A stretch of DNA of 64,000 nucleotides, taken from Centroscyllium fabricii. Lineage: Eukaryota. The translations under genes and the position numbers were made by a program. Where the stretch lies: positions 3,224,001 through 3,288,000 of the forward strand of contig JBNRSN020000007.1 of the NCBI GenBank assembly GCA_051313645.2, read 5' to 3'. Shown here piece after piece: positions 1 through 64,000 of this stretch. Under the pieces are notes generated by a model, which was not told the origin of the DNA, did no database searches, and was given only the letters and a program-made list of their open reading frames with translations. Positions within the stretch are counted from its first letter, which is position 1. Each line of letters opens with the position of its first letter.

Positions 1-420
1 GGTGATGGTCGAAGGTTGTTTTTGTGACTGGAAGCCTGTGTCCAGGGGTGTACCACAGGGATTGGTGTTGGGTCCTTTGCTGTTTGTAGTGTTCATTAAT
101 GATTTAGATATGAATGTAAAAGGTATGATCAGTAAGTTTGCAGATGACACAAAAATTGGTGGGGTGGTAAATAGCGAGGAGGAAAGCCTGAGGCTACAGG
201 ACGATATAGATGGGTTGGTCAGATGGGCAGAACAGTGACAAATGGAATTTAACCCTGAAAAGTGTGAGGTGATGCATTTTGGGAGGACTAACAAGGCAAG
301 GGAATACACAATGAATGGTAAGACTCTAGGAAAGACAGACGATCAGAAGGACCTTGGTGTGCATGTACATAGATCCCTGAAGGCAGCAGGACAGGTAGAT
401 AAGGTGGTTAAAAAGGCATA
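1..420 (+). mobile_element. CR1-clade LINE ORF2 (RT) fragment
   Basis: GVPQGLVLGPLLF...ISKFADDTK...FNPEKCEVMHFG; in-frame stop at 236-238. Confidence 0.9.
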
Positions 421-821
421 TAGAAACATAGAAAACATAGAAGATAGGAGCAGGAGTAGGCCATTCGGCCCTTCGAGCCTGCTCCGCCATTCAATGAGAT
501 CATGGCTGATCATCCAAACCCAGCACCCTGTCCCTGCCTTGTCCCCATATCCCTATCGAGCCTGCACCGACACATATCCCACCCTATCCCTGTAACCCCA
601 CATATTCAATCACCCTAACACTAAGGGTCAATTTATCCTGGCCAATCAACCTAACCTGCACATCTTTGGACTGTGGGAGGAAACCGGAGCACCCGGAGGA
701 AACCCACGCAGACACGGGGAGAATGTGCAAACTCCACAGATAGTCACCCGAGGCTGGATTTGAACCCGGGTCTCCAGTGCTGTGAGGCAACAGTGCTAAC
801 CACTACGCCACCGTGCCGCCC
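421..821 (-). mobile_element. HE1-like V-SINE with CR1-derived tail
   Basis: tRNA-like head (GGTGGCGTAGTGG...GGTTCAAATCC), V-domain GTTTGCACATTCTCCCCGTGTCTGCGTGGGTTTCCTCCGGG, 3' tail shared with local CR1 copies. Confidence 0.88.
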
Positions 822-951
822 TCAGATGTAACAGATGTTAAGCAGGTGCAGAGACCTGGGGCGGGGCGAGGAATTGAAAGAACAATCTGTGCTTTTGTAA
901 GAGGCAGGAAAGATCAAATGTTGCAAATGGGAATGGTAAAAATCACACAGC

Positions 952-1258
952 CCAACCAGTCCCCATCCACCACCACCCTCCGCCTGGCTGAACTTGTTCT
1001 CACATTGAACAACTTCTCCTTTGACTCCACTCACTTCCTCCAAGTCAAAGGTGTTGCTATGGGAACCCATATGGGTCCTAGCTATGCCTGCCTGTTCATG
1101 GGACATGTGGAACACTCTTTGTTCCAGTCCTACTCGGGTCCCCTCCCTCTCCTCTTTTTCCGGTACATTGATGACTGTATCGGTGCCGTTTCCTGCTCTC
1201 ACCCTGAACTAGATAAGTTCATTCACTTTGCTTCCAATTTCCACCCTTCCCTCACCAA
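952..1258 (+). mobile_element. Penelope-like element RT fragment
   Basis: LAELVLTLNNFSF...QVKGVAMGTHMGPSYACLFM...FFRYIDD: Penelope-type RT motifs. Confidence 0.8.
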
Positions 1259-1317
1259 TAGTGGATGCATTACTGATCATCTTTCAACATTCGCTGGAAT
1301 CTCGAACAGTACCCATG

Positions 1318-1720
1318 GATTAAGAAGGCCCAACAGTGCCTGTATTTCCTAAGGAAGCTAAAAAAAGCCAGGCTGTCATCCGGCATCCTCTCCAACTTCT
1401 ACCACTGCACAATCGAAAGCATACTGACAAGCTGCATCACAGTCTGGTATGGAAACTGCACCATCTCGGACCGGAAGGCCCTGCAGTGGGTAGTCAAAAC
1501 TGTCCAACGAATCACCGGCACCCAGCTACCGTCAATTGAATGCACCTACCTCAAACGCTGCCTACGGAGGTCTCTGAACATTATTAAAGACCCCACACAC
1601 CCCAGCCACAGTCTGTTCACCCCCCTGTCCTCCGGGAGACGCTACAGATCAATTGGCACCCGCACGACCAGATTCAAGAACAGCTTCTTCCCCAGGGCGG
1701 TCAGCCTCCTGAACTCTAAC
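1318..1720 (+). mobile_element. Rex1/Babar LINE 3' ORF fragment
   Basis: Translates AQQCLYFLRKLKK...FYHCTIESILTSCITVWYGNC...IIKDPTHPSHSLF..LSSGRRYRSI.TRTTRFKNSFFPRAVSLLN. Confidence 0.8.
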
Positions 1721-1938
1721 AAAAAACTCCAGTATCTGCACACCTGAAATATACTTTACTGTATGCAATTGTATGTAACTTATTTGCACTACTCTCGGGA
1801 GCGGCGCGTCTTCGTTTCAACGTTCAAGAAGCATTTGGATGGCGGAGCAGGCTCGAAGGGCCAAATGGCCTACTCCTGCTCCTATCTTCTATGTTTCTAT
1901 GAGCACTTGAAATGCCACAGCATACAAGGCTACGGACC

Positions 1939-2800
1939 TTTGGACAGATTGGGGGAGTGGGCAGATACATGGCAAATGCACTATAATGTGGATAAATGTG
2001 AGGTTATCCACTTTGGTGGCAAAAACAGGAGGGCAGATTATTATTTGAATGGCAATAGATTGGGAGATGGGGGAATGCAAAGAGACCTGGGTGTTCTTGT
2101 GCACCAGTCACTGAAGGTAAGCATGCAGGTGCAACAGGCGGTTAAGAAGGCAAGTGGTATGTTGGCCTTCGTAGTAAGAGGGTTCGAACAAGGATGTCTT
2201 GCTGCAGCTCTACAGGACCTTGGTGAGACCACACCTCGAGTATTGTGTGCAGTTTTGGTCGCCTCATCTGAGGAAGGACACTCTTGCCATTGAAAGAGTG
2301 CAGCGAAGATTCACCGGGCTGATTACTGGGACGACAGGAATGACGTATGGTGAGAGATTGAGTCGATAGGGCTTATACTCACTGGAGTTCAGGCGATTGA
2401 GAGGGGATCTCATCGAAACCTATAAAATTCTGTCAGGCCTGGACAGACTGGATGCAGGAAGGATGTTTCCGATGAAAGGGGAGTCCAGAACCAGGGGCCA
2501 TAGTCTAAGGATAAAGGGTAAGCCATTTAGGACTGAGATGAGGGGGAATTTCTTCAACCAGAGAGTGGTGAACCTGTGGAATTCTCTGCCACAGAGGGCG
2601 GTGGAGGCCGGTTCATTAAATATATTCAAGAAGGAGTTGGATATATTTCTTAAGGCTGAAGGGATCAAGGGATATGGGGAGAAGGCAGCGACAGGGTACT
2701 GAATCTGAAAGATCAGTCATCATCTCATAGAATGGCGCAGCAGGCTTGAGGGGCCGAATGGCCGACTCCTGCTCCTATCTTCTCTGTTCTCTATGTTTCT
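1939..2800 (+). mobile_element. 5'-truncated CR1 LINE with 3' UTR
   Basis: WADTWQMHYNVDKCEVIHFG...RGDLIETYKIL...FFNQRVVNLWNSLP; ends in CTATGTTT-type repeats. Confidence 0.9.
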
Positions 2801-3605
2801 ATGTCTATCAGTTTGCAGTTCTCTGTATTAAATTTCAGCTGCCACGTGTCCGCCCATTCCAGCAGCCTCCATCTATCCACCTTGGTTCCGTAACCCTTAA
2901 TAACCCTTACCCAACAAACATCTCTCTATCTCAGTTTGGAAATGTTCAATTGACCGCCAGCCTCAGCAGCTTTTTGGGGGAGAGAGTTCCAGAGTTCCAC
3001 TGGGAAAGAATCTGCAAAAACGTGTTACAATCAAAAACCCAACAGATTCATCTGGTGTCTCCCTGTATGGACGTTCGGTGAAGTACATTTCACACACTGG
3101 TAGAATTCAAGCCCTGGGCTTCCCATCGACAACTACACAGGGTTACAAACCAGAATGGCATTCACTGGGATATATTGTAGCTACGAGGGCAATTTTCTAA
3201 TCTTTCAATTCTATCACAACTTTCAGAACCCCAATCAGAATGTGAAATTCTGTCTCACTTGTGTGTTTCTTCATTCACACTTCTGACCAGTGACCACTTC
3301 CGGTGGTTACAGGTCTGTCACGGTCACCTGTTTAGTTTGAGAGCGCTTCAGTTGTAACACAGCACGGAGTTCCTGGTGCAGGTACTACAATATATTGGCC
3401 AAGCCCACTGAAAAATGCATGGCTTGAGGCACACAGCAGCAGGGCAGAGACACCCAATGACAAACTAAACCGCACACAAGCTGGGCACGCCTCTTCAAGT
3501 CGGGACCGCTGTTTGAGGGACACCAATTAGAATTTAAAAATAATTAAATAATTAAAGATTGTGCGAATGGAAACTAGAAACACAAACCAGCTCCAAGTCC
3601 ATTAC

Positions 3606-3659
3606 CTTCGATTCACCTTGGTGATCCTTTCTCGTTCTCTTCATAATCTCGTCAATTCT
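3606..3659 (-). CDS. MAP7D3: Coding exon: RIDEIMKRTRKDHQGESK, end of the MAP7 domain
   Basis: Acceptor taacag, donor AAG|gtaatg; 54 nt; EIMKRTR motif. Confidence 0.93.
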
Positions 3660-3997
3660 CTGTTAATTACAGGAAAGCATTTACTTGTGTGGGACCTCAG
3701 GAATTTGTATAAAACATTCAAACCCATTTGTCCAAAGGAAATAAATGTTACACGCGTGGAAGAATGCAAAAGCTCACAGCCAGTAATATTAATGTCCCAG
3801 CTGGACTGGTTCCAGTTGACTGAGACTAAACTATTTCCTTCTCATACTTACAAAGCTGTGATTCCACAGAGCCACATTGCATTAGACACATGGACAGGGC
3901 AGTTTAGCAGCAAGCAAGTTAAAGAAAGTTCTTTAATCATTTGTGTAGAAACCCATCACTATATTTAAGCATCTTTAAACCAACTAGCAAGGATTCA

Positions 3998-4345
3998 TCA
4001 TAGAATCCTACAGCACAGGAGGAGGCCATTCAGCCCATTGAGCCTGTGCTTTGAAAGAGCTCTCCGATTAGTCCCACAGGAGGAGGCCATTCGGCCCATC
4101 GAGCCTGTGCTTTGAAAGAGCTCTCCCATTAGTCCCACTCTTTCCCCAGAGCTCTGCAAAGTTTTTAATTTTCCAGTATTTCTCCGATTTCCTTCTGAGA
4201 GTTACTATTGAATCTGCTTCCATCGCCCTTTCAGGCAGCGCGTTCCAAAAATCTCTCATCTCCCCTCTGGTTCTTTTGCCAATCACCTTAAATCTGTCCC
4301 CTCTGGTTACTGACCCTCCCGCCAGTGGAAACAGTTTCTCCTGAT
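3998..4345 (-). mobile_element. Older CR1-type 3' tail with an internal duplication of about 65 bp
   Basis: Reverse strand reads WNALPERAMEADSI; acaggaggaggccattc occurs twice. Confidence 0.65.
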
Positions 4346-5587
4346 TTACTGGTAGAAAGAGTTGCTATTTGCCTGCTGTGGAATGCACAGTCCCTGCAGA
4401 GCCACTCTCCACTTACCTAACCCCAGAGGATTTAGGTACAAGCTGCCAAGAGTCGAGGCATAGGCACCGCAAGCGACTTCAAAAATGCAGTTGGAGTTAA
4501 GCAGTTTAAAACCAAGCAACTGATTAACTCCGAGCATTGTTCAGTTCAGACCACCCTAACCGGTTAATCCTGGCAGACAGCGCACTGTCTGAAGCCAAGT
4601 GGGAGCAATCCTTGCTTTCACTCGCAGGCCCTTTATGAGTGTGCCAGGCTGGTCTGGATTACGGTAGGCTGCCTGGCTCAGGCACCAGAGGGTTAGCTCG
4701 ATTGCAATCCCTCATTGCCACGTCACCTCGGAACCAATTCCACCCTAGAGACCTCCCTTAAATTAAGGCAGCAATAGACTTGTTCATAAATGTTAACATG
4801 CGTTAATCATAAGAAAATAGATGCATATTCTCCTCTCTACATCCAATCGTATCTGCTGCTTGGCTGATTCCACTCCAGCTCTGCACTTCCTTCCGATTGG
4901 CTGCCCTCAGTGTGTACAGTGCAAGGACTGAATCACTACATCTTTAGCCTCTTCAATTCAACAGTGACAATCTTATTTCAATTCTCTAGCTTCTTCTCAC
5001 AAGTCCAACTAATACCTGCCACTTTTTATTTTTGAAGGTTCCACCCTGGGTCCTTCTTCACTCATTGACATCGTTGGCCTCACCATCACTTCTCCAATTT
5101 TGCTGGCCCACCTGGGCAAGGGCCCCCTCAACAACTGCACAAAGCCCAAGCTGGAACACTGTCCCTATACCTGGTTAGGACAGTTCCCCACCTCCCGGAA
5201 AGGACACGTTGACTTTTCATTTGTCAGATAGACAATCCTGCGCAAATGTTTCTTGTCTCTGCTTTATTGACACCACTATGGCTGCACTTGCCATGTGGTC
5301 CTCCTGCTTCAAGCACACGGACTTGGACATTCTTCCACAATGAGCCTTGGGCTCCGTGGTAGCATTCCCACCTCGGAGTCAGAGAGCGATTGGTTCAAGA
5401 CCTACTGCTTTACAATTATCCGCCCTTCATTCCCCATTCCTCCGACAAGCTACAGGCTCTCTCAACCCATGCTGGGGGTTACCCAATCAATAGTACTTGC
5501 ACCATATCCCTCTTGCTCTTCAGTATTGACGATTGCTTGTGCAATGTGGCTTGGCCCTTCAATTATCAGCGCGTGTTAAGATCACAC

Positions 5588-5692
5588 CTTCTTCCTCTCG
5601 AGACGCTCCTGCTGATTTTGCTGCATTATTCGCTCTCGTTCCAGTCTCTGCCGCTCAGCTTCTTCCAAAGCTTTTGCCTCCGTCTCTTCTCT
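5588..5692 (-). CDS. MAP7D3: Coding exon: REETEAKALEEAERQRLERERIMQQNQQERLERKK
   Basis: Acceptor gtttcag, donor AAG|gtgtga; 105 nt; RIMQQNQQERLERKK resembles MAP7D3 (RIMLQNLQERLERKK) more than MAP7/D1 (HFQ.EEQERLERKK). Confidence 0.93.
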
Positions 5693-5753
5693 CTGAAACA
5701 CAGATTCAGCATTCACCTTTCAGCAGAATCTCACAGCCAATACCTCACATAAG

Positions 5754-7946
5754 AGTGCAGCCTCCGGTCTACACGTCACTCCGGGATCAGTGCAGCCTCC
5801 GGTCTACACGTCTCTCCGGGATCAGTGCAGCCTCCGGTCTACACGTCACTCCGGGATCAGTGCAGCCTCCGGTCTACACGTCACTCCGGGATCAGTGCAG
5901 CCTTCGGTCCACACGTCACTCCGGGATCAGTGCAGCCTCCGGTCTACACGTCACTCCGGGATCAGTGCAGCCTCCGGTCCACACGTCACTCCGGGATCAG
6001 TGCAGCCTCCAGTCAACACGTCACTCTGGGATCAGTGCAGCCTCCGGTCTACACGTCACTCCGGGATTAGTGCAGCCTCCAGTCTACACGTCACTCCGGG
6101 ATCAGTGCAGCCTCCGGTCTACACGTCACTCTGGGATCAGTGCAGCCTCCGGTCTACACGTCACTCTGGGATCAGTGCAGCCTCCAGTCAACACGTCACT
6201 CTGGGATCAGTGCAGCCTCCGGTCCACACGTCACTCCGGGATCAGTGCAGCCTCCAGTCTACACGTCACTCCGGGATCAGTGCAGCCTCCGGTCTACACG
6301 TCACTCTGGGATCAGTGCAGCCTCCGGTCTACACGTCACTCTGGGATCAGTGCAGCCTCCGGTCTACACGTCACTCTGGGATCAGTGCAGCCTCCGGACT
6401 ACACGTCACTCTGGGATCAGTGCAGCCTCCAGTCAACACGTCACTCTGGGATCAGTGCAGCCTCCAGTCTACACGTCACTCTGGGATCAGTGCAGCCTCC
6501 GGTCCACACGTCACTCTGGGATCAGTGCAGCCTCCGGTCCACACGTCACTCCGGGATCAGTGCAGCCTCCGGTCCACACGTCACTCCGGGATCAGTGCAG
6601 CCTCCGGTCCACACGTCACTCCGGGATCAGTGCAGCCTCCGGTCTACACATCACTCCGGGATCAGTGCAGCCTCCGGTCAACACGTCACTCTGGGATCAG
6701 TGCAGCCTCCGGTCTACACGTCACTCCGGGATCAGTGCAGCCTCCAGTCAACACGTCACTCTGGGATCAGTGCAGCCTCCAGTCTACACGTCACTCCGGG
6801 ATCAGTGCAGCCTCCGGTCTACACGTCACTCTGGGATCAGTGCAGCCTCCGGTCTACACGTCACTCTGGGATCAGTGCAGCCTCCGGTCTACACGTCACT
6901 CTGGGATCAGTGCAGCCTCTGGTCTACACGTCACTCTGGGATCAGTGCAGCCTCCAGTCAACACGTCACTCTGGGATCAGTGCAGCCTCCAGTCTACACG
7001 TCACTCTGGGATCAGTGCAGCCTCCAGTCAACACGTCACTCTGGGATCAGTGCAGCCTCCGGTCTACACATCACTCCGGGATCAGTGCAGCCTCCGGTCT
7101 ACACATCACTCTGGGATCAGTGCAGCCTCCGGTCTACACATCACTCCGGGATCAGTGCAGCCTCCAGTCAACACGTCACTCTGGGATCAGTGCAGCCTCC
7201 AGTCTACACGTCACTCTGGGATCAGTGCAGCCTCCGGTCTACACGTCACTCTGGGATCAGTGCAGCCTCCGGTCTACACGTCACTCTGGGATCAGTGCAG
7301 CCTCCGGTCTACACGTCACTCTGGGATCAGTGCAGCCTCCGGTCTACACGTGACTCCGGGATCAGTGCAGCCTCCGGTCTACACGTCACTCCGGGATCAG
7401 TGCAGCCTCCAGTCTACACGTCACTCTGGGATCAGTGCAGCCTCCGGTCTACACGTCACTCTGGGATCAGTGCAGCCTCCGGTCTACACATCACTCCGGG
7501 ATCAGTGCAGCCTCCAGTCAACACATCACTCTGGGATCAGTGCAGCTTCCAGTCAACACGTCACACTGGGATCAGTGCAGCCTCCAGTCCACACGTCACT
7601 CTGGGATCAGTGCAGCCTCCGGTCTACACATCACTCCGGGATCAGTGCAGCCTCCAGTCAACACGTGACTCCGGGATCAGTGCAGCCTCCAGTCTACACG
7701 TCACTCTGGGATCAGTGCAGCCTCCAGTCTACACATCACTCCGGGATCAGTGCAGCCTCCAGTCAACACGTCACTCTGGGATCAGTGCAGCCTCCAGTCT
7801 ACACGTCACTCTGGGATCAGTGCAGCCTCCAGTCAACACATCACTCCGGGATCAGTGCAGCCTCCAGTCAACACGTGACTCCGGGATCAGTGCAGCCTCC
7901 AGTCTACACGTTACTCTGGGATCAGTGCAGCCTCCGGTCCACACGT
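5754..7946. repeat. 35-bp minisatellite, about 62 copies
   Basis: Unit GGATCAGTGCAGCCTCCGGTCTACACGTCACTCCG with a few recurrent variants. Confidence 0.97.
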
Positions 7947-8831
7947 CATCAGAATGCTGCAATGTATAAATGGTCTTTCCAACACAACACATTTCAGTGG
8001 TGATTAAATTTACATTTTATAATCAAATGATTAAAAAAGTGATCATTTACAAAAAGGGTAAAGCACACCATTAAACCAAACATTTGATAGGACTGAATAC
8101 CACACTCACTAATATACACCCCCGCGGAAAGCTGAAATCCCCCAGAGTATATAGATGCTTTATGGGCACACAATTTACAATATTCTACAAATCTTGGGTA
8201 AGCTATTCCATAGCAGTTACTCCAGACAGGACCCATTCGACAGGCAGCGAATGCAGTTGATCAAACTACTTACTATTTAGCAGATAGGTTACAACAGCAA
8301 CCAAGAGCTGCTCAGTGCATGTTTTTTTACATCGCACAGAATTAGCCTATGAAGTGCGGATTGCCCTAACTGTAGCCCTTTAATCCAGGACTCGCTCCCA
8401 TCCAGACAACACCAGAGGACAATATCCTTCGTGCAGCTCCCGTGCCAGCTGGTATTGGAGATTCATCACCATCTCTTCGCTACAGGAAACAGCCGAGAGA
8501 GTTTCCTGAAATACTATGATCTCTTCATTCAGAACAGTGTCTCACTTGGAGAGGGGAACGATGGCTGTGTGAAATTCTGTCTTAATCTTGGGTTGTAGAC
8601 AGACGACTATTCTATTTTCAACCCAGCTGCGGTAAGGACTGTCATTCGGGTATTGCGGCACACGTGACACACGAGTGCAGCGCGCACACGGACAAAGATA
8701 CTGGACTCGTGCAGTGCTGCATTCCCAAGTGAGAAACCAGGTTGTGCCAGTTTGCTCATATACCAACTGGGCAGGTTTTAGAGTACTTGCCACAGAAAAC
8801 CACACCCATATCCTACATATATGTACATATA

Positions 8832-9308
8832 GGGGGAGGCGGTGGCGTAGTGGTTATGTCACTAGACTAGTAAGCCAGAGGCTCAGACAAATGCTCTGAG
8901 GATATGGGTTCAAATCCCACCACGGCAGCTGGTGGAATTTAAATTAAATTCAAATTAATTCTGGAATTAAATATTAATCTTAGTAATGGCGACCATGATA
9001 CCACTGTCGATTGTTGCAAAAACCCATCTGGTTCACCAATGTCCTTTAGGGAAGGAAATCTGCTGTCCTTACCTGGTCTGGCCTACATGTGACTCCAGAC
9101 CCACAGCAATGTGGTTGACTCTGAATGCCCTCTGAAATGGCCCAGCAAGCCACTCAGTTGTAAACAACCGCTACAAAAAACAATAAGACTGCAATGGTTC
9201 AAGAAGGCAGCTCACTAACATCTTCTCAAGGGCAATTAGGGATGGGCACTAAATGCAGGCCTAGCCAGCCAGCGACGCCCACATTCCAAAAATGAATTAA
9301 AAAAAAAT
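8832..9308 (+). mobile_element. tRNA-derived SINE (MER131/Meta-domain-like body) with LINE-type tail
   Basis: A box GGTGGCGTAGTGG, B box GGTTCAAATCC, body GGTTCACCAATGTCCTTTAGGGAAGGAAATCTG, A-rich end; family assignment from memory. Confidence 0.7.
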
Positions 9309-9907
9309 GTCCATGAGTATGTAGGCAATGCCTCTGACCCTCCTCAGATGTTTAAACTGGAATTCAATCCCTTGCTTTCAGACAAGAATGCTGATCCAAG
9401 AATGGACGATAACTATTGGCAGATTAAGTTGAACTAACAAGAGCACATCTGGTAACAGACTGCAGCCATGTAATACTCTTTAGTGAAAGATGGACCAGAC
9501 ATTGCTCTGCTCAAAAGCCCACAGGCAATCGCCAGGTTCCCAGTCGAGCTCAGCAGAGTACGTGCAAATATCTCCCCACAACTGCTGTGTGGAAAAAGTT
9601 CTTTCAAATGCAAAAGATTACATCGATAAGAACAAGTATATTTTTAGTGCATTAAATGCACTATTTCAGGACCCGCACTTTTTAAAAAGTGAAATGGTTT
9701 GCTGTGATACATATTCAGGCTCTCCTTTAAAAAAAAGTTGACCTCACCATCTACTGCGAGGGAATCACTGGTGAGTTTTCATTTATAATCCATCTCAGCC
9801 CCACACGGTCACACTGATAGATCTCCAGCTCAAGTAATAGCAACAAGAATCCCTCTCGCTGACTCTTCCAGAGTCCACAGCAATCAAAATATTTCACTTG
9901 TTTTAAA

Positions 9908-10727
9908 GGGGCGCAGGCAGAAAGGTGGTTGGCTCGAAGAAGGGGCACGGGCAGGAGGGTGGCTGCCCCTGAGAAGGGGCGCGGGCAGGAGGGTAGTTGG
10001 CTCGAGGAAGGGGCGTGGGCAGGAGGGTGGCTGTCCCTGAGAAGGGGCGCGGGCAGGAGTGTGGTTGGCTCGAGGAAGGGGCGCGGGCAGGAGGGTGGCT
10101 GTCCCTGAAAAGGGGCGCGGGCAGGAGGGTGGTTGTCCCTGAAAGGGGGCGCGGGCAGGAGGGTGGTTGTCCCTGAAAGGGGGCATGGGCAGGAGGGTGG
10201 TTGTCCCCAGAGAGGGGGTGTGGGCAGGAGGGTGGTTGTCCCCAGAGAGGGGGCGTGGGCAGGAGGGTGGTTGTTCCCAGAGAGGGGGCGTGGGCAGGAG
10301 GGTGGCTGGCCCTGAGAGGGGGCGCGGGCAGGAGGGTGGTTGTCCCTGAAAGGGGGCGTGGGCAGGAGGGTGGTTGTCCCCAGAGAGGGGGTGTGGGCAG
10401 GAGGGTGGTTGTCCCCAGAGAGGGGGCGTGGGCAGGAGGGTGGTTGTTCCCAGAGAGGGGGCGTGGGCAGGAGGGTGGCTGGCCCTGAGAGGGGGCGCGG
10501 GCAGGAGGGTGGCTGTCCCTGAGAGGGGGCGCGGGCAGCTGTCCCTGAGAGGGGGCGCGGGCAGGAGGGTGGCTGTCCCGGAGAGGGGGCGCGGGCAGGA
10601 AGGTGGCTGTCCCTGAGAGGGGGCACGGGCAGGAGGATGGGTGTCCCCGAGAGGTGGGCGCAGGCAGGAGGGTGGCTGTCCCTGAGAGGGGGCACGGGCA
10701 GGAGGGTGGCTGTCCCTGAGAGGGGGC
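9908..10727. repeat. G-rich minisatellite of about 34 bp, about 24 copies
   Basis: Unit GGGCAGGAGGGTGGCTGTCCCTGAGAGGGGGCGC; runs into an old CR1 tail at about 10720. Confidence 0.95.
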
Positions 10728-10916
10728 AGTGAAGCCGATTCAATGGGAACTTTCAAAAAGGAATTGGATAAATACTTGATGGGGAAAATAATACAGGGCT
10801 GTGGGGAAAGAGCAAGTGGGAGGGGATGAAAGAGTGGGGCTAATTGGAGAGCTCTTTTGAAAGAAACAGTGCATTTATTGCACTAAAAATGTACTTGTTC
10901 TTATAGATGTAATCGC

Positions 10917-12983
10917 ATGGATTTGTTCATCCCAGTTTGGCATAAAAATAAAACAAAAAAGTTGACTCAACCGTGGCTAACAAGGGAAATTAGGGATAGC
11001 ATAAGATCCCAGGACATATAAATTGGCCATAAAAAGCAGTAAACCTGAGAATTGGGAGCAGTTTAAGATTCAACAAAGGAGGACAAAAGGATTAATTAAG
11101 GAGGGAAATAGAGTATGAGAGTAAGCTTGCAGGGAGCATAAAAACTGACTAAAAGCTTTTATAGATACATGAAGAGAAAAAGATTGGTGAAGTCAAGCAT
11201 TGGTCCCTTGCAGACAGAATCAGGGGAATTTATAATGGGGAACAAAGAAATGGCAGACCAATTAAATACATATTTTGGTTCTGTCTTCAAAAAGGAGGAC
11301 ACAAGTAACCTCCCAGAGATGTCGGGGAACATAGGGTCTAATGAGAGGGAGGAACTGATAGAAGTCAGTATTTGTAGGGAAATGGTGTTGGGAAAATTGA
11401 TGGGATTGAAGGCCGAAAAATCCCCAGGGCCTGAAAATCTACACCCTAGGGTACTTAAGGAAGTGGCCCTAGAAATAGTAGATGCATTGCTGGTCATCTT
11501 CCAAAATGCAATAGACTCTGGAACAGTTCCCATGGATTGGAGGGTTGCTAATGTTACCCCACTGTTCAAAAAAGGTGGTAGAGAGAAAACAGGCAATTAG
11601 AGACCGGTAAGCCTGACATCGGCAGTGGGGAAAATGCTAGAGTCCATTATAAAAGATGTAATAGCAGAGTACTTGGAAAACAGTGATCAGATTGGACAAA
11701 GTCAACATGAATTTACAAAGGGTAAATCGTGCTTGACTAATCTATTGGAATTTTTTGAGGATGTAACTGGTAAAATAGATAAGGGGAGATCCAGTGGATG
11801 TGGTGTATTTGGACTTTCAAAAGGCGTTCTATAAGGTCCTGCATAAGAGATTAGCATGTAAAGTTAAGGCACATGGGATTGGGGGCAAGGTACTGACTTG
11901 GATAGAGAACTGGTTGGCGGACAAAAAGCAAAAAGTTGGAATAAACGGGTCTTTTTCCACTTGGCAGGCAGTGACTAGTGGGGTACCACAGGAATCAGTC
12001 TTTGGACCCCAGCTATTCATATATATTAATGATCTAGACGCGGGAACTAGATGTAATATCTCCAAGTTTGCAGACGACACAAAGCTGGATGGGCGTGTGT
12101 GCTGTGAGGACGATGCCGAGAAACTCCAGTATGATTTGGACAGGTTGGGTGATTGGGTAGAAGCATGGCAGATGCAATATAACGTGGATAAATGCGAGAT
12201 TATCCACTTTGGTGGCAAAAACAGGAAGGCAAATTATTATCTGCATGGCAACAGATTGGGAGAAGGGGAAGTGCAACGAGACCTGGGTGTCCTTGTGCAC
12301 CAGATGCTGAAGGTAAGCATGCAAGTGCAGCAGGTGGTTAAGACGGCAAATGGTATGTTGGCCTTCGTAGCGAGAGGGTTTGAGTACAAGAACAAGGATG
12401 TTTGCTGCAATTGTACAGGACCTTGGTCAGACCACATCTTGAGTATTGTGTGCAGTTTTGGTCACCTTATCTGAGGAAGGATGTTCTTGCCATGGAAGGA
12501 GTACAGCGAAGATTCACCAGGCTGATACCTGGGATGGCAGGAATGACGTATGAGGAGAGATTGGGTCGATTGGGCTTATACTCGCTGGAGTTTAGAAGAA
12601 TGAGAGGGGATCTCATTGAAACTTATAAAATTCTAACAGGACTAGACAGACTAGATGCAGGAAGGATGTTCCTGATGGTCGGGGAGTCCAGAACCAGGGA
12701 TCACAGTCTAAGGATAAGGGGTAAGCCATTTAGGACAGAGATGAGGAGGATCCTCTTCACCCAGAGAGTGGTGAACATGTGGAATTCTCTACCACAGAAG
12801 GCAGTCGAGGCCAATTCATTAAATATATTCAAGAAGGAGTTGGATATATTTCTTATGGCTAAAGGGATTAAGGGATATGGGGAGAAGGCTGGGACAGGGT
12901 ACGGAGTTTTGATGATCAGTCATGATCGCAGGCTCGAGGGGCTGAATCGTCTACTCCTGCTCCTATCTTCTATGTTTTTATGA
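10917..12983 (+). mobile_element. 5'-truncated CR1 LINE (RT plus 3' UTR), frameshifted, nested in an older CR1 tail
   Basis: ORF pieces KSPGPENLHPRVLKE, YLDFQKAF, FADDTK; the older tail at 10720-10862 resumes at about 12983. Confidence 0.93.
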
Positions 12984-13739
12984 TGGGCCGAATGGCTTGC
13001 TTCTGTGCTGGAAGATTCTACGATTCCAGGTAACTGTTAAATGCTCAGGATAAGTTTCCGCACATCTACCTTGTATATTGCATGTGTAAAAAAATTCTTG
13101 CATCTGGCGCACACCCGCCATACTTTGCCACAGATGCAAACCAATCCTTCAATTTAATTTTTTAAAATAAAAGTCAGGCATTTCCTGTTTTTCCTGACCT
13201 GCAGAGGATCAAGGGAATTACAACCAGCTGTCAGTTTACAGAACAAATGGCCTTCTCTTTGCCCTCAGAATGGGCCTATTTACAACAATATTTTGTTGGC
13301 TCCGGGGAGCAGCAGCAGAATGATGCGCTGCGTATTGCACAGTAGACAACTCGTGCCGTTTTACTCAGCAGATCGTCAGTGATTGCAAACATCAAGGGGA
13401 ATCTGCTCATCGTTCAAGAAACTGATTTGAAAAGATGCTTGCTTGGCAAAAGAACCGGGGACGGCTTTGATTTAAAAATACATGTTGCAGCAGGCTGTTA
13501 ACCTAAGAAAGTAACAATATTTTTTGTATGAAAGGCAAGCAAGGCCACTCTGAAAAAGAAGCTTTGTACAACAAAGAAGCTGCAACAGAAACCCAGCGCT
13601 GGTGCCATCATTAGGGCACAAAGGGAAAGACTCTTCACATACACAAGTGTTTTGTCAGTTCTTTAAGCTTTAAAAGTGATGTTTAAGAATGTACCCACAC
13701 AAAGCGGAGTTTCTTTGCAAACAGCGTGTGAACTCTGAC

Positions 13740-13920
13740 CTGGAGCTGGAGGTCTGCGAGACGCCCTTGCTCCTCCTGCTCTCTGCAAACCCTTTCCTCT
13801 TCAGCTTTTCTTTCATTCTCCTCTTCTGCGAGTTTTCTCTCCTCGTCTTGTACACGGGCAGCCTCTTCACTGCGAACGCTCTCTTCAGCTTCCTTCTTCT
13901 TTAGCTCTTCTTTCCTGCAC
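13740..13920 (-). CDS. MAP7D3: Coding exon, E/K/R-rich helix: (M)CRKEELKKKEAEESVRSEEAARVQDEERKLAEEENERKAEEERVCREQEEQGRLADLQLQ
   Basis: Acceptor ttttcag, donor CAG|gtcaga; 181 nt, phase 2 to 0. Confidence 0.9.
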
Positions 13921-14062
13921 CTGAAAAATATAATAGCGCAATCGTCTGCGATGAGCGCTAAAATACCCGTTTCCTCCGTCTCAAATATAAAAAGGCTCTC
14001 GGAAAAGTCATCCCTTCCCCCAATTCATAGAATCACAGAAAATACAGCACAGGAGGCTTCCA

Positions 14063-17000
14063 CTCAGCCCATCACCCTGCGCCAATGCTAGCTGTTCAAC
14101 GGGACCTACCTACTCCAATCCCCTCACCCTGCGCCAATGCTAGCTGTTCAACGGGACCCATCCACTCCAATCACCCCTCCCTGGGCCAATGCTAGCTGTT
14201 CAACGGGACCTACCCACTCCAATCACCCCTCCCTGCGCCAATGCTAGCTGTTCAACGGGACCTACCTACTCCAATCGCCTCTCCCTGCGCCAATGCTAGC
14301 TGTTCAACGGGACCTACCCACTCCAATCGCCTCACCCTGCGCCAATGCTAGCTGTTCAACGGGACCTACCCACTCCAATCCCATCACCCTGCGCCAATGC
14401 TAGCTGTTCAACGGGACCTACCCACTCCAATCCCCCCTCCCTGCGCCAATGCTAGCTGTTCAACAGGACCTACCCACTCAGCCCATCACCCTGCGCCAAT
14501 GCTAGCTGTTCAACGGGACCTACCCACTCCAATCCCATCATCCTGCGCCAATGCTAGCTGTTCAACGGGACCTACCCACTCCAATCGCCTCTCCCTGCGC
14601 CAATGCTGGCTGTTCAACGGGACCTACCCACTCCAATCTCCTCACCCTGTGCCAATGCTAGCTGTTCAACGGGACCTATCTACTCCAATCGCCTCTCCCT
14701 GCGCCAATGCTAGCTGTTCAACGGGACCTACCCACTCCAATCTCCTCACCCTGCGCCAATGCTAGCTGTTCAACGGGACCCATCCACTCCAATCCCCCCT
14801 CCCTGCGCCAATGCTAGCTGTTCAACGGGACCTACCTACTCCAATCCCATCACCCTGCACCAATGCTAGCTGTTCAACGGGACCTACCCACTCAGCCCAT
14901 CATCCTGCGCCAATGCTAGCTGTTCAACGGGACCCATCCACTCCAATCGCCTCACCCTGCGCCAATGCTAGCTGTTCAACGGGACCTACCCACTCCAATC
15001 CCATCACCCAGCGCCAATGCTAGCTGTTCAACAGGACCTACCCACTCCAATCCCATCACCCTGCGCCAATGCTAGCTGTTCAACGGGACCTACCCACTCA
15101 GCCCATCACCCTGCGCCAATGCTAGCTGTTCAACGGGACCTACCCACTCCAATCCCATCACCCTGCGCCGATGCTAGCTGTTCAACGGGACCCAACCACT
15201 CCAATCCCCCCTCCCTGTGCCAATGCTAGCTGTTCAACGGGACCTACCTACTCCAATCCCATCACCCTGCGCCAATGCTAGCTGTTCAACGGGACCCATC
15301 CACTCCAATCCCCCCTCCCTGTGCCAATGCTAGCTGTTCAACGGGACCTACCTACTCCAATCCCCCCTCCCTGCGCCAATGCTAGCTGTTCAACGGGACC
15401 TACCCACTCCAATCCCATCACCCTGTGCCAATGCTAGCTGTTCAACGGGACCTACCTACTCCAATCCCATCACCCTGCGCCAATGCTAGCTGTTCAACGG
15501 GACCTACCCACTCCAATGCCATCACCCTGCGCCAATGCTAGCTGTTCAACGGGACCTACCCACTCCAATCTCCCCTCCCTGCGCCAATGCTAGCTGTTCA
15601 ACGGGACCCATCCACTCCAATCCCATCACCCTGCGCCAATGCTAGCTGTTCAACGGGACCTACCCACTCCAATCCCATCATCCTGCGCCAATGCTAGCTG
15701 TTCAACGGGACCCATCCACTCCAATCCCATCACCCTGCGCCAATGCTAGCTGTTCAACGGGACCTACCTACTCAGCCCATCATCCTGCGCCAATGCTAGC
15801 TGTTCAACGGGACCCATCCACTCCAATCCCCCCTCCCTGCGCCAATGCTAGCTGTTCAACGGGACCTACCTACTCCAATCCCATCACCCTGCGCCAATGC
15901 TAGCTGTTCAACGAGACCCATCCACTCCAATCCCCCCTCCCTGCGCCAATGCTAGCTGTTCAACGGGACCTACCCACTCCAATCCCCTTACCCTGCGCCA
16001 ATGCTAGCTGTTCAACGGGACCTACCCACTCCAATCCCATCACCCTGCGCCGATGCTAGCTGTTCAACGGGACCTACCTACTCCAATCGCCTCTCCCTGC
16101 GCCAATGCTAGCTGTTCAACGGGACCTACCCACTCCAATCTCCTCACCCTGCGCCAATGCTAGCTGTTCAACGGGACCTACCCACTCCAATCCCATCACC
16201 CTGCGCCAATGCTAGCTGTTCAACGGGACCTACCTACTCCAATCCCATCACCCTGCGCCAATGCTAGCTGTTCAACGGGACCTACCCACTCCAATCCCAT
16301 CACCCTGCGCCAATGCTAGCTGTTCAACGGGACCTACCCACTCAGCCCATCACCCTGCGCCGATGCTAGCTGTTCAACGGGACCTACCTACTCCAATCCC
16401 ATCACCCTGCGCCAATGCTAGCTGTTCAACGGGACCTACCCACTCCAATCGCCTCACCCTGCGCCAATGCTAGCTGTTCAACGGGACCTACCCACTCCAA
16501 TCCCATCACCCTGCGCCAATGCTAGCTGTTCAACGGGACCTACCCACTCAGCCCATCATCCTGCGCCAATGCTAGCTGTTCAACGGGACCCATCCACTCC
16601 AATCCCCCCTCCCTGCGCCAATGCTAGCTGTTCAACGGGACCTACCCACTCCAATCCCATCACCCTGCGCCGATGCTAGCTGTTCAACGGGACCCATCCA
16701 CTCCAATCCCCCCTCCCTGTGCCAATGCTAGCTGTTCAACGGGACCTACCTACTCCAATCCCATCACCCTGCGCCAATGCTAGCTGTTCAACGGGACCCA
16801 TCCACTCCAATCCCCCCTCCCTGTGCCAATGCTAGCTGTTCAACGGGACCTACCTACTCCAATCTCCTCACCCTGCGCCAATGCTAGCTGTTCAACGGGA
16901 CCTACCCACTCCAATCCCATCACCCTGCGCCAATGCTAGCTGTTCAACGGGACCTACCTACTCCAATCGCCTCTCCCTGCGCCAATGCTAGCTGTTCAAC

Positions 17001-20000
17001 GGGACCCATCCACTCCAATCCCCCCTCCCTGCGCCAATGCTAGCTGTTCAACGGGACCTACCCACTCCAATCTCCTCACCCTGCGCCAATGCTAGCTGTT
17101 CAACGGGACCTACCCACTCCAATCCCCTCACCCTGCGCCAATGCTAGCTGTTCAACGGGACCTACCTACTCCAATCCCATCACCCTGCGCCAATGCTAGC
17201 TGTTCAACGGGACCTACCCACTCAGCCCATCATCCTGCGCCAATGCTAGCTGTTCAACGGGACCCATCCACTCCAATCCCCTCACCCTGCGCCAATGCTA
17301 GCTGTTCAACAGGACCTACCCACTCCAATCCCATCACCCTGCGCCAATGCTAGCTGTTCAACGGGACCTACCCACTCAGCCCATCACCCTGCGCCAATGC
17401 TAGCTGTTCAACGGGACCTACCCACTCCAATCCCATCACCCTGCGCCGATGCTAGCTGTTCAACGGGACCCAACCACTCCAATCCCCCCTCCCTGTGCCA
17501 ATGCTAGCTGTTCAACGGGACCTACCTACTCCAATCCCATCACCCTGCGCCAATGCTAGCTGTTCAACGGGACCCATCCACTCCAATCCCCCCTCCCTGT
17601 GCCAATGCTAGCTGTTCAACGGGACCTACCTACTCCAATCCCCCCTCCCTGCGCCAATGCTAGCTGTTCAACGGGACCTACCCACTCCAATCCCATCACC
17701 CTGCGCCAATGCTAGCTGTTCAACGGGACCTACCTACTCCAATCCCATCACCCTGCGCCAATGCTAGCTGTTCAACAGGACCTACCCACTCCAATCCCAT
17801 CATCCTGCGCCAATGCTAGCTGTTCAACGGGACCCATCCACTCCAATCCCATCACCCTGCGCCAATGCTAGCTGTTCAACGGGACCTACCTACTCAGCCC
17901 ATCATCCTGCGCCAATGCTAGCTGTTCAACGGGACCCATCCACTCCAATCCCCCCTCCCTGCGCCAATGCTAGCTGTTCAACGGGACCTACCTACTCCAA
18001 TCCCATCACCCTGCGCCAATGCTAGCTGTTCAACGAGACCCATCCACTCCAATCCCCCCTCCCTGCGCCAATGCTAGCTGTTCAACGGGACCTACCCACT
18101 CCAATCCCCTTACCCTGCGCCAATGCTAGCTGTTCAACGGGACCTACCCACTCCAATCCCATCACCCTGCGCCGATGCTAGCTGTTCAACGGGACCTACC
18201 TACTCCAATCGCCTCTCCCTGCGCCAATGCTAGCTGTTCAACGGGACCTACCCACTCCAATCTCCTCACCCTGCGCCAATGCTAGCTGTTCAACGGGACC
18301 TACCCACTCCAATCCCATCACCCTGCGCCAATGCTAGCTGTTCAACGGGACCTACCTACTCCAATCCCATCACCCTGCGCCAATGCTAGCTGTTCAACGG
18401 GACCTACCCACTCCAATCCCATCACCCTGCGCCAATGCTAGCTGTTCAACGGGACCTACCCACTCAGCCCATCACCCTGCGCCGATGCTAGCTGTTCAAC
18501 GGGACCTACCTACTCCAATCCCATCACCCTGCGCCAATGCTAGCTGTTCAACGGGACCTACCCACTCCAATCGCCTCACCCTGCGCCAATGCTAGCTGTT
18601 CAACGGGACCTACCCACTCCAATCCCATCACCCTGCGCCAATGCTAGCTGTTCAACGGGACCTACCCACTCAGCCCATCATCCTGCGCCAATGCTAGCTG
18701 TTCAACGGGACCCATCCACTCCAATCCCCCCTCCCTGCGCCAATGCTAGCTGTTCAACGGGACCTACCTACTCCAATCCCATCACCCTGCGCCAATGCTA
18801 GCTGTTCAACGGGACCCATCCACTCCAATCCCCCCTCCCTGTGCCAATGCTAGCTGTTCAACGGGACCTACCTACTCCAATCTCCTCACCCTGCGCCAAT
18901 GCTAGCTGTTCAACGGGACCTACCCACTCCAATCCCATCACCCTGCGCCAATGCTAGCTGTTCAACGGGACCTACCTACTCCAATCCCATCACCCTGCGC
19001 CAATGCTAGCTGTTCAACGGGACCTACCCACTCCAATCCCATCACCCTGCGCCAATGCTAGCTGTTCAACGGGACCTACCTACTCCAATCGCCTCTCCCT
19101 GCGCCAATGCTAGCTGTTCAACGGGACCTACCCACTCCAATCGCCTCACCCTGCGCCAATGCTAGCTGTTCAACGGGACCCATCCACTCCAATCCCCCCT
19201 CCCTGCGCCAATGCTAGCTGTTCAACGGGACCTACCCACTCAGCCCATCACCCTGCGCCAATGCTAGCTGTTCAACGGGACCTACCCACTCCAATCCCAT
19301 CATCCTGCGCCAACGCTAGCTGTTCAACGGGACCTACCCACTCCAATCCCCTCACCCTGTGCCAATGCTAGCTGTTCAACGGGACCTACCCACTCCAATC
19401 CCATCATCCTGCGCCAATGCTAGCTGTTCAACGGGACCTACCCACTCCAATCCCATCACCCTGCGCCAATGCTAGCTGTTCAACGGGACCTACCCACTCC
19501 AATCCCATCACCCTGCGCCAATGCTAGCTGTTCAACGGGACCTATCTACTCCAATCGCCTCTCCCTGCGCCAATGCTAGCTGTTCAACGGGACCTACCCA
19601 CTCCAATCCCATCATCCTGCGCCAATGCTAGCTGTTCAACGGGACCTACCTACTCAGCCCATCATCCTGCGCCAATGCTAGCTGTTCAACGGGACCCATC
19701 CACTCCAATCCCCCCTCCCTGCGCCAATGCTAGCTGTTCAACGGGACCTACCTACTCCAATCCCCTCACCCTGCGCCAATGCTAGCTGTTCAACGGGACC
19801 TACCCACTCCAATCCCATCACCCTGCGCCGATGCTAGCTGTTCAACGGGACCTACCCACTCCAATCTCCTCACCCTGCGCCAATGCTAGCTGTTCAACGG
19901 GACCTACCCACTCCAATCCCATCACCCTGCGCCAATGCTAGCTGTTCAACGGGACCTACCTACTCCAATCCCATCACCCTGCGCCAATGCTAGCTGTTCA

Positions 20001-21540
20001 ACGGGACCTACCCACTCCAATCTCCTCACCCTGCGCCAATGCTAGCTGTTCAACGGGACCTACCTACTCCAATTCCATCACCCTGCGCCAATGATAGCTG
20101 TTCAACGGGACCCACCCACTCCAATCCCATCACCCTGCGCCAATGCTAGCTGTTCAACGGGACCTACCCACTCCAATCCCATCACCCTGCGCCAATGCTA
20201 GCTGTTCAACGGGACCTACCCACTCCAATTTCCTCACCCTGCGCCAATGCTAGCTGTTCAACGGGACCTACCCACTCCAATCCCATCACCCTGCGCCAAT
20301 GCTAGCTGTTCAACGGGACCTACCCACTCCAATCCCATCACCCTGCGCCAATGCTAGCTGTTCAACGGGACCTACCCACTCCAATCTCCTCACCCTGCGC
20401 CAATGCTGGCTGTTCAACGGGACCTACCCACTCCAATCCCATCACCCTGCGCCAATGCTAGCTGTTCAACGGGACCTACCCACTCAGCCCATCATCCTGC
20501 GCCAATGCTAGCTGTTCAACGGGACCCATCCACTCCAATCCCCCCTCCCTGCGCCAATGCTAGCTGTTCAACGGGACCTACCCACTCCAATCTCCTCACC
20601 CTGCGCCAATGCTAGCTGTTCAACGGGACCTACCCACTCCAATCCCCTCACCCTGCGCCAATGCTAGCTGTTCAACGGGACCCATCCACTCCAATCCCCC
20701 CTCCCTGCGCCAATGCTAGCTGTTCAACGGGACCTACCTACTCCAATCCCATCACCCTGCGCCAATGCTAGCTGTTCAACGGGACCTACCCACTCCAATC
20801 CCATCACCCTGCGCCAATGCTAGCTGTTCAACGGGACCCATCCACTCCAATCCCCTCACCCTGCGCCAATGCTAGCTGTTCAACGGGACCTACCCACTCC
20901 AATCCCATCACCCTGCGCCGATGCTAGCTGTTCAACGGGACCTACCCACTCCAATCTCCTCACCCTGCGCCAATGCTAGCTGTTCAACGGGACCTACCCA
21001 CTCCAATCCCATCACCCTGCGCCGATGCTAGCTGTTCAACGGGACCCATCCACTCCAATCCCCCCTCCCTGTGCCAATGCTAGCTGTTCAACGGGACCTA
21101 CCTACTCCAATCCCATCACCCTGCGCCAATGCTAGCTGTTCAACGGGACCCATCCACTCCAATCCCCCCTCCCTGTGCCAATGCTAGCTGTTCAACGGGA
21201 CCTACCTACTCCAATCCCCCCTCCCTGCGCCAATGCTAGCTGTTCAACGGGACCTACCCACTCCAATCCCATCACCCTGTGCCAATGCTAGCTGTTCAAC
21301 GGGACCTACCTACTCCAATCCCCTCACCCTGCGCCAATGCTAGCTGTTCAACGGGACCTACCTACTCCAATCCCCCCTCCCTGCGCCAATGCTAGCTGTT
21401 CAACGGGACCTACCTACTCCAATCCCATCACCCTGCGCCAATGCTAGCTGTTCAACGGGACCTACCCACTCCAATCCCCTCTCCCTGCGCCAATGCTAGC
21501 TGTTCAACGGGACCTACCTACTCCAATCCCCTCTCCCTGC
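14063..21540. repeat. 7.5-kb array of 52-bp units (50-bp variant), about 144 copies, inside a minus-strand LINE/SINE 3' tail
   Basis: Unit CCCTGCGCCAATGCTAGCTGTTCAACGGGACCTACCCACTCCAATCCCATCA; flanks are CATAGAATCACAGAA and CR1-like sequence. Confidence 0.97.
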
Positions 21541-21906
21541 ATCCTTTCATATTCTTCCCTGTCAAATACTTATTCAAGTCCTCTTTAAAAGGCAAGAGAG
21601 AGTCAGCCATACTACCCACTTGGGGCCAAGCATTCCACTTTCTAATCACTCTGAAATCTTTGCTTCTAACTTCCCCCTTCACTCTTCTCGTGATTTCATT
21701 CCCAGCTGTACCCTGTAACCTGATGTGATGGAAAATGCATTAATCTCATCGGGTATGCAAATCTAAAACTAAATCGCTGAAACAAAACAATTCCAGTTGC
21801 CTGACTGCATGGCTTGAATCTAAAGCAGAGGTGAAATGCAAGTGAGCCGACACTGAGAAATAATGCCTGTTTGTGAATTGCAGGCTGCAGTTTCTGTGCC
21901 ACTTAC

Positions 21907-22018
21907 ATCTCAACTTCTTCTAACTGGAGTCTCTCCTGCTCCTCGCGCTCTTTCTGCTCACGTGCAAGACGCCGGTTCTCCGCCAAGATTTTAGCAGCGT
22001 CTTCAGCAGATGTGGTGC
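21907..22018 (-). CDS. MAP7D3: Coding exon, start of the MAP7 domain: (G)TTSAEDAAKILAENRRLAREQKEREEQERLQLEEVE
   Basis: Acceptor ttgcag, donor gtaagt; 112 nt, phase 1 to 2; GTT..E.A.KILAE.RRLAREQ.ERE is the MAP7-domain signature. Confidence 0.95.
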
Positions 22019-22567
22019 CTGCAATATTGTTAATAGTGAGTTAGAGTACCGGCACCAAGTGAACGGTTGATAGCAAGTGAAGTTAAGTACAAGTTGTAAA
22101 TATTAGTAAGCACTGAGTGAGCTTAATGTGTTTTATAGTGTGAATAATACAAACTAATAACTTCAAGGTGAAGCTTATTTCCATAATGCTTTTTAAAAAG
22201 GTTTTTTTAGGCATTATATACAAACTGTGACTTTGCAACAGCAAAACACGGCCATGGAAAAGTTTACTATTATTGCAATGCAAGCTGAAATACAGAGCTC
22301 CTGACAAGCGCCCGTTCAATCTTGAAACGACAGTCATAGCAATCTCAACGGAAATGGCACAGAACGTTTGGAATGCTATGAATCTTCAGCTCACATTTTT
22401 TTTGAAAATTATTCCATCCCACCAGTTGGTAAACCTATGCGTCAGTGGGATGTGCCAATTGTAATGTTGTGCATAAGTGCTCGATTTAATTTCACAATTC
22501 TTTATCCCTGGATAGGGAGGTTGCATCATGGACTTTCCACTCTTGGCTCCAAGGCTGGGATGGAAGA

Positions 22568-23320
22568 AAAACCTCCTCCCTGATGACTGCCAGTCAATCC
22601 TCAGCTCTGAAAAACCTCCTCCCTGATGACTGCCAGTCAATCCTCAGCTCTGAAAAACCTCCTCCCTGATGACTGCCAGTCAATCCTCAGCTCTGAAACC
22701 TCCTCCCTGATGACTGCCAGTCAATCTTCAGCTCTGAAACCTCCTCCCTGATGACTGCCAGTCAATCCTCAGCTCTGAAAAACCTCCTCCCTGATGACTG
22801 CCAGTCAATCCTCAGCTCTGAAAAACCTCCTCCCTGATGACTGCCAGTCAATCCTCAGCTCTGAAAAACCTCCTCCCTGATGACTGCCAGTCAATCCTCA
22901 GCTCTGAAAAACCTCCTCCCTGATGACTGCCAGTCAATCCTCAGCTCTGAAACCTCCTCCCTGATGACTGCCAGTCAATCCTCAGCTCTGAAACCTCCTC
23001 CCTGATGACTGCCAGTCAATCTTCAGCTCTGAAACCTCCTCTCTGATGACTGCCAGTCAATCCTCAGCTCTGAAACCTCCTCCCTGATGACTGCCAGTCA
23101 ATCCTCAGCTCTGAAACCTCCTCTGATGACTGCCAGTCAATCCTCAGCTCTGAAACCTCCTCTCTGATGACCCAGTCAATCCTCAGCTCTGAAACCGCCT
23201 CCCTGATGACTGCCAGTCAATCCTCAGCTCTGAAAAACCTCCTCCCTGATGACTGCCAGTCAATCCTCAGCTCTGAAAAACCTCCTCCCTGATGACTGCC
23301 AGTCAATCCTCAGCTCTGAA
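22568..23320. repeat. 43/41-bp minisatellite, about 18 copies
   Basis: Unit AAAACCTCCTCCCTGATGACTGCCAGTCAATCCTCAGCTCTGA; directly abuts a CR1 5' end. Confidence 0.95.
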
Positions 23321-25220
23321 GCATTGCTGGTCATCTTCCAAAATTATATAGACTCTGGAACAGTACCCATGGATTGGAGGGTAGCAAATGTTACCCCACT
23401 ATTCAAAAAAGGTGGTAGAGAGAAAACGGGGAATTATAGCCTGACATCGGTAGTGGGGAAAATGCTAAAGTCCATTATAAAAGATGTAATAGCAGAGCAC
23501 TTGGAAAACAGTGACAGGATTGGACAAAGTCAACATGGATTTACAAAAGGTAAATCGTGCTCGACTAACCTACTGGAATTTTTTGAGGATGTAACTGGTG
23601 AAATAGATAAGGGAGAACCAGTAGATGTGGTGTATTTGGACTTTCAGAAGGCTTTCGATAAGGTCACACATAAGAGATTAGTGTGCAAAATTAAAAGCAC
23701 ATGGGATTGGGGGCAAGGTGCTGACTTGGATAGAGAACTGGTTGGCAGACAGAAAGCAAAGAGTTGGAATAAACGGGTCTTTTTCCGAGTGGCAGGCAGT
23801 GACTAGTGGGGTAAACATAGAAACATAGAAGATAGGAGCAGGAGTAGGCCATTCGGCCCTTCGAGCCTGCTCCGCCATTCAATGAGATCATGGCTGATCA
23901 TCCAAACCCAGCACCCCGCCCCTGCCCTGTCCCCATATCCCTCGATCCCTATCGAGCCTGCACCGACACATATCCCACCCTATCCCCGTAACCCCACATA
24001 TTCAATCCCCCTAACACGAAGGGTCAATTTATCATGGCTAATCAACCTAACCCGCACATCTTTGGACTGTGGGAGGAAACCGGAGCACCCGGAGGAAACC
24101 CACGCAGACACGGGGAGAATGTGCAAACTCCACACAGATAGTCACCCGAGGCTGGATTTGAACCCGGGTCTCCAGTGCTGTAAGGCAACAGTGCTAACCA
24201 CTATGCCACTGTGCCGCAGGGATCGTTCCTTGGACCCCAGCTATTCACAATATATATTAATGATCTGGACGAGGAAACTAGATGTAATATCTCAAAATCT
24301 GCAGATGACACAAAGCTGGGTGGGCCTGTGTGCTGTGAGGAGGATGCCGAGAAACTCCAGGATGATTTGGACAGGTTGGGTGATTGGGCAGAAGCATGGC
24401 AGATGCAGTATAATGTGGATAAATGCGAAGTTATCCATTTTGGTGGCAAAAACAGGAAGGCAGATTATCTGAACTGCAATAGATTGGGAGAAGGGGAAGT
24501 GCAACAACATCTGGGTGTCCTTGTGCACCAGTCACTGAAGGTAAGCATGCAGGTGCAGCAGGCAGTGAAGAAGGTAAATGGTATGTTGGCCTTCGTAGCA
24601 AGAGGATTCGAGTACAGGAACAGGGAGGTCTTGCTGCAGTTGTACAGGGCCTTGGTGAGACCACACCTTGAATATTGTGTGCAGTTTTGGTCGCCTTATC
24701 TAAGGAAGGATGTTCTTGCCATGGAAGGAGTGCAGCGAAGATTCACCAGGCTGATACCTGGGATGGCAGGAATGACGTATGAGGAGAGATTGTGTCGATT
24801 GGACTTATACTCGCTGGAATTTATATGAGAGGGGATCTCATTGAAACTTATGAAATTCTAACAGGACTAGACAGACTAGACGCAGGAAGGATGTTCCTGA
24901 TGGCCGGGGTGTCCAGAACCAGGGGTCACAGTCTAAGGAAAAGGGGTAAGCCATTTAGGACAGAAATGAGGAGGAATTTCTTCACCCAGAGAATGGTGAA
25001 CCTGTGGAATTCTCTACCACAGAAGGCAGTTGAGGCCAATTCATTAAATATATTCAAGAAGGAGTTGGATATATTTCTTAAGGCTAAAGGGATCAAGGGA
25101 TATGGGGAGAAGGCAGGGACAGGGTACTGAATTTAGATGATCAGCCATGATCTCATTGAATGACAGGGCAGGCTCGAGGGGCCGAATGGCCGACTCCTGC
25201 TCCTATCTTCTATGTTTCTG
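23321..25220 (+). mobile_element. 5'-truncated CR1 LINE interrupted by a SINE
   Basis: RT motifs on both sides of the SINE (VTSG|VPQG junction); intact 3' UTR. Confidence 0.93.
23814..24217 (-). mobile_element. HE1-like V-SINE inserted in CR1
   Basis: Same family as 421-821. Confidence 0.9.
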
Positions 25221-25599
25221 TTCTGGGTGCCCATGAATTTGGCATTCGGTTTCTGACCTTGCAGAAATGGCTCGTGTGGCAAAAGGAATTACCTTGGTGT
25301 TTTTCTGAGCTTCAGCTTGAAGTTGCCTACTGAGCTAGCATGTGTGTCCTAGGGAGGGGGCGTTACGCTCAGAGTGGACTGGATGTTGACACAAGGTGCA
25401 AAGGTTATTTATTTTGCCAACACCAACATCCTAGACGCCAATGAGCACGCAGAAAGAAAACCTTTCAAAAAGTACTGCGCCGAAGGAAGGAAAAGGGTAC
25501 AGAAAACGTTTGAGAGATCTCAATGCAAGAAGTTGGTATTTGACCCATTGCAATTATCTACTCAAACTGTGGGGGAAGATGAGAATTGTTTTCCAAATG

Positions 25600-25810
25600 C
25601 AGCGAGTTGTTGTGATCTGGAACGCGCTGCGTGAAAGGGCTGTGGAAGCAGATTCAATAGTAACTTTCAAAGGGAATTGGAGAAATAGTTGAAAAGGAAA
25701 ATAAAAACAGGGCTCTGGGGAAAGAGTGGGCCTAATTGGAGAGCTTGTTCACAGAGCCGGCACAGGCACGATTGGCCGAATGGTCTCCTGTGGCATAGAA
25801 TTCTATAACT
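25600..25810 (+). mobile_element. Old CR1-type 3' tail
   Basis: RVVVIWNALRERAVEADSIVTFK followed by GGCCGAATGG tail. Confidence 0.6.
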
Positions 25811-27129
25811 CGCAAAATATATTTCCAACAATGAGGTGGGGAGGGGTTAAGCAGCACCGAACAGGGTAAGCGCTGAGTTAACAAACAGAATATTGTGCCT
25901 TAAAGCCATGGTTCCTAGCTCGTCAGCCGATCGTGTGATGACATCTTTACAGATCGATTTATATCCCGTTTGTAGACTCAGATCAACGATTGAAGAATTA
26001 AAGGTGAAACTAATTCTAAACTTCACAGCAAATGTGTGGAAGATAAAGCAAACAGCACGGCCGCTCTTGGTTAGTTTATTATATTTTACATGGAGATTTG
26101 AGAAATGCACAGGTTTTAACCAAAATCAGAAGGTGGACAAAAGTTGACCAATCAAAAAAATTGCATCACACAAAATGACATTATTGTTTGATAGCGTATC
26201 AATTCAGACATATTCATTGTCTGGTATTTTATTGTAAACTCGAGGGTTTTGACTGTGGGGGATGCTGAGGGCATTGAAAGGTGGATTCCAGAGTACAGCC
26301 TGTGGCTATATACAGCCAGGCAGGGCAGGCCTATTAAAGCAATGACCTTAACAAAACCACACACTGCCTGCAGCCATGTTCTCATCTTTCTTTTCTGTGT
26401 CAGATTAAATGGTGTAACATCTGGTTGAGGAAAGTCTGAGGCGAGGTGCTTACTGCTGCTGGTCCTAGCAGGGTTAGCACCTGCAGAACTCATTGCTCAG
26501 CCACTCCAGCCTGCCAGAGGCCTAATGCTGCCCAGCTGAAAGTCTAAAAATATAACGTGGGGCCTTACACAGCGTCATCTCCAACCTCTTGTGTAACAGA
26601 CAGTCTGGCAACTAAAACTGCAGAAAACCTTTCCACCGGGAGCCACTACGCTTTCCGATTTGATTTTAATTTTTTTTGGCATGGCCAGTATTTTCTAAAA
26701 GGTTCTTTTTTGCCTTTATTAAAAGTCCAGCTGAGAGCTTTGTAGTGATGCTAAGACACTTCGAGGTTTTCCATTTCAACACAAGAAAGCACGAGACGAG
26801 AATAAGCTGTTTGGCCCATTAGCCTGATCCTGTTGTAGTCTGTCCCAGCAAGGATATTATCTCAACTGAGTCTCTGGAGAAAGGTTTTGTATACTCCCTG
26901 ATTTCCAAATTGTAATCAACTGTAAGTCCAAATTATTTAACCATCTGCACATATGGACTGTAAACTCTGCCATTCCCGACAGGCTATGACCGCAGAAGCA
27001 AAGGAACCGGTCTGTTTATGCAGCATTTCACCATCCTAGTCTACAACTATCCTCTCGACCTTCAGGCTCCCATTTACCCAGCTCCCATTCGGAAGAGCCT
27101 GGAGCACCTTGGCTGGGAGTCGGTCCCAA

Positions 27130-27450
27130 CGTATTTATGACTTCAGTGGGCGCCAATTCTAATCTCACTTCAGGCTTGCTCATTTCGAACCGCTGTACTC
27201 TGATGGCAAGTTCAACTTCCTCATCAAATAGCCGGCTTACATCTACAATGTCTCTCATCATTTCAAAGACCAGGATTATCATCTCCTCCAGCTCAAATTC
27301 TGCTCTTTGTAATGAATTCTTAAGTCTCAGAATTATCCTAGTTGCTCTTCTTTGAACTCTGCCGAACACATCGATATTATTTTGCAAGCAGGGTGCGAAA
27401 ATTCACACGCAGCACTCCAAATGTGGTCCCATCACTGATCCACAGTAACT
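27130..27450 (-). mobile_element. Highly decayed CR1 fragment
   Basis: Reverse strand HLECCV.F...RVQRRATRII. Confidence 0.55.
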
Positions 27451-28349
27451 TGGGTTGAATGAAAATTTTCAGTGAAACATGAATAATGACCATAAATTCT
27501 CTTCCATTTCTCCCTTTCATCATGTGCATGTTTACAGCTCCCTCTACCAACATGCATCATCAACATCATTCCTTAGCCACCTGGTTAAATGGCCGATGCC
27601 TGAGAGATGTTCACCTCCTGTTTAGCAGTCACCTGGTTATATAATTTTTACAATGAGTTGTTCTCGGGATGTGTGTGATGTGTCCGGAGGAGGTGGTGGG
27701 CCTTCTCCTTGAACCACTGCAGTCCTCGTGGTGATGGTGGCTCCACCATGGTGGTAGGGAAGGATTCCAGGATACTGACCCAACGGCAATGAACAAACAA
27801 CTGTACATGTCCAAGTCAGCCACAGAAGCTGTGCTAGAGCGCATCTGATGAAAGCGGCATCCAGACTGAATTCGCCAGTGTAAATAGGGTTGAAGGGGAT
27901 TTCAGACGGGACCAGACAGCGATGCAGGACCCAAGGCTTTCTTTTCAAATGTTTCCTCAGCTGATCCTGCCCTCCACACATTCTTATACCGACACTTCTC
28001 TTGGCCATCCCCCGATTCCCATCGCTCCACCATTGGCGGCCGTGCCTTCAGCTGCCTGGGCCCCGAGCTCTGGAATTCCCTCCCGAAACCTCTCCGCCTC
28101 TCAAGGTGTTCCTTAAAACTTACCTCTCTGACCAAGTTTTTGGTCACCTGTCCCAATATCGTTATCATAGAATCCCTACAGTACAGATAGAGGCCATTTC
28201 GGCCCATTGAGCCTGCACCGACACATATTCAAGATAATTTTATTGCCATGTGTAACTCGCACAATGGAATGCTTACTCCCCATTCACTCCCACAATATCC
28301 CACCCTATCCCCGTAACCCCACATATTTAATCCCCCTAACACTAAGTGT

Positions 28350-28592
28350 CATAGAAACATAGAAGATAGGAGCAGGAGTAGGCCATTCGGCCCTTCGAGC
28401 CTGCTCCGCCATTCAATGAGATCATGGCTGATCATCCAAACCCAGTACCCCGCCCCTGCCCTCTCCCCATATCCCTCGATCCCTATCGAGCCTGCACCGA
28501 CACATATCCACCCTATCCCCGTAACCCCACATATTTAAACCCCCTAACACTAAGGGTCAATTTATCATGGCCAATCAACCTAACCCGCACAT
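28350..28592 (-). mobile_element. 3' half of an HE1-like SINE (plus adjacent fragments from about 28165)
   Basis: Tail matches the other SINE copies; head absent. Confidence 0.8.
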
Positions 28593-30478
28593 GTGGCTGG
28601 GTGTCACATTTTGCCTGATTACGCTCCTGTGAAACACCGTGGGACATTTTGCTATATCAAAGGCGCTATATAAATGCAAGTTGTTAGTACTTGGACATTC
28701 TCAGAAGGACAATATGTGGTGATTCTCCGAGTCATATTCAAGAGGTGCAATTAATAGACAGAAACATGTGTAACCTGGGTCTGAAACCCAGAGTCAGGGA
28801 GAATCTCCCTAAAGGGTTAAAAGTCTGGGGATCCAGTGGTCTGAGGTCAGGTGACTTCTTCGGTGCCAGTTTGTCTGGAAGTTTGATCACAAGGGGGTTG
28901 TTGTCCAGGTGTGAGTATGAACAATGTTGCCGAAAGGCTGGGCTGCCATGGAAACCAGCACTCGGCTCCGGCCAGTCTGGAAAAACAAGGAGTCTTGCAG
29001 GTGGGGGCTGTGTGATTGCTTTGCGATAGGCTGGCTAAAAGTGGGGTGAGTTACTGGAGGGTGGAGCCAGGACAGGATAAAAGGCTGGACACGCCTAGAG
29101 ACAGGATTAAGATAGAGCGCAGGAGGAAGAGAGAAGATTGAGCAGGAGGTTAGATTGAGAAGATCCGGGGAAGATCCAGAAGGAGGTTAGATTGAGAAGA
29201 TCCGGGAAAGATCCAGAGAAGCCATGAGAGAGGCAGTTCCAAGAGCCGTCGTTGTTTCCCTTGGGATGAGTAGGCTGTAGTGTACGGTACTCATTGCCAA
29301 GCCCTGTTCGGACAGTCGTGAGTGGCGGCTACTGAGAGAAGGGCTTGGGGAAGACGAGGTTGCAGGAAGCAGAGGGTGGAGAAGTGTGTTTGATGCCCAC
29401 TGCTGGAAGATGCTGGAGGCTTTCGTGTTAAAAGGACTGAGAGACAGTCCCAAGAGCCGTCGTTGTTTCCCTTGAGATGAGTAGGCTGTAGTGTACGGTA
29501 CTCATTGTCAAGCCCTGTTCGGACAGTCGTGAGTGGCGGCTACTGAGAGAAGGGCTTGGGGAAGACGAGGTTGCAGGAAGCAGAGGGTGGAGAGCTGTGT
29601 GCGACGCCCATTGCTGGAAGAGGCTGGAGGCTTTCGTGTTAAAAGGACTGAGAGACAGTTCCAAGAGCCGTCGTTGTTTCTCTTGAGATGAGTAGGCTGT
29701 AGTGTACGGTACTCATTGTCAAGCCCTATTCGGACAGTCGTGAGTGGCGGCTACTGAGAGAAGGGCTTGGGGAAGACGAGGTTGCAGGAAGCAGAGGGTG
29801 GAGAGCTGTGTGCGACGCCCACTGCTGGAAGATGCTGGAAGCTTTCGTGTTAAAAGGACAGAGGCAGATCCAAGAGCCGTCGTTGTCTCCCTTGAGATGA
29901 GGAGACTGTAGTGTACGGTCCTCATTGTCAAGCCCTATTCGGACAGTCGTGAGTAATAACTTCTGAGAAAAGGGCTTGGGGAACAAGGTGTAAGGGTGCT
30001 AAAGTGGATGCCTTGCCATTGTAAATTGCTGATTGAAATGTGTTCTGTAAGGGTGCTAAAGCGAGTGCCTTGCCATTGTAAATTGCTGATTGAAATGTGT
30101 TCTGGAAGGGTGCTAAAGCGAGCGCCTTGCCATTGTAAAGTTCTGATTGAAGTGTGTTCTTGGGAGTGGTTGTGAGCTGAATGAATGCTGATTGATTTGT
30201 TGTATGACATTAATGCTACTTTCTATTTTTGTATCTAGTTGCTAGTTGTTTAACACTGTTTGTATTTAACCTCTATCTCCCAACCCTGTTATTAAAGTTT
30301 GTAAATAGAAATCTGGTCTCAGATTCATCTCTCTCAAGTTAAAAGGGTTACATTTGGGTGGAGGTCACAGAATTCTACACGTGGGGTACGTTAAGAACCT
30401 ACGGGGTAATTGGTATTAACCTAACCCCCCATTCTCAGTAAAGGAGAGGGGGGGGCCAATCGTAAAAAGGGTTACATT

Positions 30479-30496
30479 TGGGGGCTCGTCCGGGAT
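30479..30496 (+). other. Primer-binding site complementary to the 3' end of tRNA-Pro
   Basis: TGGGGGCTCGTCCGGGAT, 2 nt after the 5' LTR; the same sequence as the MLV Pro PBS. Confidence 0.92.
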
Positions 30497-30610
30497 ACTG
30501 TGACTTCCAGTTTCATACACTAGTGGAGTGAACCCATTGTTGCCGAGAGAGAGATGGACGTGAGCACGGTTACTTAGTGGTGTAGTCATGAGGACATGAC
30601 TAGGTTTGGT

Positions 30611-30620
30611 AAGGGGGGAG
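30611..30620 (+). other. Polypurine tract
   Basis: AAGGGGGGAG immediately before the 3' LTR. Confidence 0.88.
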
Positions 30621-31975
30621 TGTAACCTGGGTCTGAAACCCAGAGTCAGGGAGAATCTCCCTAAAGGGTTAAAAGTCTGGGGATCCAGTGGTCTGAGGTC
30701 AGGTGACTTCTTCGGTGCCAGTTTGTCTGGAAGTTTGATCACAAGGGGGTTGTTGTCCAGGTGTGAGTATGAACAATGTTGCCGAAAGGCTGGGCTGCCA
30801 TGGAAACCAGCACTCGGCTCCGGCCAGTCTGGAAAAACAAGGAGTCTTGCAGGTGGGGGCTGTGTGATTGCTTTGCGATAGGCTGGCTAAAAGTGGGGTG
30901 AGTTACTGGAGGGTGGAGCCAGGACAGGATAAAAGGCTGGACACGCCTAGAGACAGGATTAAGATAGAGCGCAGGAGGAAGAGAGAAGATTGAGCAGGGG
31001 GTTAGATTGAGAAGATCCGGGGAAGATCCAGAAGGAGGTTAGATTGAGAAGATCCGGGAAAGATCCAGAGAAGCCATGAGAGAGGCAGTTCCAAGAGCCG
31101 TCGTTGTTTCCCTTGGGATGAGTAGGCTGTAGTGTACGGTACTCATTGCCAAGCCCTGTTCGGACAGTCGTGAGTGGCGGCTACTGAGAGAAGGGCTTGG
31201 GGAAGACGAGGTTGCAGGAAGCAGAGGGTGGAGAGCTGTGTGCGACGCCCACTGCTGGAAGATGCTGGAAGCTTTCGTGTTAAAAGGACAGAGGCAGATC
31301 CAAGAGCCGTCGTTGTCTCCCTTGAGATGAGGAGACTGTAGTGTACGGTCCTCATTGTCAAGCCCTATTCGGACAGTCGTGAGTAATAACTTCTGAGAAA
31401 AGGGCTTGGGGAACAAGGTGTAAGGGTGCTAAAGTGGATGCCTTGCCATTGTAAATTGCTGATTGAAATGTGTTCTGTAAGGGTGCTAAAGCGAGTGCCT
31501 TGCCATTGTAAATTGCTGATTGAAATGTGTTCTGGAAGGGTGCTAAAGCGAGCGCCTTGCCATTGTAAAGTTCTGATTGAAGTGTGTTCTTGGGAGTGGT
31601 TGTGAGCTGAATGAATGCTGATTGATTTGTTGTATGACATTAATGCTACTTTCTATTTTTGTATCTAGTTGCTAGTTGTTTAACACTGTTTGTATTTAAC
31701 CTCTATCTCCCAACCCTGTTATTAAAGTTTGTAAATAGAAATCTGGTCTCAGATTCATCTCTCTCAAGTTAAAAGGGTTACATTTGGGTGGAGGTCACAG
31801 AATTCTACACGTGGGGTACGTTAAGAACCTACGGGGTAATTGGTATTAACCTAACCCCCCATTCTCAGTAAAGGAGAGGGGGGGGCCAATCGTAAAAAGG
31901 GTTACACATGTTAGTGCTTCCTTTAGACTTTCTTTAAAGCCTGAACTCCTCAGTCCTCATCTGATCAGCCCTTAC

Positions 31976-32241
31976 CTGGTTTCTGCTCAGAATCTTTGGT
32001 TTTGGTAGTCACTGTTGCCGAAGGCTCTTTTTCCGACGTTTGTACGATTTCGTGCTCCGGACCGGCAGCTTCTGATTTCGGTTTTGGTTTTCCCTCCTTC
32101 TCGCTTTTCTTTTTGGTTGCACTCACACCAGTGGAAGCGAGTGGGAGTCGATGGACGGGCAGAGGCTTATGGACGAGCGTAGGGGATGGAGGGTGCTGCT
32201 TGAATTTGCTGGGAGAAGGAGGATGGCTCTTTGGACTCGAT
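31976..32241 (-). CDS. MAP7D3: Coding exon: (K)SSPKSHPPSPSKFKQHPPSPTLVHKPLPVHRLPLASTGVSATKKKSEKEGKPK...DSEQKP
   Basis: Acceptor tgttag, donor CAG|gtaagg; 266 nt, phase 2 to 1. Confidence 0.85.
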
Positions 32242-32345
32242 CTAACATTCAAATAAAATCACCGTCAGTTAAGATCTGAAACCTGCACTGAACATTTTCG
32301 GAAAATAGTGTCACTATTAGGGCTCATGGGCTTGGGGGTAATGTA

Positions 32346-33044
32346 CAGGTTGTGTACCATTAATTTGGCACGGGCGGGACTAGGCCTGCGTCGAAAACAA
32401 CTGGGAGAATGAAGCCGGCCAGTGCGTCGCGCACCATTCAAAATGGCCACGCGCATGCGCATAACATTGCAAATGGCCGCCGATGTTTTGAATGATCTGC
32501 GCATGCGCCGAATGGCAAGCGCATGCACAGATCATGCGAAATGGCCGCCCCGAAGTTGTATCCTCGATGTCGGGCATCTGCTCCTCATCCGACAGGTCGG
32601 AGAAGGCCTCCCCCTTCTCCTCCTCGTCTCCCAGCGACTCCGAGGCGCCGGAGCTCTCGGCCCCGGAGTCCGAGTCGCTGCTGAAGCCGCTGCTGCCTTC
32701 CATGGGGTCGGCGTCTCCTGAAGCCATCAGGACTGTGAGTGTGAATGCGCCGGGCCTGCTGGCTGATCAAAGGCTGGACTGGGCTCTGCTGCTCTCTCGC
32801 CTGCCCTCTCCTGTCTGTCTGCTCACACCGACTGCCCTGCGTATGCGCTAAATGGCCGCCGCGATTGAGGCTTCGGCGAATGATCTGCGCATGCGCTCGC
32901 TGTTCGGTGGCGCTTGCGCAGATCATTCACCGAAGCCTCGATCGCGGCGGCCATTTTGCGCATGCGCAGGGCAGTCGGGGCGATTTGTGCCGGATGACTG
33001 AAGTTGCCGGCTTTTCGATTGCCCGATTAACAGTGCTCAACCTG
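32346..33044. mobile_element. Putative Tigger/pogo-like non-autonomous DNA element, CpG-rich, with internal hairpins
   Basis: Ends CAGGTTG...CAACCTG, left flank TA, right flank CA; imperfect TIRs. Confidence 0.55.
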
Positions 33045-33049
33045 CACTA

Positions 33050-33485
33050 GCATTGATTGAGGATTGGTTAACGGACAGAAAACAGAGTCGGAACATACGG
33101 GTCGGCAGGCCAATTTAGGACCGAGATGATGAGAAATTTCTTCACTCCAAGGGTGGTGAATCTTTGGAATTCTCTGCCCCAGAGGGCTGTGGATACTCAG
33201 TTGTTGAGTATATTCAAAACAGAAATCGATAGATTTTTGGATATTAAGGGAATCGAGGTATATGGGGATAGTGCAGGAAAGTGGAGTTGAGGTCGATGAT
33301 CAGCCATGATCTTATTGAATTGCGGAGCAGGCTCGAGGGGCCGTGTGGCGGAGCAGGCTCGAGGGGCCGTGTGGCGGAGCTGGCTCGAGGGGCCGTGTGG
33401 CGGAGCTGGCTCGAGGGGCCGTGTGGCGGAGCGGGCTCGAGGGGCCGTGTGGCCGACTCCTGCTCCTATTTCTTATGTTATGTTA
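33050..33485 (+). mobile_element. Deleted CR1 remnant whose 3' UTR has a 26-bp unit about 5 times
   Basis: IEDWLTDRKQ...FRTEMMRNFFT; GGAGCAGGCTCGAGGGGCCGTGTGGC repeats at 33323-33454. Confidence 0.8.
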
Positions 33486-33836
33486 AATCATAGAAAACAT
33501 TCACAATTTAACAACAGGAAGCAGCAGTTCTCAAAACTGTTCAGCTGGGTTTATGTTCCTTTTTTCTATTAAGTTGTACAACACGTTGTATCCCAGAAGA
33601 ACCAAAGCACCTCAACCAAAGATTAGCTGCATGTTCCTTCGTAAAACCGAAAAGCTCAGCAGCACCATTGAACATTCGCAGTTGCAATGGGAAGATCATG
33701 GCCCAGATTCTATTGAATTTGAGTCAATGCATAGGAGATGCTGCATAGATTTGATCACCAACCTCCCTTGCGACTTTAGGTGCTGAGTAGCAGCTAAGTA
33801 TTAAGAAGTCCGTGACCAATACCCAATGTGCTAAAT

Positions 33837-34227
33837 ATAGAAACATAGAAGATAGGAGCAGGAGTAGGCCATTCGGCCCTTCGAGCCTGCTCCGCCATTC
33901 AATGAGATCATGGCTGATCATCCAAACCCAGTACCCTGACCCTGCCTTGTCCCCATATCCCTCGATCCCTATATAGCCTGCACCGACCCATATCCCACCC
34001 TATCCCCGTAACCCCACACATTCAATCCTCCCAACACTAAGGGTCAATTTATCATGGACAATCAACCTAACCCGCACATCTTTGGACTGTGGGAGGAAAC
34101 CGGAGCACCTGGAGGAAACCCACGCAGACACGGGGAGAATGTGCAAACTCCACACAGATAGAACCCGAGGCTGGATTTGAACCCAGGTCTCCAGTGCTGT
34201 AAGGCAACAATGCCACCGTGCCGCCCC
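33837..34227 (-). mobile_element. HE1-like V-SINE
   Basis: Same family as 421-821. Confidence 0.9.
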
Positions 34228-34834
34228 TACGTGACATTACCTGATTTCAATCTTCTGAGCCCCATTGACCTGCAGTTGGTTAATCTCCACGCATGTCACA
34301 CTTTACCTAGTAAACTGACTGAGCTACAGCAGCACATTAGGGAGCAGAGATTGACAGGGTTAGCTAATACCCAGGCAGAAAACACATTTTGCACTACAGC
34401 CACAAATCACAAAGATCAGAAAACTGGTGTCAACTGATCAGACTTTGAATATCGGGTGTTGTTACAAGTATCGGCTCCAATAGAGGTGGGAAGAGAGTTT
34501 GGGGTGGTGGTGGGGGCGGGGAGAAGAGTAGAAGGGGTAACTTTAAAGGAAGAAATAATGTGTCACATGCCAAGTTCCACTGTGATTTTCAGAGATGCAG
34601 AATTGTGAAGCAGGTGTGACACCAATTAGGGCGTATGCTTAAAGAATGCTGCATGATACATCTCGTGTTAGAGCATTTTGGCAAAGATTTCGTCTCCAGG
34701 TTTGCATGAATCTAGAATAAGCTCATCTACAAATGACAACAGTTCAATAGGAACATAGGAACAGGAGGCCATTCGGCCCCTCGCACCTGTTCCGCCATTC
34801 AATGAGATTATGGCTGATCTGTACCGCAACTCCA

Positions 34835-37625
34835 TAGGGTTTAAATCAAACCTGGCCACAGCAAATAATAATTCTAAAAGGTCTAAGAGTGTTAAAAAAC
34901 AAGCCTGAAGGCTTTGTGTCTTAATGCGAGGAGCATTCGTAATAAGGTGGATGAATTAGCTGCGTAAATAGAGGTAAACACAGAAACACAGAAGATAGGA
35001 GCAGGAGTAGGCCATTCGACCCTGCTCCGCCATTTTGACGAGATCATGGCTGATCATCCAAACCCAGCACCCCCCTCCTACCCTCTCCCCATATCCCCTG
35101 ACACCCCCAACTCTAAGAACTATATCGCACACACATGCTCATGGGCAATTTTTAGTATCTCCAATTCTCCAATTCACCTAACCTGCATGTCTTTGGGTGG
35201 TGGGAGGAAACCGGAGGAAACCCACACGAACACGGGGAGAACATGCAAACTCCACGCAGAGAGGTCCCGGGCCAAGCAGGATTTGAACCCAGGAGCTCCT
35301 TATTGCGAGGCAACAGTGCTAACCACTGCGCCACTGTGTCGAATATATGATAGGGATTACGGAAACATGGCTCCAGGGTGGCCAAGGCTGGGAACTCAAC
35401 ATCCTGGGGTATTTAATATTCAGGAAAGATGGGCAAAAAGGAAAAGGAGGTGGGGTAGCATTGCTGGTTAAAGAGGGGATTAACACAATTGTAAGGATGG
35501 ATATTAGCACTGATGATGTGGAATCTGTATGGGTAGACCTGAGAAATACCAAGGGGCAGAAAACGTTAGTGGGAGTGGTATATAGACCCCCAAACAGTAA
35601 TGCGGAGGTTGGGGATGGCATTAAAAGGGAAATTAGAGAAGCGTGCAATAAGGGCACAGCCGTTAGCATGGGTGACTTTAATCTACATGTAGATTGGGCT
35701 AACCAAATTAGTAACAATACTGCGAAAGAGGAATTCCTGGAGTGTATACGGGATGGTTTCCTGGACCAATATGTCGAGGAACCAACTAGCGATCAGGCCA
35801 TCTTAGACTGGGTATTATGTAATGAGAAAGGATGAATTAGCAATCTTGTGTGAGGCCCCTTGGGGCGGAGCAATCATAATATGATAGAATTCTTCATTAA
35901 GATGGAGACTTAAGTAGTTGACTCAGAGACTAGGGTCCTGAATTTAAATAAAGGAAACTACGATGGTATGAGGTGCGAGTTTGGTAGGATTGATTGGGTT
36001 ATGTCACTCAAAGGGTTGACTGTGGATAGGCAATGGCAAACATTCAAAGATCGTATGGATGAACTACAGAATTTGTTCATCCCAGTTTGGCATAAAAATA
36101 AAAATAAAAAGGTGACTCAACCGTGGCCAACAAGGGAAATTAGAGATAGCATAAGATCCAAGGAGAGGACATATAAATCGGCCAGAAAAAGCAGTAAACC
36201 TGAGAATTGGGAGCAGTTTAGGATTCAACAAAGGAGCACAAAGGGATTCATTAAGAGGAGGGAAATAGAGGATGAAAGTAAGCTTGCAGGGAACATAAAA
36301 ACTGACTGTAAAAGCTTCTATAGACATGTGAAGAGAAAAAGATTGGTGAAGTCAAGCGTAGGTCCCTTGCAGTGAGAAGCAGGGTAATTTATAATGGGGA
36401 ACAAAGAAATGGCAGACCAATTAAATACATACTTTGGTTCTGTCTTCACAAAGGAGGACACAAATAACCTTCCAGAGATGTCGAGGGAGGAACTGATGGA
36501 AATCAGTATTTGTAGGGAAATGGTGTTAGAGAATTTGATGGGATTTAAGGCCAATAAATCCCCAGGGCCTGATAATCGACATCCTAGGGTACTTAAGGAA
36601 GTGGCCCTAGAAATAGTAGATGCATTGCTGGTCATCTTCCAAAATTCAATAGACTCTGGAACATACCCATGGATTGGAGGGTTGCTAATGTTACCCTTCT
36701 ATTCAAAAAAGGCGGTAGAGAAAAAGCAGGGAATTACAGACCGGTAAGCCTGACATCCGTAGTGGGGAAAATGCTAGAGTCCAATATAAAAGATGTAATA
36801 GCAGAGCACTTGGAAAACAGTGACTGGATTGGACAAACTCAACATGGATTTACAATGGTTAAGTCGTGCTTGACTAATCTACTGGAGTTTTTTGAGGATG
36901 TAACTGGTAAAATAGATAAGGGAGAACCAGTGGATATGGTGTATTTGGACTTTCAAAAGGTGTTCGATAAGGACCCGCATAAGAGATTAGCTTGTAAAGT
37001 TAAGGCACATGGGATTGGTGGCAAGGTATTGACTTGGATAGAGAACTGGTTGGCAGACAGAAAGCAAAGAGTTGGAATAAACGGGTCTTGGTCGCCTTAT
37101 CTGAGGAAGGATGTTCTTGCCATGGAGGGAGTGCAGCGAAGATTCACCAGGCTGAAACCTGGAATGGCAGGAATGACGTATGAGGCGAGATTGGGTCGAT
37201 TGGGCTTATACTCACTGGAGTTTGGAAGAATGAGAGGGGATCTCATTGAAACTTATAAAATTCTAACAGGACTGGGCAGACTAGATGCAGGAAGGATGTT
37301 CCCGATGGCAGGGGGTCCAGAACCAGGGGTCACAGTCTAAGGATAAGGGGTAAACCATTCAGGACAGAGATGAGGAGGAATTTCTTCATCCAGAAAGTGG
37401 TGAACCTGTGGAATTCTCTACCACAGAAGGCCATAGAGGCCAATTCATTAAAGATATTCAAGAAGGAGTTGGATATATTTCTTAAGGCTAAAGGGATCAA
37501 GGGATATGGGGAGAAGGCAGGGACAGGGTACTGGGTTTGGATGATCAGCCATGATCGCATTGAATGGTGGAGCAGTCTCGAGGGGCCAAATGGCCTACTC
37601 CTGCTCCTATCTTCTATGTTTCTAT
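34835..37625 (+). mobile_element. CR1 LINE ORF2 with APE endonuclease and partial RT; internal deletion at about 37088; SINE variant inserted at 34977-35340
   Basis: NARSIRNK, GITETWL, GGGVALLV, GVVYRPP, GDFN, LDWVL endonuclease motifs; RT jumps from VGINGS directly to WSPYL. Confidence 0.93.
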
Positions 37626-37725
37626 AGTTCCCCCAGTAGAAGCATCAGTTATTACAAGCCATTTGAAGAACAAAACAATGGTTTTATAAATTAGAACTTA
37701 ATTTCTAATTATCCATAGTATTTAC

Positions 37726-38162
37726 TTGATTGTTGAAGGTGATGGTGATCTCTTTGTCACTGTGGTGGATGGTGAGGAGGATCTCTTGGCCCCTGTACTC
37801 GATGGTGAGGAGGGTCTCTTGGCCCCTGTACTCGATGGTGAGGAGGGTCTCTTGGCCCCTGTACTCGATGGTGAGGAGGGTCTCCTGGCCCCTGTACTCG
37901 ATGGTGAGGAGGGTCTCCTGGCCCCTGTACTCGATGGTGAGGAGGGTCTCTTGGCCTCTGTACTCGATGGTGAGGAGGGTCTCTTGGCCTCTGTACTCGA
38001 TGGTGAGGAGGGTCTCTTGGCCCCTGTACTCGATGGTGAGGAGGGTCTCTTGGCCCCTGTACTCGATGGTGAGGAGGGTCTCTTTGTTACATTTGGAGAG
38101 GGAGAGCGTCTACGGCCTGCTGTTGAGGCAGGAGACGATGGGCGTTTTTCCTTGATTTGCTT
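37726..38162 (-). CDS. MAP7D3: Coding exon, Pro/Ser/basic region with (KRPSSPSSTGA)9
   Basis: Acceptor gtacag, donor AA|gtaaat; 437 nt, phase 0 to 2, links both neighbouring exons in frame. Confidence 0.85.
37789..38085 (-). repeat. Coding 33-bp tandem repeat, 9 copies plus degenerate flanking units
   Basis: Plus-strand unit GGCCCCTGTACTCGATGGTGAGGAGGGTCTCTT. Confidence 0.95.
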
Positions 38163-38359
38163 CTGTACATACAAACCAAACAAGACTGTCATTACTCCGG
38201 TCACCTGCCCCACCACCCATGCCGCAGCGCCACATCCTGCCAACCAAAGTTCAGATCCATTAAACAACATTTTTTCATGTCCACACTATCAAATTAGCTA
38301 ACTATTCAATTAAAAATTCAAATGTACTTTGATCCCTTACTACCGAATTGGTATAAGTT

Positions 38360-40655
38360 ATAGAAAAAGAAAAAGGGTGGCTAAAGTGAATGTTGGTCCG
38401 TTAGAGGACGAGACTGGGAAATTAGTGGTGGGGAACATGGAGATGGCAAAAATGCTGAACAAATATTTTGTATCAGTCTTTACAGTGGAGGACACTCAAA
38501 ATATCCCAACACTGGACAAACAGGGGGCTCTGGGGGGGGGAGGAACTAAACACAATTAAAATCACTAAGGAGGTGGTACTCGGTAAGATAATAGGACAAA
38601 AGGCAGATAAATTCCCTGGATCTGATGGCTTACATCCTAGGGTCTTGAGAGAAGTAGCGGTAGGGATTGTGGATGCATTGGTAGTAATTTTCCAAAACTC
38701 CCTGGATTCATTAAAGGTCCCAGCAGATTGGAAAACTGCTAATGTAATGCCCTTATTTAAAAAGGGAGGCAGACAAAAGGCTGGAAACTATAGACCAGTT
38801 AGCCTAACATGTGTGGTTGGTAAACTGTTGGGAGTCCATTATTAAGGAAGTAGTAACAGGACATTTGGATAAGCATAATTTAATCGGACAGAGTCCACAT
38901 GGTTTTACGAAGGGGAAGTCATGTTTGACAAATTTACTCGAATTCTTTGAGGACGTAACAAACAGCGTGGATAAAGGGGAACCAGTGGATGTGGTGTATT
39001 TGGACTTCCAAAAGGCATTTGACAAGGTGCCACACAAAAGATTACTGCACAAGATAAAACAAATCACAGGATGGGGGTAATATACTGGCATGGGTGGAAA
39101 ATTGGCTTTCTGACAGAAAACAGAGAGTTGGGATAAATGGTTCATTGTCGGGTTGGCAATCAGTGACTAGTGGTGATCCGCAGGGGTCAGTACTGGGACC
39201 CCAACTCTTTACAATCTATATTAACGATTTGTAGGAAGGGACCAAGTGCAACGTATTCAAGTTTGCCGACGATACAAAGATGGGAGGGAAAGCAGCGAGT
39301 GAAGAGGACATAAAAAACCTGCAAAAGGACATAGACAGGCCAGGTGAGTGGGCACAAATTTGGCAGATGGCATATAATGTTGGAAAGTGTGAGGTTATGC
39401 ACTTAGGCAGAAAAAAAATCAAAGAGCAAGTTATTATCTAAATGGAGAGAAACTGCCAAGTGCTACAGTACAAAGGGATCTGGGGGTCCTGGTGCATGAA
39501 ACACAGAAGGTTAGTATACAGATACAGCAGGTGATCAGGAAGGCCAATGGAATCTTGGCTTTTATTGCAAGGGGGATGGAGTATGAAAGCAAGGAAGTCT
39601 TGCTGCAGCTATACAGGATACTGGGGAGACCACACCTGGAATGGTGTGTACAGTTTTGGTTTCCATAATTAAGAAAAGATATACTTGCTCTCGAGGCAGT
39701 TCAGAGGTTCACTCGGTTGATTCCGGAGATGAGGGGGTTGACTCTGGAGATGAGGGGGTTGACTCCGGAGATGAGGGGGTTGACTCCGGAGATGAGGGGG
39801 TTGACTTATGAGGAAAGGTTGAGTAGGTTGGGCCTCTACTCATTGGAATTCAGAAGAATGAGGCGATCTTATTGAAACATAAAAGACTGTGAGGGGGCTT
39901 GATCGGGTGGATGCGGTGAGGATGTTTCCACTGATGGGTGAGACTAGAACTAGGGGGCATAATCTGAGAATAAGGGGCTGCCCTTTCAAAACTGAGATGA
40001 GGAGAAACTTCTTCACCCAGAGGGTAGTATGGGCAGCACGGTGGCACAGTGGTTAGCACGGTTGTCTCACAGCACTGGAGACCCGGGTTCAAATCCAGCC
40101 TCGGGTACTATCTGTGTGGAGTTTGCACATTCTCCCCGTGTCTGCGTGGGTTTCCTCCGGGTGCTCCGGTTTCCTCCCACAGTTCAAAGATGTGCAGGTT
40201 AGGTTGACTGGCCATGATAAATTGACCCTTAGTGTTAGGGGGATTGAATATGTGGGGTTACAGGGATAGGGTAGGATATGTGTCAGTGCAGGCTCGATAG
40301 GGATATGGGGACAAGGCAGGGACGGGGTACTGGGTTTGGATGATCAGCCATGATCTCATTGAATGGCGGAGAAGGCTCGAAGGGCTGAATGGCCTACTCC
40401 TGCTCCTATCTTCTATGTTTCTATGTAGTAAATCTATGGAATTTACTACCTCAGAGTTGTGGAAGCTGCAACATTAAATAAATTTAAAACGGAGATAGAC
40501 AGTTTCCTAACTGATAGGGGAATAAGGGATTATGGGGAGAGGGCAGGGAGTGGACGTGAGTCTAGGTTCGGATCAGCCATGATCCTATTGAATGGCGGAG
40601 CAGGCCCGAGGGGCCGTATGGCCGACTCCTGCTCCTATTTCTTATGTTCACTATA
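38360..40655 (+). mobile_element. 5'-truncated CR1 LINE (second subfamily) with a nested SINE and an internal 21-bp x4 expansion
   Basis: RT motifs; GGAGATGAGGGGGTTGACTCC x4 at about 39725-39805. Confidence 0.92.
40031..40425 (+). mobile_element. HE1-like V-SINE inserted in CR1
   Basis: Full head and tail; flanked by a GTAGTA direct repeat. Confidence 0.9.
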
Positions 40656-41484
40656 AACCGTTATTGAAATTCGGAATACAAGCTGTCGACTAAAGTAAAT
40701 GCTGCATTTAATTTCATGTCATGCACCAAAATCAAGCAACTCTGGTTGGCTGTAACACCCTGTTCAGATGCAGTCTCAGCTCGCCTCACACATTTAACGT
40801 GCTTTCACCCTAACCTCAGAGGGGCAGCCCTCCTGCCACCCCGCAATAAATTTGGTACGTCTCTTTCTCTCACCAGCCACCTCAATGTCCCTGGACGGAA
40901 CTGTCAGAATTAGAGACTTTCTCATCCGTTGTAAATTGTAGCAAGCCTCCCCAAACTCAATTAACCTCGGACCTTTAGGGAACATTAGAAGAGGATAGCC
41001 TGCCCGTCGGTCCGGCCTCTGATTGCTGGTGAGGGGACATTAAAACTGCTTGTATAAAGGGCTTGGTGGGTGTAAGTAGCACCAGGGTGGGCACCCTCTC
41101 GCACAGGCCGGCAGCCCGTCTTACACAACGTTTATTGTGGGGCTGCTGGAGACTCGTGAAGGAGCAGCCGGCAGCACAAACACTTGACTAAAACCATAAA
41201 CACAGGATCAGTGAAGGGACTGGCTACCCAGCAATGTGCAGTCCACAACTCTCTTTTCTTGAGTGTACAGGGAGAGGGAAAGGAGATTTTGCACATCATC
41301 CACAGCTCTGCTACATCTCACTTGGGCAAATGCAACAGTGCAAATAAACAGCCACCCTAACCAAATCGCTCGGGTGTATTCCTGGGACTTACAAAGAGAA
41401 GGTAAACTTTGAACTGGAAATATTACTCCAGATCTGGATGGAATGCCATTTGCAATTAAATTCAGTCTTCATGATTAATTAGAT

Positions 41485-42232
41485 GTCAGCCGTGGCTCAG
41501 TGGGCAGCACTCACTCTCCTCGGAGTCAGAAGGTCGTGGGTTCAAGTCCCACTCCAAAGACTTGAGCACAAAAACCTAGGCCGACACTTCAGTGCAGTAC
41601 TGAGGGAGTGCCGCACTGTCGGAGGGTCAGTACTGAGGGAGTGCTGCACTGTCGGAGGGGCAGTACTGAGGGAGTGCTGCACTGTCGGAGGGGCAGTACT
41701 GCACTGTCGGAGGGGCAGTACTGAGGGAGTGCTGCACTGTCGGAGGGGCAGTACTGAGGGAGTGCTGCACTGTCGGAGGGGCAGTACTGAGGGAGCGCTG
41801 CACTGTCGGAGGGGCAGTACTGAGGGAGCGCTGCACTGTCGGAGGGGCAGTACTGAGGGAGCGCTGCACTGTCGGAGGGGCAGTACTGAGGGAGCACTGC
41901 ACTGTCGGAGGGGCCATCTTTCAGATGAAACACGAGGCTCCATCTGCCCTTTCAGGTGAAGGCAACAGTTCCCATGCGCACTATTTTGAAGAAGGGTAGG
42001 AGAGTTCTCCCAGTGAACTGTCCAATATTTATCGCTTAATCAAAGTCAGTGAAACTATCTGGTTATTAATCTCATCACTGTTTGTGGGAGCTTTCTGTGC
42101 ACAAATTAGCTGCCATGTTTCCCCAAATTACAACAGTGACCACACTTCAAAAGTCCTTCATTGGCTGGAAAGCACTTTGGGACTTCCTGAGGTGGTGAAA
42201 GAGGCTGTAGAAACGGAAGCCTTTCTTTCTTT
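41485..42232 (+). mobile_element. Deu-domain SINE (SacSINE1/AmnSINE1-like) with an internal 33-bp array of about 10 copies
   Basis: tRNA head GTGGCTCAGTGG...GGTTCAAGTCCC; Deu-type motifs CAGTACTGAGGGAGTGCTGCACTGTCGGAGG and GAAGAAG...GAGTTCTCCC...CCAATATTTATC. Confidence 0.82.
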
Positions 42233-42514
42233 TGTCTAACCCGATCAATTCTGATGCCTGTTACACATAAATACTGAATATTCTATAACAAAATAAAAGC
42301 AGGAAATATTATTATACTGAACAAACAATCAAAAATCACCAATAGGGAATGCAGGAGAATCGTCTTTCCAACAGTAACATTTGCCGAGGCTCTCCAATGG
42401 TCAATGAGCTACAATGGGCACTTTAAAGTCTCAGTATGAACATGGGCACGAACAAAAAGATACTAAATCAATGATTTCCAAATGAATGCAGTAAAAGCCG
42501 GCTCCTGCACTGAC

Positions 42515-42666
42515 CTGCGTGGCCTCGCCTGATGCAGCGTCTCCAGTAGTGTCGTCAGGCCTCCAGTTCTGTCTGTCAGTGCTGCGGCTACGCAGAGGCC
42601 TGTTGGGGGGGTTGACAGGGGGATTCACGGGGCTAGCTGAAGCTGAACGAGGACAGAGATGAAACT
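42515..42666 (-). CDS. MAP7D3: Coding exon: (E)FHLCPRSASASPVNPPVNPPNRPLRSRSTDRQNWRPDDTTGDAASGEATQ
   Basis: Acceptor tttgtag, donor CAG|gtcagt; 152 nt, phase 1 to 0; CPRSASxSP motif of the MAP7 family. Confidence 0.9.
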
Positions 42667-43636
42667 CTACAAAGTTAGAATTTCAAACAGGAAAGTAAGA
42701 AAAGTGCAGAGCAAGAAAACAAAAGGAGAGAAAAAAAGAAATTGGACATGTTAGGAGCACAAATGAAAAGCAGAGTGCAGGCCGCCACACCCGATTATCA
42801 GACACCATCACCACGCTACGGTTAGTAATTCAGAAGGTGAAGGAACATTAAAAAAAAGGAAATGAACAAAATTGACTTTCAACTGCTAATTTTGCCATCC
42901 GTAAACAGCAAGTTATACAGCATTAAACCAGAGGACACCATAATCCAGTGAGATACACATAATACAGCAGAGATTTCACATCACAGGGACGGTTATTGAA
43001 GCTACGAGCGGAGAACATGCACACTGTGCTGCTGCCATTTGAGTTTCCATTAAAATGCAGTCCTGAGTGCAGCTACGGACAGTCCTATAAACAAGCTTCA
43101 CCCCAAAAAAGGAAGACACATTTTGTAAGAAGTTGAAGCATTAAAAGTACACAAAGCAGCAGTGGACGGGGTCTGGCTCCATGCAGCAGGTGCGCTGATA
43201 CAGTCAGGCTGCACATTCAGCTGCCAAGGGGTAATGCAAACCAAAACACAGGGCTTAAAAAATACGCTGCAGACAGTAAAAAGCAGCAAATGGAGATTTC
43301 AGATCGATGAAAATTAAATAAGCACCTGAAAAATCAAAACATATCTGCAAGCACTTGTCAGAACATTAAAACAAATCAGTATTTGAAAAGACCTCAATTT
43401 TTAACCAAAGATGCAGTATTGTCTCTTTTCAGATTTGCTCCAATCCTCCACCAACTACACTTCTGCCTGCCTTACCCAGACTGGAATTCACAACAGTCAC
43501 ATCTACAGGGACGGCGGGCACTGCCAAGCGCCATTTACAGGGCCGGCAGGCACTGCCAAGCGCCATTTCTTGCAACAAATGCTTTATCGATATACAGAGC
43601 TCAAAAAACATATCAAATTGGATCAACGCTAAAGGA

Positions 43637-43744
43637 CTGTACCAAGAGTGAGTAACAGCACCCAATACTCATCACTGTACCAAGAGTAACAGCACCCAAT
43701 ACTCATCACTGTACCAAGAGTGAGTAACAGCACCCAATACTCAC
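43637..43744. repeat. Tandem repeat of about 36 bp, 3 copies
   Basis: CTGTACCAAGAGTGAGTAACAGCACCCAATACTCA. Confidence 0.85.
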
Positions 43745-44759
43745 AAGGTGCTCACAGATTTTATGGAACATTTCTGTTAATATTACGGTTTCTGCAGTAA
43801 AACTCTTGTATTTGAAAGGAGCAATTCACACCGTTCTGAACTTAGTAACCATTACCCTGTTGTGGATAAATTCACACAGCCAGGAGAGGTTCTCGGAGGT
43901 TTGATGGGATTTTGAACAACCTACACAAGACTGCATCAAGTGTCGGGCTCTGGGCTTTGGACAAAGGATGCCCGGAGTTGAGAAGTTGCTCCTTCCTCTA
44001 AGCTGGACGATAGGAGGCCGGGAGGAAAAAAACCCATTTCAACAAAGTAACTGAGATTAGATTTTTTTTAAAGACACAAAAGGTTAGACCAGATCCAGTA
44101 GATTAAGTTGATCTCTCCCCTGTCTAATCTGAAAACAAGAAAGGCAAAAGAGAGAAAGAGAGGGTAGACGAGGTCAGATTAGAGATGCAGTAAATTGCTT
44201 TGTTTTCATTTTGTGACTGAAGTAATGTTTGATCTTAAACCCCAGCGGGGACAAAGGAACCACGGCCTCCTCGGGTTGGTCAGTTACTCCAAGGTTGGAG
44301 CTCACGTGATGAGATGCTGAAAACACACGGGAATCAAACATCTCGGGAAGCTTCGTCACCCCGAGATCTGCACAAACACAGCACCATTTCAAAAATCATC
44401 TCGTTTTTCCTCTCCCATTTTCATATTAACTGCATGACTAACCTCATCTAATAGAAACAGAAACATTGCAAACACTGGAAATCTGAAATAAAAACAGAGA
44501 ATGCAGGAATTACACAGGAAACGTTAGCGTGTAGTCACTCCTACAGATGCTGCAATCTTCGTGTATGTTCAGCATTTTCTGGTTGTATCTCATTGATTCT
44601 AATCTTTAATAATCTGATATTTCCTTTAATTAGCTCCGCCCAGATGTCACAAAATGATCTTTTGAAATAGTAAAACCTAGAGGAATGATTGAAATCTGTG
44701 GCAGGCCTGGAAAACGGAGTACCTTGGAGAAAGTAAAAAAAAAATTCATTGGGAAAAAA

Positions 44760-45775
44760 TATAAGAAATAGGAGCAGGAGTCAGCCACACGGCCCCTCGA
44801 GCCCGCTCCGCCACACGGCCCCTCGAGCCCGCTCCGCCACACGGCCCCTCGAGCCCGCTCCGCCACACGGCCCCTCGAGCCCGCTCCGCCACACGGCCCC
44901 TCGAGCCCGCTCCGCCACTCGGCCCCTCGAGCCCGCTCCGCCACACGGCCCCTCGAGCCCGCTCCGCCACACGGCCCCTCGAGCCCGCTCCGCCACACGG
45001 CCCCTCGAGCCCGCTCCGCCACACGGCCCCTCGAGCCCGCTCCGCCACACGGCCCCTCGAGCCCGCTCCGCCACACGGCCCCTCGAGCCCGCTCCGCCAC
45101 ACGGCCCCTCGAGCCCGCTCCGCCACACGGCCCCTCGAGCCCGCTCCGCCACACGGCCCCTCGAGCCCGCTCCGCCACACGGCCCCTCGAGCCCGCTCCG
45201 CCACACGGCCCCTCGAGCCCGCTCCGCCACACGGCCCCTCGAGCCCGCTCCGCCACACGGCCCCTCGAGCCCGCTCCGCCACACGGCCCCTCGAGCCCGC
45301 TCCGCCACACGGCCCCTCGAGCCAGCTCCGCCACACAGCCCCTCGAGCCTGCTCCGCCACATGGCCCCTCGAGCCTGCTCCGCCACACGACCCCGCGAGC
45401 CTGCTCCACCATTCAATGCAATCGTGGTTGATCATCGACCTCAACTCCACTTCCCACCTGATCCCCATATCCCTCGATTTCTCTGGAGTTCAAAAATCTA
45501 TCAATCTCAGCCGTGAATAGACTCAAAGATTCAGTATTCACAGCCCTCTGGGGCAGAGAATTCCACAGATTCACAACCCTGAGTGAAGAAATTCCTCATC
45601 TCAATCTCAAATGGGCGACCCCTTATCCTGAGACCCCTGGTTCTAGACTCTCCAGCCAGGGGAAACAACCTCTCATCATCGACCCAGTCAATCCCCCTCA
45701 GAATCTTGTATGTTTCAATGAGATCACCTCTCATTCTTCTAAACTCCAGAGAGTATCGGCCCATTCTACACAATA
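44760..45775 (-). mobile_element. CR1 3' fragment whose 3' UTR carries a 26-bp array of about 24 copies (44784-45408)
   Basis: Reverse strand YSLEFRRMRGDLIETYKIL; plus-strand unit GCCACACGGCCCCTCGAGCCCGCTCC. Confidence 0.92.
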
Positions 45776-46253
45776 AGGTCCTCAACTTACTGATTCAACA
45801 AATGTCTTTACTTTCTATTTCATCTTCAAAAAAGGAATTCCCCTCCTTTCAGCATCCTGCAGAGAACATTACACTGCAGTCAGCGGATTGGAGATGAGCC
45901 TGTAGCAGCCCCTAGCCCCCGCCCCCCTCCCCCACTAGCCCCCTCCCCCACTAGCCCCCAGCCCGAGATGGGCTATTCTCTGACTCTGGGAGGTAGTCCA
46001 CTTGGTGGCCGGGCTGGGAACTGACCAAGCTCCCTTGCGCAGTCACATTGGCTGAAGAGATGGGCACGAGCTGATGCCTCTTGGTCCATAGGTGGTGGAG
46101 CTGGTTCAGTTTATTGCGACATGTTAGCAGAGAGTATAATGCGGCCAAGAAGTAATGTGCACACAAGGTCAGCGTGCAGGCACAGGGTTACACACAGTCA
46201 CGTTCAGCAAGTGCTCGATGTTAGACATGCTGTCTTTGGTGGAAGAGAATTAC

Positions 46254-46379
46254 CTGCAGAACTTTGTCCAGCTTGTGATATAGCAGCAGCACTCTTGCTC
46301 CTAGCTAAAGAGGACTGTGTGGGGGTCAGCAGACGGATGATTATATTACTCTCCAGGGGACTGTTCTGGGAACGCCGAG
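46254..46379 (-). CDS. MAP7D3: Coding exon: (A)RRSQNSPLESNIIIRLLTPTQSSLARSKSAAAISQAGQSSA
   Basis: Acceptor ccctcag, donor CAG|gtaatt; 126 nt; RLLTPTxxxLARSKS is a hallmark MAP7 motif. Confidence 0.92.
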
Positions 46380-47388
46380 CTGAGGGACAGGAATAAATCA
46401 AAAAGGGAGTCAGCATGGTTAAACTGGGGGGGGAGAGAGAGGAGGGTTAAAATGATAAATCATGACAAAAGCATGTTAGTTAGGTTAGTGAATGCTTATG
46501 AAAAACAAAACCAAGAAAGGGTTAGAAACAAAAATGTTACTATCTCATACAGTAAGCTAACTGGGAGCAAACAATGGTCAAGTGGTAATAATGAAGGCAC
46601 GGTACATTCACAAACACAACACTCCAACCTGCTCATTAATAAAGATCAGCACAAATCTGCCAGATTCAGAGGTAAGGTGCGTTCAAACAGTAGGTGTGGA
46701 GGCAGGAACCCAACTGGAACGGCCACAATCCACGAGGCTACCTATGGTAAACAAATCCTGCCACAGCCTGCTCTGGTCAAGTGGCATAACGTAGTCAGAG
46801 AACAGCAGCAGCAGGAGGCATGTCTCTATTAAAAAACGGGAAGTTATGTTAAGAAGTACACTGTCCAGTGAAAGCCTAAGGGAGAAAAAATACTCTGAGG
46901 TTAGGGGTGGCTGTGTTACAAATCAGATTAGAATATTCTGTTAGCGAATTCAATGTTTAAGATCAGAGCAGTACGACCAGCAAGCAGACTACACAGTTGA
47001 AAAGATTTCCAAACTCAAGGTGGTTAATTATACACAGGGTGCAACAGGCTGACACTTGCATGGTTAAATCGCACAGGAAAAGCCTGAGCTGCTGGACGGA
47101 TACGACATCATGGTGTCAATGTAGGTCCTTCAAACTGTCACCATAAATAAGCAGAAAATCGAAAATCAATTTTCAGGTTGTTTCCCGATGATGAAAAATA
47201 AATATAATCAGCGAGGGTTTTACATACTTCAACTGGCGCGATTTTGAGCCACAGCACATCACATCACAAATTAGGGTAGAGATTAGTACAGGATTAAGAA
47301 AATATTAGGATCAAGTCAAATACATTTAATATTCATTTAACATTTAGATCATAGAACAGGGGAAAGTCTGATGCAAATTGTAAGCCAC

Positions 47389-47490
47389 CTTGCAGATCTT
47401 CCTTCCGGAGCTTGTGTGATTGAAGAGCCGATGAACGAGGGTTACTAGCCAATCTATTCAAGGAAGAGCTTCGCTTCTTCTCCGCTGAGC
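47389..47490 (-). CDS. MAP7D3: Coding exon: (S)SAEKKRSSSLNRLASNPRSSALQSHKLRKEDLQ
   Basis: Acceptor ttcttag, donor AAG|gtggct (weak); 102 nt, symmetric phase 1; RSSSLNR recalls human MAP7D3 KERSSSLNR. Confidence 0.7.
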
Positions 47491-48029
47491 CTAAGAATCA
47501 AGGGCATTGGCCATTATTCCTGTAACATCCTAACCAACAAAAATCACGTCCAAAACCTTTGGGCTCACATCCAAAATCTTAAAACCACTGAACTCTTATC
47601 TAATATCTGGCTTTAGATTAAAAGCACACTTAAAAATGTGATTGAAAAAACTGATGTAGAAAACGCCTGAAAGGCAACATGATTTTTCTTAAAAGGAGTA
47701 AATGAAAAATTAACATTACATGAAACAGCATGCCAAATGTCACTAGAAAGCATTTCTTGCACCTGCTTGTTCCACCTAAGACACTTTCTGTGGTGGCTGA
47801 GAGGTTTTACTACCCAAACTGTTTAATGAAGCACTTCTTCTCTTCAAAGATGTACCTAAAAATCAAGTGCAATTTCTGTTAATTGGATGAAGATAACTGA
47901 TCACTGCTCTGTAACAACCTAGCAACTGAGTAACAATCACGCTACAGAACCAAAGCTCAAAACCATGGAATCGTCTTTCAGTGCTGCAGAGACTCAGCGG
48001 TTATAATCAAAGAGAGCGTCTACATTTTG

Positions 48030-48768
48030 TGTCAGCCGCAGTTCAGTGGGCAGCACGCTCGCTTCCGAGTCAGAAGGTTCAAGGGCCACTCCAGAAACTT
48101 GAGCACAAAGTCTAGGCGGACACTCCAGTGCAGTACTGAGGGAGCGCTGCATTGTGGGAGGATCAGTGACGAGGGAGCGCTGCCCCTGACAGGGCAGCAC
48201 TCCCTCAGTACTGCCCCTCCGACAGTGCGGCACTCCCTCAGTACTGCCCCTCCGACAGTGCGGCACTCCCTCAGTACTGCCCCTCCGACAGTGCGGCACT
48301 CCCTCAGTACTGCCCCTCCGACAGTGCAGCACTCCCTCAGTACTGCCCCTCCGACAGTGCGGCACTCCCTCAGTACTGCCCCTCCGACAGTGCGGCACTC
48401 CCTCAGTACTGCCCCTCCGACAGTGCGGCACTCCCTCAGTACCGCCCCTCCGACAGTGCAGCGCTCCCTCAGTACTGCCCCTCCTCAGTACCGCCCCTCC
48501 GACAGTGCAGCACTCCCTCAGTACTGCCCCTCCGACAGTGCAGCACTCCCTCAGTACTGCCCCTCCGACAGTGCATCACTCCCTCAGTACTGCCCGACAG
48601 TGCAGCGCTCCCTCAGTACTGCCCCTCCTCAGTACCGCCCCTCCGACAGTGCAGCACTCCCTCAGTACTGCCCCTCCGACAGTGCAGTACTCCCTCAGTA
48701 CTGCCCCTCCAACAGTGCAGCGCTCCCTCAGTACTGCATCGATGGGTCCCCCTAGATTGCGTGCTCCA
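48030..48768. mobile_element. Deu-SINE head (+) fused to an inverted 33-bp array and SINE piece (-)
   Basis: Head at 48030-48165; orientation switches at about 48185; about 17 reverse units to 48738. Confidence 0.8.
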
Positions 48769-49410
48769 GCAAACCAATTGCGGTCTGAAGGTAGTGGACG
48801 TTGTATTGCTGGTTGTGAATTCTGGAACTGGCCAGATATAGCAAATCCCCTTAAATGGTCTGGGGAAGGTGGGCAATGTGGGTCTCAATAGAAAGATTAG
48901 TTTGCGGAGTTAAATGGCCTTCCTTCTCTGTACTTAGTTTTGTCATAACTTTTCAATGATGTAACCAGAAATTGGGTCACTCACAACAGGCTCTGAATAT
49001 AACTCCACTCCCTTTTATAGCGTTCAGTATTTGCAACAGATGCGGGATTGACAAATCTCTTTCTGTGATCCCAGCAGCTGGAATAATCACTCCATTTAAA
49101 TTGGGAGTGAATTTGGAGTCGGAAGCTGGGGGAGAAAACAAAGATCAGCCTGTCCCCCAGACGTCAACCAACCGGGATCGCCCCCCAAATCAGCTCAGCC
49201 GCTGGACAAGGCCCATCGATAACTTAAAAAAATAAGATAATCTGCAGCTGTAATATTATGCAGCACTTTTCTCCCCTCTCTCTTAAAAAAAAGCGGATTG
49301 TTTTCCGGCTGGGACCCGATGCAGCAGTTCAAACAGGTTGTGAAAAGCGGTCAGGTAGGGGGCGAGCTGGCTGAGGGACGAGAGGAGAGCAGGGCCCGAG
49401 CACACTCACA

Positions 49411-49805
49411 CGGCACGGTGACATAGTGGTTAGCATTGTTCCCTTACAGCACCAGAGACCCGGGTTCAAATCCGGCCTCGGGTACTATCTGTGTGGAGTT
49501 TGCACATTCTCCCCGTGTCTGCGTGGGTTTCCTCCGGGTGCTCCGGTTTCCTCCCACAGTCCAAAGATGTGCGGGTTAGGTTGATTGGCCATGATAAATT
49601 GACCCTTAGTGTTAGGGGGATTGAATGTGTGGGGTTACGGGGATAGGGTGGGATATGGGTCGGTGCAGGCTCGATGGGGATCGAGGGATATGGGGAGAGG
49701 GCAAGGACAGGGTACTGGGTTTGGATGATCAGCCATGATCTCATTGAATGGCGGAGCAGGCTCGAAGGGCCGAATGGCCTACTCCTGCTCCTAGTTTCTA
49801 TGTTT
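49411..49805 (+). mobile_element. HE1-like V-SINE
   Basis: Same family as 421-821. Confidence 0.9.
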
Positions 49806-50159
49806 AGACCCCAGGACGGGGAGTTAGACGAGCTCTCTCAGCACAGCCTGGGGCAAGTGTGAATAATCGAGGGGCTGAGCGGGATTTCATACTTTTGTCT
49901 TTCCGATCAGGTTCAGCCATGTGACCGTGTAAGCTACTCAGCCCCGGCATTTAAACACAAACACAACAATGCGCAAGACGACAAATAACAATTGGGATTG
50001 AGTGAGGAAGGTCAAAGAGCGAATGCCCACCAGTTACACAAATCTCTTTCATGCAAGAGACATAGAAACATAGAAGATAGGAGCAGGAGTAGGCCATTCG
50101 GCCCTTCGAGCCTGCTCCGCCATTCAATGAGATCATGGCTGATCTTTGGCTGAGATCAT

Positions 50160-52222
50160 GGCTGATCTTTCATGTTCAGTACCCCGTCCCCGCCTTCTCT
50201 CCGTAACCCTTAATCCCTTTAGCCTGAAGAAATGTATCCAATTCCCTCTTAAATATATTTAATGAACTGGCCTCCACTGCCCTCTGTGGCAAGGAATTCC
50301 ACAGGCTCACCACTCTCTGGGTGAAGAAATTCTTCCTCATATCTGTCCTAAATGGTTTACCCCTTATCCTTAGACTGTGGCCCCTGGTTCTGGACTCCCC
50401 CGCCATTGGAAACATTCTTTCTGAATCTAACCTGTCCAGGCCTGTCAGAATTTTATATGTTTCGATGAGATCCCCTCTCAATCTTCTAAACTCCAGCGAG
50501 TACAAGCCCAAACTACACAATCTCTCCTCGTAGGTCATTCCTGCCATTCCAGGTATCATCCTGGTGAATCGCCGCTGCACTCCTTCCATGGCAAGAACAT
50601 CCTTCCTCAGATGAGGCGACCAAAACTGTACACAATACTCAAGGTGTGGTCTCACTAGTGCCTTGTACAGCTGTAGTAAGGTATCCTTATTCCTATACTC
50701 GAACCCTCTTGATATGAAGGCCAACATACCATTTGCCTTCTTAACCGCCTGTTACACCTGCATGCTCGCCCTCAGTGACTGGTGCACAAGAACACCCAGG
50801 TCTCTCTGGACTTCCCCATCTCCCAATCTATTGCCATTTAAATAATAATCTGCCCTCCTGTTTTTGCCCCCAAAGTGGATAATCTCACATTTATCCACAT
50901 TATAGTGCATTTGCCATGTATCTGCCCATTCCAACTTGTCCAAATCGCACTGGAGCTTCCCGACATCCTCTTCAGAGCCGACCCCCCCTTCTAGTTTAGT
51001 GTCGTCTGCAAATTTGGAGATGTTGCATACAATTCCCTGGTCCAGATCATTAATATATATTGTGAACAGCTGGGGTCCCAGGACAGATCCCTGCGGCACC
51101 CCACTAGTCACCGCCTGCCACTCAGAAAACGAGCCGTTTATTCCAACTCTCTGTTTTCTATCTGCCAGCCAGTTCTCTATCCACGTCAATACTTTGCCCC
51201 CAATCCCATGAGCCTTCATTTTGCATGCTAATCTTTTATGTGGGACCTTATCGAAGGCTTTCTGGAAGTCAAGGTACATCACATCTACTGGCTGGTGCAC
51301 AAGAACACCCAGGTCTCTCTGGACTTCCCCATCTCCCAATCTATTGCCATTTAAATAGATTTAAATACCAGTTACTTCCTCAAAGAATTCCAATAGATTA
51401 GTCAAGCACGATTTACCTTTTGTAAATCCATGTTGACTCTGTCCGATCCCGTCCCTATTTGTCAAGTGCTCCGCTATTACATCCTTAATAATGGACTCTA
51501 GCATTTTGCCCACTACTGATGTAAGGCTTACTGGTCTATAATTCCCTGCTTTTTCTCTACCCCCCTTTTTAAATAGTGGGGTAACATTAGCTACCCTCCA
51601 ATCAATGGGCACTGTTCCCGAGTCTATCGAGTTCTTGAAAATGATCCTTAAAGCATCTACTATCTCCAGCGCCACCTCCTTAAGTAGCCTAGGATGTAGA
51701 TTATCAGGCCCTGGGGATTTGTCAGCCTTCAATCCCTTCAACTTCCCCAACACCATATCCCTGCAAATACTGATTTCGGTCAGCTCCTCCCTTGCATTAG
51801 TCCCTATGTTTCCCGATATCCCAGGGAGGTTATTTGTGTCCTCCTTTGTGAAGACAGAACCAAAATATGAATTTAATTGGTCTGCCATTTCCTTATTCCC
51901 CATTATATATTCCCCTGAATCGGACCGCAAGGGACCGACTTGGGATTTTACCAATCTTTTCCTCCTGCTATACCTATAAAAGCTTTTGCAGTCGGTTTTT
52001 ATGTTTGCCGCAAGCTTACTTTCGTAATCTATTTCCCCCCCATCTGATTAATCCCTTTGTCCTCCTTTGCTGTATCCTGAACTGCTCCGAATCATCAGGT
52101 CTGGTGCTTTTTTTGGCCAATTGATATGTCCTTTTTTTGGATTTTATGTTGTCCCTAATTTCCCTGGTTATCCACGGTTGAGTCACCTTTTTAGGTTTAT
52201 TTTTATGCCAAACCGGTATAAA
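50160..52222 (-). mobile_element. 5'-truncated CR1 LINE (3' tail piece at 50060-50150)
   Basis: Minus-strand ORFs 50176-50727, 50752-51339 and 51361-51954 carry RT motifs. Confidence 0.93.
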
Positions 52223-53149
52223 CAAAAGGGAGCATTCACCATCAGCCGTGCAAAGTGTATTACACCAACAGGATTTCAGTTTTCATGTTCGGTTGGATTC
52301 TGTAAGTGATCAGACACTTTAATACCCCTCATGTTGATAAGGTAGTATTTTCATTTCTCTGCAAAAGGGCTGGGGAGCCATGATGAAAATCCTCGAGAGA
52401 CTGGGACATTGTAAACCCAAGAAGACAGTATATTGTTGATCAGTTATAAAGTCGTACAGAAATCAAAAGGAGTAAATACGGTATTTAAAACTGGCGGTTT
52501 TACAGTATTTCAACTGCAAAACCGACTTTTTAGCTGCTTTCAAAAGGAAACTAAACAAGCACGAGAGAAGGGATTAGAAAGAGATGCTGAACGGCTGAGG
52601 TCGATGGTGAGGAGAATAAACAGCAGCACAGACTCATTGGGCCGAATGGTCCATTTCTGTGCTGTATATTCTGTGCTGTATATTCTATGTTCTTCTATGA
52701 TTTTAGCAGAGTTTTGTCATTTTTAATAGCAAGAGTCAGTCATTAGTTTTCTCTAGACCCATCAATAAAGCTCCCCCTACCCCGTGCTTCCCTTCACCTG
52801 AACCGTCACTGCAGGAATGGTCAATACCATCATCAAAGGGCCATGAGCACGGCCTCAACCGTGATATTGGATTTATGTCGCGCTACATGTGACCCCGCCT
52901 GACGTAGAGTCACCCAGACTCGAATCATCTTTGGCTTGTTCTGCGATTTTCAGTAACAAAAATCCTTGTTTTTAAAAATCATTCTGTGGGATTTTCACGG
53001 ACAGCAGACTGTAACATTTGACCCTTTGTGACTACACCTTTTGATCTCAGGCTGACTGATATGTTGGAACACCTTTGACTGCTTGATGTCCCTCAGCTGA
53101 GGTGTGATGTGATGTGAAACAGCTGGAGAGACCACATTGTTCTCTCTCT

Positions 53150-53312
53150 CTCTATATATGCTATGTTTAAATGAATCTCGACACTTCACCTGACGAAGGA
53201 GCAGCACTCCGAAAGCTTGTGATTTCAAATAAAACTGTTGGACTTTCACCTGGTGTTGTGTGACTTCTTGCATTTGTCCACCCCAGCCCAACACCGGCAC
53301 CTCCACATCATC
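53150..53312 (+). mobile_element. Penelope-like pseudo-LTR/3' remnant
   Basis: CTGACGAAGGAGCAGCACTCCGAAAGCTTG, AATAAA, CTGGTGTTGTGTGACTT...CCAACACCGGCACCTCCACATCAT: the usual vertebrate Penelope end. Confidence 0.75.
53186..53222 (+). ncRNA. Minimal type I hammerhead ribozyme motif
   Basis: Stem I TCAC/GTGA, core CTGACGA, stem II GGAG-CAGCA-CTCC, GAAA, palindromic AAGCTT in place of stem III. Confidence 0.72.
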
Positions 53313-54440
53313 AAAGGGGGCAGTGAGATACACTGGTTTGGTTAGAATTTCTCAACATTTAGCTCAATGAGATCAAGAAGAGTGAGTCAGTCCGAACTGA
53401 TATTTCTATAAGTGCAACACCCAAATCAGAGTCCCTCACCTCGTTATTTGCTACAGAATTGCAATCCAAAATAAATTGTATACTAAAATAGCCAAAAAGC
53501 CACAGCTTATAAATGATAATAGGATATTTGACCAAATAATTTTGAATACAGAGTACCGTAGCTTTAAAAGCAATGAGATTATCCCAAGATGATTTCTAAA
53601 GAAAAGTTAGTGGTTGATGAATATGAAATCGGATGCAGTGAAGCACTTTTAAAGCCATCTCGGAAAATATTCTCCAGCTGTGAGGTTGTGTAAATCGGAA
53701 ACGCTCACGAGACGAGACAGCTCTACAGAGCAGCAGCAAGGAGACAAACCCTTGGACCATTTTGCTGAAATTATCAGAGCTGCACCGACCATTCTGTGAT
53801 TCAAGACCACACTCAGCACTGCTCAGGAAATTCATCTCATTTCAGGATATGGGACAGCGCATGTGACGGAGGGTGGGGTATCACCTTTTCCCTCTTAGAG
53901 TTTTCGCCAAGATACAATAGTCAATGTCACAGCAGTTGGTATTTTCAGAAAATGGTCAGCGGTTATATTGGGACTGATTTATACTCATGGAGATTAAGGT
54001 AGTAGACCCATCATTACTGACTTACACAGCCTGTCGCAGTACCGGTTGGGGAAACAATTTTGGGGATTTACCCCCTTCTAAAACATCTGCAGAATGACTC
54101 CATTCAGTGCCCACCTTCGACGGGCTCATCCACTTACATCAACCCAATCAGGAGACCAACCTGCGAGTGAGGCATGACAAGATGCAAGTCCTTAATGGTG
54201 GGCCATTCAACCCAAGCAATCAAATCAGTCATTTGCAATCACTTATTCTGATTGAAGTAGTCACCCTAGTTTTAAGAGGTTACAGTTTACCATCCTTTAT
54301 CGCTGCAGCCACCGCGGTGTAACGGCACACACTCCAAATACAGGATGGCCATCTGCTGAAGATCAACACAATTCTTTGAAGTAAAACTATGAAACAACTG
54401 GCACGTCAGCACTCGTGTTATCCAGGAACAACCCACTTAC

Positions 54441-54551
54441 TTCTGGTGGGAGAGTTTAGGAGTGCAGTCGAGGATGAAGACAGACGCTTGCTCAGCACTG
54501 GCTCCAAGTGTTTCATCAGGTTGGCGGTGGATGTAGAACACTTGTCTACAG
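54441..54551 (-). CDS. MAP7D3: Coding exon: (A)VDKCSTSTANLMKHLEPVLSKRLSSSSTALLNSPTR
   Basis: Tandem acceptors ctgcag/ctgtag (exon starts at 54551 or 54545), donor gtaagt; STxNL and KRLSSSS motifs are conserved in the MAP7 family; phase 1 to 1. Confidence 0.9.
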
Positions 54552-55841
54552 CTGCAGAAAGAAAACGCAATTCGGTGTCACTGAGACAAGAGTCCAGAGA
54601 CTGCTTATGGAACTGTTTTAAACACTCATTTATGCCATGCATATTTTAAATGTATTTTATCCTGAAAGCACACACTGGATGAGCAAACTTTCATCAGTTT
54701 AATTTCTCCATGAACAAATTGAGTTGTATTGGAAAAAGACATGAATGTTCGTAGCTTGGGTCTGAAGTTGCAATTTGAAAACCTTCCAATCAGACGACAA
54801 AATGGATTGGAAAATAAGACTTCCAACTAAATTTTTAAAAGAAACCCCCATTACAATTTCCCTACAATGGCTACAGTTAATATTCCCACTTGCCTCAAAC
54901 CTGTTTAACATGACATCCCGCTTACTTCGACAACAGTGAAGTCCCAGTGTGGTGGTGAATTTTGTGTTCAAGGTGTGTTGGGCAGTGGAGCAGGCGTAAC
55001 GTGCAGTGCCTGCAATAGGATCTCGCCGATTACAGCGCGCTCCCATTCTAGGGCCACGCCGCCTTAAGTGCAACCAGACTCCAAAAAGGGCAATTCTCAT
55101 TGTCCTAACCACCTCTGGCTTAGACTGGTCCAAACACTGCTCAGTCTTGTGAACTGGGTTGGGGAATGCCCACTCATTTTACCAAGAAATCGGACTGAGG
55201 GGAAGGCATTGCATTGGAGTTTGGCTTGGATTCAGAACAGGGTCCGAGGTGGGAGTGCCCTAACACACCGCACTCCTCAATCCACTGTAAGACATCACCA
55301 TATTTGATTCTTTAAAAAGTCCGACAGAAAGCTAAATATATTGGTGTATTGTGGCTGGAAGCTGCACAGTTCCAGGTACTTCGCTCACTAGTGTCCAGTG
55401 CAATAAACATCAAGATGAGCAAGAAAACATTCTGTGCCACTAAAAGGGAAAGATGAGATTTATGCAGCTCCAAAGATTGTGGGGAAAGATTCAACTTATA
55501 AATGCACAGCAATGTAGTTTGACCTTTCGGCTAACTTAAAAAGTCCCCAAGCCGCTATCCAGCACATTTTAAAAACTATTAGATCAGACAGGTGCGAATA
55601 TAACTCAATGCTTTCAAGATAAAATATGACTTTGCAATCGCTGTTCTTACCAACCAGGTGCATGCATCCATGCCCAATATTTGCAGGGATTAAAGCAAGT
55701 GTTACATGCTGGTCGTGCCTGAGGTTAGTTTCCCTTTTAGATCCAGCTTAAAAATGTTAGTTTGCAACATTAATTAATACATTAAAGATCAATATAATTA
55801 TTCAGCAAACAGGTATCATAGCTCCAAACTTTTTCTGATAC

Positions 55842-55934
55842 CAGAAGCATCTTCAGTGGAAGTCTGCGAGTCTGAGGAAGGAGGGGGACAATCAGACAAA
55901 CTGAAAGGTGGAGTTAAGGAATTTTCAGGCACAC
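55842..55934 (-). CDS. MAP7D3: Putative cassette exon: (G)VPENSLTPPFSLSDCPPPSSDSQTSTEDAS
   Basis: Pyrimidine tract plus tttag acceptor; weak donor TCTG|gtatca; 93 nt, symmetric phase 1, open in frame; no diagnostic motif. Confidence 0.6.
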
Positions 55935-57361
55935 CTAAACAAAAGAGAAATCATAATTTAACCAAAAAAATATAGACAAATATCAGTGACAGTAAAAACC
56001 TGTTACGAGGTGATTAATGATGGGAGGAACTGAGCAAGTGGAAGGAGGTCATTTCAAATAATCGAAAATAAATGCTTATAAAAGAAAAGTCGAGACGAGG
56101 TGAGAAGGTGGTCGTGTGCACCCCGGCCCGAGCTTCAATCTCCATTTCCCCTCAATCCCACATCATCTCACTTCTGCAACACTGCTCGCCTCCACTGAAC
56201 CCTTACACTTGCACTCCGCACCTCCAGCTCTTTGTCATGGCCTCCCCCTACAGAAACCAACCCATCAAACGCCACTGTACACATGTTCTGTTGCATGTTA
56301 CAGAAGCTACATTAAGCAAGTTGTGCTGCGGTTCCATCGTGTAACTAGGAACTCCATGTCTGCTGGAACAGACAGCAGCACAAACATGCCCCAGCAGCTC
56401 AGACCCTCTAGGTCCCTTTTGTGGCTGGTACAAGCTGGAGTCAAAGACAGTTATATGTTCAGTTCTGACCTTCTGGTAGATAAATCTCTAATCTTAGTTG
56501 CTTTTACCCTTTTGCTCAGATGTAGTTCGACAGGCAGCTTATGAGACAAGGCGGTGGCATCACTGGAACGCTGAGCTAATGTAACCCACAGGTAAAGATC
56601 ACAGGAGGTCTATGATGGAACGGCCTGGTGCGGAGGGTATAATGACCAGAATATTGCAACGGAGAGTTAAGGAAGATCAAGGGTTGGCCACCCCGCTACT
56701 GAGCTCAGCAACTGTAACGCGAGATTCTCCGCAGCCTTCTCATCGCCACGTCTGTTGTCTGAGTATCATTTCCTCAAATAAATCTATAAGCGAAAGATTC
56801 TGTACCTAGACCTCTCATTCCTAGCACAGGGAAGCCTCCAACTTGTCTCTCTAGCATTTCCAACACTGCAAGCCCATCAGGCCCCTCAATGCACTAAATT
56901 CCAAACCTTGTCCTGGTTTACAGCAGCCCCCCCACAACCCTATCCCTCCAACCCACTCCAGCCCCATGTCCCAGCTTGTGACCTCTGCTCTTCAGACACC
57001 TGTGCATCTGCCCCTTCCCTCACTCTGCTTCATTACTGGTGGCAGTGCCTTCAGGCCGACACGCGCCCCCCCCCCCCCCCCCCCTCCCGCCCAAACTCCT
57101 CGGATTGCTTATTTCTCCAATATCTGTAAAAGGTTCCTCACAACCTAAGTTGTCAGTCAAGTCGTTGGTCACCAGCCCGACATTCCCCCCACTCCTGTTC
57201 AGTGACAAACTCTCGCTCCTCTGTGCAGCACTGAGGGCCATTTACTATGTTAAAAGCCCTACACAGATGCAAATGGTTATTGCTGAATGAACATTGACGA
57301 GTAAAAAAATCTTTCCAAATACATACTAAAAATATCGCCTGATTGGCATTATGATTGGCAA

Positions 57362-57995
57362 CTGTGTGCAGCAGGCGGTTAAGAAGGTAAATGGTATGTT
57401 GGCCTTCATAGCGAGAAGGTTTGAGTACTGGAACAAGGATGTCTTGCTGCAGCTGTACAGGGCCTTGGTGAGACCACATCTTGAGTAGTGTGTGCAGTTT
57501 TGGTCGCCTTATCTGAGGAAGGATGTTCTTGCCATGGAGGGAGTGCAGTGAAGGTTCACCAGGCTGATTCCTGGGATGGCAGGAATGACATGAGGAGAGA
57601 TCGGGTCGATTGGGCTTATACGCGCTAAAGTTTAGAAAAATTCTAACAAAACTAGACAGACTCGATGCAGGAAGGATGTTCCCGATGGTCGGGGAGTCCA
57701 GAGCCAAGGGTCACAGGAGTAAGCCATTTAGGACAGAGATGAGGAGGAATTTCTTCACCCAGAGAGTGGTGAACCTGTGGAATTCTCTACCGCAGAAGGC
57801 AGTAGAGGCTAATTCATTAAATATATTCAAGGAGGAGCTGGATGTATTTCTTAAGGCTAAAGGGATCAAGGGATATGAGGAGAGGGCAGGGACAGGGTAC
57901 TGAGTTTGGATGATCAGCCATGATCTCATTGAATGGCGGAGCAGGCTCGAGGGGCCGAATCGCCGACTCCTGCTCCTATCTTCTATATTTCTATG
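57362..57995 (+). mobile_element. CR1 3' fragment
   Basis: QQAVKKVNGMLAFIA...FFTQRVVNLWNSLP plus 3' UTR. Confidence 0.9.
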
Positions 57996-58572
57996 ATTCC
58001 CAGAAATCTTATTTTTGTTTGCCTAAACAATTTGGCAGCATAAAGCAAGGGTACATGACAGCATGCTGGAAAGTGGGTCAGGTGGGCCTCAATTAATAGT
58101 GTTTAAGATCCAAATTATTCCACATATCATCAACATTGTACCTATTGGTTTAACAAGCTCTGATGTTGAGGCCCTGCAAATCATACTGCCCAAATCAGAG
58201 GTGAACCAATTACTCAGCTCCATTATATAAAATACATTATTTGGCTTTCTACTGGGTGCAACTTGCAGAGACCATCAAGGAACGTGACAGCAAGTCTTAC
58301 AACAGAAGCACTGTTCCAAGAGTCTCGTGCAGAAGTGGGAATCCCACCATCGGTTCACAAGATAAAAACATTCCAGGGGGCTTTGCAAGGGGTGACAAAG
58401 CAGACAGCAAGCAGTGTCAGTGGGAGAGGGTGGGGGTAGATGACCGCTGGGTGTGGGCTACAGAACACAGATTTCCAAAACAAGTTGGGGCAAGGCCATA
58501 GTGGGATTTTCAAAGGAGAATGATGACCCTGGAGTCAATTTGGTAGGGAACAGGACATCAGGAGCAGGACTC

Positions 58573-58956
58573 GGGCGGTGGCATAGTGGTTAGCACTGTT
58601 GCCTTACAGGGTTCAAATCCAGCCTCGGGTACTATCTGTGTGGAGTTTATACATTCTCCCCGTGTCTGCGTGGGTTTCCTCCAGGTGCTCCGGTTTCCTC
58701 CCACAGGCCAAAGATGCGCGGGTTAGGTTGATTGGCCAGGATAAATTGGCCCTTAGTGTTAGGGGGATTGAATATGTGGGGTTACGGGGATAGGGTGGGA
58801 TATGTGTCGGTGCAGGCTCGATAGGGATCGAGGGATATGGGGAGAGGGCAGGGACAGGGTACTGGGTTTGGATGATCAGCCATGATCTCATTGAATGGCG
58901 GAGCAGGCTCAAAGGGCCGAATGGCCTACTCCTGCTCCTATCTTCTATGTTTCTAT
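58573..58956 (+). mobile_element. HE1-like V-SINE
   Basis: Same family as 421-821. Confidence 0.9.
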
Positions 58957-59655
58957 ATTAGCTCGCATTTGTAAAGGGTAAAAGTGGGAAGGATTCAATC
59001 AGCAGTAAAGGGACGGGAGCTGTAAGAAGGCAGTCGAGGTTACAGACCACGAAGCTCAGTTTGAGTGGGAAGCCAGGAAGGGCGATGGAGTCAATCCCAG
59101 AGTTACACAGGTGCTGTTGAAAACGGAACAGAACAGAGCCCGTTTTGCTCATCACATTCGGACGCTACAGTAACAGCCCCGGGGCAGGTGGTGGCTGCAG
59201 AAGAGTAGAGTTGGGGGGTCATCGCCGAACGTTGTGGATGTTCTTGAAGGGTAGTTTGATGAAGAATAGGGGCAGGGCAAAGGATGAAGTCACAGAGACA
59301 ACAATGCAGGAACAGGATGAAGATTATTTGCATCCTTATCAAGTACTTTGAATGCACAAAAAAAAAATCCGAATTGTTTTGTGCAACTGGCACCTAGTCA
59401 GGGAACAACTAATGCAAATCTTAATAACGGGGAGGATTATGCTTCACTTCTGGTCTTCATAAGGTGATAAAACATCAGGATATATTGCTAATTCTTAACA
59501 AATTAAATAGTTGTGAAAGTTTTCCCTTTCATTAGCTCCAAGTTCTCCTCCAACAGGGAATTCCCCATCACATATCTTCCTCCCACTGGGAAAGAAAGAT
59601 TTTCCTGTGACTGGTTGGATTGAGGGATGTTCGCGTGGGATAAACCAGCTGCCAG

Positions 59656-59657
59656 CG

Positions 59658-59693
<36 letters not shown>
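59656..59693. repeat. (CTCG)n/(CT)n microsatellite
   Basis: gcgcgctcgctcgctc followed by a CT run. Confidence 0.9.
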
Positions 59694-59910
59694 ATTGTCT
59701 ACTGTGGCTGCATTTCAGCTGAGAACAGGCAAAACTCGTCCAATAAAGACAAGTGTATCTGAGTGATGCACACCACGTGACTCAAATTCACAAGTTTCTG
59801 GTTACAAATCAAATATTCTACCAGACCACCACAACTATGAAGTTATTAGCACATCTGAGAGAGATAGCGAGACAGCATTTCCCCAGGGAGTGTCTGCAAG
59901 TGGCACTTAC

Positions 59911-60025
59911 CATTTGAGCTTTCCTTCTCAGTTGATAAAGCTCCTCCCCAGGACCATCTTTTTTGCCTTTGCTCCAAGCGCTGGCTCCGTTCGAAGGTGC
60001 GTCGCATCACGGCCTCGTAGTGCTC
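59911..60025 (-). CDS. MAP7D3: MAP7-family (MAP7D3-like) coding exon, end of N-terminal coiled coil: EHYEAVMRRTFERSQRLEQRQKRWSWGGALSTEKESSN
   Basis: Acceptor ctggtag, donor AATG|gtaagt; 115 nt, phase 0 to 1; the RWSWGG motif is typical of MAP7 proteins. Confidence 0.9.
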
Positions 60026-60282
60026 CTACCAGTTTCAAAAATAGGGAAACAGGATTAAAGGTGCGTTAGCCAAGAAGTTGCGCGTTTTTTCTTGCAATTA
60101 TTTGAAGTTATTTTGATAGCAATTCACTCGTATCCAGAACTGTCTGGAAGCCCGAAGTTTTCAAATTGAAGACTTCGAGGTCTGCCGGCTTACAGTTGCT
60201 CGGAACACTGTGCATCACAAGCACTGTGATCAATTCTGCATCTCCTGATTTTCTAGCATGTTCTTTCTGTTGCTGTGTACTA

Positions 60283-60621
60283 CAGGAAACTCTTTGGTAT
60301 CCAGCACCGACGTGTTGCTGGTTTATCAAAATTTCCGGATAACGGAGAGGGTCATCTATCGAGGCTATTTTTAGCAAAGACAAATAAAAAAATCAATAAA
60401 TGTGCAGAATACAGTAATTGGGTACTCACCTACAGAATGTTGTGTTAAATGGATGTGGATTGTGGCAGTTTGGAGAACTACCCCAATGATTAACTCGGCC
60501 ACCACAGGAGACTCCGACTCAGCAACACTGCTGGTTATTGAGGGGGTGTTTTCGGATGAGAATTTTGGCGGTTAATAGAGAATTACGGATATTTAGGTGC
60601 CGGTTAAACAAAAGTTTCCTG
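60283..60621. mobile_element. Tc1/mariner-type (Tigger-like) MITE, short copy
   Basis: TA|CAGGAAACT...AGTTTCCTG|TA. Confidence 0.8.
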
Positions 60622-61365
60622 TAATTTATAAAGTTACTGTAATATGAGGGCTGCTTTACTTTGCAAGATAGGACAGGCTGGGCCCAGGAGGCATCGATAT
60701 TTGCAGGACCCCCTCCCCCCACACAGGAACCACCGAGGGAATGTTTATACTCAGTGCCATCATTAAACCAGGCAAATTGTAAACTCGCAATAGCACACAA
60801 TGGATTTGGGAAAGCAGAAGCGACATACATCTCTTGTACAAATGGATCATCCCCTTCCCCTTACAAAAGCTGTACTGCTGCTGGATGGTATGTGCGAGAG
60901 GTTCAGTATTTACAGCGTGGGCACTGTAAACTCCATCTTGTTTTTTAAATCCCGTTGTCTGGCTTTGAAAGTTATGCTTTCTTTGTGTGGGTGCACCAAA
61001 ATTTATTTATCTAAATGAAAGCTCAAAATGTTGAGACAGCTTTAAAAATTTAGAATCTACACCAAGATCAGAAATTAGAAACAAAATTCTAATCGATCCT
61101 GAAGTAAAACTCATCACAAACATCAATCAAAACACCTTCTGTGCAATTCAGAGATTTTAAAAATCCATCCAAGATGGAAGAAAGCCTGATTAATTGTAGC
61201 GGCTCCAGCCGAGTCTCTGATTACCGGGACTGGGATGTAATCATGCTCCAAGAGGAAACCACCAACTTCTTCTGGTGCAGTCTGGTTGGTTGGAGTGTTA
61301 ATGGCATATTTTGAGCTGGAATCATGCTGAGACTTTGTCATTACTTATTTACAGACAATCATTTA

Positions 61366-62295
61366 CAGAAAACTCTCGTTTAAACGGCACCTAACTATCC
61401 GTAATTCTCTATTAACCGGCAAAATTCTTGCTCTGAAAACCACCTCAATAACCGGCAATGTTGCCGAGTCCGAGTCTCCCGTGGTGGCCGAGTTAGTCAG
61501 TGGGGGTAGTTCTCTAAACTGCCACTACTCGGCTTTTTGGCCGCTGTCGGGAGTCGGAACACCTCAATCCCCCTGTAACCGGAGTCTGGCTCTCCCGCGC
61601 TGCCGGTCGTCTCTTCTGATCCGCCATTTTACAGGGGCACTGTGTGTCTCCCACGCTGCCGGTAAACATTGCATTGCATTACCCTCAACTGGCAGTACTG
61701 TACTTAAATCAAGCATCTTCCACCATCCATTTAACACAACATTCTGTAGGTGAGTACCCAATTACTGTATACTGCACATTTCTTGATTTTTTATTTTTCT
61801 TTGTTAAAAATAGCCTCGGTAGATAACCCTCTCAGTCATCCGGAATTTTTGATAAACCGGCAACACGCTGGTCCCGGATACCAGAGAGTTTTAGGGGCGG
61901 CACGGTGGCTAGCACTGTTGCCTTACAGCACTAGAGACCCGGGTTCAAATCCAGCCTCAGGTACTATCTGTGTGGAGTTTGCACATTCTCCCCGTGTCTG
62001 CGTGGGTTTCCTCCGGGTGCTCCGGTTTCCTCCCACAATCCAAAGATGTGCGGGTTAGGTTGATTGGCCAGGATAAATTGACCCTTAGTGTTAGGGGGAT
62101 TGAATATGTGGGGTTACGGGGATAGGGTGGGATATGTGTCGGTGCAGGCTCGATAGGGATCGAGGGATATGGGGACAAGGCAGGGACAGGGTACTGGGTT
62201 TGGATGATCAGCCATGATCTCATTGAATGGCGGAGCAGGCTCGAAGGGCTGAATGGCCTACTCCTGCTCCTATCTTCTATGTTCTATGTTTCCTG
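61366..62295. mobile_element. Second, longer copy of the same MITE in opposite orientation, with a SINE in its TIR
   Basis: TA|CAGAAAACTCTC...GAGAGTTT[SINE]TCCTG|TA; 61366-61525 and 61720-61891 are reverse complements of parts of 60283-60621. Confidence 0.8.
61893..62290 (+). mobile_element. HE1-like V-SINE
   Basis: Same family as 421-821. Confidence 0.9.
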
Positions 62296-62400
62296 TACTT
62301 GGGCAGGGGTTGACCCTTGGCAATCATCAGTTTGCATTGGTCCACACTCCAATCTGGATCGTTTGAGCAGATCACAGGCGACATCACAGCTGCCCCCATT

Positions 62401-62925
62401 CATAAGAACGTAAGAATTAGGAGCAGGAGTCGGCCACACGGTCCCCCGAGGCTGCTCCGCCATTCAATGAGATCATGGCTGATCATCCAAACTCAGTACC
62501 CTGTCCCTGCCTTCTCTCCATATCCCTTGATCCCTTGAGCCTTAAGAAATATATCCAACTCCTTCTTGAATATATTTAATGAATTTGCCTCCACTGCCTT
62601 CTGTGGTAGAGAATTCCACAGGTTCACCACTCTCTGGGTGAAGGAATTCCTCCTCATCTCTGTCCTAAATGGTTTACCCCTTATCCTTAGACTGTGACCC
62701 CTGGTTCTGGACTCCCCGACCATCGGGAACATTCTTCCTGCATCTAGTCTGTCCAGTCCTGTTAGAATTTTAAAAGTTTCAATGTGATCCCCTTTCATTC
62801 TTCTAAACTCCAGTGAGTATAAACCCAATCGACTCAATCTCTCCTCATACGTCATTCCTGCCATCCCAGGTATCAGTCTGGTAAATCTTCGCTGAACTCC
62901 TTCAATGGCAAGAACATCCTTCCTC
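62401..62925 (-). mobile_element. CR1 3' fragment
   Basis: Minus-strand ORF 62493-62864 plus 3' UTR. Confidence 0.9.
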
Positions 62926-64000
62926 GGTCACTGGTACACACCTCTTACTCTGGGGGGGGGGGGGGGGGGGGGGTTGCGAGGCTCTCGGGTCACCGGTACA
63001 CACCTCTTGGTCTGGGGGGGGGGTGAGGGTACACAAAGGTCTCGGTCACTGGTACACCTCTTGGTCGGGGGGGGGGGGGGGGGGGGGTGAGGGTACACGA
63101 GGCTCTCGGTCACTGGTACACCTCTTACTCTGGGGGGGTGAGGGTACACAGGGCTCTCGGGTCACTGGTACACCTCTTACTCTGGGGGGGTGAGGGTACA
63201 CAGGGCTCTCGGGTCACTGGTACACCTCTTACTCTGGGGGGGTGAGGGTACACGAGGCTCTCGGGCCACTGGTACACCTCTTACTCTGGGGGGGTGAGGG
63301 TACACAGGGCTCTCGGGTCACTGGTACACCTCTTACTCTGGGGGGGGTGAGGGTACACGAGGCTCTCGGTCACTGGTACACACCTCTTGCTCAGTGGGTG
63401 AGGGTACACGAGGCTCTCGGTCACTGGTACACACCTCTTGCTCGGGGGGTGAGGGTACACGAGACTCTTGGGTCACTGGTACACACCTCTTGCTTGGGGG
63501 GGGTGAGGGTACACGAGGCTCTCGGTCACTGGTACACCTCTTGCTTGGGGGGGTGAGGGTACACGAGGCTCTCGGTCACTGGTACACACCTCTTGCTTGG
63601 GGGGGTGAGGGTACACGAGGGTCCTGGTCACTGGTACACCTCTTGGTCTGGGGGGTGAGGGTACACGAGGCTCTTAGTCACTGGTACACCTATTGGTCTG
63701 GGGGGGTGAGGGTACACGAGGGTCTCGGTCACTGGTACACACCTCTTGGTCTGGGGGGTGAGGGTACACGAGGCTCTCGGTCACTGGTACCTCTTGGTCG
63801 GGGGGGTGAGGGTACACGAGGCTCTCGGGTCACTGGTACACCTCTTACTCTGGGGGGGTGAGGGTACACGGGGCTCTCGGGTCACTGGTACACCTCTTAC
63901 TCTGGGGGGGTGAGGGTACACGAGGCTCTCGGGTCACTGGTACACCTCTTACTCTGGGGGGGTGAGGGTACACGGGGCTCTCGGGTCACTGGTACACCTC
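62924..64000. repeat. G-run minisatellite of about 52 bp, about 20 copies, continuing past the window edge
   Basis: Unit GGGTGAGGGTACACGAGGCTCTCGGGTCACTGGTACACCTCTTACTCTGGGG. Confidence 0.95.

Follow-up and report, generated by a model that had tools for sequence, protein, structure and literature searches.

An LTR retrotransposon with almost nothing between its long terminal repeats (LTRs) raises the question of how it arose and by what machinery it moves. Such an element lies in the window analysed here, a 64,000-nt stretch of the Centroscyllium fabricii genome (assembly GCA_051313645.2, contig JBNRSN020000007.1, positions 3,224,001 to 3,288,000 of the forward strand), where it spans positions 28769-31906 (3138 bp), with LTRs making up 2994 bp (95.4%) of its length. 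A sequence-only reading of this locus had proposed a young, non-coding parasite mobilised in trans by an active Gmr1-like Gypsy element or a class I ERV, possibly of an undescribed family. With a probability of about 0.9, we conclude that the element belongs to a set of about 900 copies, all of one derivative that arose by internal deletion from a shark Gypsy element with a PNMA-type gag, that it is likely served in trans by the full-length parent, and that a sister LTR lineage carries a spliced IGF1 sequence, likely acquired by template-switch capture. The features of the window copy are as follows:

28765..28768, + strand: left target-site duplication (TSD) CATG, read directly; the pre-insertion state is seen in a paralogous flank
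28769..30476, + strand: 5' LTR, 1708 bp, TG...CA, with termini TGTAAC...GTTACA
29076..29082, + strand: TATA-like GATAAAA, with GC-box-like GGGTGGAGCC 5' of the box; predicted promoter, its role inferred
29228..29983, + strand: 211-bp unit, 3.6 copies (1 to 6 across the family)
29989..30160, + strand: 57-bp unit, 3 copies (1 to 5 across the family)
30291..30296, + strand: ATTAAA, predicted polyadenylation signal (putative role)
30341..30352, + strand: LTR-end motif AAAAGGGTTACA, a second, internal copy 124 nt before the real end
30477..30620, + strand: 144-bp core, 108 nt from the start and 38 nt from the end of the parent internal region joined, with the TA at 30583-30584 common to both
30479..30496, + strand: tRNA-Pro primer-binding site (PBS), 18 nt, exact complement of the 3' end plus CCA of a genomic tRNA-Pro(TGG)
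30554..30577, + strand: gag-start remnant, ATG and six codons, then TAG (TTG there in the parent and some mini copies)
30611..30620, + strand: polypurine tract (PPT)
30621..31906, + strand: 3' LTR, 1286 bp, TGTAAC...GTTACA, lacking two 211-bp units and otherwise one substitution from the 5' LTR
31907..31910, + strand: right TSD CATG

The boundaries, the lengths of both LTRs, the perfect PBS, the PPT, the 144-bp core and the LTR share of about 95% all stand as they had been read from the sequence. CATG is a true target duplication: in a paralogue of the 420-bp left flank (98.6% identity, on another contig) CATG occurs once and leads directly into TTAG, with which the right flank begins. One contig in each of runs X1 and X2 matches the left flank as far as 28769, beyond which its sequence is unlike the LTR; this flank also has an uninserted paralogue in the genome. 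The tRNA-Pro(TGG) matched by the PBS was called by ARAGORN, which called a tRNA at one of the five loci tried. The coding capacity of the core is limited to the seven-codon gag stub, and the distance from ATTAAA to the LTR end is 185-189 nt in every mini copy sampled. The two LTRs are set apart by a 422-bp indel, corresponding to two 211-bp units, whose break can be placed anywhere between LTR positions 538 and 614, and by one substitution, A29147 versus G30999. The single mismatch outside the repeat block that had been taken as the sign of a young insertion is thereby confirmed, and with it the recent date. Furthermore, in the 3' LTR the first 211-bp unit is chimeric, joining parts of 5' LTR units 1 and 3, and this suggests that the 3' LTR lost two units from a four-unit state. 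The 211-bp unit has a fold z of -2.0, and Rfam returned for it only weak TCL6_1 matches, far below threshold. Identity as a retrozyme or TRIMp3 was rejected, there being no Rfam match near the gathering score and no tRNA in the window. The window at large is rich in LINE remnants.

The 7.2 Gb assembly was searched with short exact patterns, all match counts being lower bounds, and about 110 loci were read. The 22-nt junction left by the core deletion has at least 926 exact matches, the LTR end joined to a perfect PBS at least 417, and the LTR start at least 3374, while the reversed control patterns gave 0 matches each in the same search; the 926 and 417 matches are hence not due to chance. On contig C1, the 144-bp core is present at 23 of the first 30 loci with a perfect PBS, the other seven having a long internal region. 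Full reading of 33 mini elements found exact, mostly differing 4-bp TSDs at 30, TSDs with one mismatch at two, and none at one compound locus. The core ranges from 144 to 146 bp and the first LTR from 1019 to 2221 bp (32 copies), mainly through variation between 1 and 6 copies of the 211-bp unit and between 1 and 5 of the 57-bp unit. The burst is recent: comparing the two LTRs within each of 26 simple mini copies gives a median of 1 substitution (range 0-24). The family also includes solo LTRs and tandem arrays of LTR and core. The prediction of a multi-copy, non-autonomous family, with many dispersed copies, one shared structure and independent TSDs, is thus borne out; no published report of it was found in the literature searched, and the family may be annotated in Repbase or Dfam.

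These data also bear on where the short core came from. Post-insertion change does happen in this family, as in the window 3' LTR with its two seemingly missing units and at locus L061 with an internal deletion of its own, and one might accordingly imagine that the core was shortened once, at the window locus only. Against this stand the identity of all 926 junctions, their dispersal over sites with differing TSDs, and a low-depth contig of another coded organism that crosses the same junction; a locus-specific origin is refuted, and we give it practically no weight. Since the junctions are identical the copies are not independent deletions, and since their TSDs are distinct they are not segmental duplicates. 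The partner envisaged earlier calls for a different answer. The undeleted side of the junction has at least 440 matches of parent type in the whole genome, and these lead to a gag-pol element that shares the LTR, the tRNA-Pro PBS, the PPT and the TSD length with the mini elements, so that the expected partner does exist in the same genome. Its PBS, 2-nt spacer and 4-bp TSD would be compatible with either a Gmr1-like Gypsy element or a class I ERV. However, its integrase lies downstream of RT and RNase H, its gag is of PNMA type with no SCAN match, and there is no env-sized frame between pol and PPT. As far as the accessible part of PMC8220671 goes, Gmr1 elements have their integrase placed before RT. 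Both identities are refuted for the partner found, and any such partner is very improbable.

The partner is a Ty3/Gypsy element of the PNMA-gag type. In the copies read it has an internal region of 5.2 kb, with a 464-aa gag matching PNMA_N, PNMA and zf-CCHC; pol overlaps it, is about 1250-1270 codons long and has RT (RVT_1; 310-470) followed by RNase H (556-685) and integrase (845-1011). Pol reaches within 40 nt of the 3' LTR and thereby leaves no room for env. The gag and pol frames are open in five of seven long copies in one sample (one more is fused and one internally deleted) and in ten of ten in another, and exact 4-bp TSDs flank all of these (7/7 and 10/10). The 3' part of the mini core matches one of two parent subtypes. 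The LTRs of the mini element are indeed long, but the parent LTRs already measure 1.07-1.35 kb; the length that had been called giant is therefore mostly inherited and not special to the mini element. The gag domains recall the Gypsy12_DR-related elements, to whose gag PNMA genes have been linked in the available text of PMC3789554, a likeness seen at the level of domains. We are highly confident that the window holds a real, young, non-autonomous Gypsy derivative whose parent has been identified.

Several observations point to continuing exchange between the two forms. Trees of the first and of the last 300 nt of the LTR mix mini and parent copies (L062, with a repeat expansion, was excluded from the 5' LTR tree) and disagree with each other; over the first 300 nt, one mini LTR has the same sequence as one parent LTR. 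There are also arrays with identical outer and different inner LTRs, the inner LTR of L093 differing from a parent-type LTR at 11 of 1227 bases. From the interleaved trees and the foreign inner LTRs we infer ongoing recombination in shared particles. In the mechanism that we propose, mini-element RNA would be co-packaged with parent RNA, and the full-length parent likely packages, reverse-transcribes and integrates the mini element in trans. Template switches of RT in such particles would exchange LTR segments between the mini and the full-length form, and might copy whole LTR-core-LTR-core-LTR arrays.

LARDs have a long non-coding internal region, and their threshold in the portions consulted of PMC13570524 is >4 kb; with its core of 144-146 bp the mini element is not a LARD. 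With TRIMs it has in common terminal direct repeats of the form TG...CA, a TSD, a short core with PBS and PPT, and an absence of coding capacity. As characterised in the available text of PMC10886601, PMC6934838 and PMC13570524, TRIMs share LTRs, PBS, PPT, TSDs, solo LTRs, tandem arrays and mobilisation by a partner, but are limited to <1 kb or 1.5 kb, whereas the window copy has 3138 bp and the family ranges from 2.2 to 4.6 kb. The mini element thus works like a TRIM but, failing on size, is not filed as one. The earlier view that it fits TRIMs and LARDs poorly holds for its size; the gap between the two is already recognised, in the excerpts of PMC13570524 on plants, as a size continuum. In the sugar beet data of the same source, families of 1.5-4 kb and families with long LTRs and a short core are common and unnamed, and partners with >70% LTR identity are rare (10 of 115 families). 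The shark partner is present and near-identical. The animal TRIMs described in these three sources, so far as their text was available, are insect, cestode and bivalve elements (PMC10886601, PMC6934838, PMC13570524), and no TRIM-like cases in sharks were found in the literature searched. As elements with long LTRs and a short core are known in plants, this half of the findings is of modest novelty: the mini element is a member of a broad known class, notable as a vertebrate case with its parent at hand.

The other half concerns a sequence that the first reading missed because it lies outside the window, whose copy has no IGF1 cargo in its LTRs. In 3 of the 40 regions first fetched the LTR contains an ORF of 112 aa, which matches Pfam Insulin and is most similar to shark IGF-1 (82-87%). 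Two independent cargo patterns have at least 140 and at least 144 exact matches in the whole genome, so that IGF LTRs amount to 144 of the 3374 LTR starts (about 4%); 100 matches listed represent 59 loci, and extrapolation from the 144 LTRs gives about 85. The IGF1 ATG lies 377-379 nt inside a family LTR in all 30 fetched matches, 70-71 nt after GATAAAA in 29 of them (the other has a variant box), and is, where checked, the first after this TATA-like box; three or four ATGs lie upstream within the LTR, so it is not the first if transcription starts elsewhere. Forty further cargo regions comprise 25 in which a pair of IGF LTRs surrounds a 144- or 146-bp core and 15 with a single LTR; four single IGF LTRs from the 30 fetched matches have a TSD and are solo LTRs, and full-length internal regions, too, can be bounded by IGF LTRs. 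An intact ORF is present in 97 of 98 LTR copies (57 of 58 loci), one copy (L187) having an internal deletion; most of these loci were chosen by exact matches in or beside the cargo. The cargo is not an assembly artefact, because a contig from an independent run (X7, of another study and another organism code) spans both of its junctions with 5 differences in 472 bases. In runs X10 and X11 the cargo is only partly covered, which says nothing on absence. No published report of IGF1 in an LTR was found in the literature searched.

The donor is an intron-containing IGF1 gene on contig C1001, the single find by a splice-donor pattern. The cargo matches two of its exons at 97% and 94%, together with the last bases of the preceding exon, and introns of about 0.9 and 23.7 kb are precisely absent; it is hence a processed copy of host IGF1 with both introns removed. 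It is truncated at both ends, retaining 12-14 nt of the upstream exon and stopping inside the E-peptide exon, after which 11 LTR-derived codons are added. At the 5' junction CAGAAGC is common to the cargo and to a cargo-free sibling LTR, a putative microhomology of 7 nt; at the 3' junction the similarity is imperfect, and no poly(A) tail or flanking duplication was found at the cargo junctions. Alternatively, a LINE could have made an ordinary processed pseudogene that landed in one LTR and multiplied along with it, in which case no template switch in the LTR particle would be involved. LINE remnants are indeed plentiful in the window and introns are removed by both routes, but the cut at both ends, the missing poly(A) tail and duplication, and the heptamer shared with the cargo-free sibling fit this route badly, and we hold it to be improbable. 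Truncation, microhomology and lack of poly(A) and TSD are the marks of template switching in LTR elements according to the available text of PMC5131818, and we favour template switching as the likely route. Capture by this route would have taken place once, when an RT template switch copied about 320 nt of IGF1 mRNA into an LTR at the putative 7-nt microhomology.

Captures of host mRNAs by LTR elements have precedents. Metazoan LTR-mediated retrocopies, in the parts consulted of Tan et al. 2016 (PMC5131818), derive from spliced host mRNA, show microhomology without poly(A) or TSD, were re-amplified in the form of non-autonomous elements and use the LTR promoter. They replace part of the internal ORFs, whereas the shark cargo, which shares with them the removal of introns (two), does not take the place of internal coding sequence and lies inside the LTR, doubled per insertion and kept in solo LTRs. 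It also flanks full-length gag-pol copies, and its copy number of about 144 compares with the 1-5 quoted for Bs1 in that source. The KIT-ligand of CrocERV29, as far as described in the accessible text of PMC4299795, likewise is a growth-factor mRNA held as an intact ORF by a vertebrate LTR element that kept its coding genes; that element, in contrast, is an ERV with the cargo between pol and env, nine ORF copies, old age and purifying selection, whereas the shark element is a Gypsy with the cargo in the LTR and is very young. Cassandra, Helenus and Ajax, in the available part of PMC10886601, are also non-autonomous with host-derived sequence in the LTR, but theirs is a 5S rRNA or tRNA Pol III promoter and not a protein-coding ORF. 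The VILPs of iridoviruses are IGF-type peptides from fish parasites too, though these are DNA viruses with divergent mimics, whereas the shark cargo is the host's own IGF1, nearly unchanged. Viral insulin/IGF-like peptides in the PDB match the LTR cargo at E about 1e-9. Retroviral LTRs can hold ORFs, as in MMTV sag. As the cargo lies between the LTRs in the cases in the consulted parts of PMC5131818 and PMC4299795, the shark variant is distinguished by cargo within the LTR.

Whether the cargo does anything is a separate matter, and our default reading is that it is a recent passenger. If GATAAAA is a promoter and ATTAAA a poly(A) signal, an IGF-bearing LTR would by itself suffice as a cassette encoding prepro-IGF-1 of 112 aa, its E-peptide shortened; R would then exceed 1 kb, with U3, R and U5 placed by motifs, and a capped and polyadenylated IGF1 mRNA could come from any single such LTR. 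That there is expression with a real effect appears rather unlikely to us, and it is only tentatively that we consider a live shark Gypsy to have turned its LTR into a mobile IGF-1 cassette, of which about 140 promoter-ORF-poly(A) units in mini, full-length and solo form would secrete IGF-1, vary in number between individuals and perhaps favour carrier cells or alter the host dose. The corresponding idea that the IGF1 LTRs are expressed and the cargo kept for a benefit to element or host, for instance through survival or division of carrier germ cells, is similarly doubtful. For it speak the position of the ATG as the first after the TATA-like box, and the retention of a predicted signal peptide (24 aa), of the full set of six cysteines in the mature part and of KPQR before the E-peptide. 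Within the mature hormone, cargo and host are separated by four fixed differences, every one synonymous; three of these changes arose on the cargo side, judging by the host base in the outgroup contig (this is a spliced, host-type IGF1 contig from run X18, of another organism code and guessed to be RNA, whose ends run on unlike the LTR). Within the available text of the sources, the captured growth factor of the crocodilian ERV is under purifying selection (PMC4299795), and internal transcripts, from U3/R to R/U5, arise from the solo LTRs of a cestode TRIM (PMC4558846). On the other side, purifying selection is not detected over the cargo as a whole: synonymous changes number 11 of 25, where the observed transition bias predicts 30% (p = 0.10; codon 102, past the junction, and the deleted copy L187 left out of the count), and the nominal synonymous excess of an equal-rates model is not significant once this bias is applied. 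Moreover, all seven variants shared among cargo copies are non-synonymous, including N50H (B domain) and S58G (C domain); the IGF LTRs, being 144 of 3374, have not swept through the family; and intact ORFs are expected in copies so young, in a sample that also favoured exact matches.

What is unexpected here is the amplification of an IGF1 ORF inside an LTR, the mini element alone being of a known kind. IGF1 is normally a single, dose-sensitive gene, and in this shark about 140 extra intact copies ride a recently active element. They will interfere with PCR, RNA-seq and gene annotation aimed at IGF1 in this shark. At the same time the genome holds together the parent, the mini derivative, the cargo-free sibling LTR and the donor gene, a rare complete record for trans-mobilisation and capture. 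With the cargo in its LTR the element loses no genes, gains two cargo copies per insertion and keeps the cargo even after collapse to a solo LTR. If even a few of the copies are expressed, a retrotransposon would be altering the dose of a growth factor in a vertebrate, and, if this is true, the route by which retroviruses capture oncogenes would have a counterpart in an env-less retrotransposon.

Several loci of the family in the shark genome G000 are tandem arrays (L090, L093 and L147-L148), in which the outer LTRs are identical and the inner LTRs are of a different type, that of L093 being the type carried by the parent, the full-length PNMA-gag Gypsy element. The identical outer and foreign inner LTRs, together with the single TSD found per array, suggest that whole arrays are reverse-transcribed as a single unit. 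At L080 (G000:C1:301.55 Mb) two mini elements, the non-autonomous derivatives with a 144-bp core, adjoin each other 6 bases apart, and a matching TSD is absent for the second.

LTRs bearing the spliced IGF1 coding sequence also border full-length gag-pol internal regions at L145-L146 (G000:C1:502.75-502.77 Mb), a tandem of three LTRs with a single TSD. A second, intron-containing IGF-family gene is present at L149-L152 (G000:C712, about 6.71-6.74 Mb); it shares about 60% identity with the cargo across two exons, and was rejected as its donor.

Many family copies (L202-L211, L145-L147) contain 1-2 additional bases following the first 10-12 bases of the tRNA-Pro PBS, among them all long copies of one sample (10/10). 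These insertions fall into several variants, each common to multiple copies, and the copies bearing them include those with 146-bp cores in L160-L192. Their persistence is surprising, because reverse transcription should tend to regain a perfect PBS from the tRNA. As guesses at a cause, the effective PBS could be shorter, or the extra bases could let copies evade silencing by tRNA fragments. Elsewhere in G000, dense matches to the tRNA-Pro 3' end occur at regular spacing (C480, 934-1043 kb; C3, 1.2-2.0 Mb), and ARAGORN called zero tRNAs in the two stretches of these areas that were checked.

The following features were recorded in the window:

5754-7948, minisatellite array, 35 bp x 63
14068-21540, minisatellite array, 52 bp x 144
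22566-23320, minisatellite array, 43 bp x 18
23234-24828 and 35323-37340, broken endonuclease and RT frames near the element, which we take to be LINE-type
30341-30476, LTR end motif, two occurrences 124 nt apart

Between 21600 and 45000, none of the frames of at least 170 aa looked like a host gene. A purine run separates the two LTR-end motifs, and the doubling may stem from an old extension of the terminus. The stretch that starts at 30291 and runs through the core is predicted to fold more stably than each of 100 shuffles (z = -3.4), making it a candidate packaging signal.

A low-depth contig of X10, a sequencing run from another organism, contains the start of the LTR and runs across the junction in the 144-bp core; therefore, the mini element may be older than the current burst or common to several species.
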